DNA of 64,000 nt from Spirochaetota bacterium (GTDB lineage Bacteria; Spirochaetota; UBA6919; CBDBPB01): assembly GCA_965208615.1 (NCBI GenBank), contig CBDBPB010000009.1:1-64000 (forward strand), written 5' to 3'. Made by a program: the position numbers and the translations under genes. Under the pieces are notes generated by a model. That model saw only the letters and a list, made by a program, of their open reading frames with translations, was not told the origin of the DNA and did no database searches. Below are positions 1 to 64,000 of this stretch, one piece after another. Numbering within the stretch: position 1 is the first letter of the stretch; each line of letters opens with the position of its first letter.

Positions 1-1037
1 ATTACTATTATAAAGATTACAAAGTTACTTCTTAGAAAATTAGCAATCTCTTTTTTTCTGTATACAGCTTTATGTGCAACTGTTTTTTGTCTATACAGCA
101 ATACCCCTGTAACTTTTTTATATAACTCAACTCTATCTCAAAGAACAAACTGTCTATATCTTTTTTTCTTTTTTGTTATAAAACTTTAGCTTTAGATAAG
201 CTATATTATTTTCATCTGTCAATAAAGGAATAGATATAAAAAAGCTATCCTCATCGGTTTTGTTAATTAGGGCACTTTCTTTTTCCAGTCTGTATTGCTC
301 AAATATCTTTTTGATAAGTTTATTATCTTGATTATGAATATAAATTTTAGTATTTTATAAAAAATGTTGATATGGATATATCATTTTTATTTATATAGCC
401 ATCTTAACTAAATAGTCCTTTATATTAGACTTAACCTCTCCCAAACCTATATGTACCCCATAATGGTTTTTAATAAACTTGGAAAGAGAACTATCATTTT
501 TGAGTATGTTGCTTAGGTTATGCTTAAGCCCATCAATGAGGCTATCATAACCTATTAGCTTATTTATATAGTTAGGTGTTATATTTATACCTTTGGATTC
601 ATTAGTATAATTAGCTTTACCCACTTTTCTTTGTTATTTTTATGTTTATTTAGCATTTTATATATAGTTAATATTCCTTTTTCTATTAGTATAAGGTTTA
701 TGTTGTAAATACTTACTAATTATAAGCTCCAATAGGGGATCATTGATATATGGTTTTAGTAAGTTAAACTCAGATATTATAGCCTCTGACTTAGTTTTAT
801 TATGGTATTTCATTAGCTGTAAGTATTAATTGATTTTTATTGTCTACTACTTTAAACAAAATTCTACCCTCTATATTATTATGGTACTCAGCTCTAAACT
901 TATGCCCTTCTATTAGGATTTGATATAGATTATTAGATAGCTTTTTTTGTACTACTTCCGTATACTAACTCACCTATTTTAAAGGTTTTAGTAAGTCGTA
1001 TATTATTTATTGATATATAGTCGTTATTAATTTTCAT
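1..1037 (-). pseudogene. FliK-like (flagellar hook-length control) gene with multiple frameshifts, running off the window edge; probably intact in vivo
   Basis: ATG at 1037 (MKINNDYISINNIRLTKTFKIGELVY...). The C-terminal fragment DIDSLFFEIELSYIKKLQGYCCIDKKQLHIKLYTEKKEIANFLRSN resembles the FliK C-domain. ORF 391..624 is one piece of it. Confidence 0.4.
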
Positions 1038-1365
1038 TTTACAGATAAAGTTTAGTTTTGATTAAAGTTTAATGGTTTTAATTTATTTTCTAACATATTC
1101 TTTTGGTTAATTATTAGACTATGTCGGCACTAGAGTTAAAAATTAATATGGAATAGGTCAATTTTATAAGAAATATTTATATGGTCATATTAGTTATCTT
1201 AGTTAGCGTTTTATTTGATTAGCTATATTTAAAAACACCTTATTGACTAACAATTTGCAATATAGTACTTTATAAACTATTCTTAGCTGTTGTTTTATAT
1301 TTTTCTTTACTTTAAGGTGGGGACATATTATCTATTTTAATATTACATATATCAGGAGCGCTAAT

Positions 1366-1956
1366 ATGGTTAGATTTATAAAAGCCTTTTAGTTTGAGCT
1401 TGTTATTACTTAGTGTAGTAGGAGAGTCTTTTGCTAAGACAAATGTTTTAGCCGGTGGAAAGACAAATAACAAATATGTTATTGGGGGTAACATTATTGG
1501 GGGAACTTTGGTTTTCAGACTGAGATAGAAATGGATATTCGAATAGACGAGTCACAGAGTATTGCTCCTAGGATAGGTGGAACAGGGTTAGTTGGTATTC
1601 CCACTGCTTATTTAAGTATGAACCTTTTAGGTGCCTCGGGTATAGGTAATATATATCCTTCATTTCTTATGGGATTTTTCTTATCGTTTCTCTGTTATAG
1701 AGGGAATTAGACCTCATGGTTTTTGGGTAGGACCTTCTCTAAATATTATTTTAGGTACCTATTCAAGAATATCGGGTACTGATACTGAAAGAAAGTTTCT
1801 TGCTATGTTTACCCCCAGTGGTGAGTTTGGATGGAGAATACTTTTGATCTTAATTTATCCTTACAGGTATTAATTAGGCTTGGAGTACATATAGATACTA
1901 ACTTAACTTTTGGTTTTTATGTTGTTAGTGGTGTGGGTATTGGTTTTGCTTTTTAA
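1366..1956 (+). CDS. Outer-membrane beta-barrel protein (frameshifted, missed by the ORF track)
   Basis: AGGAG RBS, ATG at 1366, signal-peptide-like N-terminus, alternating amphipathic strands and C-terminal GFYVVSGVGIGFAF*. Several indels are needed to read through. Confidence 0.6.
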
Positions 1957-2894
1957 CACGTATTCTTGGATCTATTATGTATAAAATAGGTCGGCGATAA
2001 AGTTAAAGACTAGTGTAAGAAAGGATATAAATAAAAAGGATGCCATGGCAACATCTGCGTCTTGATTTATTATGGAATTATATAATAATAGTCCCATGCC
2101 GTGAATACCAAATTATCTTTTCTGTTATTAATGCTCCGCTAAAAAGTAAGGGCATAGACAAGGCTAATAGCGTTACAAAGGGAATTAGGGCATTCCTAAG
2201 AGCATGCTTTATAATTATTACGTCCTTAGATAACCCCTTTCCTTTTGCTGTACGTATATAGTCTGTTTAAGGACATCTAACATAGTGCCTCTAATATACC
2301 TAATCCAACGTCCTATGTCTGAGAAGCTTAATACCATTATCGCAAGATTAGATATTTGATTTGATCCAATATATGGCTTAGCCCTGGAGTACTTAACCCT
2401 TCCTGATGGGAGTATATTTAGTTTTAACGCAAAAACCTGGATCATTATTAAACCAAAAACAAATGTGGGTATAGAAAAGCCTAAAAATGCCAATAGTCCT
2501 ATTGTATAGTCGAGGTTAGAGTATTGTTTTACAGCAGTTATATTCCAAGGGGAATGGCTATCAATAAGGAAAATATTAGTACTGGAATGGTTAGTTTAAG
2601 AGTATTAAGTAAAAAAGTACCATAATACTTTTTACTTTTTTTTTATAGGTTATAGAGTAGCCCATATCACCTGTTACAGCTCTCTTAAGCCAGTATAAAT
2701 ATCTTATATGGGATGGCTTATCTATACCCTCGTTGTTTTTTAAGGCGTTCTATATCGGCAGGTTTTAGGTTAGGATTTTCAGCTTGTAGTTGCCTTATAG
2801 GATCCCCTATACCGGATACAAGCATAAATATAACAAAGGACATAACAATTAATACTATAATTATTTGCATGAGTCGGCTATATAAATAAGACAT
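1925..2894 (-). CDS. Peptide/nickel ABC transporter permease OppB/DppB-like (frameshifted)
   Basis: MSYLYSRLMQII start; FSIPTFVFGL, RYIRGTMLDVL, RTAKGKGL..KHALRNALIP and DPRIR motifs across broken frames. Confidence 0.85.
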
Positions 2895-2897
2895 TTT

Positions 2898-4572
2898 TTA
2901 ATCCTTTTTAAATTGCCATTGTTCACAATTCCATGTGATGGGAAGATCAGTACCAGTAGGACTCCAGTTTATAAAGTCTTGTCTGGTTATGGATGCCTCT
3001 TTCCTAAAATATAGGGGTAGAACGGGTAGATCATCAATCCATATTTGTTGTTGACTATGAAAAAGTTTAGTTCTTTTTTGCTTATCTATGGTTAGGGGGA
3101 TTAGCTTATGAATACGGTCTATTTCTTGATTTTTGTATCCTGGATAGTTTTGTCCAAACCAATTGTTATTTTTACTTGGAATATAATTGCTAGACCACAT
3201 CTCTAGTCCATGAGAAATGGGAGAAAATATCCACGCATACATAGCAAGTTTAAATTGTCGTTTTGGTGTAGTCTCTCCAAAATAGATTACCGCATTCTGA
3301 TTTTTATTTATGATAAGGTCTATGCCAATAGCTTTAAGATTTTCTTTAATGGCAACTTGTACTCTTTCTCTAATCTTGTTCCCAGCAGTAGTTAGGAGGG
3401 TTAATTTTAGTGCTTGTCCATTTTTTATTTATTCTAATACCGTTTTTATTTAATTTAGTCCATCCGGCTTTGATAAGGAGATCAACAGCTTTTTTAGGGT
3501 TATACTCATACTTTTTAATTTTGGGGTAATATCCGGGGTGTTTTGGAGGTAGCCAACTATGGGCAACCTTAAGCTGATTATCAAAAAAGTATTTAACAAT
3601 ATCACCGCGGTTTATGCCGTATAGTAATGCCTTTCTGACATTTTTACTTTTTAGTATGGGTTTATCCATGTTAATATCAATATGCTCCCAGATTATCCCA
3701 TTTACCGTGTGTATTTTAAACTTTTTACCATAGACTTTTTTAAAATCAATGATCTGATCAAAGCCTATGCCTATTGGTGATATGGCATCAACGTTTTTAG
3801 AGATCATAGCTATAATCATAGCGTTGGTATCGGATATAAACCTATAGAATATGTTATTAAAGTATGGTTTTTGTCCTATTTTATTAGAGAAGTTATTATT
3901 ACGCTCCAAGAGGATATAATTACCCAATTTCCACTCCTTAAGTTTGTATGGGCCATTACCAATGGGACTCTTATTAAAGTTACTAATGTGAAGTTTTTCG
4001 GGTTTAGTTTTAAACTCATTTTTTAATATATGTTTTGGTATAATTGGATGTCCTTGGTAATAGTAGGCATAAGTCTCTTTCCATACAACTATTAGGTTAT
4101 ATGGATTATTGGGATCCTTTTTCATAGTGATAATGCGTTTTTCAACATCTCTGGTCTCCACCTGGACTTTGGAATGCATTTTAACTTTCCATGTAAAAAT
4201 AACATCATCAGGAGTTAGAGGTTGTCCATCTTGCCATAGGAGGTCAGTTTTGAATCTCCATGTAATTTTCATCTGTTTTGTATTTGGGTATACTTTAACC
4301 AGTCCATTTTCTTTAGTTGGTATTTCCTTAACCAAAATGGGAATAGGAGTACCATCAGGATTTATTCTAACCATGGGTCTAAAAATAGCGTTTTCTATTT
4401 CGGCAGAAGCAGACATAGAGCCAAATATGGGGGATAGCTCAGCAGGCTCTTGTTGCATCACAATTCTAACCTGCTTATCAAGGTCAGGCGGGATATACAA
4501 AATAGACATAACTATAAGAGTTAATATACCTATATAAACAGCTGTCAAGGCAATAAGCCAGTTTTTTAGCAT
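2898..4572 (-). CDS. Peptide ABC transporter substrate-binding protein OppA/DppA family (split by one frameshift near 3420)
   Basis: WQDGQPLTPDDVIFTW, PIGNGPYKL and VRKALLYGINR motifs; the C-terminal part is ORF 2898..3242 (DDLPVLPLY). Confidence 0.88.
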
Positions 4573-4610
4573 ATATATACCGATTAGTAATTAATATAGC
4601 TTATATTGAT

Positions 4611-5675
4611 TTATTGTATCCCGATTAGTTTTTTTATATCTTTTAGTAATGATGGTTCGTCATTACTTTTTTTAAAGTCATTTTCGTTAAAGTTGTCATT
4701 TTCATCGTCGGACTTTTTTATATAGTTGCCTTGTATTATTTTTAAAAACTCACCGTCATAAGCCCAATCTTTTAGGTGTCCAACACGCCATACAGGAAAT
4801 GGATGACTAACATTAGAACTCTGAAGAGAAATAAATATATTATTAAATAAGTTTTCTTCTTTTTCTTTCTTAGCCTCATCAGCCTGCTTTAGAAACTCAT
4901 CAATATTAAGGAGGTCCAATATCTTTTGTGATCCGCTGGATAACTTCATAGTGGTCTTCACCGAAGAGTTAAAACTTTTAATAACAATTAGTTCACCCCT
5001 ATCAGCACTTAGTTCAGAACATCTATCCCAATACAAAAGAGCCTGTATTATCCCCATTAATGCCATACTACCAAGCCCACCACCTATTATTTTGCCAACA
5101 ACAGTCCATATTACCTTAGCAATAGTTTTATAAATCACATGATTACAGTGTATGTGAGCGAGCTCATGAGCAATTACTCCCATTAACTCCTCTTCGGATA
5201 AAAGATCAATCAAGCTAGTGGATATCCCTATATACGGAAAGTCAACTCCAGTGGTAAAAGCATTTGGCATAGGGTCTTGATAGATGTATACCTCAGGGAT
5301 TTGTTTAATATCCAATATTTTTGCTCCGTGGCTAACAAGGTCGTATATATATCCAAGATGATTTTTACTAACTTTAATAAAGTTTTGTAACAAAAATAGC
5401 CTATAATACTTTTCAACGCTCTCTTTTAGTATGGACTTAAGTACTGTACCACTACCAGGTATCTTTTTTAGAGCTTCAAGGGCTTTTCTATCAAGAGGAT
5501 GTTCATAACTTTTTGAGGATATATCATAAAAGCACTCATCTTTGGTAAAAAAGAGATGTTTTCTACATTTACCACATATCGTACTATTAACGCTTTTAAC
5601 TGCCTTACCTTTTAGAAGACGGTTTTGTGTATTACAATGCCTACAGTCTATATAGATAAATTCTTCTGCATTCAT
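4611..5675 (-). CDS. M48 family zinc metalloprotease with N-terminal zinc ribbon
   Basis: PNAFTTG, GVIAHELAH (HEXXH), ELSADR and SHP motifs; N-terminal CxxC..NR..CxxC. Confidence 0.88.
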   Translation of the reverse strand: MNAEEFIYIDCRHCNTQNRLLKGKAVKSVNSTICGKCRKHLFFTKDECFYDISSKSYEHPLDRKALEALKKIPGSGTVLKSILKESVEKYYRLFLLQNFIKVSKNHLGYIYDLVSHGAKILDIKQIPEVYIYQDPMPNAFTTGVDFPYIGISTSLIDLLSEEELMGVIAHELAHIHCNHVIYKTIAKVIWTVVGKIIGGGLGSMALMGIIQALLYWDRCSELSADRGELIVIKSFNSSVKTTMKLSSGSQKILDLLNIDEFLKQADEAKKEKEENLFNNIFISLQSSNVSHPFPVWRVGHLKDWAYDGEFLKIIQGNYIKKSDDENDNFNENDFKKSNDEPSLLKDIKKLIGIQ

Positions 5676-5760
5676 AATATTTATCCCTTATGATTAAAGT
5701 TTTTATAAAAATACATAAATACCTAACAACAAATAATTATTATTATATTAAAGGTAATAT

Positions 5761-6219
5761 ATGGTTATCAGAAAAGCAAAAGTAACAGAAGCAAAAAAAA
5801 TTAAGAAGATAATAGATATATTTGTCAAACAAGGATTAATGTTACCGCGTAGTCTTGATAACATATTTTCAAACATTAGGGATTTTACCGTTACAATAAT
5901 TGATAATCAGATTATAGGGGTTGGTGCCTTAAGTATTTTTACTGAAAACTTTGCTGAGATTAGATCTATAGGGGTTTTGGATAAGTATAGGAATAATGGT
6001 GTTGGTAATATTTTAGTAAAGTCTTGCATTGCCGAAGCTAAGGAATGTAATATTTCTAACGTTTTTACTTTAACCTACATACCAGATTACTTTAAAAAAC
6101 TGGGTTTTAAAACTATACCTAAAGAAAGGCTACCCCATAAAATATGGCGGGATTGTATTAGTTGCGAACATTTTTATAACTGTACTGAAGAAGCTTTAAT
6201 TTATAAGCTTAATTATTAA
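5761..6219 (+). CDS. Short GNAT amino-acid N-acetyltransferase (N-acetylglutamate synthase-like)
   Basis: MLPRSL, AEIRSIGV..YRNNGVG, VFTLTY and LPHKIWRDC motifs. Confidence 0.8.
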   Translation: MVIRKAKVTEAKKIKKIIDIFVKQGLMLPRSLDNIFSNIRDFTVTIIDNQIIGVGALSIFTENFAEIRSIGVLDKYRNNGVGNILVKSCIAEAKECNISNVFTLTYIPDYFKKLGFKTIPKERLPHKIWRDCISCEHFYNCTEEALIYKLNY

Positions 6220-6384
6220 TATTAATCCTCCTAATTGTAAGTGTATAAACCTAATTAGCTTAAATGGGATATACATTCCTCAATAACCAAGATTGCTAAT
6301 AGACTAACTAACAAATATTGCTATACTTTTTGATCTAAATTTGTTAGATTTTTATAACCTTTCCTAATAACTAAGGAGATAATA

Positions 6385-7212
6385 GTGACTAATGAAATCC
6401 GTTTAGGGCATAGCCCAGATTCTGATGATGCATTTATGTTCTATGCCATAGCCAAAAATAAAATCGATACTAAGAACTTTAACTTTACCCACATAATTGA
6501 AGATATAGAATCCCTGAATAAAAGAGCTATGAATAATGAGCTAGAGATTACTGCTATTTCGATCCACGCCTATTCAAGAGTTTATGAAAACTATGCTCTA
6601 TTATCCTCTGGAGCAAGTATAGGAGATAATTATGGTCCTATAGTAGTCTCTAAAAAACCTATAAATTCCTCCAACATAAAAGGACTTAAAATTGCAGTAC
6701 CAGGAAAACTAACAACTGCATACTTAGCCCTAAAACTCTTTGAACAAGACTTTGAAGAAGTAATATCACCCTTTGATAAAATAATTGACCTCGTAATAAA
6801 CAATGAAGTAGATGCCGGGCTAATTATACATGAAGGACAACTACTATATGATAAACTGGGTCTATATAAAGTGATTGACCTTGGACAATGGTGGATGACT
6901 AAAGAAAACCTGCCACTACCACTAGGTGCTAATGCTGTTAGAAAGGATATGGGTAATAATATAAAAATTATTAGCACTATTCTAAAAAATAGCATTCAAT
7001 ATGCACTAAACCATAGAAAAGAAGCTCTTGATTATGCTATGACATATGCAGGTAATATGAATCGTATTTTAACCAATAGATTTATAGGAATGTATGTTAA
7101 TAACTATACCATAGACTTTGGAGAAAAAGCAAAAGCTGGAGTAGAACAACTATTAAAACAAGGCTATGAAAAAGGTATTATTAAAACTAAGGTACCAATA
7201 GAGTTTTATTAA
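6385..7212 (+). CDS. mqnD: 1,4-dihydroxy-6-naphthoate synthase (futalosine menaquinone pathway)
   Basis: GHSPDSDDAFMFY, GLIIHEGQL, DLGQWW, LPLPLG and FIGMYVN motifs; AAGGAG RBS and GTG start. Confidence 0.92.
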   Translation: MTNEIRLGHSPDSDDAFMFYAIAKNKIDTKNFNFTHIIEDIESLNKRAMNNELEITAISIHAYSRVYENYALLSSGASIGDNYGPIVVSKKPINSSNIKGLKIAVPGKLTTAYLALKLFEQDFEEVISPFDKIIDLVINNEVDAGLIIHEGQLLYDKLGLYKVIDLGQWWMTKENLPLPLGANAVRKDMGNNIKIISTILKNSIQYALNHRKEALDYAMTYAGNMNRILTNRFIGMYVNNYTIDFGEKAKAGVEQLLKQGYEKGIIKTKVPIEFY

Positions 7213-7866
7213 CTAATCAAACTTTACGGCCTTATCATTATTTATACTATTACCCATTTTAACAATATCCTTAGAAATCTCTATAGAAAGTACATTATTA
7301 GTTTCTATGATAGCAACCACACCTAATTTAGCTAAATAGTTTATGAGAGTAATAATAATCTCTTTTTTAAAGTTAGTATAGTCCATAAGCTTTTGTAATA
7401 CCTTATCAAAATTAAGGTATGTTTTAACATTTGCATTTAAGTTTTCATCTGTAATCTCACTATATAATATTCCAATAATCTTGTCTAAATAATTTTGATA
7501 TACAAGAGTTTCAATTTGCTTATCTGCATCATTAAGGCGGTTACATAAAGAAACTATAACCTTTAAACCAAAACTAGGATAATCAGACATCCATGACTGA
7601 AAAACATCAGGATGAACCTCTAAAATCTTAGAATCTTCAGCTACTACTGCTGTAGCTACCCTAGGGTTATCAGTAAATGTAGACATCTCACCAAAAAAAT
7701 CTCCATTAGTTAAGGTAGCAAGAGTTTGTACCTTATCTAATACCTTTTTGGTAATAATAACTAAACCCTCAAGTATAAAATACATTTCTTTTGAGGTATC
7801 ATTTTCATTAAATATAACAACACCTTTTTTAAATAATTTTTCATAATTTTTAAATGGTTTATTCAT
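7213..7866 (-). CDS. Crp/Fnr family cyclic-nucleotide-binding protein
   Basis: GDFFGEMS...PRVATA cNMP-binding motif; possible C-terminal winged helix. Confidence 0.85.
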   Translation of the reverse strand: MNKPFKNYEKLFKKGVVIFNENDTSKEMYFILEGLVIITKKVLDKVQTLATLTNGDFFGEMSTFTDNPRVATAVVAEDSKILEVHPDVFQSWMSDYPSFGLKVIVSLCNRLNDADKQIETLVYQNYLDKIIGILYSEITDENLNANVKTYLNFDKVLQKLMDYTNFKKEIIITLINYLAKLGVVAIIETNNVLSIEISKDIVKMGNSINNDKAVKFD

Positions 7867-7980
7867 TTAAATACCCTATACCATATTTTTAATAACTAAA
7901 ATGTAATCTAACTAAAATATAGTATATAATAATTATTAAAAAAAAACTTTATACTTAATATAAAGTACTTTATAAATATT

Positions 7981-8865
7981 TTAACTGTATAAAATGCCTT
8001 TTAGCTCATTAGGCTTAAAAACACCCTTTTCTGTAATAAATTCACTTATATATAAAGGCGGAGTTATATCAAAATAAACATTACGAATAGAAAAATCTCT
8101 TTTACCATTAAATACTTCATCGGATGACTTTTCCTCTAGCTTAATATTACCATCAACAAAAGAACGGGGAATAATCTTATCAACCTCGCTAACTACATAA
8201 AAAGGAATAGACAATGTCTTTGCTAGTACAGCTATAACAAAAGTACCAGCCTTGTTAATAAGAGTACCGTCTAAAAAAATAGAGTCTGCTCCAACCACCA
8301 CAGCATCACACTTAGACAAGAAGTGTCCACTTTGCATGTCAGTAATAAGACTGACATTATGACCCAAGCCATTAAGAGCATTAGCAAGCTTTATACCTTC
8401 GCATAAAGGACGAGACTCAGTTATAAAAATACTCCTCTTAGAAAGACTAGAAAAGACTTCGCTAAGAGTAGAACTATAACTATGAGTCAGTATAGTCTGA
8501 AAAGAAGATAATAACTTTGATGTATAATCTTTAATAAGAGCTTTTGCCTTAGATGAGTCCAATAGTATATTATTCAATAATTCAATAAGCCTAAACTTAA
8601 AATTATCAATGTCAGAAGTAACTAAATTATCTACCTCCTTTAAAAAACGATCAATTCTGCTAATAATAGGATATATACTAGGCCTTATACCCTTAATCCT
8701 ATTAGCCAAAAAAGTAATCTCTTTAGTCAACTCACTAAATGAATTTATATTAGTAGTCTCTATAAAGAACTTTAGCAGTTCTAAAGCCTCTTTAGCAAGC
8801 TGACTTGCCCCTAAATCACGATCACTCTCTAATAACTTTAATCGACTATTAATTAAGCTATCCAT
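7981..8865 (-). CDS. eIF-2B/ribose-1,5-bisphosphate isomerase-like family protein
   Basis: GASQLA, IRPS, LTHSYSST, ESRPLCEG, VVGADS, NKAGT, RNVYFDITP and ITEKG motifs. Confidence 0.85.
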   Translation of the reverse strand: MDSLINSRLKLLESDRDLGASQLAKEALELLKFFIETTNINSFSELTKEITFLANRIKGIRPSIYPIISRIDRFLKEVDNLVTSDIDNFKFRLIELLNNILLDSSKAKALIKDYTSKLLSSFQTILTHSYSSTLSEVFSSLSKRSIFITESRPLCEGIKLANALNGLGHNVSLITDMQSGHFLSKCDAVVVGADSIFLDGTLINKAGTFVIAVLAKTLSIPFYVVSEVDKIIPRSFVDGNIKLEEKSSDEVFNGKRDFSIRNVYFDITPPLYISEFITEKGVFKPNELKGILYS

Positions 8866-8870
8866 TTAAA

Positions 8871-9290
8871 TTAAGTCTCCAAAACCGTTTTTAAAGCTCT
8901 ATCTAAATCTGGTACTATATCATAATTCTTAAGTTCATAAGGTTTTATCCATCTCATCTCGTCATGCTCCCAGTCCAAGGCTATTTTAATAGAGCCTCTT
9001 AACCTAAACAAAAAAGGATGAACCCTCCAAATATGATTATCCCTAATAGAATCAGGAACATCTATATATACGCCCTCTTTAAGCAAGTCAATATCGGACT
9101 TATTAATACCAGTTTCTTCTCTAATTTCTTTGTATGCCTGTATCAAAGGAGTACTTTCCTCAAGATATCCGCTAATACCAGCCCACTTACCCCTTAAAGT
9201 ACTAACCCGCTGACTCCTCTTCAATATCAAGATATTATCATCCCTTAATAAAAAACTGGTAACAACTTCTACAACCATATATACCCACAA
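8871..9290 (-). CDS. NUDIX hydrolase
   Basis: GYLEESTPLIQAYKEIREETG Nudix box; LDWEHDEMRW. Confidence 0.88.
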   Translation of the reverse strand: MWVYMVVEVVTSFLLRDDNILILKRSQRVSTLRGKWAGISGYLEESTPLIQAYKEIREETGINKSDIDLLKEGVYIDVPDSIRDNHIWRVHPFLFRLRGSIKIALDWEHDEMRWIKPYELKNYDIVPDLDRALKTVLET

Positions 9291-9299
9291 AAATATATG

Positions 9300-12200
9300 C
9301 TAATTATTAGGATACTCGTAAAGCTCTTGTAGCGAATAGACCCCTAAATCACCTTTTACAAGACTTATAATGCCATTTACCGCTGCATTTAAACCCTGCA
9401 CAGTAGTAATAAGAGGTACGTTATGCCTAATAGCCGCCTGACGTATATATTTACCATCACTTACAGACTTATCCGTATTAGGATTGTTTATGATTAAAGA
9501 TACAGTTTTGTTAATAAGATGATCCACAAGATTAGGTCTTCCTTCATTAAGCTTATAAACAAGTTCAGCATTAATCCCGTGAGATAATAAATTATCCCTT
9601 GTACCCTTTGTAGCCAATATCTTAAACCCTAAAGCGGCTAAGGCCTTCATTGGCTCAATAATCCTATCCTTACTACTCCTGTTAACACTAATAAATACAG
9701 TACCCTTAGTGGGTAAAGAAGAACTAGAACTCATCTGAGATTTAGCAAATGCTTTTCCAAAGTCTTTATCCACACCCATAACCTCACCAGTAGACTTCAT
9801 TTCTGGTCCTAAAATAGCATCTTCTTTAGGGAACTTGCCAAAAGGTAAAATAGCCTCCTTAACAGATACATGGCCTAAACTATGAGTATTAATGTTTATA
9901 TCCTTTAACATGGTACCCAACATAACAACACTGGCAATCTTTGCCCACTCAACACCACTAGCCTTACTAACAAATGGAATAGTCCTAGAACCCCTTGGAT
10001 TAGCCTCAATAAAATATACCCTTTTATCCTTAACCGCAAATTGTATGTTAATTAATCCCTTAACTCCTAAAGCTTTAGCCATAAGAATAGTCTGTCTCTC
10101 TAACTCCTTAATAATATCATTATCAAGAGTGATAGGTGGTAAAACACATGCACTATCTCCTGAGTGTATTCCAGCCTCTTCAATATGCTCCATAATACCG
10201 CAAATAACAGCCTCAGAACCATCAGAAATGGCATCTACATCAATCTCAATAGCATCCCTTAGGAATTTATCAATCAAAATAGGAAAAGCAATGCCAAAAC
10301 TATTAATATTATCCAAATACTTATTTAAACTTTCTTCATTATAAACAATCTCCATAGCCCTCCCTCCTAACACATAAGAGGGTCTAACAACCACAGGAAA
10401 ACCTATACGCCTTGCACATAATAAAACCTCATCCATATTATAGGCAATATCATTCTCAGGCTGTAAAAAGCTAAGCCTAGCCAAAAGCTCTTTAAAGTTA
10501 TTCCTATCTTCGGCTAAGTCAATAGATTTGGTAGATGTCCCCAAAATATTAAGCCCTAAAACCTCTAAACTCTTTGCCAAGTTTAATGAAGTCTGCCCGC
10601 CAAGCTGAACAATAACTCCTATAGGCTGTTCTCTCTCATAAATATTAAAAACATCCTCTGTAGTAAGAGGCTCAAAATAAAGGCGATCTGATGTATCATA
10701 ATCAGTAGATACAGTCTCGGGATTAGAGTTAACCATTATAGTCTCATAACTATTTTCTATTAATGCAAAACTTGCCTGACAACACATATAATCAAACTCT
10801 ACACCCTGTCCTATACGATTAGGCCCACTACCTATAATCATAACCTTCTTTTTGTTGGATATAAAACCCTCGTCCTCTTCTTCGTAAGTTGAATAGTAAT
10901 AAGGAGTGTAGGACTTAAACTCCCCAGCACAAGTATCTACTAACTTATATGTAGGTAAAATATCAAAAGACTTACGAAGTTCTCTAACAGCATTATCACT
11001 ATTATTAGATAAAATGGCTATTTGCCTATCACTAAAACCAAACTGCTTTGCCTTATGCAAAAGTTCTTTATCATAGTCCGAAAGAGCTATTCTTAATTTT
11101 TTTTCAAAATCATTAATCTCTTTTAACTGATTCAAAAACCATAAATCAATATTTGTTAAATTGTTAAGCTCATCTATGTCAACCCCTAAATCAAGTGCAT
11201 CCTTTAAATAAAATATTCTTTTAGGATCAGGAAGTCTTAACTTAGATATTAAGCCCTCTATAAGCTCTTCTACCCTTGAGTCGTGTATTTTATTAAAGCT
11301 ATCAAAAAGTTCATTTTCAAAACCATCTTTACCAATCTCTAACGACCTAATAGCCTTTTGGAAAGCCTCTTTAAAAGTCCGACCAATAGCCATAACCTCT
11401 CCCACAGACTTCATCTGAACAGAAAGTGTAGTACTCGCCTTTGGAAACTTCTCAAATGCCCATCTGGGTATCTTAACTACACAATAATCAAGACTAGGCT
11501 CAAATGATGCCTTTGTCTTTTTGGTTATGTCATTAGTAAGCTCATCCAAAGTATAACCAACAGCTAATTTAGCCGCTATCTTTGCAATAGGAAAGCCAGT
11601 AGCCTTAGACGCTAATGCACTAGACCTAGATACTCTTGGGTTCATCTCAATTATAATAACTCGCCCATCAACAGGGTTAACAGCAAATTGTATGTTAGAC
11701 CCTCCAGTATCAACACCAATCTCCCTTATAACCCTAATACTATAATCCCTAAGACGCTGATACTCCTTATCAGAAAGAGTCTGTTGTGGTGCAACTGTAA
11801 TACTATCACCAGTATGAATGCCCATAGGATCAAAGTTCTCTATGGAACATATAATTACAACATTATCCTTGCAATCCCTCATAACCTCCAACTCAAACTC
11901 CTTCCACCCTAAAACAGACTCCTCAATAAGAATCTCATTAATAGGACTAAGGTCTAAACCATTTTTAGCCAACCTCTCAAACTCATCACGATTATAGGCA
12001 ATACTACCACCACTCCCACCTAACGTAAATGACGGACGTATAACCAAAGGATAATGAATATCCTCAGCTACCAATAATGCACTCTGTAAATCATTTGCCC
12101 CCTCACTACGGGGCATATCAAGACCAATCTTAGTCATAGCCTCTTTAAATAAATCACGGTTTTCGGCCTTTTCGATAGATAATAAATTAACCCCTATCAT

Positions 12201-12542
12201 CTCAACACCGTATTTATCAAGAATACCACTCTTGGAAAGGTTAACCACATTATTAAGAGCAGTCTGACCACCCATAGTAGGTAAAATAGCATCAGGACGC
12301 TCTTTTATAATTATCTTTTCTATAATATCAGGAGTTATAGGCTCAATATATGTTGCATCAGCCATACTCGGATCAGTCATTATGGTTGCAGGGTTAGAGT
12401 TAATAAGTATAACCCTATAACCCTCTTCCCTTAACGCCTTGCACGCCTGAGAACCAGAATAATCAAACTCACACGCCTGACCAATAACTATTGGACCAGC
12501 TCCAATCAATAATATGGATTTTATGTCTTTACGCTTTGGCAT
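9300..12542 (-). CDS. carB: Carbamoyl-phosphate synthase large subunit
   Basis: [30 protein letters not shown] start, duplicated ATP-grasp domains, C-terminal MGS domain. Confidence 0.98.
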
Positions 12543-12633
12543 AATAAATAATCCCAATAAGAAATGTATATGAAAATATATCCCCTTAAACTAAATACCA
12601 CAAAAACTAAATAACAATATAATAACTAAAAAG

Positions 12634-13889
12634 CTAACTAATCTGAGTAGCTAAAGCTAATTTACCCTCTAATGCCAAGCGAATTAAGTTTAGCCCATAA
12701 AATACAGACTTATGCCGTATATCATCCCTATTACCACCAAATATACGCCTTTTAGTAATAATAACATCATCATGATCAATAATAGCAAACCAAACAGTCC
12801 CAACAGGCTTATCACTAGTACCACCACTAGGCCCAGCTATACCAGTAATAGCTAAACATATATCAGAACCCATAATAGACTTTCCACCCTTAACCATAGC
12901 CCTAACCACCTCATCACTAACCGCACCATAACTCTCAATAAGCTTAGAATCCACCCCCACTAATTTAGCCTTAAGTTCATTAGAGTAACTAACAATAGCA
13001 CCTAAAAAATACTCTCAGAACTACCAGGCCTATCAGTTAAATACTTGGATAAATATCCCCCAGTGCACGACTCAACAGTGGATAATGTCATAGACCTTTT
13101 AATAAGTAAATTGCTTACTGTATTTAACATGCTATCATCGTCATAAGCATAAATATAACTATCCAAATGCTCATTCAGGCTAACAATTAGATTATCCCTC
13201 CAGTTTGGGTCTTTGTTAAGTGGATAAAACTTTAAAAATACTCCCTCCGGCTTTGTTATAATCTCCCACCTAATAGGGTTAATGAGAGCAACCTTATCAC
13301 GAATGATTTTATCAACAGCATACTCACCCTTGCCAATAAGCTTAACTACAAGTTTATCAGGCTTAACTAACTTAAGATGCTTATTCAGAATAGGCATAAC
13401 CCCATCACAAACCATAGCCCTCATCTCAGAGGGAACACCAGGTAATACAAATATATGACAATCACTATAACTCAAATAAAACCCAGATACTATACCCACA
13501 GCATTAGGTAATAACTTTGCCCCCTTAGGGAATAATGACTGCTTATCATCCTCAGAATATAGATTAGCACCATGATGTAAATACTTCTGCCTTATAATAG
13601 ATAGCTCATGCAAATCTTGTATAAGCTCTAAACCCAATCCCTCTGATATACCATATTTAGTAACGTCATCCTCGGTAGGACCTAAACCACCAGTAATAAA
13701 TAAATAATTACTATAATTAATAGCCCTTATAACCTCATCCCTAATGTAAATAACGTCATCAGGAATTAGCGAAACCCGCATAACCCTTAATCCAAATAAA
13801 CTTAGCTTATCCTCCAAAAAAGGGGAATTACTATCAACTACCTCACCGTTTATAAGCTCATTACCAATAGCAATAATAGAACAACTCAT
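12634..13889 (-). CDS. cinA: CinA (MoCF-like domain plus PncC NMN deamidase), split by a 2-nt insertion near 13013
   Basis: IGNELING, TGGLGPTEDD, LPGVPSEM, ESCTGG, YGAVS and ITGIAGP motifs. Removing an extra AG restores SSEYFLGAIVSYSN. Confidence 0.92.
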
Positions 13890-14371
13890 AAACCACCCAT
13901 ATATCTAAGATGCCAGGGCTCCCAAATATAGCCTTTTAGCTTATAGTTATCCTCTGTGTAGGATATATAAAACCCATATATATTAGCCTTTTTAACTATC
14001 CATTTATAGGCCTTAGTTTCTGAAAAAGACTGAACTAAATCATAATCCACCTCATCGCAGGATAGATCAACAGCAGTACCAAGATGATGCTCAGAATATC
14101 CGGGCTTAGCAGTATCAGCCTGTTCAACTCCACATTCTAAAGTAGCCCTTTTATACAGCTTCTCTTGATAAGATATGCTCCTATAGGCAGATACACACCT
14201 AATAATAATATTATCATAATAAGCAAAATTAAGCATTTTAACAAAAGCACTGAGTGCCTCCCTTCTAAGACGCATATCCCTATTTTCATAACCCTTAACC
14301 CTATACTCAATAGGGAGATCCTCTAAGTCATTAGGCTCATAATTAAATGGAATACTATGCCACTTATCCAC
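13886..14371 (-). CDS. M15B D-alanyl-D-alanine carboxypeptidase (VanY-like)
   Basis: SAYRS..YQ, PGYSEHHLGTAVD and WEPWHLRY motifs. Confidence 0.9.
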   Translation of the reverse strand: MDKWHSIPFNYEPNDLEDLPIEYRVKGYENRDMRLRREALSAFVKMLNFAYYDNIIIRCVSAYRSISYQEKLYKRATLECGVEQADTAKPGYSEHHLGTAVDLSCDEVDYDLVQSFSETKAYKWIVKKANIYGFYISYTEDNYKLKGYIWEPWHLRYMGGL

Positions 14372-14436
14372 TCCCTCTAAGCCAATAATTAGATTTCCAG
14401 TACTATCTAACTTATTAATATCTTTGCTTTTATGCT

Positions 14437-15759
14437 CTAAGATATAAGTTCCCCCAAAAAAGTATTGCCCTTAATAGACCTTAATAAAACCTTTTTATAC
14501 TGCCCAATATGCTTACTAGCCAAAGGAACAACAACAGGCTTATTACCATTAGTTTTCCCAATAAGCTCAGCACTATTATTCTTACTAATGCCCTCAAAAA
14601 GAACCTCTTCAACAGTGTTAAGTTGGTTATGGTTAATCTCTTTTGAAATAGCATGTTGACAGTCAATAATTATTGATAAACGACGCCTTTTCTCATCCTC
14701 ACCAACTATATCAGAATAATTAGCAGACTCAGTACCGGTTCTAACAGAATACTTAAACATAAATGCCTGATCATACCTAATATCCTTAATAGCCCTTAGA
14801 GTCATCTCAAAATCACCATCCGCCTCATAAGGAAAACCAACTAAAATATCAGTTGATATAACTATATTAGCTATCCTCTTACGCAATGCAGAAATAATAC
14901 CTAAATAATGCTCATAAGTATAATCCCTTTTCATCCACCTTAAAACGTAGTCTGATGCACTCTGTAAAGGCAAATGTACATAATTACAAACCTTATTACT
15001 CTTAGCTATAACATCAACTAAGTCTAATGTAAAATCCTTAGGATGAGACGTTAAAAAACGAATACGCCTTAATCCATTAATTTCATTTAAGTTAGCGAGT
15101 AACTCAGCAAAAGTAATATCTAAGTTATCCTGTCCGTAAGAATTGACATTCTGACCCAATAAAAGTATCTCTGTTACACCACTATCAACTAAACTCTTAA
15201 CGTTTTGCATAATATCAGAACTACTACGACTAACCTCACTACCCCTTGTATAGGGTACAATACAATATGTACAAAACTTATTACATCCATGAATAATAGT
15301 AATATCAGCCTTAAAATAATACTTTGTAGAAGGCACAGCCTGACTAAAACTATAACCATCAAAACTACTATAAACTCCATTAGCTCTAGAGGCAGAATGA
15401 CCCTTTAATATACTGGTTAGCCTATGCTTTTGGTGAGTACCAATAACTAAATCAACATAAGGTGCTTTTTTAAATATATTTTCTTTCTCCTTTTGAGCAA
15501 CACAACCCATAAGTACAAGAGTAAAATCTTTCTTAGCCTTCAACATACTATAATGCCTTAACCTGCCCAAAATACGCTCTTCTGCACTAACCCTAACCGC
15601 ACAGCTGTTTAGTATAACTACATCAGCTAAGCCATATTCAGCCTGAACATAACCCTCTAATAATAAACTATTCTCTATTTCAGCTGTATCAGCAACGTTC
15701 ATTTGACAACCAAAATTCTCTATTCTAAAACTCTCACTCTCCTTAGCTAAACTGAGCAT
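14437..15759 (-). CDS. miaB: tRNA i6A37 methylthiotransferase
   Basis: GCQMN, NSCAVR, radical-SAM CNKFCTYC, LLGQNVNSYG and C-terminal TRAM domain. Confidence 0.95.
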   Translation of the reverse strand: MLSLAKESESFRIENFGCQMNVADTAEIENSLLLEGYVQAEYGLADVVILNSCAVRVSAEERILGRLRHYSMLKAKKDFTLVLMGCVAQKEKENIFKKAPYVDLVIGTHQKHRLTSILKGHSASRANGVYSSFDGYSFSQAVPSTKYYFKADITIIHGCNKFCTYCIVPYTRGSEVSRSSSDIMQNVKSLVDSGVTEILLLGQNVNSYGQDNLDITFAELLANLNEINGLRRIRFLTSHPKDFTLDLVDVIAKSNKVCNYVHLPLQSASDYVLRWMKRDYTYEHYLGIISALRKRIANIVISTDILVGFPYEADGDFEMTLRAIKDIRYDQAFMFKYSVRTGTESANYSDIVGEDEKRRRLSIIIDCQHAISKEINHNQLNTVEEVLFEGISKNNSAELIGKTNGNKPVVVPLASKHIGQYKKVLLRSIKGNTFLGELIS

Positions 15760-15768
15760 ATAATATTC

Positions 15769-15990
15769 CTAGTCGTCATCAAAATCGTCATCATCGTCAA
15801 AATCGTCATCATCGTCAAAATCGTCATCATCATCAAAATCGTCATCATCATCAAAATCGTCATCATCATCAAAATCGTCATCATCATCAAAATCGTCATC
15901 ACCATAAAAACTAGCGTTATAGCCATTGTAATAAAAATCAGTTATACCGCCACCTATTACAACATTCTCATCTAAATAAAGTTTATCCAT
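15769..15990 (-). CDS. 73-aa acidic peptide with (DDDDDF)n tail
   Basis: AGGAG RBS 7 nt before the ATG; fills the queA-miaB gap; its stop codon overlaps the putative miaB RBS. Confidence 0.75.
   Translation of the reverse strand: MDKLYLDENVVIGGGITDFYYNGYNASFYGDDDFDDDDDFDDDDDFDDDDDFDDDDDFDDDDDFDDDDDFDDD
15772..15900 (-). repeat. 18-bp tandem repeat, about 7 copies (GAY GAT GAT GAC GAT TTT)
   Basis: Read directly; units differ only at a synonymous GAT/GAC position. Confidence 0.95.
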
Positions 15991-16011
15991 AATAAACTCC
16001 TATAATTTAAT

Positions 16012-17041
16012 CTATATAATTAACATGGAATCCCCATAACTGAAAAACCTAAACTCCCTTTTAATTGCATAATCATAGGCCTTATTAATAAGTGCCTTGC
16101 CAGCAAAAGCCGAAATTAATAACAAAGGCGTTGACTTAGGTATATGTAAATTGCTTATAATAGCATTTACCACTCTAAAGTTATACCCCGGATAAATATA
16201 TAAATTAGTTTTACCCTCGCCAGCAATAACTTTACCATCCTTAAATGAGTGCTCTATTGTTCTGGTAACAGTAGTACCAACTGCTATTACCCTATTCCCG
16301 CTCTCTATCGCCCTGTTTATCTTATTTGCCTCACTCTCTTTAATAATATATCTCTCTTCGTCAAGGGAATGACTCTCTACCTTATCAGTATTTATTGGCC
16401 TAAAAGTACCTAGAGATACGTGTAAAGTAATATTTGCTATTATAAGACCTTTTTTTTTTATATCCCCCAACAATGACGGCGTAAAATGTAAACCAGCAGT
16501 AGGCGATGCTACCGACCCACTAACTTTAGCATAAACGGTTTGATAAGTTTCTCTATCCTTGTCAACAAATCCCCTTAACTTCATAATATAAGGGGGTAAT
16601 GGCACCTCTCCAATACTATCCAATAGCTCATATGTTATTTTTCTATTAAAACACACATAAACAATACCATTACTAGATTTTTTAATAATCTTACCTTCTA
16701 TACCCAAACTAAAAGAAAATAAATCATTCTCCTTACAATATTTATATTTGTTAATAAGAGCCTTCCAACCACTATTAGCAAAATCTTCCAAAAGTAAAAA
16801 CTCATGCTTTTTTTTAGTTCTATTAGAAATACCGTATAACCTAGCAGAATATACCCTAGTATCATTTAATACCAAACAATCCCCAGGATTTAAATAATCA
16901 AGCAGATTATGAAATATACTCTCTTTATAACTATTATCAGCCCTATCAACAAGCAAAAGCCTCGATTTATCACGGGTCTCTTTTGGGAACCTTGCAAATA
17001 AGACTATTCGGAAGATAAAAATCGTAATCACTAACCTTCAT
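16012..17041 (-). CDS. queA: S-adenosylmethionine:tRNA ribosyltransferase-isomerase (1-nt insertion near the 5' end)
   Basis: True start MKVSDYDFYLP at 17041; PLPPYI, YQTVYA, PTAGLHF and FRFFSYGD motifs. Confidence 0.95.
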
Positions 17042-17141
17042 AGAATCCGTATATTTAAAACAATTATTAATAAGTCTAAACCCTTTTATAAGCAATTGTT
17101 AAAATATTATGCCTAATAAGTATTAGACCCTAAAAAATCAA

Positions 17142-17221
17142 AACAAAAAGTCCCCATCTTTGCTAAGACCAAAATAATTATAACAAAAAGTCCCCGTCTT
17201 TGCTAAGACCAAAATAATTAT
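17142..17221. repeat. 40-bp tandem duplication of the ruvB 3' end (1 mismatch)
   Basis: aacaaaaagtcccc[a/g]tctttgctaagaccaaaataattat present twice. Confidence 0.9.
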
Positions 17222-18191
17222 AACAAAGTGGAGTAGTAATACGTCCTCTTGGAGTTCTGGCAATAAAACCCTTTTGTATTAAAAAAGGCTCATAAACATC
17301 CTCAATTGTATCAGCGGTCTCACCAAGAGATACAGCTAAAGTATCAAGTCCAACAGGTCCACCACTATAATTCTCCATAATAGTCATAAGTAGCCTTCTA
17401 TCCATAGTATCTAAACCATTATCATCAATATCCAGCTTAGAAAGAGCATCTTTGGCTATATATAACGTAATTTTCCCATTACCTTCCACCTGAGCAAAAT
17501 CTCTTATACGCCTCATAATTCTGTTTAAAACCCTCGGAGTTCCTCTAGAACGCCTTGCAATCTCTTTAACACTATCATCATCAATATCAATATTCATCAT
17601 AGATGCTGTTCTATATGCAATATCCCTTAAAAGAGTCTCATCATACAAATCAAGACGATTAACTATACCAAACCTAGCATAAAATGGAGGTGTAAGTAAT
17701 CCCGCCTTAGTAGTAGCACCAATCAGCGTAAACCTTGGTAAGTCTATCTTTACAATTTTAGCACCAGCTCCCTGACCAATAACAATATCTATTTTAAAGT
17801 CCTCCATAGCACTATAAAGAATCTCCTCTATAGCACTTTTAACCCTATGAATCTCATCAATAAAAAAAACGTCAAACTCTTTTAAGTTAGTCAAGTGTGC
17901 GGCAATATCCCCAGTTTTCTCCAAAACAGGAGCCTGAACAGCCTTTAAATTCACTCCCATCTCATTTGCAATAATATGTGCCAAAGTAGTTTTACCAAGA
18001 CCTGGAGGCCCATGTAGTAAAATATGATCCAAAGACTCCTTTCTATTTCTGGCCGCCTTAATAAATACCCTAAGATTATCCTTTAACTTTTTCTGACCAA
18101 CAAAATCAGTTAAGTCTTTAGGCCTAAAGGTATAATCAACCTCTTCCACATTTATATTTTCTGTTGAAAGTAATCGTTTTTCCTTAGCCAT
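17178..18191 (-). CDS. ruvB: Holliday junction branch migration helicase RuvB
   Basis: GPPGLGKTTLA, FIDEIHR, RSRGTPR and RTPRGR motifs. Confidence 0.97.
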   Translation of the reverse strand: MAKEKRLLSTENINVEEVDYTFRPKDLTDFVGQKKLKDNLRVFIKAARNRKESLDHILLHGPPGLGKTTLAHIIANEMGVNLKAVQAPVLEKTGDIAAHLTNLKEFDVFFIDEIHRVKSAIEEILYSAMEDFKIDIVIGQGAGAKIVKIDLPRFTLIGATTKAGLLTPPFYARFGIVNRLDLYDETLLRDIAYRTASMMNIDIDDDSVKEIARRSRGTPRVLNRIMRRIRDFAQVEGNGKITLYIAKDALSKLDIDDNGLDTMDRRLLMTIMENYSGGPVGLDTLAVSLGETADTIEDVYEPFLIQKGFIARTPRGRITTPLCYNYFGLSKDGDFLL

Positions 18192-18218
18192 ATAATAACC
18201 AAAACCATGCCTAATAAA

Positions 18219-18813
18219 CTAGGACAATTTAGCTAATAACTTTAATGATTCCTTAATAATATCCTCAGTAGTCCGTCCCTTAGTCTCTTTTAAAGCTAAA
18301 CTAACAGCCTCAATAGACTCCCTCTCACCATATCCCAATGCTATAAGTGCCTCAACAGCAGTTCTGTTTATAGAACTAGCCCCACTACCCTTAGAAATAG
18401 TAAAATGTGAATAGTTCTTCTTAAACTTATTCTCTAACTCTAAAATAAGCTTTTCAGCTCCCTTTTTTCCAAGCCCACTAACCCTGGTAAAAACTAAGAG
18501 AATCCTTATTCAATACAGCATTAATAACCTCTTCACAGGTTAAATCTGATAATATCCTCATGGCAAGCTTTGCACCAATACCAGATACAGTGATTAAATG
18601 TCTAAACACCTCTCTAACCATAGGTGTATAAAAACCATATAACTCTACTAAATCCTCTTTATGGATATAATGAGTATAGAGCTTAACGTACTCTCCAACT
18701 ACTAAAGAACTATCAACAAGCCCTATATTTATTCTGTATCCAATACCAGCAGCCTCAATTACAACATAGCTATCTGCCCTATCCCGTAAAACTCCATATA
18801 CAAAATCAATCAC
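18219..18813 (-). CDS. ruvA: Holliday junction branch migration protein RuvA (frameshift near 18490)
   Basis: VSGIGAKLA; a second frame continues GLGKKGAEKLILEL...AVEALIALGY to TAG at 18219. Confidence 0.92.
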
Positions 18814-18842
18814 ATTATACCCATATTTTAATATATTAATAT

Positions 18843-19342
18843 TTATGTTCGGTGAGTATTATTAGCCCAAGGAGAGTAAGCAAAATTACCATGGCATACT
18901 GCTATAGCAAGGGCATCAGATGCATCATCAGGTTTAGGCTTTTCAGATAATCCAAGAATATAGCAAACTAACCTATTAACCTGATCTTTATTAGCCCTAC
19001 CATAACCAGCAATACCCTGCTTTACCTGAAGAGGTGTATATTCAAATATCTTCTTATCCTATGGTAACAAGCTAATAACAGTCCACCCCTTGCCTGACTA
19101 ACTTTTATTGCTGTTTTTGTGTTCTTAGAAAAAAATAACTCCTCTATAGCTATTTCCTCAGGATTATACTCCTCTATAAGCTTAATAGTCTCTCTGTATA
19201 TTATATCCAAACGCCTAATAAGCGTAATAGTATTAGAAGTCTTAATAACCCCCGTATCCAAAAAGCTATAAGCCTTATCTATAACCTCAATAAACCCATA
19301 ACCAGTAGTCTCTAAGCCAGGGTCAATACCCATAATTACCAT
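18843..19342 (-). CDS. ruvC: Crossover junction endodeoxyribonuclease RuvC (frameshift near 19050)
   Basis: MGIDPG, AIEELFF and QARG motifs; a second frame reads EYTPLQVKQ...[14 protein letters not shown]. Confidence 0.93.
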
Positions 19343-19364
19343 TTATTCTCATCATAAAATAATA

Positions 19365-20087
19365 TTAATCAAAATCAAGATTACTATATAAATCTTGAAC
19401 ATCATCATGATCCTCAAGAATCTCCATAAGGCTTAATACCCTATTAACCTTAGAACTATCAACCTTTACGGTATTCTTTGGTATACGACCAAGCTCAGAA
19501 CTCTTAATATCTATACCCTTGTCAGTAAGGGCAGTCTTTATAAGATCAAAATCATTAACTTTAGTGTAAACTATAATTAAATCATCCTCAATAACAATGT
19601 CTAATGCACCCTCATTCAAAGCTATCTCCATAACTTCATCCTCATTATATTTAGACAACTCTATACTAATAATCCCTCTCTTCTCAAACATCCATGCAAC
19701 ACTACCGCTTTCACTAAGATTACCACCATTTTTAGATAAAAGCTTCCTAATCTCTGCTAAAGTACGATTACTATTATCAGTAAGGACATCCATTATAAAA
19801 GCCACACCCTCTGGACCATAACCCTCATAAACATACTCTTTATAGTCAACGCCTTCGAGTTCACCAGTTCCTTTTTTAATTGCCCTGTCAATGTTATCAG
19901 CAGGCATATTAGCTCCTTTAGCCTTTTGCACCGCCAATCTAAGACGTGGATTAGCATTAATATCACCTCCACCCGACCTTGCAGCAATAGTAATCTCTTT
20001 AATTAGCTTGGTAAATATTTTACCCCGCTTAACATCCGCTGATGCCTTTTTATGCTTTATAGAATGCCACTTTGAATGTCCTGACAT
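19365..20087 (-). CDS. yebC: YebC/PmpR family protein
   Basis: MSGHSKWHSIKHKK, YEGYGP and DDVQ motifs; upstream of ruvC. Confidence 0.96.
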   Translation of the reverse strand: MSGHSKWHSIKHKKASADVKRGKIFTKLIKEITIAARSGGGDINANPRLRLAVQKAKGANMPADNIDRAIKKGTGELEGVDYKEYVYEGYGPEGVAFIMDVLTDNSNRTLAEIRKLLSKNGGNLSESGSVAWMFEKRGIISIELSKYNEDEVMEIALNEGALDIVIEDDLIIVYTKVNDFDLIKTALTDKGIDIKSSELGRIPKNTVKVDSSKVNRVLSLMEILEDHDDVQDLYSNLDFD

Positions 20088-20122
20088 AAGCTTCCTAACT
20101 CTATATTTTAATTAATTTTAAA

Positions 20123-20755
20123 TTAATTATTATTTATAAACCTAATGTTTTCTATTTTGTCACCCTTCTCAATGCTAGTAACAATATCTTGCCCTTTAAC
20201 AACATATCCAAAAATACTATAACGCCTGTCTAGCTGACTAACCGACTCAAGTGTAATGTAAAACTGACTGGATGCACTATTAGGATCATTACTCCTTGCC
20301 ATTGCCACCGCTCCTTTTTTATGGGTTAAAACCGGCTCACAACTATCAGGGGCAATTTTACCCAATATCATCTTACCATCTTTACACAAAATCTCTAAAT
20401 TGATTTTCTTATTTGAGCCACCCATACCAGTTCCAGTTGGATCACCGCCCTGAATAACAAAATCCTTGACTACCCTATGAAAAGTAAGTCCATCGTAAAA
20501 CTTAAGCTTAGCTAAAGAAATAAAGTTCTTAGTAGTAATAGGCGCCTCTTTTATTGCTAACTCTATAGTAATATTACCTTTGTTAGTCTTAATAATAACT
20601 TTGCTATTACTATTAAGTTGCCCCTCTTTGGCTATACTATCATTCTCTTTAGTAGTAGTACTCTTAGGCTTTTCCCCTTTGTCAGAACAGCTAATAACAA
20701 AAAATATAGTAATCAGTATTATAATAAATAATTTAAAGATAATAAATGTTTTCAT
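20123..20755 (-). CDS. Cyclophilin-type peptidyl-prolyl isomerase, lipoprotein
   Basis: Lipobox VISC; FHRVVKDFVIQGGDP, AMARS and SQFYI motifs. Confidence 0.92.
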   Translation of the reverse strand: MKTFIIFKLFIIILITIFFVISCSDKGEKPKSTTTKENDSIAKEGQLNSNSKVIIKTNKGNITIELAIKEAPITTKNFISLAKLKFYDGLTFHRVVKDFVIQGGDPTGTGMGGSNKKINLEILCKDGKMILGKIAPDSCEPVLTHKKGAVAMARSNDPNSASSQFYITLESVSQLDRRYSIFGYVVKGQDIVTSIEKGDKIENIRFINNN

Positions 20756-20872
20756 ATCTTTCTCCCGAAAAATAATAAGGACATAAATGCCATTAAAATA
20801 ATATAATAAAGTTTATCAATGATAATAAAAAAAAGAAGCTATATTTATCAATCTGCTTTATAGACCTTTATA

Positions 20873-23119
20873 TTAATTACTCTGTTCACCAAACTTTAAA
20901 ACATCCATAGGACAAGCCGTAACACATATACCACATCCAATACAGGAACTATTTGAATTATCTAAAACTTCCTGCTTTAACCCATAACTCATAACGTCAA
21001 TACCCACCTGACAATTTCTAGAACATTCATAACATCCAATACACTTACTGTTAGAGGTAATCCTAAACTTGCTTAAGCCTAACTTTACAGACAGCTTAGA
21101 CATAATATGCATAAGCTTTGCAAGAGGACACCAATAACGACACCAAACCTTACCTCCAAGAAATGGATATAAAGTAAGGGGTATTATCCCTACCAGCCAG
21201 AGATCAACAAGTAGCTTATAAACAGAAACAGATAAATCTGCAGGTTGATAAAATATATAAAATAAATCCTTTAATAAAATCAAAATGGTAGTTATAGTAG
21301 CAAAAATTAAAATACTAAGCCCCATCCCCCCCTCTAACTTAATAGAAAAACGGCCTTTAGGTGCTAAATGCCTCCATCTATCACCAAGAGTCTCAGCTAA
21401 ACCACCGCATCCACATATCCAAGAGCAATATCGCTTTCCGTTCCATATAATAAAAATAGGTACCACCACAAAAGTAAGTAATATACCCCATATAATCCAT
21501 ATCTGATGAGGATTATAAAAAAAAGTATAGAAAAATAATGGCCAAGCATATATTATACCATAAGCCCGCCATCCTTGTTCAGTAAAGTTAGGATCATTAG
21601 CTAACTTTTCTCCAATCCATCTATACTCAATAGCCCACTGAAATAAAAACTCTGGGATTATAAAAAAGAAAATCCACTGAAAACCAAGCAAAGATATATA
21701 TCGCCATACCTGATAACGATCCTGACGATCAAGACCCCACCTCTTAATAGCCTTAAAACCAAACATAGTCATAATAACAGAATATAAAACAGTATACCAA
21801 AAAGCCCAAGGCCTCTCAAAAACAGATAAAAGATTATATGCCCAACCATTAAAAGGCCAAAGCTCCAAACCATTACCTAATTTTATTCCATAAATACTAT
21901 AGCAAATAATAAAAGCTATCCCAAGCCAACTATAACGATTACCCCTTAAACCAAAACCTATTAACAAACCAAAAGAAACTAATGCTAACCCACTACCATA
22001 CCAAGATATAGACTCAGATATATTAATACCAAAACCCCTAAACTGATCACCAAAAACCCCAACACCAACAAAAAATAATAAGACTAAAGATAATGACAAA
22101 AGTATACTACCGTTCCACTCATTCTCCATCTTTACCTTTATAGACTTTAAAAAGCTCTTAGGCAATTCAGCACCAACTAATACAAAAGCATGACTATAAG
22201 GAATATTACGAGTTTCTTTATTAACCCTTAAAATAGCCTCTCCCTCACCAAACTCAGTAACCTCAGAGCTAAGTATAGGCTCAATCTTACCCTCCTTAAC
22301 CTTCTCTTTTAAAAGAGCCTCATTATTCTTAAAAATACGAGCAAAACTACCCTTTCGATATGATAAATATACCTTATTCTTTTCGCATAAAGCAATAGCC
22401 GCCTCTATAGCACTATTACCCCCACCTACAACTATAATATTCTCATCATGATAACTTTTAGGACTATAAAGCTGATGATAAATATTATCCCTATCCTCAC
22501 CTTCTATGCCTAAACGCCTTGGATTACCTCTTTGTCCAGTAGCTAATAATACCCTTTTAGCCTTATAGCTATTCTTCGACGAAGAAATAATAAATATACC
22601 ATCTTTTTTTTCTAACCCCTCTAATGGCTCATTAGACCGAACGTCTATTCGATTATCCTCTATTATTTGATTCCACCTTTTAATCAAATCCTCTTTAGTA
22701 GCACCGTCTAACCACAACTTGCCCAAAGGAGGATCATCATTTGGCTCAGCATAAACCCACTTTCCCTCAGGAAAGTTCTCTATTGTATTGGCAATTTTAC
22801 CTTTTTCTAAGACAACACAGCTTAAACCCTTCTCTTTCGCAACTAAGGCACCATTTAAACCAGCCGCACCAGCTCCCACAACTAAAAGATCATATATATC
22901 AGGATCATTACCCTTAGCATCAGGTAAAGAACTTATATGATCCACTACCTTATATCCCTGTTCCATAGCCAACTTTATTACTGGAGCCCCTGCTAAATCA
23001 CCTACAATATATAAACCAGGTATGTTGCTCTCATTCTTATCGTTAAACTGCGGTCTTTGCCTCTCTGCCGTACCAGAAGACAATATTTCTACAATCCAAT
23101 TCTTAAACCATTTAAACAT
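20873..23119 (-). CDS. FAD/NAD(P)-dependent oxidoreductase fused to a multi-pass membrane 4Fe-4S (NapH-like) domain
   Basis: GAGAAG, ATG and GGGNSA motifs; many TM helices; CSWIC, CRYWCP and two CxxCxxCxxxC motifs. Confidence 0.8.
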   Translation of the reverse strand: MFKWFKNWIVEILSSGTAERQRPQFNDKNESNIPGLYIVGDLAGAPVIKLAMEQGYKVVDHISSLPDAKGNDPDIYDLLVVGAGAAGLNGALVAKEKGLSCVVLEKGKIANTIENFPEGKWVYAEPNDDPPLGKLWLDGATKEDLIKRWNQIIEDNRIDVRSNEPLEGLEKKDGIFIISSSKNSYKAKRVLLATGQRGNPRRLGIEGEDRDNIYHQLYSPKSYHDENIIVVGGGNSAIEAAIALCEKNKVYLSYRKGSFARIFKNNEALLKEKVKEGKIEPILSSEVTEFGEGEAILRVNKETRNIPYSHAFVLVGAELPKSFLKSIKVKMENEWNGSILLSLSLVLLFFVGVGVFGDQFRGFGINISESISWYGSGLALVSFGLLIGFGLRGNRYSWLGIAFIICYSIYGIKLGNGLELWPFNGWAYNLLSVFERPWAFWYTVLYSVIMTMFGFKAIKRWGLDRQDRYQVWRYISLLGFQWIFFFIIPEFLFQWAIEYRWIGEKLANDPNFTEQGWRAYGIIYAWPLFFYTFFYNPHQIWIIWGILLTFVVVPIFIIWNGKRYCSWICGCGGLAETLGDRWRHLAPKGRFSIKLEGGMGLSILIFATITTILILLKDLFYIFYQPADLSVSVYKLLVDLWLVGIIPLTLYPFLGGKVWCRYWCPLAKLMHIMSKLSVKLGLSKFRITSNSKCIGCYECSRNCQVGIDVMSYGLKQEVLDNSNSSCIGCGICVTACPMDVLKFGEQSN

Positions 23120-23148
23120 ATAATTCCTTAAAACTTCTTAGCTTCTTA

Positions 23149-24012
23149 CTATTTTTTTAAACGATCCATGTCAGACTCTTGCTTTGGAGTTAATTCTTTT
23201 CCACATTCCAAACATTTATTGGCAACAGGATGATTCTCATATCCACAATCAGGGCAGCTAATAGGCTGAGTAGTTAAAAAAGGCCTTCCCATACCCTTTG
23301 CAATAACTACATCATCCGTTGTTTTTCTTGTCAAAAGATAAATATATCCAACTATATTTGTTAAAAGACCTATTATAAACCACTTCTTTATAGATAAACC
23401 CTTCATCAATGCCGTATTAGCAGATAATGCAGAAAATACTAAAGACCATAAAACATATACGCCTATATAAAACCATATATATGATATTCCACCAGCAGTC
23501 ATATCAGGCTCTGATATAAAACTACCTTTTGCCTGTAATTTAGATATATATTTTTCAGGGTTATTCATAAAAGCAGCTATCCCCGCTGTTTTAAAAGGAA
23601 TACGCCTTCCCTTTATCAAAAGGGTAACATCATCAATAGTCATAATAGCACCAGATACAACACAGATCTCACCAGGAATATTATATGTAACCTGATACTT
23701 CATTTTATGAACTCTGTCTGTTATTCTATGTTGTATAGTATGATCCTTATCTATCTTATCTAAATACTTTTTTGGACTGCGTAAGAAAACTACTATGTTA
23801 GCTCTCTTAAGACCAACCCTACGCTTATTAATCTCAATAGATATATCCTCTTTAGGATCAAGTAAGTCACCAGATATTATGCCCCTCTCTTTTGCTAGTA
23901 TATTAAGTACGCTATATTCAATATAAAGAACCTTTGAAAGTCTGTCAGCATTTATAAAACCAAAAGAACATAACAAAAATAAAACTATTGATAACTTTAT
24001 AGTAACTCTCAT
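23149..24012 (-). CDS. Membrane protein with signal peptide, YHS-like segment, two TMs and a C-terminal zinc ribbon
   Basis: CVVSG...GRRIPF..AAFMNNPEKY; CPDCG..NHP.ANKCLECG. Confidence 0.6.
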   Translation of the reverse strand: MRVTIKLSIVLFLLCSFGFINADRLSKVLYIEYSVLNILAKERGIISGDLLDPKEDISIEINKRRVGLKRANIVVFLRSPKKYLDKIDKDHTIQHRITDRVHKMKYQVTYNIPGEICVVSGAIMTIDDVTLLIKGRRIPFKTAGIAAFMNNPEKYISKLQAKGSFISEPDMTAGGISYIWFYIGVYVLWSLVFSALSANTALMKGLSIKKWFIIGLLTNIVGYIYLLTRKTTDDVVIAKGMGRPFLTTQPISCPDCGYENHPVANKCLECGKELTPKQESDMDRLKK

Positions 24013-24059
24013 AACTACCTCACTATTATTATTGTCAGCCCTCTTTAGTATATATTAAA

Positions 24060-25127
24060 TTAACCCATTTTATTTAAAAAATCAATTAATTTTATTATAT
24101 GTTCCTCTTTATGCTCTGTACTAATAAAATGTAAGCTGTCTAACGGCGGATATAGAAAAAAACCTTTTTTTAATAAATCATCCGCTAAAGAAGAATAGCC
24201 ATTCCCTTTTTCAATAGAAAAAATAGAACCCATACCACGTATTTTAACACTATTAACTCCAAAACATAGCATTTTTACTAATTTTTCCATAATTAAATAA
24301 GGATTAGTCTTTTTTAATATTTTAATAGTCTCTATCCCTGCTGTATAGTATATTGGACTATACAAACTATCCCTATTATTATAACAAGTATTAAAAAACT
24401 CACTCTTGCCTCCAACAGCATACAAAGGAAACCCCCCCCCTATAACCCTTCCCAACAATACTATATCAGGTTCTAACCCATAATACTCTATAGCACCACC
24501 TAATGACAGCCTAAAGCCGCTAACCTCCTCATCCAATACAAAAAGTAAATTATAATTATTACACAAATCTCTTATATCACTAAAAAATGAGCTAGCATAA
24601 CTAACCATTGGTAACCTAAGAAAATCTAAACAAATTGCCCCCACATCATTATGAATGTTAGATAGAATGTCATCAAGCTCGTCAATCTCAAAAAAAGGTA
24701 AAGAAATAGCATTGTCAAAACCAATAAGACCATTATAACCCAAAAATATAGTCTTTTGCTTTTGAGTTACCCTTTTTACCATATCTATAATAGCCTTTAA
24801 CGCCATAGCCTTGCTATTGCAAAACTTTATCCTCTCAATACCCCTGTAACACTCCATAATTATCTTAGCCAGCCTTAACTCAAGATTAACAGGCTGAGCA
24901 AATTGATAACCCCTAGAAACCGCATTTTTAATAGCCTTAGTAATCCTTGGATGTGCATGACCCAATATAAGAGAACCTTTATTTAAAAAAAAATCTATAA
25001 ACTTATGATGATCATAATCATAAAGATAAATACCCTTTGCCCTTTTAATAAAAAAGCCTAAATCTTGCTTTCTGTTAAAAAGTTCTTTTGCACTGTCAAC
25101 AAAATGACGTGAATTATTGTATGTCAT
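24060..25127 (-). CDS. Degenerate class-III aminotransferase (glutamate-1-semialdehyde aminomutase-like)
   Basis: ILGHAHP, DEEVSGFR and PDIVLLGRVIGGGFP motifs (catalytic K replaced by R). Confidence 0.75.
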   Translation of the reverse strand: MTYNNSRHFVDSAKELFNRKQDLGFFIKRAKGIYLYDYDHHKFIDFFLNKGSLILGHAHPRITKAIKNAVSRGYQFAQPVNLELRLAKIIMECYRGIERIKFCNSKAMALKAIIDMVKRVTQKQKTIFLGYNGLIGFDNAISLPFFEIDELDDILSNIHNDVGAICLDFLRLPMVSYASSFFSDIRDLCNNYNLLFVLDEEVSGFRLSLGGAIEYYGLEPDIVLLGRVIGGGFPLYAVGGKSEFFNTCYNNRDSLYSPIYYTAGIETIKILKKTNPYLIMEKLVKMLCFGVNSVKIRGMGSIFSIEKGNGYSSLADDLLKKGFFLYPPLDSLHFISTEHKEEHIIKLIDFLNKMG

Positions 25128-25232
25128 TAACTATCCACTATAAAAATTAATTAGGTTATTATAAATTATCTTAACTTATTAGGTTAGTAAAAATTAACTT
25201 GAAATTAGCTAATAATATTAAAAATATCCCTA

Positions 25233-25261
25233 TTGACGAAAAACAAAATCTTTACTATATT
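25233..25261 (+). promoter_or_regulatory. sigma70-type promoter of tRNA-Val
   Basis: TTGACG-N17-TATATT, 13 nt upstream of the tRNA. Confidence 0.65.
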
Positions 25262-25274
25262 TATGCCATTATAT

Positions 25275-25347
25275 GGGAGGTTAGCTCAGCTGGGAGAGCA
25301 TCTGCCTTACAAGCAGAGGGTCAGAGGTTCAAGTCCTCTACCTCCCA
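25275..25347 (+). tRNA. tRNA-Val (TAC), CCA not encoded
   Basis: GGGAGGT/ACCTCCC acceptor stem, TAGCTCAGCTGGGAGAGC D arm, TCTGC-CTTACAA-GCAGA anticodon arm and GGTTCAAGTCC T arm. Confidence 0.97.
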
Positions 25348-25360
25348 AACTAACCCTACT

Positions 25361-25798
25361 TTATACAATTCCCTTTGAGTTTAAAAACTTAGAATACTCT
25401 TTATCGACTTTCTTAATATGCTCAATTAACCAACTTAATAAAAAATTGTTTATTACAAATACAAGTGACTTTCCTGACTCTAACTTAAGCCTGTCCTTAA
25501 AGTCTTGTATCTTTTGCTCAAAAACAGTATGACTATTTTTATGCTCATCAAACCTTGGATAACCATTCTTAAGTAAAACATCTTCTTCGTATCTAAGATG
25601 ATAGTCAATATAATCAAAAAGCTGTTCAATAGTCTTATCCAACTTTAGATTATCTATATTATCCTCTAACTCTAAAAGTTCATTTATTAATCCAATAAGC
25701 TTTTTATGTTGGTTGTCAAGCTCTTTTACATTAACACTATAAGTATTATTCCATGTAACAGCGGTATTCATATTTACCCCTCTACTTAAGCTAGGCAT
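25361..25798 (-). CDS. Bacteriohemerythrin (di-iron)
   Basis: W...YSVNV..LDNQH, HxxxEE, HxxxH and WL..HI...D ligand set; likely start at the internal MNTAV. Confidence 0.92.
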   Translation of the reverse strand: MPSLSRGVNMNTAVTWNNTYSVNVKELDNQHKKLIGLINELLELEDNIDNLKLDKTIEQLFDYIDYHLRYEEDVLLKNGYPRFDEHKNSHTVFEQKIQDFKDRLKLESGKSLVFVINNFLLSWLIEHIKKVDKEYSKFLNSKGIV

Positions 25799-25821
25799 AC
25801 CAGCGAATTAAAAATAAGTAT

Positions 25822-25854
25822 CTCTCCACGATAACCTAAGATTATTGTGGAGAG
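25822..25854 (-). terminator. Stem-loop downstream of the plsR-like gene, probable intrinsic terminator
   Basis: 13-bp inverted repeat (1 mismatch) with a 7-nt loop, followed by a T-rich tract on the minus strand. Confidence 0.5.
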
Positions 25855-25901
25855 GCTATTTATCAATGCTAACACGCTTACCAGTCAACAACTTGTTTTT
25901 T

Positions 25902-27503
25902 TTAATGTTTTATCTTGCCTATTAAATCATAAGCAACGTTAGAAGCCGTACAAGGGCTAATATGAGGGCTCCTATAAAGTGCACTTTGATGTTTTTTACT
26001 TTTGCTAACTAAGCCTTGTAAAGACTTAGAGCTAATATGAAGCTCTTCAAGAGTATTATTAAACTCTTTTTTGGCATTCTTTTTGGCTTTAAATAAAATC
26101 ATCTGTACCCTAGAGTAAATACTAGCAGCACTATCACCAGTAGTCTCAATGGGATAGAAAATAATATCGGGATATAACTCCTGAATCCTAGACTGTACTC
26201 CGTCAGATACACCAGCAGATGGCATACATCCAAAAGGCTTTACAGAAAGCAACATATGACATTTATTATGCTTGGATGAATAAATAACCTTGCCTACCTC
26301 CATATGTCCCTCTCCACCACTAAGATTAGTGTGATAATGATTATGAGCCTCTTTAGCAATGGCATCCATATCATAGAGTTTATCACCCTTTAAACCAAAA
26401 ACCTTAGCATAAAAATAATAGTGTAGTTTTAGTAATAACTTTCCAAAACGAACAAGCCTTAATATCTTTTTGGGATTACTATAATTAGCTAAACCCTTTT
26501 TATCATAGCTATCTAATTTAAGCCTGTCCGTAAACCACCTCTCTCCCTCATATATAATATACTGTATCCAATTAACGACCTTCTGAACATGAACCTCTGC
26601 ACCCTCATCCTCAAGCCATCTGTGTATATTATAATTTCCATCACCATCAGTAGTCATAGCCCAAAACTCACCAATAACATCTACCTTAGGCTTTGGAATA
26701 AGAAAATTAACTCTAATCTTAGAAAACATCTTTTTAACTTTCCAAAACGAAGTAGTTAACCCCCTACCACTAACTAATGCCTTATAAAAAACCTCTTTAG
26801 CACTATCAATAACCCTATCAGCCTCGCCCTTATTAAGCTCATAAGGCCTAATTCTGTATCCCATAGCTATTAATAAATCACCAGCTAAAAACGCCTTTAC
26901 TAAACGTATATAAAACTTAACATTAATCTTTAAACCAGGTCCATCATTATCTTTATTACTCTCAACTTTCTGACTGAAAGTCATAACCCTAAAACCATCA
27001 AAACCAGCATCAGTCAAAGCCTTTCTATATTGTGCCTCATACATACCAAACCTACAAGGTCCACATGAACCAGCAGTAAGAAAAACATACTTAGAGTTTA
27101 TCTCATCTACAGATAAGCCATCCTCATCCCTAAGCTTTTTTAAAAACTTAACCAAATTACCAACAGTAAAATATGTAGGATTACATAATGCCCTATCACA
27201 AAACTCCTTACCATGCCTAAGGGACTGATTATCAGGAGTAGCTAAACTCTGACATTTATAACCCAACCCCCTAATAGCCCCCTGTACAAAATAATCATGT
27301 ATTCTAGTAATACCCCCTAAAAGAATAGTGGTACTATTTCTCTGAGACTTATAAAAGCCTGCCTCCTTAGGACGTAGCCAATGATCTATTTTCTCTTTTT
27401 TAAGGTTACGTTTTTTTCGTTCTTCGGCCTCAAAAGAATGAAGCTCTTTTTCTATTTCTCTTTCTCTTTTTTCCAGCTCTTTTTTATCTAATACTGTTTT
27501 CAT
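25902..27503 (-). CDS. PlsR-like reductase/2-hydroxyacyl-CoA dehydratase-domain protein
   Basis: CNPTYFTVGNL, CGPCRFGMY, GEFW, GGEGHMEVG and KPFGCMP motifs. Confidence 0.8.
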   Translation of the reverse strand: MKTVLDKKELEKREREIEKELHSFEAEERKKRNLKKEKIDHWLRPKEAGFYKSQRNSTTILLGGITRIHDYFVQGAIRGLGYKCQSLATPDNQSLRHGKEFCDRALCNPTYFTVGNLVKFLKKLRDEDGLSVDEINSKYVFLTAGSCGPCRFGMYEAQYRKALTDAGFDGFRVMTFSQKVESNKDNDGPGLKINVKFYIRLVKAFLAGDLLIAMGYRIRPYELNKGEADRVIDSAKEVFYKALVSGRGLTTSFWKVKKMFSKIRVNFLIPKPKVDVIGEFWAMTTDGDGNYNIHRWLEDEGAEVHVQKVVNWIQYIIYEGERWFTDRLKLDSYDKKGLANYSNPKKILRLVRFGKLLLKLHYYFYAKVFGLKGDKLYDMDAIAKEAHNHYHTNLSGGEGHMEVGKVIYSSKHNKCHMLLSVKPFGCMPSAGVSDGVQSRIQELYPDIIFYPIETTGDSAASIYSRVQMILFKAKKNAKKEFNNTLEELHISSKSLQGLVSKSKKHQSALYRSPHISPCTASNVAYDLIGKIKH

Positions 27504-27585
27504 ATTACCTCCATAGTTAATAGTTAACTTCCCTAAAACAGAATATAGAAAAGCTAATAAACCTTAATATTAGTAACTAAAAAAC

Positions 27586-30500
27586 TTAAGCCCCTTTACT
27601 AAATATTACCTTATTATCATAAACCCTATCAACACGTTTGCTAACAACATTAGCAGTTTCTAAACCATCCAAAAGCTTATTACGCAAACTTTCAATATCA
27701 TTAATAAGCTCACTTTCTTTTTTAGCCTCTAGCTCCAAAGCCTTTTGATATCTCTCTAAAAAATACTTAATTGTTCTTGTCCTAATCTTTATAGACCCGC
27801 TAGGCTTATTCTCGTCTATATCATGAAAAGTAAAATGAGGAGTCTTTGAACTCTTTATAATATCATCAATTAAAGAATATATAGCGGCATCATGACCACA
27901 CTTAAAACTACTTAAATCAATAATAACAAGGTTAGGGTGTCTTGATGCCACTTTTGCCGCCCATATCTTAAATGAACTATTCTCTGAAAAACAATTCTTC
28001 CAAACATCATTTATCTCCATAGGATTACTAATAGTTCCAGCCTCTAACTCCTTGCCAAATAAACTATTAAGAAAATCATCATCCTTAGGTATACTCTGCA
28101 TAGACAAAATAGGAAAGCCCATAGCCTGTAATGACTCAAGTATATCATGGTTTAAACCAGGATCATTGTGATAAGGCCTTCCAAGCATTAATACACCAAC
28201 TTTATTCTCAAAAGTAAGCTTATCCAAAATAGCCTTACCCCTCTCTTTTTGTAAACTATCAAACTCCTTTAACGCCTTTATACCCTCATCATAAGCCCAA
28301 TTACTCTCATCTTTGGTTACACCAAATAACTCACTAAATGCACTAACTAACTGATCCTTAAATAAGTTTTCTTCATCCATCTTAAAATATGGGTCATAAT
28401 AAGTAATATTATTTTCTTTAAAAATATCCTTCTCTCTGGTAAATGCCGCCTTTATAACCTCTGGATTACCCGCCGAGGTAGAACAATTAGCACTATCTTG
28501 TATATTAGCTAAAGGTGAAAGAAAATGTGTTATAATGGGATTAAAAATAATGTCAATCTTTCTATTTTTAGTAGATTTCTTAAATATTAAATTGTGTATA
28601 TGTGCATTAGTCACCTTTGCAGGAAAACATGGATCAATAGAACCCCACTTTCCACCATGAGACCATAACTCATCATTAGTATAATCAGAAAAAATAATGT
28701 TTTTTGATGGAATACCAATAGCCTCAAAATAACTAGTCCAAAAAGGTGCGGTGGAATATAAATTAAGTATTTTTGGAATGCCAATTTTAGTATTATATCG
28801 CTTTTTAATCCATCTATCAGATGCCCTACTAAAAATACGCCTAATAGTCTTTTGCTTTGACAAAAACCCTTTCTTTTTTTCTTCTTCAATATAATATTCA
28901 TCCATAGGAATAGGCTCTGGACTAAAACTACGAAAAGCCAACTTTGAAGCATAATCAACCAAATTAGGATAATTCTTTTTACGCTCCTTAACCTCTTTGT
29001 TAAAAACCTTAAGTGCCTCTTTATCCTCAACACTACCTTTGTCACAAGCATAACCAGATATAAACCTTGACTTTTTGCCAGAAGGTGTTAAAGTATCAAC
29101 ATATACCCTCGAACAATGATTCTCACAAAAATAACAACGCGTGTCATCATTAGTTTTAGTAGTATAACTAATGCCAATAGCCTCATCCAAACCAATAAAT
29201 GTAGAATGTCCAGCCTCTTTAACCACTCTAGTAGCCTCCAGAGCCACACCAATAGCCCCAGATACCCCAGTGTATTTGTGTACATGCACTGTTGAGTCAG
29301 GTACCTTGTCCTTAATATAATCCACTTGTGCCTTAACAGCCGCTAAATTATACTGAGTCCCCCCTTGTAAAACAAATCTTGTTCCAAACTTATTTAAGTT
29401 AGGCTCCTGAACTATATACTGCCATATATTAAGAGGTAAAACTAATGCTAAACCAGCCATCATCTCTTCTTTCTGCCATCCTAACTGCTGAAAGTTAATC
29501 TTATCCTGCTCCATAAAAACTGCACATCCATAATTAAAACTAGGTGCAATATCTGCCCTAAAAGCATATTCAGCATACTCGGTAACATCAATACCAAACT
29601 GATTAGCCATACCCTGTAAAAAATATCCATTACCAGCCGAACACTGAGAATTTAACTTAAAATCCTTAACCCTGCCATTATCCATAAATAAAACCTTTAT
29701 ATCCTGACCACCAACATCCAAAATAACATCAACATCACCATAATAATAAACCGCAGACTTCATGTGAGCCACAGTCTCAACTAAATTAATATCAGCATTC
29801 ATTGTCTCTTTAAGAACATCACCAGCATACCCAGTTACTCCAAAGCCCTTAACCTCTAAATATGCTCCCTGATCCTCTACCTGACTGCGTAACTTAATAA
29901 GTAAATCCTTAGTATCCTTTATAGGATTACCATTTGATAGCTGATAAGCAGTAGCTAATAAATTACCATCCATATCCATAATAACGGCCTTAGATGAGGT
30001 TGAACCTCCATCCACACCAATAACTCCCTCAACTACACTATCCTTTTTATATTTAGCAGGCTCAAAAGTAGGAATGGCATAAGTCTTTTTAAACTCAATT
30101 AGCTCCTCTTCGCTCTCAATAAGGCCTCTCATTGTATTTCCATCAGTTAATTTGCTTTTTCTACCAACGTCTATATAATTATCTAGCTTTTTTATTCCTT
30201 CATAAACCCCAACATTTTTATCCTCAGTTAGACCATAATAAGCAGTGCCAATAGCCGCATAATATTGTGCGTTATCAGGTACAATAATTAAACTCTCAGG
30301 ATCAATGCCATCTGGCGTTTTCCAATTACGTTCCTCCCAAATAGATGGTATATTCTTACGCCAAGCATCCTGTAAAAAAGGTAAATATGCATTTGGCCCC
30401 CCAAGTAAATATACATTATGACGTAATATATTCCCCCGAGTAAGTACACTTAAATTCTGTATTATAATAGCCTCTGCCAATGAAGACATAATCTCATTAG

Positions 30501-31113
30501 AGGGTACGCCACTTTTTAAGAGATTAACAACATCGGTCTCAGCGAATACCCCGCACTTTGCCGCTATATGATGAATCTTTGTATTATCAAAAGACATATT
30601 TAAAAGCTCATGCTGACTAATACCCACTCTAGCAACTGTCTTATCTATTGTTACACCTGTGCCGCCAGCACATTTATCATTCATACTAGTAAAAACCTTT
30701 TTATTACCAGTTTTACTATCTTCCTTCCAAATTATAACCTTTGCATCCTGTCCCCCAAGTTCAATAGCTGATCCAGCATCAGGATTTAACTCCTCTACCG
30801 CCAAAGTTATTGCATTAACCTCATGAACATATTTTGCTCCAATGAGATCAGATAAGCCCTCTCCACCAATACCAGTAGTAAAAAACCTTAAACTATTACC
30901 AAAATTAGATGTAATATCTATTAAAAACTCCCTTGCCACCTCATATTGCTTAGTCTCATGCTTTACATAACGCTTCCAGATAATATCTTTGCTGTTACTA
31001 TTAATAATAACAGCCTTTACAGCAGTAGAGCCAACATCTAAACCAACTATAAGCTCAGCATTAAATTCTTTATAACTATCTTTTTTATTGACTAATTCTA
31101 GCTTATTATCCAC
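27586..31113 (-). CDS. PlsA-like protein: two BadF/BadG/BcrA/BcrD ATPase (activase) domains plus DUF2229
   Basis: GLDVGST/GVDGGST, ELGGQD/DVGGQD, MNDKCAGG/LNSQCSAG, CGVF/CAVF, CFPAK, GRPYH and SFKCGHD motifs. Confidence 0.85.
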   Translation of the reverse strand: MDNKLELVNKKDSYKEFNAELIVGLDVGSTAVKAVIINSNSKDIIWKRYVKHETKQYEVAREFLIDITSNFGNSLRFFTTGIGGEGLSDLIGAKYVHEVNAITLAVEELNPDAGSAIELGGQDAKVIIWKEDSKTGNKKVFTSMNDKCAGGTGVTIDKTVARVGISQHELLNMSFDNTKIHHIAAKCGVFAETDVVNLLKSGVPSNEIMSSLAEAIIIQNLSVLTRGNILRHNVYLLGGPNAYLPFLQDAWRKNIPSIWEERNWKTPDGIDPESLIIVPDNAQYYAAIGTAYYGLTEDKNVGVYEGIKKLDNYIDVGRKSKLTDGNTMRGLIESEEELIEFKKTYAIPTFEPAKYKKDSVVEGVIGVDGGSTSSKAVIMDMDGNLLATAYQLSNGNPIKDTKDLLIKLRSQVEDQGAYLEVKGFGVTGYAGDVLKETMNADINLVETVAHMKSAVYYYGDVDVILDVGGQDIKVLFMDNGRVKDFKLNSQCSAGNGYFLQGMANQFGIDVTEYAEYAFRADIAPSFNYGCAVFMEQDKINFQQLGWQKEEMMAGLALVLPLNIWQYIVQEPNLNKFGTRFVLQGGTQYNLAAVKAQVDYIKDKVPDSTVHVHKYTGVSGAIGVALEATRVVKEAGHSTFIGLDEAIGISYTTKTNDDTRCYFCENHCSRVYVDTLTPSGKKSRFISGYACDKGSVEDKEALKVFNKEVKERKKNYPNLVDYASKLAFRSFSPEPIPMDEYYIEEEKKKGFLSKQKTIRRIFSRASDRWIKKRYNTKIGIPKILNLYSTAPFWTSYFEAIGIPSKNIIFSDYTNDELWSHGGKWGSIDPCFPAKVTNAHIHNLIFKKSTKNRKIDIIFNPIITHFLSPLANIQDSANCSTSAGNPEVIKAAFTREKDIFKENNITYYDPYFKMDEENLFKDQLVSAFSELFGVTKDESNWAYDEGIKALKEFDSLQKERGKAILDKLTFENKVGVLMLGRPYHNDPGLNHDILESLQAMGFPILSMQSIPKDDDFLNSLFGKELEAGTISNPMEINDVWKNCFSENSSFKIWAAKVASRHPNLVIIDLSSFKCGHDAAIYSLIDDIIKSSKTPHFTFHDIDENKPSGSIKIRTRTIKYFLERYQKALELEAKKESELINDIESLRNKLLDGLETANVVSKRVDRVYDNKVIFSKGA

Positions 31114-31137
31114 TTTACATCCCCTTAAAAACTAAAT

Positions 31138-31731
31138 TTAATTTATAAATAATCCCTTTAAACCAAACTGAATAACCTCATCAGCTAACTCCTCAATGTC
31201 ATTAACCGAAAGATCATTAAAAATAAAAGTACTAGATAGCTCCTTTATAGCCCCTATAACACAATGACTGGCTATAGTAGTATTACATACCCTAATAATC
31301 TCCATTTCAATGCCCAAAAGTATTGCAGACCTTATCATTTCTAATACTTTTTGATAAAAAATATGAATCTTCTTGTCTAAATCAACATCAACTCCAGAGG
31401 CATAAGTTAAAAGTATCTTTGCTAGCCTCTTTCTCTTGTTCAAAAGGCTCAAAACCCTAACTATATTACGCTTTAGCTGATCTGATAAGCTGTATGAATT
31501 GTTAAATATATCAACCCTCTCAATTGACAAGTTTAACTCATCAAGTAGGTTATCAAGAAGTGCATCAAAAATTGACCGCTTACTATCAAAGTATATATAA
31601 AAAGTTCCCCTTGCAATTTTGGCATGCTTAATAATATCTGCCACAGAAGTAGAAAAAAAACCATTATTAGCAAAAAGTTCCTCAGCACTCTCTAATATCT
31701 TTTTTTTACGCTCTAACTTAATCATATTCAT
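31138..31731 (-). CDS. TetR/AcrR family transcriptional regulator
   Basis: ILESAEELFANNGF..TSVADI...AKIARGTFYIYFDSK. Confidence 0.93.
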   Translation of the reverse strand: MNMIKLERKKKILESAEELFANNGFFSTSVADIIKHAKIARGTFYIYFDSKRSIFDALLDNLLDELNLSIERVDIFNNSYSLSDQLKRNIVRVLSLLNKRKRLAKILLTYASGVDVDLDKKIHIFYQKVLEMIRSAILLGIEMEIIRVCNTTIASHCVIGAIKELSSTFIFNDLSVNDIEELADEVIQFGLKGLFIN

Positions 31732-31878
31732 GTTCCTAAAATATTAAATACAAAGCAATAATAACAAATAAACTAATATGTATATGATAACAGATAATAT
31801 ATATTTAGAGTCATCCAACTTATTATAATACAAGCAGTTACATTCTAACTTTATAATATATAATGACATATAGTATAT

Positions 31879-31898
31879 TAGACTGACATGTCAGTCTA
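31879..31898. promoter_or_regulatory. Perfect 20-bp palindrome, candidate TetR operator
   Basis: TAGACTGACATGTCAGTCTA, about 150 bp upstream of tetR. Confidence 0.7.
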
Positions 31899-32308
31899 GT
31901 TGCTAAAATAATATACAATATAGTAAAAGGCAATACTTTTATTTGCTAATAAAAAAAATTATACTTTTATATCATAAAATCCAAAATGAAGTTGTAATGT
32001 TAACGAGCTTTCTAATAAAAATGCAAAAAGCATTTTAGTTAATAAACTTGTTTAAGTTAGTCATGTAAGGATTGATAAATAACTTTTTGGCATTAGTTAT
32101 TCTTACTTAAGGTAAATAATCAACTTTTATTGGAACTATTAAAGAGCTAAGCTTGTTAGTTTATATACAATAATTTACATTTTCATTAAATCTTACTATA
32201 GCAGTTTGTTCCCACAAAAGAATTAATGAAAATATTTTCTATTTTATCACCTAAATTAATCGTTTTTATAAAAAAAATAATAGCCTAAACAAAGGAGGTA
32301 CTTAAGTC

Positions 32309-32548
32309 ATGTCAAGTATAAAAATTGATACGACTGTAGACGCTAGAGGAGCAGCATGCCCTGGACCACTTATGGAGTTAATAAAAACTGTCAAAAGCGT
32401 TGATGTCGGAACAGTTATTGAATTATTATCATCAGAAAAAGGAACTACCGTTGATGTACCTGCGTGGATAAGTAAAGTAGGTCAAGAGTTTATTAAAACC
32501 GAAAAACGAGAAAACCATTGGAGTCTGCTTGTAAAAAAAATAAAATAA
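32309..32548 (+). CDS. TusA family sulfurtransferase
   Basis: VDARGAACPGP and DVPAW motifs; AGGAGG RBS. Confidence 0.92.
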   Translation: MSSIKIDTTVDARGAACPGPLMELIKTVKSVDVGTVIELLSSEKGTTVDVPAWISKVGQEFIKTEKRENHWSLLVKKIK

Positions 32549-32564
32549 ATTAAGGAGAAATATT

Positions 32565-33704
32565 ATGGCTAAAAGAATTGTAATTGTCGGAGGAGGTGCA
32601 GGAGGTACTATTACCGCTAATCTATTAGCTAGAAACCTATACAGACAAATAGTAAATGGTGAAATAGTGATAAATATGATCACTGATAGAGCAGACCATG
32701 TTTATCAACCAGGTTTCCTTTATATTGTATTTGATAAAATGAGATCTGATGAAATTATTAGAAATCAAAGTGAACTCTTAGACTCCCATATAAACCTTTT
32801 TGTTGATCCAGCTGTTAAGGTAGATAAAGATAAAAAAACTGTATATACGCAAAGCGGTAAAGAATTTCAATATGATTATCTTGTAATGGCTACTGGTTCT
32901 AGAATTGTTCCAGAGCTAATTCCAGGATTAAAAGAAGGAGCTCAGTGGTTTTATGATTTAGAAGGTGCTAAAAGGCTTAGAGATACTCTAAAAACTTTTG
33001 AAGGTGGACGCATAGTTATTACTGTAGGTGTGCCTCATAAATGCCCTGTAGCCCCTTTAGAAATTACTTTTATGCTTTATGACTACTTTGAAGAAAGAGG
33101 CATATTGGATAAAGTTGAACTATATTATACTTATCCAATAAATAGACTCCATGGCCTTCAGCCTGTTGCGAATTGGGCTCTACCTGCTTTTGAGAAAAAA
33201 GGTATTAAATATGAAACCCTATTTAACATGGAAGAAGTAGATCCAGATAAAAAATTAATTAAAACTATGGAAGGTAGTGAATTAAGTTATGATCTGTTAA
33301 TAGCTATCCCACCTCATAAGGGTGCTCAGGTTGTAGAAGACTCTGACCTAGGTAAAGATGGGTGGATACCAACTGATCGTAATAAACTATATTGTGAGGG
33401 TACTAATGATATTTATGTTGTTGGAGATACTACTAATCTGCCTATAAGTAAGGCTGGTTCTACCGCACACTTTGAATCCGATGTTGTTGCAGAGCGAATA
33501 TCTTCACAAATTCTTGAAGGGGATACCTCAATAGAGTATGAAGGCAAGGTTGTATGCTTTGTAGAAACAGGATTTAATGAGGCTACCTATATTTGGTTTA
33601 ATTATAAGACTCCACCTAAGCCAACTCCACCGTCTAAGATGTTACACTGGATGAAACTAGGCTATAATAGACTTTACTGGCTTTCTGCTAGGGGGATTTT
33701 ATAA
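32565..33704 (+). CDS. Sulfide:quinone oxidoreductase-like flavoprotein (short, type III-like)
   Basis: GGGAGG, YQPG, YDYLVMATG, KCPVAPLE, GD..NLPISKAG and VCFVETG (two catalytic-position Cys). Confidence 0.82.
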   Translation: MAKRIVIVGGGAGGTITANLLARNLYRQIVNGEIVINMITDRADHVYQPGFLYIVFDKMRSDEIIRNQSELLDSHINLFVDPAVKVDKDKKTVYTQSGKEFQYDYLVMATGSRIVPELIPGLKEGAQWFYDLEGAKRLRDTLKTFEGGRIVITVGVPHKCPVAPLEITFMLYDYFEERGILDKVELYYTYPINRLHGLQPVANWALPAFEKKGIKYETLFNMEEVDPDKKLIKTMEGSELSYDLLIAIPPHKGAQVVEDSDLGKDGWIPTDRNKLYCEGTNDIYVVGDTTNLPISKAGSTAHFESDVVAERISSQILEGDTSIEYEGKVVCFVETGFNEATYIWFNYKTPPKPTPPSKMLHWMKLGYNRLYWLSARGIL

Positions 33705-33705
33705 T

Positions 33706-34497
33706 ATGGCAAACAATGTCAATGAAGCTTTATTAGAAAAGCTTTCTGATGAAAAAAGTATTGATGCCCTTAATAACCTTTTAGATAGAGTCACGGAACT
33801 TCATGAAACAGGTGTTTTAGACTCATTTCTACAAGTGGTTCAGGGCGTTAACTTTATGAAGGATAGCTTAACCGATACTATGGTTAATAAAAACGCTAGT
33901 ATGCTATCTAACCTTGTTGAGGTAGCCGCTGAAGCTGCTAGTCCTGAAGTGCTTGAAACTATTAAAGAACTAAAAAACATCCACAGGTCAGGTAAGCTCA
34001 AAGACCTTTTTGAGGTAACCGATAACATAGCATTTCTTTTAAACTCTGCCACAGATAAAATTCTAGAAAGAAATGCTGCTATGCTTGGTGAGTTAATAAA
34101 CGTTGCAAATGAGGCAAGTGATCCATCAATGGCTGAAGCGATCCGCGAAATAAAACAACTACAAAAATCTGGTAGCTTAAAAGCATTGGCTGAAGCATCA
34201 TATATGGTAGCATTTATGACTGACTCTTTAGATGATAGTATGGTAGAAAGACTTGCATCTTTTGCTGCCAGCTTTATTGAGCAAGTCTCAACCCCACAAA
34301 TGCAGGATATATTAAAAGCTACAACTAATGCCGTTTCTGAAACCATTACTAACTTCTATAAAGTGCCCTCTAAACCAGGGTTTATTAACTTAATATCTAT
34401 GCTAAATAATAAAGAAATCCAATCAGGATTAATGTTTATGGCTAGAATGTCAAAGAATATACAAAAGGCTATGATTAAACATTACTCTGGTAAGTAA
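33706..34497 (+). CDS. DUF1641-like helical protein with three internal repeats
   Basis: C-terminal KPGFINLISMLNNKEIQSGLMFM; follows the SQR-like gene. Confidence 0.7.
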   Translation: MANNVNEALLEKLSDEKSIDALNNLLDRVTELHETGVLDSFLQVVQGVNFMKDSLTDTMVNKNASMLSNLVEVAAEAASPEVLETIKELKNIHRSGKLKDLFEVTDNIAFLLNSATDKILERNAAMLGELINVANEASDPSMAEAIREIKQLQKSGSLKALAEASYMVAFMTDSLDDSMVERLASFAASFIEQVSTPQMQDILKATTNAVSETITNFYKVPSKPGFINLISMLNNKEIQSGLMFMARMSKNIQKAMIKHYSGK

Positions 34498-34500
34498 AAT

Positions 34501-34535
34501 AAAAAAAGCGTCATTCCAAATATGACGCTTTTTTT
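34501..34535. terminator. Bidirectional intrinsic terminator
   Basis: AAAAAAAGCGTCAT-N7-ATGACGCTTTTTTT between convergent operons. Confidence 0.85.
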
Positions 34536-34698
34536 ACCACATTATTAGCTTATCATGACTCTCTATCAGGTCTAAAAGCTCATCAGCTGACTTATTCTCA
34601 AGTTCTACTAACGATACTTCATGATTTTTTTTATGACTTTCACAAATTGTTTTTGCTGTGTCAGTCAATTCACTCTTTAAAATATACAAAACTTTCAT
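34534..34698 (-). CDS. 54-aa DsrH/TusB-like protein (below the ORF-track cutoff)
   Basis: AGGAG RBS; MKVLYILK...DELLDLIESHDKLIMW*; third gene after the DsrE- and DsrF-like genes. Confidence 0.7.
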   Translation of the reverse strand: MKVLYILKSELTDTAKTICESHKKNHEVSLVELENKSADELLDLIESHDKLIMW

Positions 34699-34713
34699 TG
34701 CTAACTCCTATTA

Positions 34714-34986
34714 CTAAAAAGGATCAATAATATCATATTCCAAAAGCTTATTGGCTATTTCTTCGTTAGTTAAATAAGTTAAATCAGAATTATCTTTTGT
34801 ATTGGTATAAATATTAAAATCTAAGCCCTTAATAAGTTCAAAATTATCTTGCACGTCCTTATCACTATATAGCTTTTTATCCAAAACAAAGACATCAACC
34901 AAGTCATCCAACATAATAAGCCCTGCACTAATCCTAAGAGCCTCTCGTTGTCTATCTCTTACAAGTATTGCAATCTTTTTTGACAT
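34714..34986 (-). CDS. DsrF/TusC-like protein
   Basis: KKIAILVRDRQREALRISAGL..VDVFVLD...EEIANKLLEYDII. Confidence 0.65.
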   Translation of the reverse strand: MSKKIAILVRDRQREALRISAGLIMLDDLVDVFVLDKKLYSDKDVQDNFELIKGLDFNIYTNTKDNSDLTYLTNEEIANKLLEYDIIDPF

Positions 34987-34998
34987 TAAATACTCCCT

Positions 34999-35301
34999 CT
35001 AAAATACTAATATTTTATCACAATCACTATGAATAGATGCATTTTGAAATTGAGTACCCATAATAATACCCTCTGCTATTTCACTTTCCTCAACTTTCAT
35101 AGCCCTTGCACTAAAATCACAAAGACTAATTGATATATTATCATTATTCCTAAGATCAGTAAAGTCATTGTTCCTAACAAGTTTTACACCACTATCAGTC
35201 ATAAAAACCTTTACCTGATAGCCTCTTTTTAGGGCAGACCTAGTAATATCAACAATTTTATTTGCATATTTGTCCTGCGTAACAAATATTCCAATATCCA
35301 T
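34999..35301 (-). CDS. DsrE/TusD-like protein
   Basis: VKVFMTDSGV, ISLCDFSA and CDKILVF motifs; AGGAGG RBS. Confidence 0.8.
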   Translation of the reverse strand: MDIGIFVTQDKYANKIVDITRSALKRGYQVKVFMTDSGVKLVRNNDFTDLRNNDNISISLCDFSARAMKVEESEIAEGIIMGTQFQNASIHSDCDKILVF

Positions 35302-35662
35302 TTACTCCTCCTAAAAAATATATTATATAAAACAGCCCTTTATAAAGCCTAAGGTCTGAATAAGCCAAAAAGATTAAAATACCTTTATAACTTTTGATAG
35401 GTTATTTTCTTATTGATACTAATTAAACTGTATGCTTAATCTATAAAGGTAGCTATTTTTTATAATAATACAAAATACTTTTTACAATATTTAAATTATG
35501 ACTTAATGTCTATGAAGGTTAAAGTATTCTAGCTAATATAATAAATCATTATTAGTATATAGACTTAGTTTATTTTTAATAAAATTATTGTTTTAAGTTA
35601 TAATTTTAAATAATAGCTTACATATTAAGTAAAGTAGTACATCTTTGCTAATAATGACAAAA

Positions 35663-36292
35663 TTAAAAACCATGTTTTAGTAAAAAGTCTTTAGATAAAC
35701 CTTGTCCTTCTTTGTTAGTAAGCTTATCAACGTATTTAGAGAATAAATCAACCTCTATATTAACAATATCCCCTATTTGCCTGTATTGAAAAATTGTTTT
35801 CTTTATGGTAAGAGGGATAACTGTAACCTTAAATCCGTAGTCATAAAGCTTATTAATGGTTAAACTAACACCGTCTATAGCAACAGATCCTTTATGAATA
35901 AGGTATTTAAGTACCTTATTAGAACAAGATATAATTATATTATATTCTTCAGCAGTTTTTTGTATATCCTTTATAACAGCAGTCTCATCAACATGACCCT
36001 GAACTAAATGACCATCCAAAAAGCTATTTAGAGTAATAGGACGCTCTAAATTAACGTAATCACTCTGTTTAAGTATAGATAAATTAGTTAGAGAGAGGGT
36101 TTCAGCGGATGAATAAAAAGAAAATAAACCCTTATCTATATTAGTAACCGTTTGACAAGCCCCATTAACTGCAATACTATCCCCAATGGTTAGCCCTTTA
36201 ACATCTATGTTAGATGAAACAGTAAAAGTCTTTCCTATACGGCTTTCTATTTTATGAATAGTAGCAATATCTTGTATCATTCCACTAAACAT
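35663..36292 (-). CDS. ribE: Riboflavin synthase alpha chain
   Basis: MFSGMIQ, GDSIAVNGAC, GHLVQGHVD and KGSVAIDGVSLT motifs. Confidence 0.95.
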   Translation of the reverse strand: MFSGMIQDIATIHKIESRIGKTFTVSSNIDVKGLTIGDSIAVNGACQTVTNIDKGLFSFYSSAETLSLTNLSILKQSDYVNLERPITLNSFLDGHLVQGHVDETAVIKDIQKTAEEYNIIISCSNKVLKYLIHKGSVAIDGVSLTINKLYDYGFKVTVIPLTIKKTIFQYRQIGDIVNIEVDLFSKYVDKLTNKEGQGLSKDFLLKHGF

Positions 36293-36390
36293 ATAACTCC
36301 TCTATAATAATATTTTATTTTAAGCACTTTAGTTATAACAACGTTTTGGTTTAAATGTAGCTATTTTTTTTTAATATATGTAAAAAATAC

Positions 36391-36419
36391 TTGTCAAAAA
36401 AGAAAAAATTGCGTATAAT
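36391..36419 (+). promoter_or_regulatory. sigma70 promoter of the ECF sigma gene
   Basis: TTGTCA-N17-TATAAT. Confidence 0.75.
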
Positions 36420-36461
36420 AAACTTAAATATCATAAGAATTATTAAGCTAGGGTAAGCAAA

Positions 36462-37055
36462 ATAACACTTTCTATTGAAACAAGCAAACAATATGAAGAT
36501 GAGTGTCTTTGCCATAAAGACTCCCTATATAGTTTATCTAGATATCTAACCTCCGACGAACACGAGGCTGATGATCTATTTCAAGAAACTCTATTAAGAA
36601 GTTATCAGTTTTTTCATACATTCAAGTCACAAACGAATTGTAAAGCCTGGCTCTTTAAGATAATGAAAAATATCTTCATTAATCACTGTAGAAGAAAAAA
36701 ACGTCAATTAGACTTTATCTCTTTTGAAAACCAATATCATAGCGAAACTGAAGGTAATACTACTAACGATAAATGGCAAAGTATTAATCCCGAAAACTTT
36801 GTAATAAATGGAATGCTTAGTCCAGAAGTTAGTTATGCCCTTAGTATGCTACCTGAAGACTATAAAATGGTAGTAATCCTGGCTGATATAGAACTTATGT
36901 CTTATAACGAAATGGCAAAAAGACTTAATTGTCCTATTGGTACTGTTAGATCAAGGTTGTCAAGAGGACGTAAGATTCTTAAAAAATTGCTATTTAAGTT
37001 CGCCCTTAAAGAAGGAATTATTAAAACTAACCGTAACTATATACAAAAACAATAA
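36462..37055 (+). CDS. ECF sigma factor (RpoE/SigH-like); frame open 67 codons upstream of the annotated ATG, probable ATA start
   Basis: Region 2 (EADDLFQETLLRSY...KAWLFKIMKN) lies upstream of 36663; region 4 reads SYNEMA..LNCPIGTVRSRLSRGR. Confidence 0.88.
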   Translation: MTLSIETSKQYEDECLCHKDSLYSLSRYLTSDEHEADDLFQETLLRSYQFFHTFKSQTNCKAWLFKIMKNIFINHCRRKKRQLDFISFENQYHSETEGNTTNDKWQSINPENFVINGMLSPEVSYALSMLPEDYKMVVILADIELMSYNEMAKRLNCPIGTVRSRLSRGRKILKKLLFKFALKEGIIKTNRNYIQKQ

Positions 37056-37267
37056 TAACCCTACAAACTAAGTCTATATAAACTTTTTTATATGTTAAAG
37101 TGTTTCATAAATTAATCTGTTTAATTATAAGCAATTTTATTATTTTTCATTTTTAACTATATATACAAAAAGTTAGGCTTTAAGCCACAAAAAACAATAT
37201 TTATATATAGATTTATAATTTTAACATAAAGATATAACTACTTAATAATCTTAGTATAAGACTGCAA

Positions 37268-38029
37268 ATGGAAAAAGAAAGTATTATAAGCATTCAAAAA
37301 TTAAAAACTGTCCTTAATGGAAAAGTTGTTCACAAAAACGTAAACCTCAATATTGAAAAAGGTGAAACCATGCTGGTTATAGGAGGTAGTGGATGCGGTA
37401 AAAGTGTTCTGTTTAAAAGTATTATTGGTCTTATTAAACCAGTCAGTGGGTCTATTTTTATTGATGGAGTAGATATTACAAAAATATCGTATAAAAAAAT
37501 GGATGGAGTTAGAAAGAAATTTGGCGTACTCTTCCAAGGAGCGGCCTTATTTGACTCTCTAACGGTAAAAGAAAATGTGGCATTTAGCTTAAAATACAAT
37601 AGCAACCTTTCTGATAATAAAATTAATAGTATAGTAAAAGAAAACCTTTCTCACGTTGGGCTTAAAGATGTCCTAGAGTTATATCCCAGTGAACTAAGCG
37701 GCGGAATGCAAAAACGAGTTGGATTAGCTCGTGCAATTGCCCTTAATCCAGAGATTATACTCTATGATGAACCAACTACGGGATTAGACCCAATTATGGC
37801 AGATATTATAAATGATCTTATTTTACAACTACAAAATGAATTAGGGATAACTTCCTTAGTTGTAACCCACGATATGACAAGCGCTTTTAAAGTCGGTAAT
37901 CGTATAGCTATGCTACATGATGGGCATATTATAGAAGTTGGTAAAACTAAAGATATTAAACATTCAAAAAACCCTTATGTTAAACAGTTTATACTTGGTC
38001 AAGAAGAAGGACCTTTAAAATTTGAATAA
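37268..38029 (+). CDS. mlaF: ABC transporter ATP-binding protein, MlaF/Mkl family
   Basis: GGSGCGKS, FQGAALFDSL, LSGGMQKRVGLARA and YDEPTTGLDP motifs. Confidence 0.88.
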   Translation: MEKESIISIQKLKTVLNGKVVHKNVNLNIEKGETMLVIGGSGCGKSVLFKSIIGLIKPVSGSIFIDGVDITKISYKKMDGVRKKFGVLFQGAALFDSLTVKENVAFSLKYNSNLSDNKINSIVKENLSHVGLKDVLELYPSELSGGMQKRVGLARAIALNPEIILYDEPTTGLDPIMADIINDLILQLQNELGITSLVVTHDMTSAFKVGNRIAMLHDGHIIEVGKTKDIKHSKNPYVKQFILGQEEGPLKFE

Positions 38030-38201
38030 TATACCATAAACCTAAAATCAAGCTATCTTTGTATAAGTAAAATACTTATCATTATTTTAATTTATATTGC
38101 TAAATTCTGTTTCTTAAAAAAAAAAAAAAAGACTTTTTTTTTTAAAGAAAAATGCTTTTAATTATCTTTAGATTATAAAAGATAACATGCGAGGCTACTA
38201 A

Positions 38202-39101
38202 ATGAAAAAGTTAATATTTATTTTTGTAACAATGATTACTTCTATTATCATTAGTTCATGCGATGATGCAGTAAAGGATACACAACTACCAACTGCAAAA
38301 ATTAAATTTCATAATATAAAAGAAATATCTTTGATAAAGCGTTCTATAACCCTTCAGATGTCACTAGATATTTATAACCCATATCCAGTAGAAGGGACTA
38401 TACAAGAAGTTAATGCTGATCTATTTATACAAGACAAAAAACTATCAGAAATTAACATAGCTGATCCAAAAATAAAAGCTAGTGATACCGTACAGAATCC
38501 ATTTGATGCTGTTATTAAACTTGATGACTTATACAAAATCTATAAAGATATAGGAAAACGTAAAAATGTTCACATTCTTATAAAAGGAGCCATTAAAGTT
38601 GAGGTGCCTGAGTATGGAAGTCATAGTTTTAACTTTCAGCATACACAAGAGTTACCAGCTATCAAAATCAAGCTTAAACTGTCTAACTTTAATATACAAA
38701 GAACAAAAATATCTAAGTTAGACTATACAAATAAAGGATTCATTAATGTAGGAATGCCAATAATAAAAAAACTAGAAGAAAAAAAGTTAGAAGGTAAAGT
38801 ATCTCAAACAGCAAACTTTGACCTAACAGTAACTAACTTAACACAAGCAGATATTAGCTTTAACAATCTAAAAATAGACTTACTTAATAAAAGCGGCCAA
38901 GCATTAATATCGTCTAGCAGTAGACAGGCAATTTCTTCAGCGAAAACTGATTTGGGTTATCATAAAGAGGTTTATCGTGTAAGTAGTGAATTAGAGTCTA
39001 GCTTAAGGTCTATGAGGATAAACAGGATAAAAGGTTCAGTAGATATTAATCTGCCATCTCCCTTTGGAACACGACCTATTCTATTCTCACAAAAACCATA
39101 A
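38202..39101 (+). CDS. LEA_2/WHy-domain lipoprotein
   Basis: Lipobox ISSC; LDIYNPYP motif; beta-rich. Confidence 0.65.
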   Translation: MKKLIFIFVTMITSIIISSCDDAVKDTQLPTAKIKFHNIKEISLIKRSITLQMSLDIYNPYPVEGTIQEVNADLFIQDKKLSEINIADPKIKASDTVQNPFDAVIKLDDLYKIYKDIGKRKNVHILIKGAIKVEVPEYGSHSFNFQHTQELPAIKIKLKLSNFNIQRTKISKLDYTNKGFINVGMPIIKKLEEKKLEGKVSQTANFDLTVTNLTQADISFNNLKIDLLNKSGQALISSSSRQAISSAKTDLGYHKEVYRVSSELESSLRSMRINRIKGSVDINLPSPFGTRPILFSQKP

Positions 39102-39272
39102 TCAAACATATTTATCAACATGCCTTTCTTCTTCTGAAGGAAGGTATTTATTATTATTATCAATATGTTTTTCATCAAGCTTTCTTTTTACTTTTCTAGG
39201 TAGGCCAATATTTCTAACACTTTTATGAATAGATGTAACGCTATTATAATCTTCAGTATGTTCTACTTTCAT
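39102..39272 (-). CDS. 56-aa small protein, possibly motility-associated (missed by the ORF track)
   Basis: AAAGGA RBS; MKVEHTEDY...ERHVDKYV*; sigma28-like promoter upstream. Confidence 0.55.
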   Translation of the reverse strand: MKVEHTEDYNSVTSIHKSVRNIGLPRKVKRKLDEKHIDNNNKYLPSEEERHVDKYV

Positions 39273-39324
39273 AATAGTATTCCTTTTTGGCTTATTCCTC
39301 CACCAGCCATAATTATTATCTTAC

Positions 39325-39352
39325 TTATCGGCTCTAAATAAGATTTACTATA
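39325..39352 (-). promoter_or_regulatory. sigma28 (FliA)-type promoter
   Basis: TATA-N16-GCCGATAA; the -10 element is a perfect match. Confidence 0.6.
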
Positions 39353-39439
39353 AAAAAAACATTTTTTTTATAATCAAGTAAAAATACTTATAGTTAACTA
39401 ATATTATAGTCAAGTAACAATTTTAATAAAAAAGCTATT

Positions 39440-41269
39440 TTAAGCTATTCCCAAAACCCTAAGAGCATAGTCCACACGTCCAAATGGAGCGCTTATTTGT
39501 ACCCCTTGTATTCTATGCCTAACTTGGAGTAATGTCTTATTAGCAATCTCTATACCCTTTTCAAGAGCTTTTTCTTTACTAGGAGCAACCTTAAGGGCAT
39601 CCATAATATAAATAGGCACATTAACCCCAGGTACCTCATTATCCATAAACAGTGCATTCCTATAACTAACCAAAGGCCATATACCAGCAATAATAGGAAC
39701 TTTTATACCTTTAACCTCATCTAAAAACTTAAACAAAACCTCAATATCAAAAATTGGCTGTGTAATAGCAAAATTAGCCCCTGCATCAACCTTCTGATAA
39801 AAACGATCCACCTCAAGATTAAGATCAAGAGCACCAGGATTCACTCCCACACCTATTAAATAGCCAGTAGGCTTGCCTATAAGGGTTTTAGCTATCATAT
39901 CCAGTCCATGATTAAAATTGTTGACCATTCTAGTCAAGCCAATGGAGTCCACATCAAATACAGGGCTAGCATCAGGGAAGTCCCCCATTTTAGGAGGATC
40001 ACCAGTAATAATTAAAACATTTTTAAGTCCAGCGGCATAGCCCCCAAGCAAGTCAGACTGCATTCCCAATAAGTTCCTATCACGACAGCAATAATGCATT
40101 ATAGTCTCTATACCAACCTGGCTTTCTATAATCTGGGATAGTAGCATAGAGCTCATTCTAGAAGATGCCCTTGGTCCATCAGGTATATTAACCGCATCTA
40201 CCCCTTTATCCTTTAATATAGCGGCCTTTTCTATTATTTTAGAAGGATCACAGCCCTTTGGAGGCGTTATCTCTACAGTGGTTACAAAATCTCCCTTAGC
40301 AATCTTTTTAGCAAAGTTAGACCTATCCTCAATAGGGATAACCTTAACATCAGGAACCTTTTCTGAATAGTCGATTCCTTTATCTTCCTTTTTCAGTGGA
40401 GCAATAGATCTAACAAAAAGCTTTATCTCTTTAATATGCTCTGGACTAGTTCCACAACAGCCTCCAACAACCCTAACCCCCATCTGAATAAACGCTTTAG
40501 TGTATGTAGCAAGATATTCAGGTGTACACAAATAAACTTGACGCCCCTGTTCTTCTCTGGGTAATCCAGCATTAGGCTGAACAATAACTGGCTTTTTAGT
40601 AATTTTAACTATATCTTCAATAGGCTTAAGTATATCCATAACGCCATTAGAACAGTTAAGACCAATTATATCGGCATTTAGCTTATCCAAAGACTTCATC
40701 GCTATACTAGGTTTTTTATTATCTATTAATCCGTTTTTATCCAAAGACATTTGTGCAATTATTATTTTTTTACTAATATGGTTAATTGCGTCAATAGCTA
40801 GGGCTAACTCATTTAAACTATTAAAGCTTTCTAGTATAAAAAAATCGACTTCTCCTTGTTCAAGAACTTTTGCCTGATCCAAAAAAGCTTTATGAGCCTC
40901 TTCTTTTGTAATCCCCCCTTTATAATCCTCAATGGATAAACCAAGGGGTCCAATGGATCCAGCAACAAATACCTTATTTTTTGCACACTCCCTAGCCAAC
41001 CTAGCTCCGCTAATATTTATATCATAAACCTTATCATGAAAGTCCTGTTGTTTTAAGCGATAATAGTTTGCTCCAAAGGTGTTTGTGGTAATAATATCAG
41101 ATCCTGCTTTTATATAGGCATGGTGTATATCCTTTATCATTTGCGGAGAAGACAGATTAACCTCATCAAAACAGCGATTCAAGAATATTCCTTTGTTATA
41201 TAGCATGGTACCCATAGCACCATCTGAAATTAATATTTCATTTTTAACTACTTCTAATATGTTATTCAA
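39440..41269 (-). CDS. Bifunctional homocysteine S-methyltransferase / methylenetetrahydrofolate reductase (YitJ-like)
   Basis: DGAMGT, GLNC, PNAGLP and GGCCGT motifs, followed by an MTHFR domain (CRDRNL, ITGDPP, ITQP). Confidence 0.92.
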   Translation of the reverse strand: MNNILEVVKNEILISDGAMGTMLYNKGIFLNRCFDEVNLSSPQMIKDIHHAYIKAGSDIITTNTFGANYYRLKQQDFHDKVYDINISGARLARECAKNKVFVAGSIGPLGLSIEDYKGGITKEEAHKAFLDQAKVLEQGEVDFFILESFNSLNELALAIDAINHISKKIIIAQMSLDKNGLIDNKKPSIAMKSLDKLNADIIGLNCSNGVMDILKPIEDIVKITKKPVIVQPNAGLPREEQGRQVYLCTPEYLATYTKAFIQMGVRVVGGCCGTSPEHIKEIKLFVRSIAPLKKEDKGIDYSEKVPDVKVIPIEDRSNFAKKIAKGDFVTTVEITPPKGCDPSKIIEKAAILKDKGVDAVNIPDGPRASSRMSSMLLSQIIESQVGIETIMHYCCRDRNLLGMQSDLLGGYAAGLKNVLIITGDPPKMGDFPDASPVFDVDSIGLTRMVNNFNHGLDMIAKTLIGKPTGYLIGVGVNPGALDLNLEVDRFYQKVDAGANFAITQPIFDIEVLFKFLDEVKGIKVPIIAGIWPLVSYRNALFMDNEVPGVNVPIYIMDALKVAPSKEKALEKGIEIANKTLLQVRHRIQGVQISAPFGRVDYALRVLGIA

Positions 41270-41587
41270 GGGGTTTTCCTTTATTTTATTGAGAATGTTA
41301 AAATTGCTTAAGAATTTAAAGTTATTTAAATTTGGAGTTAAAAAAAGTTTTTTTGTTAAAAAAGTAACAAAAACAAGGAAAAGTTTATAATCTTTTTATA
41401 AGATAGAGCGTATAACTGATAATAAAAAAAATTAAAAGTTTTATAAAAACTATATAAAAAAGTTTATTACTCTATAATAAATTTTATACTTTTATACAAA
41501 TTATCTGTTAAAAAGCTTTTTATTATATTTGTTATAACCTTTGTTAACAACATTTTCTATAAATAGAAATCTAATACATAATAAATT

Positions 41588-42535
41588 ATGAAAATAGGAA
41601 AACTTAATATTAAAAATCCAATAATATTGGCTCCGATGGCTGGTCTATCAGACCATCCCTTTAGAACTATATGCTATGATATGGGCTGTGAGCTGGCTTA
41701 TAGTGAAATGATAAGTTCTGAAGGACTCGTAAGAAAAGATAAAAAAACTCTAAGATATTTGTACAAAGAAAAATACCTTAATAAGCTTATATCCTTCCAA
41801 ATATTCGGCTCTAAACCAGATATTATGGCAGAATCGGCTGATATCTTGGTTAGTAAAGGTGCCGATATTGTAGACATCAATATGGGATGCCCTGTAAAAA
41901 AAGTCGTTAGGAATAATGCTGGTTCTGCACTCTTAGGAGATATTCCACTTATAAAAAAAATCGTTAGCTCCGTAAGAAAACGAATAAATATACCCCTTAC
42001 AGTCAAAATAAGATCGGGATGGCTAAATAATGTAAATGCCGTTGAAGTCGGACAAGCTCTAGAGGACTGTGGGGTAAACGCTATTATAGTACATCCAAGA
42101 ACGCAAAAACAAGGATTCTCAGGTAAAGCAGATTGGAACATTATTAAAGAAGTTAAAAAAAAAGTTAGCATTCCCGTAATAGGCAATGGAGACATTAAAT
42201 CCATAAACGACTACAAAAATATGACTAAACAAACTAATTGCGATGCTATAATGGTAGGTCGTGGGGCTATAGGTAATCCCTGGATATTCAGTCATAATAA
42301 TAGTCCATCACATAATGAGCTAGAAAGTGTAATTATAAGACATTATAATCTGGCAAAAAACTTTTATGGAGAAAAATATTGCATTAAACTAATGAGAAAA
42401 TATATTTCACAATATACTAAAGGCCTGTATAAAGCAGGTATCCTTAGAAGGGAGCTAAATGAAATAGATATTTTTGACGATACTATTTTAAGGATAAACA
42501 AATATTTTTCTTTTTTGAAATTCAATTATCAATAA
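41588..42535 (+). CDS. dusB: tRNA dihydrouridine synthase B
   Basis: LAPMAG, DINMGCP, VKIRSGW, GNGDI and GRGAIGNPW motifs. Confidence 0.93.
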   Translation: MKIGKLNIKNPIILAPMAGLSDHPFRTICYDMGCELAYSEMISSEGLVRKDKKTLRYLYKEKYLNKLISFQIFGSKPDIMAESADILVSKGADIVDINMGCPVKKVVRNNAGSALLGDIPLIKKIVSSVRKRINIPLTVKIRSGWLNNVNAVEVGQALEDCGVNAIIVHPRTQKQGFSGKADWNIIKEVKKKVSIPVIGNGDIKSINDYKNMTKQTNCDAIMVGRGAIGNPWIFSHNNSPSHNELESVIIRHYNLAKNFYGEKYCIKLMRKYISQYTKGLYKAGILRRELNEIDIFDDTILRINKYFSFLKFNYQ

Positions 42536-42675
42536 ATACAGTTAGATGTACGAGGCTAAATGTTAAGTTAAACGTATTTTTTTGTAAACCATCGACTAAA
42601 AAAACTTGACTTTTTAAAAGTACTAATCTAATTTTGTTATTATTGATTAATAATATTAAATATGGAGGATCATCT

Positions 42676-43242
42676 ATGAGTGTTAATGTTGATGAAAACA
42701 TAAAAGAGCTAATCAAGCAAGAAGTTGCTTCCCAAATGGAAGAAATTAAAGCTAAACTGCCAGAAGATAAAGTTGCCATAGTAGCGTTTTCTGGAGACTT
42801 TGATAAAGCAATAGCGGCTTTAATATTAGCTACTGGTGCGGCCGCTATGGGTATGAAGGTTACTGTATTTTTTACCTTTTGGGGCTTTAGTATAATAAAA
42901 ACCGGAAAGAATGCATTTAACGGTAATAAAAACTTTATGCAAAAAATGGTTAATTTAATGATCCCCGGGTCAACTAAAGGATTAACCCCATCCAAAATGA
43001 CTTTTGGTGCTTTTGGTGCTGTTACCGCATCTTTGTTTAGATCAATGATGAAGGGTAAAATGAACTCGGTAGAAGAATTACTTGAAATGGCTAAAGAACT
43101 CGAAGTTGAAATGATTGCTTGTAGCGCATCTATGGAAGTTATGGGAATCGCTCATGAAGACCTAATAGATGGTGTAGAACTAGGGGGAGTTGCTAAGCTT
43201 TATGAAGTCGCTTTAAACTCTAGATCAACCTTTTTTATATAA
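42676..43242 (+). CDS. DsrE/DsrF/DrsH-like (DsrE2) family protein
   Basis: GGAGG RBS before ATG 42676; FSGDFDKA, VTVFFTFWG and IACSASMEVMG motifs. Confidence 0.88.
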   Translation: MSVNVDENIKELIKQEVASQMEEIKAKLPEDKVAIVAFSGDFDKAIAALILATGAAAMGMKVTVFFTFWGFSIIKTGKNAFNGNKNFMQKMVNLMIPGSTKGLTPSKMTFGAFGAVTASLFRSMMKGKMNSVEELLEMAKELEVEMIACSASMEVMGIAHEDLIDGVELGGVAKLYEVALNSRSTFFI

Positions 43243-43385
43243 TGCTATTGCTCTAACGTTTATAAACAGTATATAGTTAATAGTTTTTTTTCATTGCTTT
43301 TGACAAAAGACAATTTTAATCTTTATTTATTACTAGTATAAAGGTATAACTCTATATATTATAAAAAGATATAGAAAATACTGTT

Positions 43386-43814
43386 ATGAAAAAAAAGATT
43401 GTTTTTATTATCATAATTATTTTATGCTCTAAAGTTGTGGCTGAAGAAAAACAAACGGAATTAAAAAATATTGTTGGTAAGTGGAATATTACTAAAATCA
43501 AAAAGATTAGTAAGTTATATAAGGAGTCCGTTAGCGTTGGAAGATATTACTTCTTCGAAAATGGAAAGTATTTTTTTTATCATAAAAAAAATACTAAACC
43601 AAAAATAAAAGGAAAATGGACCCTTATATCTAATCAATATATAAAAATGGTTTACTGGCAAAATAAAACTCCAAACTCCATAATCTATGGTATCTCTTTT
43701 CCCTCCAAGGATAAAATCATATTAACTAACGAGAAGTCAAAAGAAATCCTAATTAGACTAAAAAATGTACCAAAAACTATTAAAAAATATGTATTCCCTC
43801 AAAAAGCTAAATAA
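43386..43814 (+). CDS. Exported lipocalin-like hypothetical protein
   Basis: Signal peptide; IVGKW and GKW motifs. Confidence 0.55.
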   Translation: MKKKIVFIIIIILCSKVVAEEKQTELKNIVGKWNITKIKKISKLYKESVSVGRYYFFENGKYFFYHKKNTKPKIKGKWTLISNQYIKMVYWQNKTPNSIIYGISFPSKDKIILTNEKSKEILIRLKNVPKTIKKYVFPQKAK

Positions 43815-43971
43815 TCCATAAGGAGCTGTCTAACTATAGCATACAAGTAAAACTACTATTGTATTCCTTTATTTATGGTATATTTATCCAAACTTTTAAA
43901 ATGATAAAATTTGTCATTTTGAAATTCGTCCTTATATTTTAAGCGATTAGCTTTTTAAAAGTAGGATTATA

Positions 43972-45255
43972 ATGTTCAGGCATAAAAAAATAATAATAGC
44001 CTTATTCTTTATAATCGGCTCAATTATTAGCTATAGCAATTATAGAAAGCATAAAATAACCTCAAAGACTGCATATAGCGTTTTTGGAAAATGGATACGC
44101 AGTCAAAAAGTCTTCGAAGATATAAACTTCTCTCTATGGACAGGCCTAGTCAACGATCAATATATTAAACATTTTAGAAATACTATTCCAAAAGATATTT
44201 ACAAACAATTGGAGTTTACTCATTTTCCCTTTAGCACTCCCCATGGCAACCTTAGAGAAAATAAAGAAAAAATATTTATAAAAAAAATAAGCACCCTAAT
44301 CGAAGAACTTAATAAAAACTTTCCCGAATTTGTAAAAACCCTTATCAATAGTAGCTTCGTAAATAGTACCGCCTATAACAAATACAAAAATCTAACTAAC
44401 TCTAAAATTAGGGAAAAATATAAAATATTCCTAAAAGCCCTATTCTACCACAAAAATGAACAGATCCAAAAAAAAGCTTTGTTTACTCTTGCAAATAAAC
44501 TATTTGAACATGCCTATAATCCCAAAACCTCTACTAGCTTTATAAAACTCGCCTCTAATAAAAAATATAGACCTATAATACACCTCTTCCACGAGGGAAT
44601 ATGGTATAACCTCTCAAGAACAGGTTGGAAGACATGGCATGAAAATACCATCAAAAACCTTAATAAATTAAATAAAAATGAAATAGTCTATGTTGCTGGT
44701 GGAACAGATATTTATCAGCTAATCAATAATGGAATATATAATATTAGAATTATCGATCCTATGCTACCCTCTCAAAGTATATACTACTCAGAAGGATGGG
44801 AATACCTAATAAGGGGCAGTATTGGGGATAGAATTACATTTAATAACAAAAATAAGATTATTATGACTAGAAGCTCGTTTAAGAAAATTGGCAAACCTAT
44901 TAATATTAAACTGTCTTCCAAAAAGAACTTCAACCTAACTAAAAGTATAACTATATGGAATATTAAAAATAAAAATGGACATAAACTAGGAAGGTTTATC
45001 TTAGAACGTAGACTAGTAAAACAAAAAGACTTTAATCCTAATGATAAACAAACTTTTTTAATGTCCTTTAATGAACTAAATTTTATAACCACACTAGAAA
45101 AAAATAATTGGGGTATAAAACCAAAACTATTTTCACCCTCTATAAAAATATATGTGAAACAACTTCGTAATCCAATTACTTATGAGATGCTTAACAATAT
45201 CCAAGCTCTACAAAGAGTTTATAAACCTTTTATCTTTGGATCAGCCATAAATTAA
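43972..45255 (+). CDS. Hypothetical protein with N-terminal TM/signal and a Rossmann-like motif
   Basis: 427-aa ORF with AGGA RBS; IVYVAGGTD...IRIIDP. Confidence 0.6.
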   Translation: MFRHKKIIIALFFIIGSIISYSNYRKHKITSKTAYSVFGKWIRSQKVFEDINFSLWTGLVNDQYIKHFRNTIPKDIYKQLEFTHFPFSTPHGNLRENKEKIFIKKISTLIEELNKNFPEFVKTLINSSFVNSTAYNKYKNLTNSKIREKYKIFLKALFYHKNEQIQKKALFTLANKLFEHAYNPKTSTSFIKLASNKKYRPIIHLFHEGIWYNLSRTGWKTWHENTIKNLNKLNKNEIVYVAGGTDIYQLINNGIYNIRIIDPMLPSQSIYYSEGWEYLIRGSIGDRITFNNKNKIIMTRSSFKKIGKPINIKLSSKKNFNLTKSITIWNIKNKNGHKLGRFILERRLVKQKDFNPNDKQTFLMSFNELNFITTLEKNNWGIKPKLFSPSIKIYVKQLRNPITYEMLNNIQALQRVYKPFIFGSAIN

Positions 45256-46179
45256 TCATCTGTTCTCGTTAAGCTCTTTTAATAACTCATTAATGTCAAC
45301 ATTATGGATCCTCGCAGACTGATCTATAGTCTCAGTACTCTGACCAGGACAAGTAAAACAACCCATACCGTAATACTTCATAAAAACAGGCTTTGTATTA
45401 GGATATTTATCCAATACATCCCCAATTATATTACTTTTTATGATCTCTTGTTTGCTATCCACAGTCTTACTGCTTTTAATATCATGGTCTAAACTATTAA
45501 TATGCTCTTCCAACTTGGATATTACTAAATCAATATCCCCCCCATGATTTGTTACAGCACTTTTTAGATCTATTCCACGTTCTTTTACGAGCTTAACATG
45601 TTCTGTACTTGCTAATGCCCTTAGTCCACCATAGTTTATAAGAATATCAATAGTTGTTGGATGCTTTTCTATAATGTCTATTACCTTTGTATTAGGGCTA
45701 ATTATACCTTCATCAATAGGTTTTACGTCAGATACAGGCTTTGAGCTTTTTATTGTGCTATCTTCCTTATCCGATTTTCTTAAGGTAATAGTTAAAAACA
45801 TATTAATACAAAACATCAAAACCGCTACTGAAGAAGTAAAAGCTCCCAATATAAATATCTCTCCACCAAATTGATAAGTCATTTTACTATAATGCCCCCC
45901 AGCCATTAGTACAACTCCCACATTAGTCAACCAATAGTGTGGTGCTATCCAGCCAGGAAAGTATATATTTGTTGAGTTAAATCTTGGAATTATAAAATAA
46001 CCAATTCCAGCCACAATCATAGTCATAAACCCAAGTAAATTAAAATGACTATGAAAAAATGATGGAATAAAACTATCAATGCCATTTATTATATATAGCC
46101 CTTTAATAAATCCAATTATAACTCCAATAGCTAAATATATTAGCGAAGTTTGTATAAATAAACGCGGGTACTTATCCAT
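45256..46179 (-). CDS. Membrane protein (4 TM, H-x-H-x-N-L-L-G-F) with two DUF1858-like domains
   Basis: HSHFNLLGF; ISPNTKVIDIIEKHP; IGDVLDKYP..VFMKY.GMGCFTCPG..ETI..ARIH. Confidence 0.72.
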   Translation of the reverse strand: MDKYPRLFIQTSLIYLAIGVIIGFIKGLYIINGIDSFIPSFFHSHFNLLGFMTMIVAGIGYFIIPRFNSTNIYFPGWIAPHYWLTNVGVVLMAGGHYSKMTYQFGGEIFILGAFTSSVAVLMFCINMFLTITLRKSDKEDSTIKSSKPVSDVKPIDEGIISPNTKVIDIIEKHPTTIDILINYGGLRALASTEHVKLVKERGIDLKSAVTNHGGDIDLVISKLEEHINSLDHDIKSSKTVDSKQEIIKSNIIGDVLDKYPNTKPVFMKYYGMGCFTCPGQSTETIDQSARIHNVDINELLKELNENR

Positions 46180-46206
46180 TTTGGTCTCCAGCTTAAATAT
46201 TATATA

Positions 46207-46223
46207 TTGACGTTATCTGTCAA
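46207..46223. promoter_or_regulatory. Inverted repeat TTGAC-N7-GTCAA, candidate regulator site
   Basis: 27 nt upstream of the DUF1858 gene; a 16-mer of it recurs at 50370. Confidence 0.5.
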
Positions 46224-46509
46224 CTTAAGGTAACTAATATTCTATAACGCTCTTACAAAAATCCAATAGTATGGTTGGTAACATATAATTTGTTATAGCA
46301 ATGTTAATTGTATATATAGTGTTAGGTTAAATCTAACACCTTGCTATTTATAATAAAAGTTATTATTTTTTTTAATAGCATTCTTTAATAAAAAGTTTTT
46401 CAATGTAAATATAATAATTCAAAACGATAAACCTTATAAAATATTTAATTTAGCTTAAATAGCCTGGCTTATTAAAGTGTCACTTTATAACAAAGGAGAT
46501 AAATAAATA

Positions 46510-46734
46510 ATGGGAAGTCTTGTTGTAGATACAAAAGGTTGGAAATGCCCAAGACCAACTTTAGAAATGACTATAAAAATCCAACAACTAAAAAAAGGAG
46601 ACATTTTAGAGGTAATTGCAGATTGTCCTACCTTTGAAAATGATGTAAAAAGCTGGTGCCAAAGAATGAAAAAATCCCTCTTATGGATTAAAAATGAAAA
46701 TAACGGAGTAATCCGCTGTCAAGTAAAGGTTTAA
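46510..46734 (+). CDS. TusA family sulfurtransferase (second copy)
   Basis: VDTKGWKCPRP, GDILEVIAD and DVKSWC motifs; AAGGAG RBS. Confidence 0.88.
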   Translation: MGSLVVDTKGWKCPRPTLEMTIKIQQLKKGDILEVIADCPTFENDVKSWCQRMKKSLLWIKNENNGVIRCQVKV

Positions 46735-46753
46735 GCTTATCCAATTAATGGTT

Positions 46754-47698
46754 TTAAGTTAATTCCTCATATACTTTCCAGTGATTTCCATTTAAAAAAG
46801 AAATAAAGTCTAATTCCTTTTTTCCTTCTAACTGTAAACTAAGTATACTAATCATCCCCCCCCTACACTGAACATATAAACCATGTTTATCGGCCTTTAT
46901 TATTGTTCCAGGCTTTTTATCAGATGATTTATCAACTATTGCTAATTTATGTATGATTATTTTTTTACCTTTATAGTAAGTAATGCTCTTAGGCCACTTT
47001 ATATACGCTCTAACCTTGTTTAAAATAGTTTTAGCCTCATCGTTCCAATTGATTATCCCATCCACTTTAGTTATCTTCTTGCAAAAGCTAACCTCATTAT
47101 GGTCTTGGGGAACCCTAATTATACGATTATCAATAAATAAACTCAAAACATCCTTTATACATTCAGCAGATATAAGACTAAGACGCTCACTAAGAGAATA
47201 ATAATCATCCTCGTCATAAATAGGAGTTTCAATCTTATGAATAATATCCCCGGCATCAAGCTGTTGAACCATTATCTGTGCAGTAATACCAGTACTTTTA
47301 TCTCCATTTAGTATAGCATAGTGTATTGGAGATGCACCCCTATATTTAGGTAGTATAGATCCGTGAAGATTTACAGAAGCAAGTTTAGCAATACTAAGAA
47401 TATTATTGGGTAAAATAAACCCGTATGCATTTACCACTATAAGATCCGGCTCAAGAAGCTTTATTTGATTTTCTACCCCATGATTACCCTTAAAAGTATT
47501 AGGCTGAAAAACTGGAATATCATGTTTTAGTGCAAAGCTCTTAGGACCAGTAATATTCAATTTTTTACCGCGTCCAGATAGCTTATCTGCTCCTGTAAAG
47601 ATTCCCAAGAGTTCACTATTTTCATATAATGCCTTAATAGTATGCATTACATAATTTGGAGTTCCCATAAAAATAGTTTTTAACTTCATACTATACAA
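46754..47698 (-). CDS. fmt: Methionyl-tRNA formyltransferase
   Basis: IFMGTP, NLHGSILPKYRGASPI and LDAGDI motifs. Confidence 0.96.
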   Translation of the reverse strand: MYSMKLKTIFMGTPNYVMHTIKALYENSELLGIFTGADKLSGRGKKLNITGPKSFALKHDIPVFQPNTFKGNHGVENQIKLLEPDLIVVNAYGFILPNNILSIAKLASVNLHGSILPKYRGASPIHYAILNGDKSTGITAQIMVQQLDAGDIIHKIETPIYDEDDYYSLSERLSLISAECIKDVLSLFIDNRIIRVPQDHNEVSFCKKITKVDGIINWNDEAKTILNKVRAYIKWPKSITYYKGKKIIIHKLAIVDKSSDKKPGTIIKADKHGLYVQCRGGMISILSLQLEGKKELDFISFLNGNHWKVYEELT

Positions 47699-48203
47699 TG
47701 GCGGTACTATACTTTCTTTTAATCTTCTTAAGTTCTTTTTTTAGTCTCTTTTTGTCAACATCACTAATCCTATCAACAAATAGTATTCCATTTAGATGAT
47801 CAACTTCATGCTGTATCGCTCTAGCTAAAAGTTCATCAGCCTTAAAAGAAATATCCTTGCCATAAGGAGTTTTAGCACTTACATGCACACTATAAGCCCT
47901 CTTTACATCCGCAGATATACCCGGAATAGATAAACAACCTTCCTCAGCTATACTAGTCTCATCAGAATAGTCTGTTATAACAGGATTAACGAGATCATAT
48001 CGCTTTAGCTTATTATTTTCTTCTACCTCTATAACTACCACCCTAACCAGCTTATCTATTTGTGAAGCGGCTAATCCAATACCATTTGCCCTAACCATAA
48101 TATCATACATCTGATTAATAAGGCTTATTAAATCATCATTAAAGTCGGTAACGTCTTTAGCTACTTCTTTTAATCTTAAATTTCCGTATTTTAAAATATC
48201 CAT
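47691..48203 (-). CDS. def: Peptide deformylase
   Basis: GIGLAASQ, EGCLSIP and QHEVDHLNG motifs. Confidence 0.97.
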   Translation of the reverse strand: MDILKYGNLRLKEVAKDVTDFNDDLISLINQMYDIMVRANGIGLAASQIDKLVRVVVIEVEENNKLKRYDLVNPVITDYSDETSIAEEGCLSIPGISADVKRAYSVHVSAKTPYGKDISFKADELLARAIQHEVDHLNGILFVDRISDVDKKRLKKELKKIKRKYSTAIV

Positions 48204-48270
48204 TAATAACCTCTATGTTGGTGTATACTTTATTATCGACATTTAAATACAAGTTTATTGTTTAAAATTA

Positions 48271-50277
48271 TCACATCATAGACAAAGGGTCAATATCTAT
48301 TTCCAAATAAATAGAACTTATCTGCTTGAAAAACTCATTAGCCTTTTTAGAAATATATTGCATATCATTAATTCTATTGCCTTTTAGTATTATCTGCCAG
48401 CGATAATTATTATGAAGCTTACTAAGGGGAGCTGGTGCAGGACCCAATAACTCTATACCTTTTTTTACTATAGAGTTTAGATATTTTAAAAGTTCGTTAG
48501 ATTTATTAATAACGGTTTCTTCATTTTTTCCTCTAATTAACAGCTTTACCAGCCTCGAAAAAGGTGGATATAAAAACTTCTTTCTCTCTGCTATCTCACA
48601 TTTATAAAACTCTTCATAATCCTGCTTCACTGCCAACTTTATAACATAATTATCAGGTAAATAGGTTTGTATAACTGTTTCACCCTGAATCCTACCCCTA
48701 CCTGCTCTACCGCTTATTTGCGTTAATAAAGAAAAAGTTTTTTCTGAAGCTCTAAAATCAGGTAAATTTAAACTGAGGTCTGCCATTATAACCCCAACCA
48801 GAGTCACATTAGGAAAATGGAGTCCTTTAGCAATCATCTGTGTTCCTATTAGTATATCCACTTTCTTTTTTCTAAACTGCTCAAGTAACTTTTCAGATGA
48901 ACCCTTACAACGAGTTGTATCCAAATCCATACGAGCTATATTTGCATTAACAAATATCTCTTTAAGAAGTTCTTCTACTCGTTCTGTACCGTAGCTTATT
49001 AGCGATATTTCTTTTTTATTACAGCTTATACAAGTTTTATACAAACCGGTTGAATAACCGCAATAATGGCATAACATTTGCCTTTTTGACTGGTGATAAG
49101 TTAGAGATATATCGCAACTTGGACACTTAAACGTATAACCGCATGACTTACATATCAAAAAAGGAGAATAGCCTCTTCTGTTTAGGAAAATCATAACCTG
49201 TTCTTTTTTTTCTAATCGTAAGGCTATCTTTTCAATTAGCGATTTACTAATAATAGATGACTCATTACGCATATCAATTAGAGTCACTTTTTGCTTTTGA
49301 TAAACAGAATGCTTTTTTTTAAGATATAGTAACTTAAGTCTATTTTGCCTGCTATGATAAAAACTCTCTATAGAAGGAGTAGCACTACCTAAAACTACTG
49401 GTATTCCTAAGGTTTTACCTATTTTAAATGCAATCTGTCTAACGTGATATCTTGGGGTATCACCAGATTTATAAGTATATTCATGTTCCTCATCGATTAT
49501 TATAATCCCAAGGCGTTCTATGGGCAAAAATATAGAACTCCTTGCACCAAGAATAATATCAACAGTCCCATTATTAATCTGCATCCAGTTGTAATATCGC
49601 TCTTTTTTGTTTAACTTTGAGTGTAGTATTGCAATTCTATCTCTAAACACCTCCTGAAAACGCTTTATTGTTTGAGGGGTTAAAGCTATTTCTGGAACAA
49701 GTATAAGAGCTTGTTTATTTTTATTAACTACTTCCTTAGCAAGATATTTATATACCTCTGTTTTTCCACTAGCCGTAGCACCAAATAGCAAATATGGATA
49801 GAATATATTTTCATTTATAGATTTTCTAACTAATTGAAAGGCGGTATTTTGTTCATCATTCAGAGTTAGAAGGTCTTTTTGCTTTATTTTCGATAAGCTA
49901 AAAGTTTTTTCTTTAACTTCTCTTGGAACAAACAAAGATAGAGCTTCTCCCAAAGAACATAAATAATAGCTAGATACCCATTTTGCAAGGTTTATAGTAG
50001 ACAAGCCAAATATAGCGGAGTTATCACAAAGCTCAGATATTTCTTTCAAGGCGAATATCGGTTCATTACTATGAACCGATATTATATATCCCATTAAACG
50101 CCGTTTACCAAAAGGTACTATCACCCTTTGTCCAGCCATAACCCTGTCAATAAGCTCATCAGGAACCTTATAAGTAAAAGACTGATCCAACGGATTATTA
50201 AATACTACTTCTATAAAGAGTTTATATTGCTTTTTAACATCGATTTTTATTCTATCTAAAATTACGATTCCCTTCAT
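48271..50277 (-). CDS. priA: Primosomal protein N' (replication restart helicase)
   Basis: GATASGKTEVY, DEEHE, Cys-rich region, GTQMIAKG and QISGRAGR motifs. Confidence 0.96.
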   Translation of the reverse strand: MKGIVILDRIKIDVKKQYKLFIEVVFNNPLDQSFTYKVPDELIDRVMAGQRVIVPFGKRRLMGYIISVHSNEPIFALKEISELCDNSAIFGLSTINLAKWVSSYYLCSLGEALSLFVPREVKEKTFSLSKIKQKDLLTLNDEQNTAFQLVRKSINENIFYPYLLFGATASGKTEVYKYLAKEVVNKNKQALILVPEIALTPQTIKRFQEVFRDRIAILHSKLNKKERYYNWMQINNGTVDIILGARSSIFLPIERLGIIIIDEEHEYTYKSGDTPRYHVRQIAFKIGKTLGIPVVLGSATPSIESFYHSRQNRLKLLYLKKKHSVYQKQKVTLIDMRNESSIISKSLIEKIALRLEKKEQVMIFLNRRGYSPFLICKSCGYTFKCPSCDISLTYHQSKRQMLCHYCGYSTGLYKTCISCNKKEISLISYGTERVEELLKEIFVNANIARMDLDTTRCKGSSEKLLEQFRKKKVDILIGTQMIAKGLHFPNVTLVGVIMADLSLNLPDFRASEKTFSLLTQISGRAGRGRIQGETVIQTYLPDNYVIKLAVKQDYEEFYKCEIAERKKFLYPPFSRLVKLLIRGKNEETVINKSNELLKYLNSIVKKGIELLGPAPAPLSKLHNNYRWQIILKGNRINDMQYISKKANEFFKQISSIYLEIDIDPLSMM

Positions 50278-50455
50278 TTACTATAATACTACCCTAATAT
50301 TATTTGTTATATATTATATACGGAGTATTTTAACATTTATCACAAGATTTTTACTTATTAGCAATTAGTTATTGACGTTATCTGTAAGATATTTGAATGT
50401 GTAAATTAAATATGATGTTCTATTAATAAGTTAACACTAATTAATATTTCTTATA

Positions 50456-51658
50456 TTATGGCTTATTAAGTCCTAAAGCTTTGTTAATCTGTCTAACAGC
50501 CTGTCTTATACGATCACTATTTTCCACTAAACTCATTCTTACATACCCCTCACCAGTTTCACCAAAAGCAATCCCAGGGGATACCAAAACTTCAGCCTCT
50601 TCCAAAAGCAACTTAGCAAACTCATAAGACCCCATTTTACAAAACTTATCGGGTATAGGAGACCAAATAAACATTGTAGCACTAGGACTATCTATATTCC
50701 ACCCGCCCTTATTAAGGCCATCAACTAAAATATCACGTCTAGACTGATAAATAGAAGATATATTACTAGAATGCTCTTTCTCACTGCGTAAAGCCATGAT
50801 AGAGGCCACTTGGATAGGTGTGAAAATACCATAATCATAATAACCCTTTATGGTAGCTAAATAATCTATAATCTGAGGATTACCAACACAAAATCCACAA
50901 CGCCAACCAGCCATATTAAATGACTTGCTCATACTAGTAAACTCAACAGATATATCCTTAGCACCTTTTGCCTGCATAAAGCTAGGAGCAGTATATCCAT
51001 CAAAGGTTATATCTGCATAGGCAAAGTCGTGGATAATAAAAATCTCTTTCTTTTTGGCATATTTAACAATCTCTTCAAAAAAATCAAGGTTAACTACTAC
51101 AGTAGTAGGGTTATGTGGAAAGTTAAGATACATTACCTTTGGTTTTGGCCATAAATTCTCAACCACATGAGCCATATCTTTAATAAATACATCCGAATCC
51201 TTAGAAAGAGGAATGGTAATAACATTAGCTCCAGCTAATACAACGCTCCACACGTGAATAGGAAAAGATGGAGATGGTATTAAAGCACTTTCTCCTGGTC
51301 CAAGGAGTGCAAGAGATAAATGAGAAATACCTTCCTTACTGCCAATAGTAGCTATAACCTCCTTAGACGGATCAAGATTAACCCCATATTGCCTTTTATA
51401 CCTATCACTAACCGCCCTAAGTAAATGAGGTATGCCTTTTGATGCAGAATAACGGTGAGTCTTAGGATCATCAATAACATCCTTTAGCTTATCAACAGCA
51501 ATATCAATAGTAGGCTGATCAGGATTACCCATTCCAAAATCTATTACATCCACGCCCTGTTGACGTTTTTTTAGCTTTAGTCTATTAAGTTCTCCAAATA
51601 AATATGGGGGTAAACGCTTAAGACGATTAGACGGTTCAATATCAAATCTTTTAACCAT
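50456..51658 (-). CDS. Class I/II PLP aminotransferase (AlaC / LL-DAP aminotransferase-like)
   Basis: GMGNPD, GSKEGISHL, PHNPT and SMSKSFNMAGWR motifs. Confidence 0.88.
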   Translation of the reverse strand: MVKRFDIEPSNRLKRLPPYLFGELNRLKLKKRQQGVDVIDFGMGNPDQPTIDIAVDKLKDVIDDPKTHRYSASKGIPHLLRAVSDRYKRQYGVNLDPSKEVIATIGSKEGISHLSLALLGPGESALIPSPSFPIHVWSVVLAGANVITIPLSKDSDVFIKDMAHVVENLWPKPKVMYLNFPHNPTTVVVNLDFFEEIVKYAKKKEIFIIHDFAYADITFDGYTAPSFMQAKGAKDISVEFTSMSKSFNMAGWRCGFCVGNPQIIDYLATIKGYYDYGIFTPIQVASIMALRSEKEHSSNISSIYQSRRDILVDGLNKGGWNIDSPSATMFIWSPIPDKFCKMGSYEFAKLLLEEAEVLVSPGIAFGETGEGYVRMSLVENSDRIRQAVRQINKALGLNKP

Positions 51659-51667
51659 AATATTATC

Positions 51668-52222
51668 CTATTTTTCTAATTCAACTTTCTCTAATTCGAC
51701 GTATTTATGAACAAAATGATATAATACTATACCATAGGCAACAGCTAAATTAAGGGATTGTTTTATACCATACATAGGTATTACTATAGCACTATCAGCC
51801 ATGGCTATTACCTCATCATTAACCCCATATACCTCATGACCAAAAATAAGCCCCATAGGAAATGATAAATTAAGACTACGATAGTCTACACTTTTACTTG
51901 TATGCTCCACCACTACTATATTTACTTTGTTAGCCTTTAGCTTTCGTACAGCATCAACAGTATTTTGATAATAAATCCAAGGTACACTTTCTACAGAGCC
52001 AAGAGCTGTTTTATCTATTTCTTTTCGCGGAGGATGAGCAGTCATACCACAAAGAATAAGCTGTTCTATACGAGAGGCATCCGATGTTCTAAACACCGAT
52101 CCAACATTATACATACTTCTTATGTTATCCAAAATCCCATATATAGGAAAACGTCTTTTTGCTTTTAGCTTTTCAATAGTAGGACAACTAGATTTAATCT
52201 CCTCATAGGTCAACTTCTTCAT
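51668..52222 (-). CDS. SpoU/TrmH family RNA methyltransferase
   Basis: NIRSMYNVGSVFRTSD, FGHEVYG and IPMYGIKQSLNL motifs. Confidence 0.9.
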   Translation of the reverse strand: MKKLTYEEIKSSCPTIEKLKAKRRFPIYGILDNIRSMYNVGSVFRTSDASRIEQLILCGMTAHPPRKEIDKTALGSVESVPWIYYQNTVDAVRKLKANKVNIVVVEHTSKSVDYRSLNLSFPMGLIFGHEVYGVNDEVIAMADSAIVIPMYGIKQSLNLAVAYGIVLYHFVHKYVELEKVELEK

Positions 52223-52397
52223 AGTAATACCAATTATTTTACATATATAAAATAAGTCAAATCAGTAAATAATAATAGTAAGACAATTGCCTTTTGTCAA
52301 TGGGAAGGTTAGTATCTTTTTCTACTACATTATGTAAAATATTTTATCTTTATTATATTAATTATATTAAACTAAGCTATGATAAACAATATAGAAT

Positions 52398-52922
52398 ATG
52401 CTCAGACTTAAAAATATTATTATTTTGCTTATATTAACGGCTTTCTATTTCTTAATACCCAAAACCCTAATAGCAAATATTGGAGTATACAACAATAATA
52501 ATTATTTTATAAAAAAACTATCCAATAGGTTTAAATTAAAAAAATACTTACACAAAAAAAAAATAAATAATAAAACTACCCTAACCTTTAGAGACTATCG
52601 TAACATAAAACTAGGGATAATATTATGGTTTAAGTTTGCCCCTAAAAAAGAGGATAAGTCATTAAAATCTATATATATTTTATCCAAGTATAACTTAAAG
52701 GCTATAAAAATAGGCCGGTATTTTATAAGCCATCTAAGGGCGGATAAAAAAGCTAAAATACGCTGGAAAAAATATTTAAATAAAGTCTCCTTTGAAAAAA
52801 CAAAAATCCTATACAAAGAAAAAGGACAAATTAATTACTATTTAACCTGTCTTACCCAAAAGATTTATAATCCCAAAAAGAAAAAAAACATTTATCACCT
52901 AAGATTAAAAATTATACAATAA
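52398..52922 (+). CDS. Hypothetical exported basic protein
   Basis: 174-aa ORF with a signal-like N-terminus; Lys-rich. Confidence 0.5.
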   Translation: MLRLKNIIILLILTAFYFLIPKTLIANIGVYNNNNYFIKKLSNRFKLKKYLHKKKINNKTTLTFRDYRNIKLGIILWFKFAPKKEDKSLKSIYILSKYNLKAIKIGRYFISHLRADKKAKIRWKKYLNKVSFEKTKILYKEKGQINYYLTCLTQKIYNPKKKKNIYHLRLKIIQ

Positions 52923-52995
52923 TTTTACCCTAAAAAAAATAAGTATCTTTTTAAAGAGTGTTTAATAAATTATTACTATTAACAAGGTAAAACAA

Positions 52996-54543
52996 TTGAT
53001 AACTATTTTAATAATATCCCGTAATAAAAATAATATAGTCAATTATAAAAACATCCTAACTACAACAAATATAAATAGATTTTTAATAACTAATTCTTAC
53101 TCAAAAATAAATAATATCATCAATAATAATGCCGTAAACCTAATAATAACTGATAGTTTAACAGATCCATCCAAGCTTTTTAATACCCTTAAAAAAAATA
53201 AAACTATAGCAGTATTATTTGTCCTGCCTACCGGAAGCTCAAGCAATAAAGTTAAAAGTGATAGTCTATACAAAAATATAGAGTTTATAGCTAACCCTAT
53301 AAACAAAAAAACCTTTATTTGTATGATAAACAAGCTATTAAAATCAAACCTTAAATATAATAACACGACCTCAGAAAAAACACAATATAAGCTAAAAAGC
53401 CTTAACTCTAACAATGATCCTATATATATCCTTGGTTTAGATAGAAATTATAATATTGTTATGGAAAATAGCCTTCGTAAGAAACCATTATCAAGCTATT
53501 TTGGCACTATATTAAACAAAGATTTTATAAAGCTGTTATCACCCTATATTAACCCTTCTAGCAACATAAAGGATGAGCTTGAAAATAATAGAACCTTTAA
53601 GTTTAAAACCGTCCTCCCTGATAAAAACATTAATCTAACTTTAGAGTGGAGTATAATAGCTATTAATACAAAATCCAATCCTAATTTTATATGCCTTGCC
53701 AAAAAAGCTAAAAATACTAAAGTCAATAATAAAAATAAAGAATCAGACATAATAGAAAGTACCACAAAGATTAACAATAACTTAAAGGATAAAATAATAG
53801 ATAATATGAACCATGAACTAAGAACCCCTCTCAATAGTATTATAGGGTTTTCAAAATTGCTAAAGTCCGTTGATAACTCTAACATTAACAAAAATGATAT
53901 TATAAACTATTCAACATATATCCATAACAATGCCCTTAGACTCCTCAACTCAATAAACAAGGTAGTAGATACCGCTAAAATAGAACTTGGAAAAATTAAA
54001 ATTAATACAGAAAAAATCATGATAAAAGAATATATTAATGAAATCTTATTACCCCTTAAAAATATTGCTAATCAAAATAATATTAAAATCTACTTCAACC
54101 CTGATAGCGATATAGACAGCATTATTAGCGATAGTGAAAAGCTAAATACAATACTATATAACATCCTAAGCAATGCAATAAAATATAATAAGGTCAACGG
54201 TAAGATATTTATCTCTTATTCAAAGTCGGGATATAACAATATACTCTTTTCAATTAAGGATACCGGTATTGGAATTAAGTCGGAATATAAAAATAGTATA
54301 TTTAAAGAGTTTGCTAAAGCTGGTGAAAATAATTACTTAGCCTCCAAAAGAGGTATTGGATTAGGATTAACTATCTGTAAAAAACTGATTAACCTTATGG
54401 GGGGGGATATATGGTTAAACTCTATATATGGTCAAGAGACTACTTTCTATTTTACCCTTCCAGTTCAACTTATTATTAGCAAAAATAAAGAACTAAATAC
54501 TATGCCTAACTGCCAAACACAGACTACTATACAAAACAAATAA
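52996..54543 (+). CDS. Cytoplasmic histidine kinase with an N-terminal degenerate receiver domain
   Basis: HELRTPLNSIIGF, NILSNAIKY, DTGIGI and GIGLGL motifs; no TM segment. Confidence 0.88.
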   Translation: MITILIISRNKNNIVNYKNILTTTNINRFLITNSYSKINNIINNNAVNLIITDSLTDPSKLFNTLKKNKTIAVLFVLPTGSSSNKVKSDSLYKNIEFIANPINKKTFICMINKLLKSNLKYNNTTSEKTQYKLKSLNSNNDPIYILGLDRNYNIVMENSLRKKPLSSYFGTILNKDFIKLLSPYINPSSNIKDELENNRTFKFKTVLPDKNINLTLEWSIIAINTKSNPNFICLAKKAKNTKVNNKNKESDIIESTTKINNNLKDKIIDNMNHELRTPLNSIIGFSKLLKSVDNSNINKNDIINYSTYIHNNALRLLNSINKVVDTAKIELGKIKINTEKIMIKEYINEILLPLKNIANQNNIKIYFNPDSDIDSIISDSEKLNTILYNILSNAIKYNKVNGKIFISYSKSGYNNILFSIKDTGIGIKSEYKNSIFKEFAKAGENNYLASKRGIGLGLTICKKLINLMGGDIWLNSIYGQETTFYFTLPVQLIISKNKELNTMPNCQTQTTIQNK

Positions 54544-54558
54544 CTTATAAATATAAAA

Positions 54559-56589
54559 CTACTTAGTTTTACTCAATTTTATAAATATGGTATCTAATAT
54601 AGGATTAACCCTATCAATTAACACCGTAACCCTTTGATTTAGCTTAAAATAAGCGGTAGTATTTAAAATAGTCTGAAGGAAAACCTCTTGAATTTCTACA
54701 AGATAACCATTATTTGCTTTTCTCAAAACAATAGCCTCGAATGAACGACCCTTTTCTTGTTTTAGGTACTTCAATAACCAATATCTTGATGTGTCCCTTT
54801 CTATAGCCTTTATCTCTTTAGAAGCTTTATCAGCGGTTGCCGCAACTATTTGAATATCTTGTTTTGAATAGTATGGCTTGTTTTTAGAAGATAAAAAACT
54901 CTTTAACTGCCTGTGAATAATTAAATCATGATAACGACGTATAGGTGAACTTATCTGAGTGTATACATATAAGCCTAATGCAAAGTGTTTTCTTGGAATA
55001 AAGTCTATTTCAGACTTTTTCATCTTCTTTAGCTGGTCAAAAAGATTAGCCTTATCATTATCAACCAATACAATATCTTTATCAGGAGGCTCCTGACATA
55101 TATAGATGGATGAAATACCATTTAAATAGCAAAATACCGCAGATAAATGATTAATAAATATCATAAGCTCCTTAACTATTAGATCACTTTTAAAATTATG
55201 CTTGTCAATATCCAATTCAATTCTTTTATCCCTAAGTACCCTTATTTTTATATCAGGATTGTTAAACTCTATGGCTCCATCCGACTCACGCTTAAGCCTA
55301 AGAGCGTTTGCCACCCTATAAAGAAGCTCTAAGGGCTTATCAGAGTCAATTAGCTCATGCACCTCTTTATAAGTCATATTCTTATTCACAACAACTACAG
55401 ATTGGACTATGTTATAATCAACCATATTAAAACTATGATCAAAGTTAATCATAAAGCTAGTACAAGGTCTTAACTCCCCCTCAATCAAGCTAAACTTATA
55501 GTCAGATAAAGACTCCGGGAACATGGATATCTTCTCTAAGGGTAAATATACGGTTAAACCCCTATGCAATGCCTCAGAATCAAGTGCAGAACCCGCATCT
55601 ATAAAATGGGATACGTCAGTAATGTGTACCCAAACAATATATTTATCATCCTTTATTTCAAAGGATATAGCATCATCAATATCCTTGGTATACTTATCAT
55701 CAATGGTTATTGTATGCAAATGTCTAAGGTCTAATCTATCCCCAATATCCTTTTCCAAAAAGCCTTTTATTTGCTTAGCCTCTTCTAATGCCTTTTCTCC
55801 AAAAGTAGTGGGAATGTTATACTTTAAAATAGAAAGATTTTCATCCTCCTTAAATATTCCAAGCTGCTGAAAGAGTATATATAAACTCTCAATAACTGTC
55901 TTAGACATCTTAAATCCACAATGTTTTTTCATAGTCTCTAAAATATCAAGAGCAACATCCTTTTTGTCATATAAATCTCTAAATAATACATACTGCTTTA
56001 AAGGCTCAATATATCTAATAACCTCCAAAGGAATCTCTAACTTATCATTATTACCAGAAATAAAGTCCTTAAGCCATCTGATAACAATATCCATATTTTG
56101 TTGCTTCTTTTTAAGACTACGCTCATACCTATCTCTCTCTTCTATTTTAGCGCTAACTGCCTTATATGTATTGGGATAAAAGCGTCCATGTTTAAGCTTA
56201 AAGTATGTAGAGTCGTTTGACAAGGCAATTATCATTATTACTATATTTTCATTAGAACTATGATTATCAAAATATAACTCAGCCATATAAAGTGGAGTAA
56301 AACCCTCTTCTTCCTCACAAAGAAGCTCGTATAACTCTTTTATAGAAACACTTTTAGACTCATTTTCTAAGTTATCACGAATACTTTTAACTTCTCTTGC
56401 TATCTCAAAGTCTTTTCTATCAACAGAAATAACCTTATTAAGGCTAACCTCTAACTTATCCAATAACATATTAGACTTTTTATTATTCTCCGAAAGAAGA
56501 ACTAATTTATCCCCCTTTCTGTCCACCACAATACCTAACAAAAAGTTATTTCTCTCACGATAAGCAACTAGTTCACCTATTTTTGCCAT
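54559..56589 (-). CDS. RNB-domain exoribonuclease (RNase II/R family)
   Basis: TIDDKYTKDIDDAIS, VHITD and HFALG..VYTQISSPIRRY.DL motifs. Confidence 0.92.
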   Translation of the reverse strand: MAKIGELVAYRERNNFLLGIVVDRKGDKLVLLSENNKKSNMLLDKLEVSLNKVISVDRKDFEIAREVKSIRDNLENESKSVSIKELYELLCEEEEGFTPLYMAELYFDNHSSNENIVIMIIALSNDSTYFKLKHGRFYPNTYKAVSAKIEERDRYERSLKKKQQNMDIVIRWLKDFISGNNDKLEIPLEVIRYIEPLKQYVLFRDLYDKKDVALDILETMKKHCGFKMSKTVIESLYILFQQLGIFKEDENLSILKYNIPTTFGEKALEEAKQIKGFLEKDIGDRLDLRHLHTITIDDKYTKDIDDAISFEIKDDKYIVWVHITDVSHFIDAGSALDSEALHRGLTVYLPLEKISMFPESLSDYKFSLIEGELRPCTSFMINFDHSFNMVDYNIVQSVVVVNKNMTYKEVHELIDSDKPLELLYRVANALRLKRESDGAIEFNNPDIKIRVLRDKRIELDIDKHNFKSDLIVKELMIFINHLSAVFCYLNGISSIYICQEPPDKDIVLVDNDKANLFDQLKKMKKSEIDFIPRKHFALGLYVYTQISSPIRRYHDLIIHRQLKSFLSSKNKPYYSKQDIQIVAATADKASKEIKAIERDTSRYWLLKYLKQEKGRSFEAIVLRKANNGYLVEIQEVFLQTILNTTAYFKLNQRVTVLIDRVNPILDTIFIKLSKTK

Positions 56590-56701
56590 AGTCTAAAAAT
56601 ACCTGTTTTTTTTGTTGTATAAAATACACTAATATATTACTAATATTAACTCGAAACTAAAAATAATTTTAAGCAACTTTAAGAGAAAAATAAAGCTAAT
56701 G

Positions 56702-58048
56702 TTAGTTATTAACCTTATACAGAGAATTAAAGTGGGTAAAATAATGAGGAAAGGTTTTTGATACGCAGTTAGGATCAAGAATAACGAGTCCTCGGACTTT
56801 TAATCCAGCTAAAGAGAATGCCATAGCCATTCTATGATCATCATAAGTAGAAATATTAGCAGGCTTATATTTATCCACAGGTTGTATAATAATACCATCA
56901 TCCATTTCTGTAATGTCTGCCCCAAGCTTTTTTAACTCATTACATAGTGCAGTTATTCTGTCAGTCTCCTTTAGCCTCATATTATACACATTTCTAATTA
57001 TAGTTTTTCCCTTAACAAATAAAGCTATAACAGCAAGAGTCTGTGCAACGTCAGATATGTCATTCATATCAACATCCACACCCTTTAGTTTAGTATTAGC
57101 ATTTCTATAAACAGTAATAGAGTTATCCCCATAAGAAACCAAACAACCCATTTCTTCTAATATAGACAAAAACCGAAGATCTCCCTGAACGCTGTTTTTA
57201 GTAATATTATTAACAGTAAGCTCTCCACCACAAATAGCAACGGCTCCAAAAAAATAAGAAGCATTAGAAGCATCCCCCTCAATAATATAATTATTTAGGG
57301 GTTTATAGTTCTGAGGCTCAATAGTTATAGATTTATAACTACTATCATAACTAACAGATAAACTACCAAAGTCATTCATGACCTTTTTAGTAATATCAAT
57401 ATAGGGCTTGGATACCAAATCACCATCTATATCAATATGGATATTATTATTAGCATAACAACCAGAAAGCATAATGGATGAAAAAAATTGACTGCTAATA
57501 TTACCCTTCATGCTAACCCTTCCGCCACTAAGACCCTTAGCTCTAATTTTAATAGGGGGATAGCCATCCTTATCAACATATAATATATTAGCACCAAGAC
57601 TATTAAGTCCATCAACTAAATCTTTTATAGGTCTATTTTTCATACGTTCATTTCCAGTTAAAATAAACTCACCTTGTCCGAGGGTCAAAAATGTTGTCAG
57701 GAAACGAAGTGCAGTACCTGCATTACCAACATAAACAGGATTAGAAATATAGTTAAAGTTAAGCCCCTTACTAAAAACGGTAATCTCATTGCTATATTCA
57801 CTAGCTTCAATAGTAATACCCAAGCTAGTAAGGGCATCTATCATATATTTTGTATCATCACTAAAAAGTGCATTAGTCATAGAAGTTTTACCATTAGCTA
57901 ATGCCGCTATAACTAAAGCTCTATTGGTAATGCTTTTTGAACCAGGAATATTTATACTAGCTCTAATTTCATGGTTTATAGGCTTAATAAGTTTAGAATG
58001 ATTCTTTTTGCCTATTTTAACATTATTATCATAATCGCTATCAGCTAT
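56702..58048 (-). CDS. aroA: 3-phosphoshikimate 1-carboxyvinyltransferase; frame extends 56 codons upstream of the annotated ATG, probable ATA start
   Basis: IPGSKSITNRALV is in frame upstream of 57880; GNAGTALRF, SSQF, KETDRI and DHRMAM motifs. Confidence 0.95.
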   Translation of the reverse strand: MADSDYDNNVKIGKKNHSKLIKPINHEIRASINIPGSKSITNRALVIAALANGKTSMTNALFSDDTKYMIDALTSLGITIEASEYSNEITVFSKGLNFNYISNPVYVGNAGTALRFLTTFLTLGQGEFILTGNERMKNRPIKDLVDGLNSLGANILYVDKDGYPPIKIRAKGLSGGRVSMKGNISSQFFSSIMLSGCYANNNIHIDIDGDLVSKPYIDITKKVMNDFGSLSVSYDSSYKSITIEPQNYKPLNNYIIEGDASNASYFFGAVAICGGELTVNNITKNSVQGDLRFLSILEEMGCLVSYGDNSITVYRNANTKLKGVDVDMNDISDVAQTLAVIALFVKGKTIIRNVYNMRLKETDRITALCNELKKLGADITEMDDGIIIQPVDKYKPANISTYDDHRMAMAFSLAGLKVRGLVILDPNCVSKTFPHYFTHFNSLYKVNN

Positions 58049-58076
58049 CCTATTTCTCCACTATAAGTTGTAATTC

Positions 58077-58568
58077 TTAGTTGTCAATAGTAAGGGGTTT
58101 ACTATCATCCTCTTCAAATTCTACTATAAGATCCTTCTTGCGCCTAGTTTTTTTAATCCTTCTTTTAATTTTTCTCTTAACCTTTTTTTTAACTTTTTTA
58201 TAAGCTCTCTTTTTAGGCTTAACCGCTAAACTAAGCTTCTTTGTATACTTTTTAATAAGCATAATGATTTCTTTTTTCTGATTCTCATCAGCCTCTGGAT
58301 GTTTGTGATATTTGGCCTCATTCAGCTTATCAAGAGCATCATTATATTTATTATTTTTAGCAAAGTTTTTCGCATTATTTATAAGTATATCAATAGTATT
58401 ATTTTTTTTAATAATTTCCTCTTGCTTATTTTTATGAACTTCCTTTTTTCCATCTATTAAAAGTTCTCCAATTTCCTCTATGAAAAAAATCCCTATAAGC
58501 AGTATTAATAAAAGAATTATTATAGTTATAAAAATGGCATCAGCTTTTTTAAACCCTGACATTGTCAT
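58077..58568 (-). CDS. Membrane-anchored basic hypothetical protein
   Basis: GGAG RBS, N-terminal TM, one TPR-like helix pair and a Lys/Arg-rich tail. Confidence 0.6.
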   Translation of the reverse strand: MTMSGFKKADAIFITIIILLLILLIGIFFIEEIGELLIDGKKEVHKNKQEEIIKKNNTIDILINNAKNFAKNNKYNDALDKLNEAKYHKHPEADENQKKEIIMLIKKYTKKLSLAVKPKKRAYKKVKKKVKRKIKRRIKKTRRKKDLIVEFEEDDSKPLTIDN

Positions 58569-58714
58569 CTATCTCCATAATAAAGTAAAAATTATTGATT
58601 ATATTTAAACCCATATAAAACTAATACCACTAATTATTTTAAATAAGACAATACAGCTAAAAGTTATAAAGCTCTAAACACTATACCATAAACCTATTAT
58701 GAATTAGCTGTATT

Positions 58715-59458
58715 TTATTTTTCTATTTCGTTATATTCCTTCCCTTCTTTTTTTCCTTTATTTTTAACTATAAGGTTTTGAGAGTTTACTTTTACATTTC
58801 TATCCGATATATAAATATCTTTAGTATTTTTTCTTTTGTTATTCTGCTTATTTTTACTATTCTGTTCTTTACCCACGGCTCTACCAATATAGGTTTTGTA
58901 TTTATCTTTTTCAACCGGAAAGATAAAGTTTTTATTCTTCAATATATTAATAGCTTTTCTAACGCTTTCATACTGCAGGTTATTTGGAGCTTTTACTAAA
59001 TATATCTCCCATGCCTTAATGGTTTCATCTTTATTTTTAAGATTAAAATATATCATCCCCATATACAAATATATAGCCGGATATTTATCAGTTTTACTTC
59101 CTATATACCTATAGGTTTTTAGGGCATCTTTATACATCTTGGCACCCTGATAGCTTTTTGCTAAATTATACAAATAGATAATCTTTGTTTTACCTGAAAC
59201 TATATCCAAACCACGTTTATATGCCTCTATAGACTCAAGGAACATTTTCTTATGATTATATATATTACCCAAATAAAAGTATAAGTCATTTTTCATAGGA
59301 CTCTCTTTAAAAGCTCTCTCAAAGTAAACCAAAGCAAGTTCATACTTTTTTTTATTATAAAGAATAATTCCTTGATCATAGTTTGACAACACCTTAGATA
59401 GTAATAAGCTTGGAGTTAACAATAATATAACCAAGGTTATTTTCATTAAAGTTTTCAT
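58715..59458 (-). CDS. Exported tetratricopeptide repeat protein
   Basis: Signal peptide; about 4 TPR motifs (YFYLGNIY, YLYNLAKSY, YLYMGMIY). Confidence 0.82.
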   Translation of the reverse strand: MKTLMKITLVILLLTPSLLLSKVLSNYDQGIILYNKKKYELALVYFERAFKESPMKNDLYFYLGNIYNHKKMFLESIEAYKRGLDIVSGKTKIIYLYNLAKSYQGAKMYKDALKTYRYIGSKTDKYPAIYLYMGMIYFNLKNKDETIKAWEIYLVKAPNNLQYESVRKAINILKNKNFIFPVEKDKYKTYIGRAVGKEQNSKNKQNNKRKNTKDIYISDRNVKVNSQNLIVKNKGKKEGKEYNEIEK

Positions 59459-59620
59459 TTAGTTAGTCCTAATAGTAGTTTTAAAGTGGTATTAATGTAT
59501 ATTTATTTATTTTTTATATCTATCGGATACTTTTTTTTACTGTATAAAACATTTTATAAATAATTTATAACCTATTAGAGCCTATTCTATATTACCTTAT
59601 TTACAATTTTACATATTTTA

Positions 59621-59649
59621 TTGACAGAATAGTAAAATGTATATATAAT
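59621..59649 (+). promoter_or_regulatory. Perfect consensus sigma70 promoter
   Basis: TTGACA-N17-TATAAT. Confidence 0.7.
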
Positions 59650-59947
59650 TTATTTATTAACATTTTAGTTAGTCTATGTTTAAAACCCTCAATAATCCTT
59701 AGACTCTTCTAGCTTAAATAATTTCTCTAAGGAATAGTGCTAGTAAAAAAAACATTACATACAAAATAATATGTTAATAATATATTTTTACAGTTATAAA
59801 AATTATATGGCTTTTATTACTACTATATTACTTATATATAATAGTATAATTATAAAACTAAAGTAAAACATCTAAATATATATATTTATTAAATGTTATA
59901 TTAATAATTTTTAATTAAAAAAATAAATAGGAAAGAAAAACTTAAGT

Positions 59948-61315
59948 ATGGATAACTTATATATAATTATACCCAGCATAATAATAGCTGTAATTGTTAT
60001 TTTTCTTTTAATAAGACATTTTATATTTGCTAGTAAATTCGACCAAATACAAAACCATATAGAAAATAATAACACTAATGAGGCTATAAAACTTCTAAAA
60101 AAACTTATACATAAAAATGATAGAAATAGTACAGCTCACTTTTACCTTGGAGAAACATACTTTCGTGAAGAAAATTACGAATGGTCACTACCTCATTATA
60201 AAAAAGTTATTTCTATAAATAATTATAACTCAGAAATAACAGAGCTAAAAGTTAGAGAACGTCTTGCAGAAATATACCTCCACTTTAATAAACTTAAAGA
60301 AGCTCAAAAAGAATTCCTACTAATTTTAAATATGGAGCCTAATAACTATAAGCACTATTACCGAATAGGACAAATATTTTATCAACGACATTACAGAGAA
60401 AATGCAGGATTCTACTTTAAAAAAAGCCTAGAAATAAATCCAATACATGATGACTCCCTTTTCTATTTAGGAGAAATATTATATATAACTCAACGTTATC
60501 CAGAAGCACTAGAATATATGAAGCAATGTCTAAAAAGTAATCCAACATATCACAAAGCATATTATTATATAGGCATGAGCAACTTTATGTCTAAAAACTA
60601 TACCCGAGCTTTAAAAGATTTCGAAATAAGCGCTAGAGATTCAGAATTTAGATTAAGATCCCTCTTTCAATTAGGTAAAACCTCTGTAGAAAGCGGCAAT
60701 ATAGAAAAAGGCATCCTAGACCTTGAAAGAGCTATACAGTATATTACAAAAGAAGATAAAGTTACCGCCGCCTTAAGATATTATTTAGCTAGTACTTATG
60801 AGAGTATTCGAGATATATCATCTGCCATAGTCCAGTGGGAAATCATTGCTAACCATTATCCAGCTTATAAAAGCGTTAAAACTAAACTTGATGCCTATGG
60901 CGATATTAGAATGAATGACCAATTAAAAGATTTTATGACTGCATCAGAAAATCGCTTCGGAACAATCTCTAAACAAATAGTAGAAAACTTTGACTATAAC
61001 ATTATAAAAATGAAAATAACCAATAGGGGTGCTATTGCAACAATACTAACTAATGATAAAGAAAGTGAATGGCGAAATGTAAGAAAAACAAAGCAACTAT
61101 TTAAAATATACAGAATAAGTGATAAAATTGGTGATAACACTATTAGGGAAATACTAGAAGAGGTAAAAGAAATGGGTGCAGTAAAAAGCTTTTGTATTAC
61201 TAGCTCTGAGTTTACAAGACAGGCTAATGAATATGCCAGTACTCGTCCTATAGAACTTTTTGATAAAAATAATATATCTAACTTATTGTCTAATCAAAAT
61301 AATAAAATTAGTTAG
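59948..61315 (+). CDS. Membrane-anchored TPR protein with a C-terminal Mrr-like restriction-endonuclease-fold domain
   Basis: N-terminal TM, about 8 TPRs, and C-terminal IREIL...GAVKSFCITSSEFTRQANEYASTRPIELFD. Confidence 0.78.
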   Translation: MDNLYIIIPSIIIAVIVIFLLIRHFIFASKFDQIQNHIENNNTNEAIKLLKKLIHKNDRNSTAHFYLGETYFREENYEWSLPHYKKVISINNYNSEITELKVRERLAEIYLHFNKLKEAQKEFLLILNMEPNNYKHYYRIGQIFYQRHYRENAGFYFKKSLEINPIHDDSLFYLGEILYITQRYPEALEYMKQCLKSNPTYHKAYYYIGMSNFMSKNYTRALKDFEISARDSEFRLRSLFQLGKTSVESGNIEKGILDLERAIQYITKEDKVTAALRYYLASTYESIRDISSAIVQWEIIANHYPAYKSVKTKLDAYGDIRMNDQLKDFMTASENRFGTISKQIVENFDYNIIKMKITNRGAIATILTNDKESEWRNVRKTKQLFKIYRISDKIGDNTIREILEEVKEMGAVKSFCITSSEFTRQANEYASTRPIELFDKNNISNLLSNQNNKIS

Positions 61316-61355
61316 TACTCCATAAATATATATTATATATTTAATCCAGAGGTAA

Positions 61356-61778
61356 ATGATGACCGATATTGCTAAAGTCATTAAGGTAGAGGGTAATAAG
61401 GTTATAGCTGAGGTACAGCCTTCAGACAACTGTGGATCATGTAATGCCTGTTATGGAGCAAATCAAAAAACAAACTCCCTAACCCTTTTAAACCTAATAA
61501 ACGCTAAAAAAAATGACCTCATCATTGTTGAAATTAGTGAATCAAAAAGCATCCAGCTCTCTATTTTGGTTTATATATTCCCAATAATAATGATGATCTT
61601 GGGGTATTTTTTGGGAGAACTTTTAATACAAAGTAAAGATAGTGATAATCCCTTTGCAGTCGGCTTATCTGTGGTATTTTTGCTTATCTCATTCTTAGTT
61701 ATATATTTTATAGATAAAAAAAATAAGGGTTTTTCTCCGCAAATAACCGGCTTCTATAAAAAGCATAGTCCAGAATAA
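61356..61778 (+). CDS. RseC/MucC family (SoxR-reducing system) protein
   Basis: CGSCNAC, AKKNDLIIVE and LVYIFP motifs plus two TMs. Confidence 0.85.
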   Translation: MMTDIAKVIKVEGNKVIAEVQPSDNCGSCNACYGANQKTNSLTLLNLINAKKNDLIIVEISESKSIQLSILVYIFPIIMMILGYFLGELLIQSKDSDNPFAVGLSVVFLLISFLVIYFIDKKNKGFSPQITGFYKKHSPE

Positions 61779-61917
61779 ATATTAGACCATTGACAATATA
61801 AAATAACCGTTAATAAATATTTTTTACTACTTAAACTTACTCTACAACCTTTTTATTATATTTCTATTAATAAAACAACACTTAACTTAATAAATATTAC
61901 CACACAGCTAAAGGTAT

Positions 61918-63144
61918 ATGAAAATGCTTAATTTGACCAAAATTACAAAAATAACCATAGGATTAATTATCATACTAATAGGTGTTAGTTCTGCTATATA
62001 TTACTACTCCGGAAACATGAGTAAAATAACAAGGTATTTTAAAAAAAGTAATACTAATAATAATACTACAAAAGAACATAATGCTAAATATATTAAAATA
62101 GCTGATAGTAATTTCTATACCTCTGCACAAAATAATAACAGCAGGTATTCCGATCTCGATGAAGAAATAAATATTAAAGTCTATAAAAAAGTTAGTCCCG
62201 GAGTAGTAAATATTATTACCAAAGTGTTTAGCTATAATTTTATATTTGAACCCATAATTAGAGAGGGAGCTGGCTCAGGATCCGTTATCAATAAAAAAGG
62301 ACATATATTAACTAATTATCACGTTATAAGGTCTGCCAGTAGGCTAGAGGTAACTTTAAGTAATAATAAAAAATATCCTGCAAAGGTTGTTGGAGTGGAT
62401 ATAGAAGATGATTTAGCAATAATAAAAATTAAGGCTCCCCCTAATGAACTCCATCCAATTAAGATAGCTGACTCAAATAAGCTCAGAGTAGGACAAAAAG
62501 TTTTAGCTATAGGCAATCCATTTGGCCTAGAGAGAACCTTAACTACTGGTATTATTAGTTCCTTGGGTAGAACTATTAAAGGAGCATCAGGTGAGCTCAT
62601 AGAAGGAGTTATACAAACTGATGCGGCTATTAATCCCGGTAACTCTGGTGGGCCTCTTCTTAACAGCGATGGTAACCTCATTGGAGTAAATACATCTATT
62701 TTTAGTCCTTCTGGTGGTGGTAATATAGGAATTGGTTTTGCTGTCCCTAGTAATACTGTTAGATTTGTTATTAATGACCTAGTCAACTATGGTAGAGTAA
62801 GACGCTCAACCATGGGAATATCTGGATTTCCTCTTTCTAAAATACAGGGATTAGCTAAATACTTAAAACTACCCGTTAAAAATGGTATTGTCGTTGTAGA
62901 AGCTACAAAAAATCTACCAGCTAATAAAGCCGGTATTAGGGGCTATAACAAAATATTAAGAGTTGGCAATTTAGAGATACCTGTTGGCGGCGATATTATT
63001 ATTAAAATCAACAACAGAAATATTAAAAATGGAAAAGATGTCTCTCTAGCATTTAGAAAAAAACGACCCGGTAATATTGTAACCGTTACCATTGTTAGGA
63101 ATAACAAAATTAAAAAAATTAAAGTTAGACTAGTCAGTCAATAA
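61918..63144 (+). CDS. HtrA/DegP-like serine protease with PDZ domain
   Basis: GSGSV, LTNYHV, AIGNPFG and IQTDAAINPGNSGGPL motifs; C-terminal PDZ. Confidence 0.95.
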   Translation: MKMLNLTKITKITIGLIIILIGVSSAIYYYSGNMSKITRYFKKSNTNNNTTKEHNAKYIKIADSNFYTSAQNNNSRYSDLDEEINIKVYKKVSPGVVNIITKVFSYNFIFEPIIREGAGSGSVINKKGHILTNYHVIRSASRLEVTLSNNKKYPAKVVGVDIEDDLAIIKIKAPPNELHPIKIADSNKLRVGQKVLAIGNPFGLERTLTTGIISSLGRTIKGASGELIEGVIQTDAAINPGNSGGPLLNSDGNLIGVNTSIFSPSGGGNIGIGFAVPSNTVRFVINDLVNYGRVRRSTMGISGFPLSKIQGLAKYLKLPVKNGIVVVEATKNLPANKAGIRGYNKILRVGNLEIPVGGDIIIKINNRNIKNGKDVSLAFRKKRPGNIVTVTIVRNNKIKKIKVRLVSQ

Positions 63145-63173
63145 ATATATCAGCAAAAAAATGGCGAATAAAT

Positions 63174-63608
63174 ATGAACTACTATAACAAAAAAATAATC
63201 TTATATACATCAGCACTATTAATATTGATCAGTTGTCAAACGGTTAATAACAAAGAGGATGTACACAAAAAAAATAAAAAAGTAGAACATAAAAAAGTAG
63301 AACATACAAAAATTAATGAATCCAAAAGAAATAAAACTGCTAAAATAAGTATTGAACAGTTTTATCAGTTTATAAAACTCTATATTCAAAGCTATAAAAA
63401 AAATGATATTGATAGTGCTATAAAGCTAATTCATAAGTATAATATAAATTCTAATATGCATAAAATAATTGGAAAAGAAATAATTCAAAACCCAAAAAAA
63501 GCAACACAATATAAAGAAAAAATTACTAATCTAATGAAAGAAATCGATGAAAGTAAGTTCCAATCCTTTAACAAACAAGTAAATAAAAAAAGCCATGAAA
63601 TAAAATAA
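63174..63608 (+). CDS. Hypothetical lipoprotein
   Basis: Lipobox LISC; KKVEH repeated twice. Confidence 0.6.
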   Translation: MNYYNKKIILYTSALLILISCQTVNNKEDVHKKNKKVEHKKVEHTKINESKRNKTAKISIEQFYQFIKLYIQSYKKNDIDSAIKLIHKYNINSNMHKIIGKEIIQNPKKATQYKEKITNLMKEIDESKFQSFNKQVNKKSHEIK

Positions 63609-63980
63609 CTAATAATAATCCTTTTTAAAATGTCCATATTCCTCTATTAGGCTTTCCAATGCACTATTAATATCCCTTCCCCTAACCAAGCTATCAATTT
63701 TATCATATCTATCTAGCTTTTTTAAGTTTTCCAAACAATAACTCCGAACACTAAGCCTTGGATGCTTTTGTGATGCCAAATATAACGGTGGGATAGCTAA
63801 TTCCTTACCCTCTAATAACAAATGATCAACTGCCTCTTTAACCGCAATCTCATCCTTAAATAAAAGACACTTTACAACTGCTTCATAACTTTTTTGATTC
63901 CAGTCATCCTTAGTAGAAGTAAGTCCGGCAATAATTGTATTAAGAAGTTCTTTTAATAATTTAGCAAAATCTTCTATCAT
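63609..63980 (-). CDS. Hypothetical helical (HEAT-like) protein
   Basis: GAGGAG RBS; 123-aa ORF. Confidence 0.6.
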   Translation of the reverse strand: MIEDFAKLLKELLNTIIAGLTSTKDDWNQKSYEAVVKCLLFKDEIAVKEAVDHLLLEGKELAIPPLYLASQKHPRLSVRSYCLENLKKLDRYDKIDSLVRGRDINSALESLIEEYGHFKKDYY

Positions 63981-64000
63981 AATCTCCTCATTATAATACA

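Follow-up and report, generated by a model that had tools for sequence, protein, structure and literature searches.

What is encoded between the tRNA-modification genes queA and miaB of an uncultured spirochete, and does its product, or the act of translating it, serve the genes on either side? The interval holds a previously unannotated frame, ORF X, which encodes a hyper-acidic mini-protein and which an initial annotation had proposed to be a translational sensor of tRNA modification. That proposal was followed up in the window (the whole 64,000-nt stretch of DNA analyzed), in the genome that it belongs to, and in related genomes of the phylum.

ORF X and its neighbors

The features that define the locus are as follows:

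14437..15759, minus strand: miaB, 440 aa, tRNA (i6A37-C2) methylthiotransferase (TIGR01574, 457.7 bits against a cut-off of 355.3)
15767..15771, minus strand: TAG stop of X (15771-15769) and overlapping AGGA (15770-15767), the AGGA lying 8 nt before the miaB ATG
15769..15990, minus strand: ORF X, 73 codons, hyper-acidic mini-protein
15901..15990, minus strand: non-repeat head of X, codons 1-30, Y/N/G-rich
15997..16001, minus strand: Shine-Dalgarno sequence AGGAG of X, 6 nt 5' of the X ATG (15990-15988)
16012..17031, minus strand: queA, 339 aa (PF02547, 369.5 bits over profile positions 12-322 of 322; TIGR00113, 327.9 bits against 267.45)

The placement of X between queA and miaB stands as first described, since both neighbors exceed their curated family cut-offs. 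The gene downstream is a true miaB: its product, composed of UPF0004, Radical_SAM, and TRAM domains, passes the equivalog cut-off and remains below those of the paralog models RimO (253 bits against 357) and MtaB (290 against 357). MiaB orthologs are present in 393 of 401 Spirochaetota genomes. The genome carrying X also encodes tgt and miaA and therefore possesses both the Q34 and the ms2i6A37 pathways. The queA stop lies 21 nt from the X ATG, and the X stop lies 9 nt from the miaB ATG (15759-15757). The initial description of a 73-codon frame with its own AGGAG was accurate, as was that of a TAG overlapping an RBS-like element 9 nt before the miaB ATG; this overlap is possibly a translational-coupling site. 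A terminator scan found no terminator-like site between queA, X, and miaB, a promoter scan returned 38 sites against 34 expected, and an Rfam search of 13000-19000 at a permissive threshold yielded two chance-level snoRNA matches and nothing else. The RNA around the miaB start has a folding z-score of +2.15, with 199 of 200 shuffles folding at least as well, so that no attenuator is evident at this junction. Three genes near X (ruvA, ruvC, and cinA) contain frameshifts in the assembly, and small sequence errors are therefore possible.

Recounting the translation confirmed that 52 of the 56 codons for residues 18-73 specify D, F, Y, or N (the remaining four being G, A, S, and G) and that the tail reads DDDF-(DDDDDF)x6-DDD up to the TAG. 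X contains 39 Asp among its 73 residues, a D/E ratio of 39/1, neither Cys nor Pro, and no K or R beyond residue 3, which leaves the tail invisible to tryptic proteomics. It tops the acidity ranking of all ORFs in the 2.46-Mb genome; its best 20-residue segment is 0.85 D+E, while the six other ORFs reaching 0.6 anywhere in the genome stay at or below 0.65. Comparison with Pfam and NCBIfam assigned X to no family. AlphaFold2, supplied with an alignment of 4 rows, predicted zero secondary structure for X (pLDDT 55.8, pTM 0.13), and a predicted complex of X with MiaB scored 0.01, a value that speaks neither for nor against binding.

The repeat and its reading frame

Most of X is specified by a tandem array, which is open in more than one frame:

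15776-15910, minus strand: 18-nt tandem repeat with the unit GAT GAT GAT GAC GAT TTT, 7.5 copies, 96% matches, score 242
15747..15926, minus strand: overlapping M/T/I/L frame, 59 codons, a by-product of the repeat composition and not a gene

The array is the top-scoring of the 50 Tandem Repeats Finder rows for the window. Its copy number is that of the assembly: the public contigs of one DNA-type run, identical to the assembly over 15300-15808 and 15872-16400, stop on either side of the repeat, none of them bridging it. No RNA run was listed as containing the stretch. The genome is prone to tandem arrays and also carries a 40-nt duplication at the end of ruvB. Among the six full units of X, the numbers of variable columns at the first, second, and third codon positions are 0/0/1, the sole variable column being a GAT/GAC alternation; in the counterpart from the related genome G017 they are 0/0/4. 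All pairwise differences between units fall at third positions, 8 of 8 in X and 157 of 157 in G017. Variation of this kind fits selection on the acidic reading frame. The by-product frame is also open in three relatives (G001, G017, and G031), where its residues diverge widely (K/R/S/T), whereas the acidic frame holds its composition across the same three genomes. Judged from these sequence comparisons, X is not a chance frame.

Counterparts in related Spirochaetota

An acidic/aromatic repeat ORF was found immediately 5' of miaB in five of five genomes (the present one, designated G000, and G001, G002, G017, and G031), which represent four families and two classes of Spirochaetota. In four of the five it also lies immediately 3' of queA, so that the synteny expected of a repeat ORF in the queA-miaB interval is kept; the exception is G017, where the upstream gene is a 247-aa ORF, proC-like by eye. 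The pattern [DE]3[FY][DE]4 is confined to this locus, which accounts for 6/6, 6/6, 12/12, and 5/5 of the matches in four of the genomes; G002 has one match where the miaB contig ends and two where the queA contig begins. The reversed pattern, used as a control in the same five genomes, gave no matches.

Length and spacing vary within this set. The homologs of X are 68, 112, and 151 codons long, their acidic runs beginning at codons 23, 18, and 21 (codon 31 in X), and the distance from the repeat ORF to miaB is 9 nt in G000, 24 nt in G001, 54 nt in G002, 8 nt in G017, and 90 nt in G031. All four full-length members inspected are preceded, at 6-7 nt, by an AGGAG/GGAGG-type site; miaB itself has an absent or weak Shine-Dalgarno sequence in most of the clade. 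X ends in DFDDD and its homologs in EEEEY, DDEAF, DEDDY, and YDEY, none of these termini containing Pro. A C-terminal motif outside the repeat, EEEYEEYLD, is common to G017 and G031, and the acidic-plus-aromatic composition persists across MiaB identities of 41-65%. In G031, a 15-bp terminator-like hairpin followed by T8 begins 16 nt past the stop of the repeat ORF and ahead of miaB, which indicates that coupling of the two genes is not universal.

Searches by similarity recovered little. A HMMER search of the 401 phylum genomes with X as query gave E<0.01 for G017 and G094 alone; it missed G001, G002, and G031, which shows its low sensitivity to sequences of such composition. A phmmer search of 1.84 billion representative proteins with the first 34 residues of X, a short query of low power, returned nothing at E<=0.001, and a near-length protein search with X over 5.8 billion clusters returned four proteins among the 8000 candidates listed, all with E>6. 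A collection of 15 billion proteins contains none of the four full-length ORFs as an exact match. In the ESM Atlas, the nearest clusters (0.85) are small Spirochaetota proteins automatically named 'DNA primase (family)' or hypothetical, which is no more than a lead. When 185,579 species genomes were scanned for ([DE]5[FY])x2, at least 119 loci were found in acidic proteins of every phylum; among the matches listed a MiaB-like gene (27% identity) occurs at 1 of 119, and these are generic acidic/aromatic proteins unlinked to miaB. Among 80 metagenome loci whose MiaB is 37-44% identical, with no close relative present, none has an acidic ORF within 3 kb. A 681-aa MiaB frame in G319, considered as an X-MiaB fusion, proved to be merely a GC-rich open frame and was rejected.

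An acidic zinc-ribbon protein in the same slot

In two further genomes, G013 and G027, the place between queA and miaB is occupied by a different mini-protein. The members of this family (alignment A1), recorded as 'hypothetical protein', are 64-120 aa long with a pI of about 4.1, and combine a disordered D/E-rich N-terminal region dotted with F/Y with an invariant four-Cys ribbon, CEDC...W...CPMCGS. The stop codon overlaps the miaB ATG in G013 (0 nt), where the gene is also preceded by an AGGAG/GGAGG-type site, and lies 8 nt away in G027; gaps to miaB of 113-246 nt also occur in the family. One database record calls a member 'rubrerythrin'.

A MiaB tree of 22 rows groups the five acidic-repeat lineages with G013 and G027 in a single clade (support 97/96), within which the zinc-ribbon hosts are sister to the acidic-repeat lineages. 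The zinc-ribbon profile matches 243 of the 401 phylum genomes; it has no match in families f1, f2, f17, and f26, which carry the acidic repeats, and none in any of the five acidic-repeat genomes. Of its best 22 loci, 20 adjoin miaB. In other families the gene adjoins uvrA or unrelated genes, so that a MiaB-specific role is not implied. Alignment of the acidic-repeat profile (A2) with A1 by hhalign gave a probability of 0.3%, homology thus being undetectable, and short resemblances seen by eye (DFYYNG of X against DYYNG of the ribbon family, and FEEEY heads) receive no hhalign support. Foldseek comparison of a zinc-ribbon model with the PDB gave nothing at E<=0.001, the top matches being generic HypA/MCM zinc ribbons. 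X is probably a positional descendant or replacement of the zinc-ribbon mini-protein, the link being positional and phylogenetic.

Proposed role of X

We propose that X is translated into a disordered polyanionic mini-protein that is produced alongside MiaB, in many cases through translational coupling, and assign this reading a probability of roughly 0.45. X would be one of a few lineage-restricted acidic/aromatic-repeat ORFs that hold a fixed queA-X-miaB slot in one Spirochaetota clade; its product would begin with a short head rich in Y, N, and G and continue as a polyanionic tail in which every sixth residue is a bulky aromatic. As a low-complexity sequence, the tail may grow and shrink by slippage in whole codons, the 18-nt array seen here probably being young, and selection would preserve charge and the periodic hydrophobic residue, not specific codons. 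The strong RBS of X would drive its translation, and with ribosomes terminating 9 nt before the miaB start the two proteins are probably made together. X may then work in trans through its negative charge: it could be a decoy that resembles nucleic acid, or it could electrostatically chaperone basic RNA/DNA-binding surfaces, that of MiaB for example. A polyanionic mimic and a cation-binding peptide were both among the alternatives listed in the initial annotation. The net charge of MiaB is positive in 6 of 7 members of the clade and in 6 of 15 others, a comparison confounded by kinship and base composition and given no weight here.

Acidic nascent chains destabilize the ribosome in E. coli, according to the preprint 10.1101/2021.02.02.429294. 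Two things counteract the effect there: a preceding chain long enough to span the tunnel (an insert of 30 residues outperformed one of 5) and bulky residues close to the peptidyl-transferase center. The 30-residue head and periodic Phe of X match these features, and by analogy may let the ribosome traverse about 40 acidic codons.

Alternative explanations

The same features could serve a cis-acting ORF, full translation of X gating miaB, which we consider unlikely but the main rival. In a specific form that we rate as rather unlikely, X is a translatability gauge: passage through about 40 acidic codons would depend both on how stable the ribosome is (Mg2+, bL31, and ABCF factors) and on how tRNAs with Q34 and ms2i6A37 decode the run, the peptide itself having no job. 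The switch would be termination-reinitiation where gaps are 0-9 nt (G000, G017, and G013/G027) or terminator occlusion in G031. The strong Shine-Dalgarno sequence on X and the weak or missing one on miaB in most of the clade agree with such a gauge, as do the short or overlapping junctions in G000, G017, G027, and G013 and the G031 hairpin; a nascent-chain effect would also tolerate D/E swaps and length variation, and MgtL, according to 10.1101/2021.02.02.429294, uses ribosome destabilization by D/E runs as a Mg2+ sensor. The same work, however, describes destabilization as maximal at N-termini and internal runs as 'cryptic', and the run of X starts at codon 31 (codons 18-23 in homologs), behind a head of the counteracting type and with recurrent bulky Phe. 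Obligatory reinitiation is opposed by the wider gaps in G001, G002, G031, and the zinc-ribbon counterparts, the G000 junction lacks RNA structure, and the conserved folded domain of the positional counterpart argues for a protein with a function. Moreover, the loop so inferred would be a positive feedback on MiaB, which is odd for homeostasis.

It is improbable, in our view, that X is a functionless remnant, namely the decayed acidic N-terminal region of an ancestral zinc-ribbon gene, kept open because GAY/GAR/TTY repeats lack stop codons and slippage preserves the frame. No family could be detected for X, which also lacks Cys, the genome is prone to tandem arrays (the ruvB duplication being an example), further frames of the repeat are open too, and the four full-length ORFs are missing from the protein collection searched. 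A decaying sequence would not, however, be expected to keep a strong Shine-Dalgarno sequence and ATG in four families and two classes, to restrict variation among units to third positions, to maintain its composition while MiaB identity falls to 41-65%, or to share the non-repeat motif of G017 and G031.

A special case of the trans-acting protein proposed above, in which X is a cytosolic cation-binding peptide (for Fe, Mg, Ca, or Zn) that buffers or donates metal for the Fe-S enzyme MiaB, appears very improbable. MiaB is a radical-SAM enzyme that consumes its auxiliary cluster and interacts with Fe-S carriers; 39 Asp residues could hold cations, and the positional counterpart has a four-Cys metal site and a member labeled 'rubrerythrin'. 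X has no metal-binding motif, though, and the zinc-ribbon family lies beside uvrA and unrelated genes elsewhere and resembles generic zinc ribbons in fold searches, with no match at E<=0.001.

The sensor hypothesis of the initial annotation holds that X senses the products of the flanking enzymes through its Asp/Asn/Tyr codons, read by Q34-containing tRNAs, and its Phe/Tyr codons, read by ms2i6A37-containing tRNAs. Its attractions are the position of X between queA and miaB in four of five genomes, the existence of both pathways through tgt and miaA, and a UNN-codon share that is constant at 0.21-0.22 in the four full-length homologs. According to PMC13326639, Q34 and i6A/ms2i6A co-occur on tRNA-Tyr and the loss of both causes frameshifting. 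The codons themselves point elsewhere. That those of X are mostly GAT and TTT is correct as a count (28 GAT to 11 GAC; 9 TTT to 0 TTC), yet 72% GAT and exclusive TTT stand against genome-wide values of 78% and 87%, so that the bias is simply the genomic background. Nor is it conserved in homologs: TTT/TTC is 9/0, 3/4, 8/5, and 11/4 in G000, G001, G017, and G031, GAT and GAC are likewise mixed, and the share of Q-read NAY codons drops from 0.64 to 0.42. Free interchange of Asp and Glu in homolog tails, named beforehand as evidence against the sensor, is what was found, D/E counts running from 39/1 in G000 through 29/11 in G001 and 45/32 in G017 to 53/48 in G031; Glu codons are not read by Q-tRNAs. 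The hydrophobic slots hold F, Y, W, L, or I, including Ile, which has no UNN codon, and CTN-encoded Leu. Because aromatic codons are all UNN by the genetic code, selection for bulky residues explains the constant share equally well, and queA is not beside the repeat ORF in G017. Sensing of Q34 and ms2i6A37 by codon choice is accordingly not borne out and seems to us highly improbable; the coupling to miaB that formed part of the same claim is plausible, with stops 8-9 nt from the miaB start in G017 and G000. Literature searches on queuosine, ms2i6A, and leader peptides returned no such ORF by title or abstract among the matches listed, and a search on acidic proteins upstream of miaB found nothing relevant.

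RimO, a MiaB paralog, methylthiolates an Asp of ribosomal protein S12. That X might be a peptide substrate, either an Asp-rich target of the adjoining MiaB/RimO-family methylthiotransferase or, given the GGG in its head, a precursor with the double-glycine leader once suggested, is hardly credible: the neighbor is a MiaB equivalog well below the RimO cut-off with orthologs nearly throughout the phylum, GGG is confined to G000 and absent from G001, G017, and G031, and the ORFs of 9300-20087 (six scanned with Pfam, the rest by eye) include no apparent C39 peptidase or ABC exporter, so that the leader proposal was rejected.

Implications

X belongs to a class of small low-complexity ORFs that gene callers routinely discard, and in two Spirochaetota classes it keeps a constant position between a pair of tRNA-modification genes. 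The acidic zinc-ribbon mini-protein that it seems to have displaced there is phylum-wide in distribution and carries no annotation beyond 'hypothetical'. As a polyanion acting in trans, X would represent a novel type of partner or regulator of a radical-SAM tRNA enzyme; were it instead a gauge acting in cis, sensing by acidic nascent chains would extend beyond Mg2+ transport, and a tRNA-modification operon would read the state of translation through such a chain. Either way, the locus offers a testable handle on how miaB expression is organized in a poorly studied phylum, as well as a worked example of how codon selection can be separated from charge selection in a repeat ORF.

Comparison with known systems

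Like X, the acidic leaders of the MgtL type (10.1101/2021.02.02.429294) are D/E-rich and lie directly 5' of a gene that they may control, Asp and Glu being equivalent; MgtL, which contains Pro, aborts translation in the course of its first six residues. In X, which lacks Pro, a head of 30 residues precedes some 40 acidic codons with periodic Phe, and the potential target is a tRNA enzyme in place of a Mg2+ transporter. An MgtL-like leader is marked by D/E/P residues clustered in roughly its first 10 codons, while the exit tunnel is still empty; neither X nor its homologs have such a cluster, their runs beginning at the later codons given above.

Loss of ms2i6A37 alters attenuation at leaders of the pheL/trpL type, which resemble X in presenting repeated Phe codons in an ORF that precedes a gene. 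Such leaders have about 15-30 codons, and can be recognized by a length of at most about 35 codons, an attenuator structure, and conserved sensing codons. X and its homologs have 73-151 codons (apart from the 68-codon member), G000 has no terminator or antiterminator, a terminator-like hairpin being present in G031 only, and the codons are unconserved, so that X differs on all three counts.

Among acidic proteins, the DNA mimics Ocr and ArdA are rigid folds that display carboxylates in a DNA-like pattern. The AlphaFold2 model described above, from 4 rows, shows no fold for X, and a disordered mimic would be compatible with it. The C-terminal tip of bacterial SSB is an acidic run ending in ...DDDIPF, of which the free C-terminal Phe is needed. 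X shares with it a Phe-punctuated acidic run, and an aromatic residue closes the C-terminal acidic run of the homologs from G001, G002, G017, and G031; X itself ends in DFDDD, without the hydrophobic-Pro-Phe terminus, and repeats its motif internally. SutA and prothymosin alpha act by binding another macromolecule and not by catalysis. Their sequences are unrelated to that of X, which is much more acidic and repetitive, but like X, both SutA of Pseudomonas aeruginosa (10.1101/423384) and eukaryotic prothymosin alpha (PMC4910978) are small acidic proteins with predicted disorder.

The zinc-ribbon mini-protein of the same phylum differs from X in having a four-Cys ribbon, where X has no Cys, and in carrying its acidic region at the N-terminus instead of the C-terminus. 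Like X, it is small and acidic, has a D/E region dotted with F/Y, and occupies the slot between queA and miaB, and the distributions of the two are complementary.

A conserved acidic-repeat ORF between queA and miaB

The gap between queA and miaB is occupied by a 73-codon ORF (ORF X), as in the initial annotation, and it lies on the minus strand. Its elements and some other features of the window are:

15769..15990, minus strand: ORF X
16001-15997, minus strand: AGGAG ribosome-binding site, 6 nt 5' of the ATG of ORF X
15771-15769, minus strand: TAG stop of ORF X, overlapping AGGA, 9 nt to the miaB ATG
15975-16001, minus strand: predicted 10-bp A/U-rich hairpin pairing the AGGAG with codons 2-5, AUG in the loop
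17142-17227: 40-nt tandem duplication (2.2 copies, 97%) of the last ruvB codons and stop
18180-19360 and 12900-13060, minus strand: ruvA, ruvC and cinA, each split by a frameshift

The product consists of a 30-residue Y/N/G-rich head followed by DDDF-(DDDDDF)x6-DDD, such that D, F, Y or N indeed account for 52 of the final 56 residues, and the ORF is the most acidic in the 2.46-Mb, 31% G+C genome (G000). It has no Pfam or NCBIfam match, and structure prediction gives a disordered chain without secondary structure (pLDDT 55.8, pTM 0.13). Tandem Repeats Finder describes the array as an 18-nt unit in 7.5 copies as assembled (96% matches), with a score of 242, the highest among the 50 rows listed for the window. 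Since repeat units are kin, variable columns were counted rather than pairs: codon positions one, two and three contain 0, 0 and 1 such columns in G000 and 0, 0 and 4 in a second genome, G017. Every pairwise difference between units, 8 and 157 in number respectively, affects a third codon position in the acidic frame, the pattern expected under selection on that frame. An overlapping M/T/I/L frame (15747..15926) is open in relatives too, but the residues there are quite different, and it was rejected as a gene, being a by-product of composition. The only other G000 ORF with a poly-Asp run (contig C1:143486-143686, minus strand, 66 codons) has a hydrophobic head and an HSSD-repeat tail ending in ten Asp.

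The flanking genes are as first assigned: QueA upstream (PF02547, 369.5 bits; TIGR00113, 327.9 bits) and the MiaB equivalog downstream (TIGR01574, 457.7 bits, cut-off 355.3), the RimO and MtaB models both scoring under their own cut-offs. The N- and C-terminal halves of ruvA, ruvC and cinA run on in different frames; three frameshifted genes within 7 kb point to indels in the assembly or in the genome, and each split is due to an assembly indel or marks a real pseudogene. Both family f2 genomes have queA as two ORFs (~215 aa and 124-145 aa) with nearly the same split point (L232 2627-3717 in G001; L329 396-1450 in G002); as this is common to two independent assemblies, it may be real.

HMMER searches with ORF X as query gave few matches among 41, then 401, genomes of the phylum. 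Such searches are insensitive to this composition; direct reading of miaB neighbourhoods gave the loci below.

Table. Acidic-repeat ORFs upstream of miaB (genome; locus; D/E; TTT/TTC; GAT/GAC)
G000; source genome; 39/1; 9/0; 28/11
G001; same taxonomic order as G000, arrangement ruvB-queA-X-miaB, 68-codon acidic/aromatic ORF, gap to miaB 24 nt; 29/11; 3/4; 17/12
G017 (among HMMER matches); 112-codon ORF, short head then (DEDFED)n, directly 5' of the MiaB gene (43% identity); 45/32; 8/5; 28/17
G031 (sole other genome in the class of G017); queA-X-miaB, 151-codon acidic ORF, gap 90 nt; 53/48; 11/4; 38/15
G002; same taxonomic order as G000, miaB contig terminating within a partial acidic ORF (gap 54 nt), and a separate contig with queA, a 73-codon acidic ORF and the contig end; no counts

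An acidic-repeat ORF lies directly 5' of miaB in 5/5 of these genomes and directly 3' of queA in 4/5, the exception being G017, where the preceding gene is a 247-aa ORF, proC-like by eye. The counts take one genome per species from a sample of the phylum, and the five genomes stand for two deep lineages rather than for five independent events. Across these genomes the pattern [DE]3[FY][DE]4 is confined to the locus (6/6, 6/6, 12/12 and 5/5 matches; in G002, 3/3 at the two contig ends holding acidic ORFs), while the reversed pattern gave 0 matches. An AGGAG/GGAGG-type site precedes the ATG by 6-7 nt in each of the four full-length homologs, and G017 and G031 have in common the non-repeat C-terminal motif EEEYEEYLD. 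ORF X is a conserved coding frame, not a chance frame within a repeat. Away from miaB, G094 contains an ORF of ~63-84 codons, depending on the start (L319 2350-2604), whose acidic runs are broken by Trp (DDDW); its neighbours are, by eye, polyprenyl-synthase-like and HIT-like genes.

A zinc-ribbon counterpart of ORF X

Thirty miaB loci from a 41-genome sample of relatives, G000 included, were surveyed. Four have an acidic-repeat ORF, and the G002 locus is cut off; five (G013, G027, G010, G037, G024) encode a 76-87-residue acidic four-Cys zinc-ribbon protein just 5' of miaB; 17 have other genes upstream, and in three the sequence before miaB is too short for a call. In G013 and G027 the order is queA, zinc-ribbon gene, miaB, and the stop of the zinc-ribbon gene either overlaps the start of miaB or precedes it by 8 nt. 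Together with three metagenomic relatives, these proteins form a good alignment in which CEDC, W, D..DY, CPMCGS and Y are invariant; they match no curated family above threshold. Their profile (A1) matches 243/401 phylum genomes, with 0 matches in the acidic-repeat families f1, f2, f17 and f26 and also none in some other families, e.g. f18 (0/51). The family is annotated only as hypothetical. At 20 of the best 22 loci (families f13, f10, f23, f40) the gene adjoins miaB; at the next 8 (f46, f32, f49) it does not, and in the two of these that were read it overlaps uvrA, the overlap in f32 and f46 being with the uvrA start (e.g. L315 1477-1758, L312 1489-1761). Neighbours vary in six further families, and 20 extra miaB upstream regions from 13 families yielded two more zinc-ribbon cases only, both f10.

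A maximum-likelihood tree of MiaB was built from 22 rows, with eight of the 30 loci omitted as second family members or as a truncated gene (L246, L249, L254, L260, L262, L263, L265, L266). In it the five acidic-repeat lineages group with G013/G027 in a single clade (support 97/96), whose inner trichotomy is unresolved. Given this shared clade, the queA-X-miaB arrangement most simply dates to its ancestor, with the slot held by the zinc-ribbon protein in one branch and by the acidic repeat in the others. In this clade miaB is mostly without a Shine-Dalgarno sequence. As homology between ORF X and the zinc-ribbon family is undetectable (hhalign probability 0.3%), we term ORF X its positional counterpart; the odds that it descends from the zinc-ribbon gene are about even.

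A basic protein of 128-263 aa (pI ~10), which contains a CPxC...HF[DE]C motif and matches no Pfam family, is encoded directly 5' of miaB in G021, G034 and G006. In G030 its gene lies directly 3' of one for a 140-residue D/F/Y-repeat protein, nearly identical to a protein in G092; the G000 homolog of the basic protein is far from ORF X. These loci (L003 722-1719 in G030; L022 in G092; L248; L255; L257; G000 contig C7:85421-85807) hint at a link between acidic protein, basic protein and miaB.

Proposed role and alternatives

Extreme negative charge is kept, as are bulky residues at periodic positions, while the residues themselves interchange; ORF X has its own strong ribosome-binding site and lies tight against miaB in G000. 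We tentatively propose, with a probability of roughly 0.45, that the product is a trans-acting polyanion directed at basic nucleic-acid-binding surfaces, in which case MiaB, made from the same message, would be the obvious candidate partner. The 18-nt array may be a young slippage product, and such arrays could persist since nothing but charge and periodicity counts. In E. coli, according to one report, D/E-rich nascent chains destabilise the ribosome, mainly at N-termini, an effect countered by a tunnel-spanning preceding chain (a 30-residue insert more than a 5-residue one) and by bulky residues close to the peptidyl-transferase centre (10.1101/2021.02.02.429294). The head-plus-periodic-Phe design of ORF X fits these counter-measures.

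The same literature supplies a basis for the main rival, a cis-acting gauge in which complete translation of ORF X gates miaB. Reinitiation is compatible with the arrangement in G000, G017, G013 and G027, and in G031 a 15-bp hairpin with T8 (L237 1427-1459), starting 16 nt past the stop of the acidic ORF and before miaB, could be a terminator or attenuator subject to occlusion. However, the acidic run of ORF X is internal, the gaps to miaB are longer in G001, G002 and G031, and the positional counterpart has a folded, conserved domain; taken together, all cis readings are rather doubtful.

The cis version advanced initially, in which the codons of ORF X sense Q34 and ms2i6A37, predicts conserved Asp/Asn/Tyr (Q-read) and Phe/Tyr (ms2i6A-read) codons, and miaA and tgt are present in G000. 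The codons are mostly GAT and TTT, as claimed, but this is normal usage for the genome (GAT 72% vs 78% genome-wide; TTT 9/9 vs 87%). Placement beside miaB is kept in all five genomes, but GAT/GAC and TTT/TTC are mixed, and D and E interchange freely, which the annotation itself had named as refuting the idea. The NAY codon share drops from 0.64 to 0.42 among homologs, and F, Y, W, L and I all occur in their hydrophobic slots, including Ile, which has no UNN codon, and CTN-Leu. The UNN share is steady (0.21-0.22); since UNN codons encode all aromatic residues, selection that simply spaces bulky residues 4-6 positions apart would look the same. The stretch of RNA running from the final repeats across the miaB start has less structure than 199/200 shuffles, contains no terminator or Rfam family up to that start in G000, and the whole ORF folds no better than shuffles (z=-0.11). 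A recent paper reports both Q34 and i6A/ms2i6A on tRNA-Tyr, with frameshifting when the two are lost jointly (PMC13326639); this could account for the queA/miaB neighbourhood without involving ORF X. Sensing of tRNA modification is accordingly very unlikely.

Among readings outside cis control, a functionless remnant is improbable for a frame conserved in this way, a metal-binding role still more so, and a peptide substrate hardly credible, the double-glycine-leader precursor of the initial annotation lacking its defining features here.

Comparison with known systems

ORF X belongs to no family tested. It differs from attenuation leaders in length, structure and codon conservation; it has neither the N-terminal acidic cluster of MgtL-type leaders nor the Cys ligands and profile similarity of the zinc-ribbon family, and the defining features of SSB-tip mimics are absent. 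The literature searched, supplementary files aside, yielded no description of such an ORF. Closest in the proposed mode of action are small acidic disordered binders such as SutA and prothymosin alpha. Small hyper-acidic disordered proteins are a kind already known; what is unusual in ORF X is a fixed position flanked by two tRNA-modification genes, where it seems to have replaced a zinc-ribbon mini-protein.
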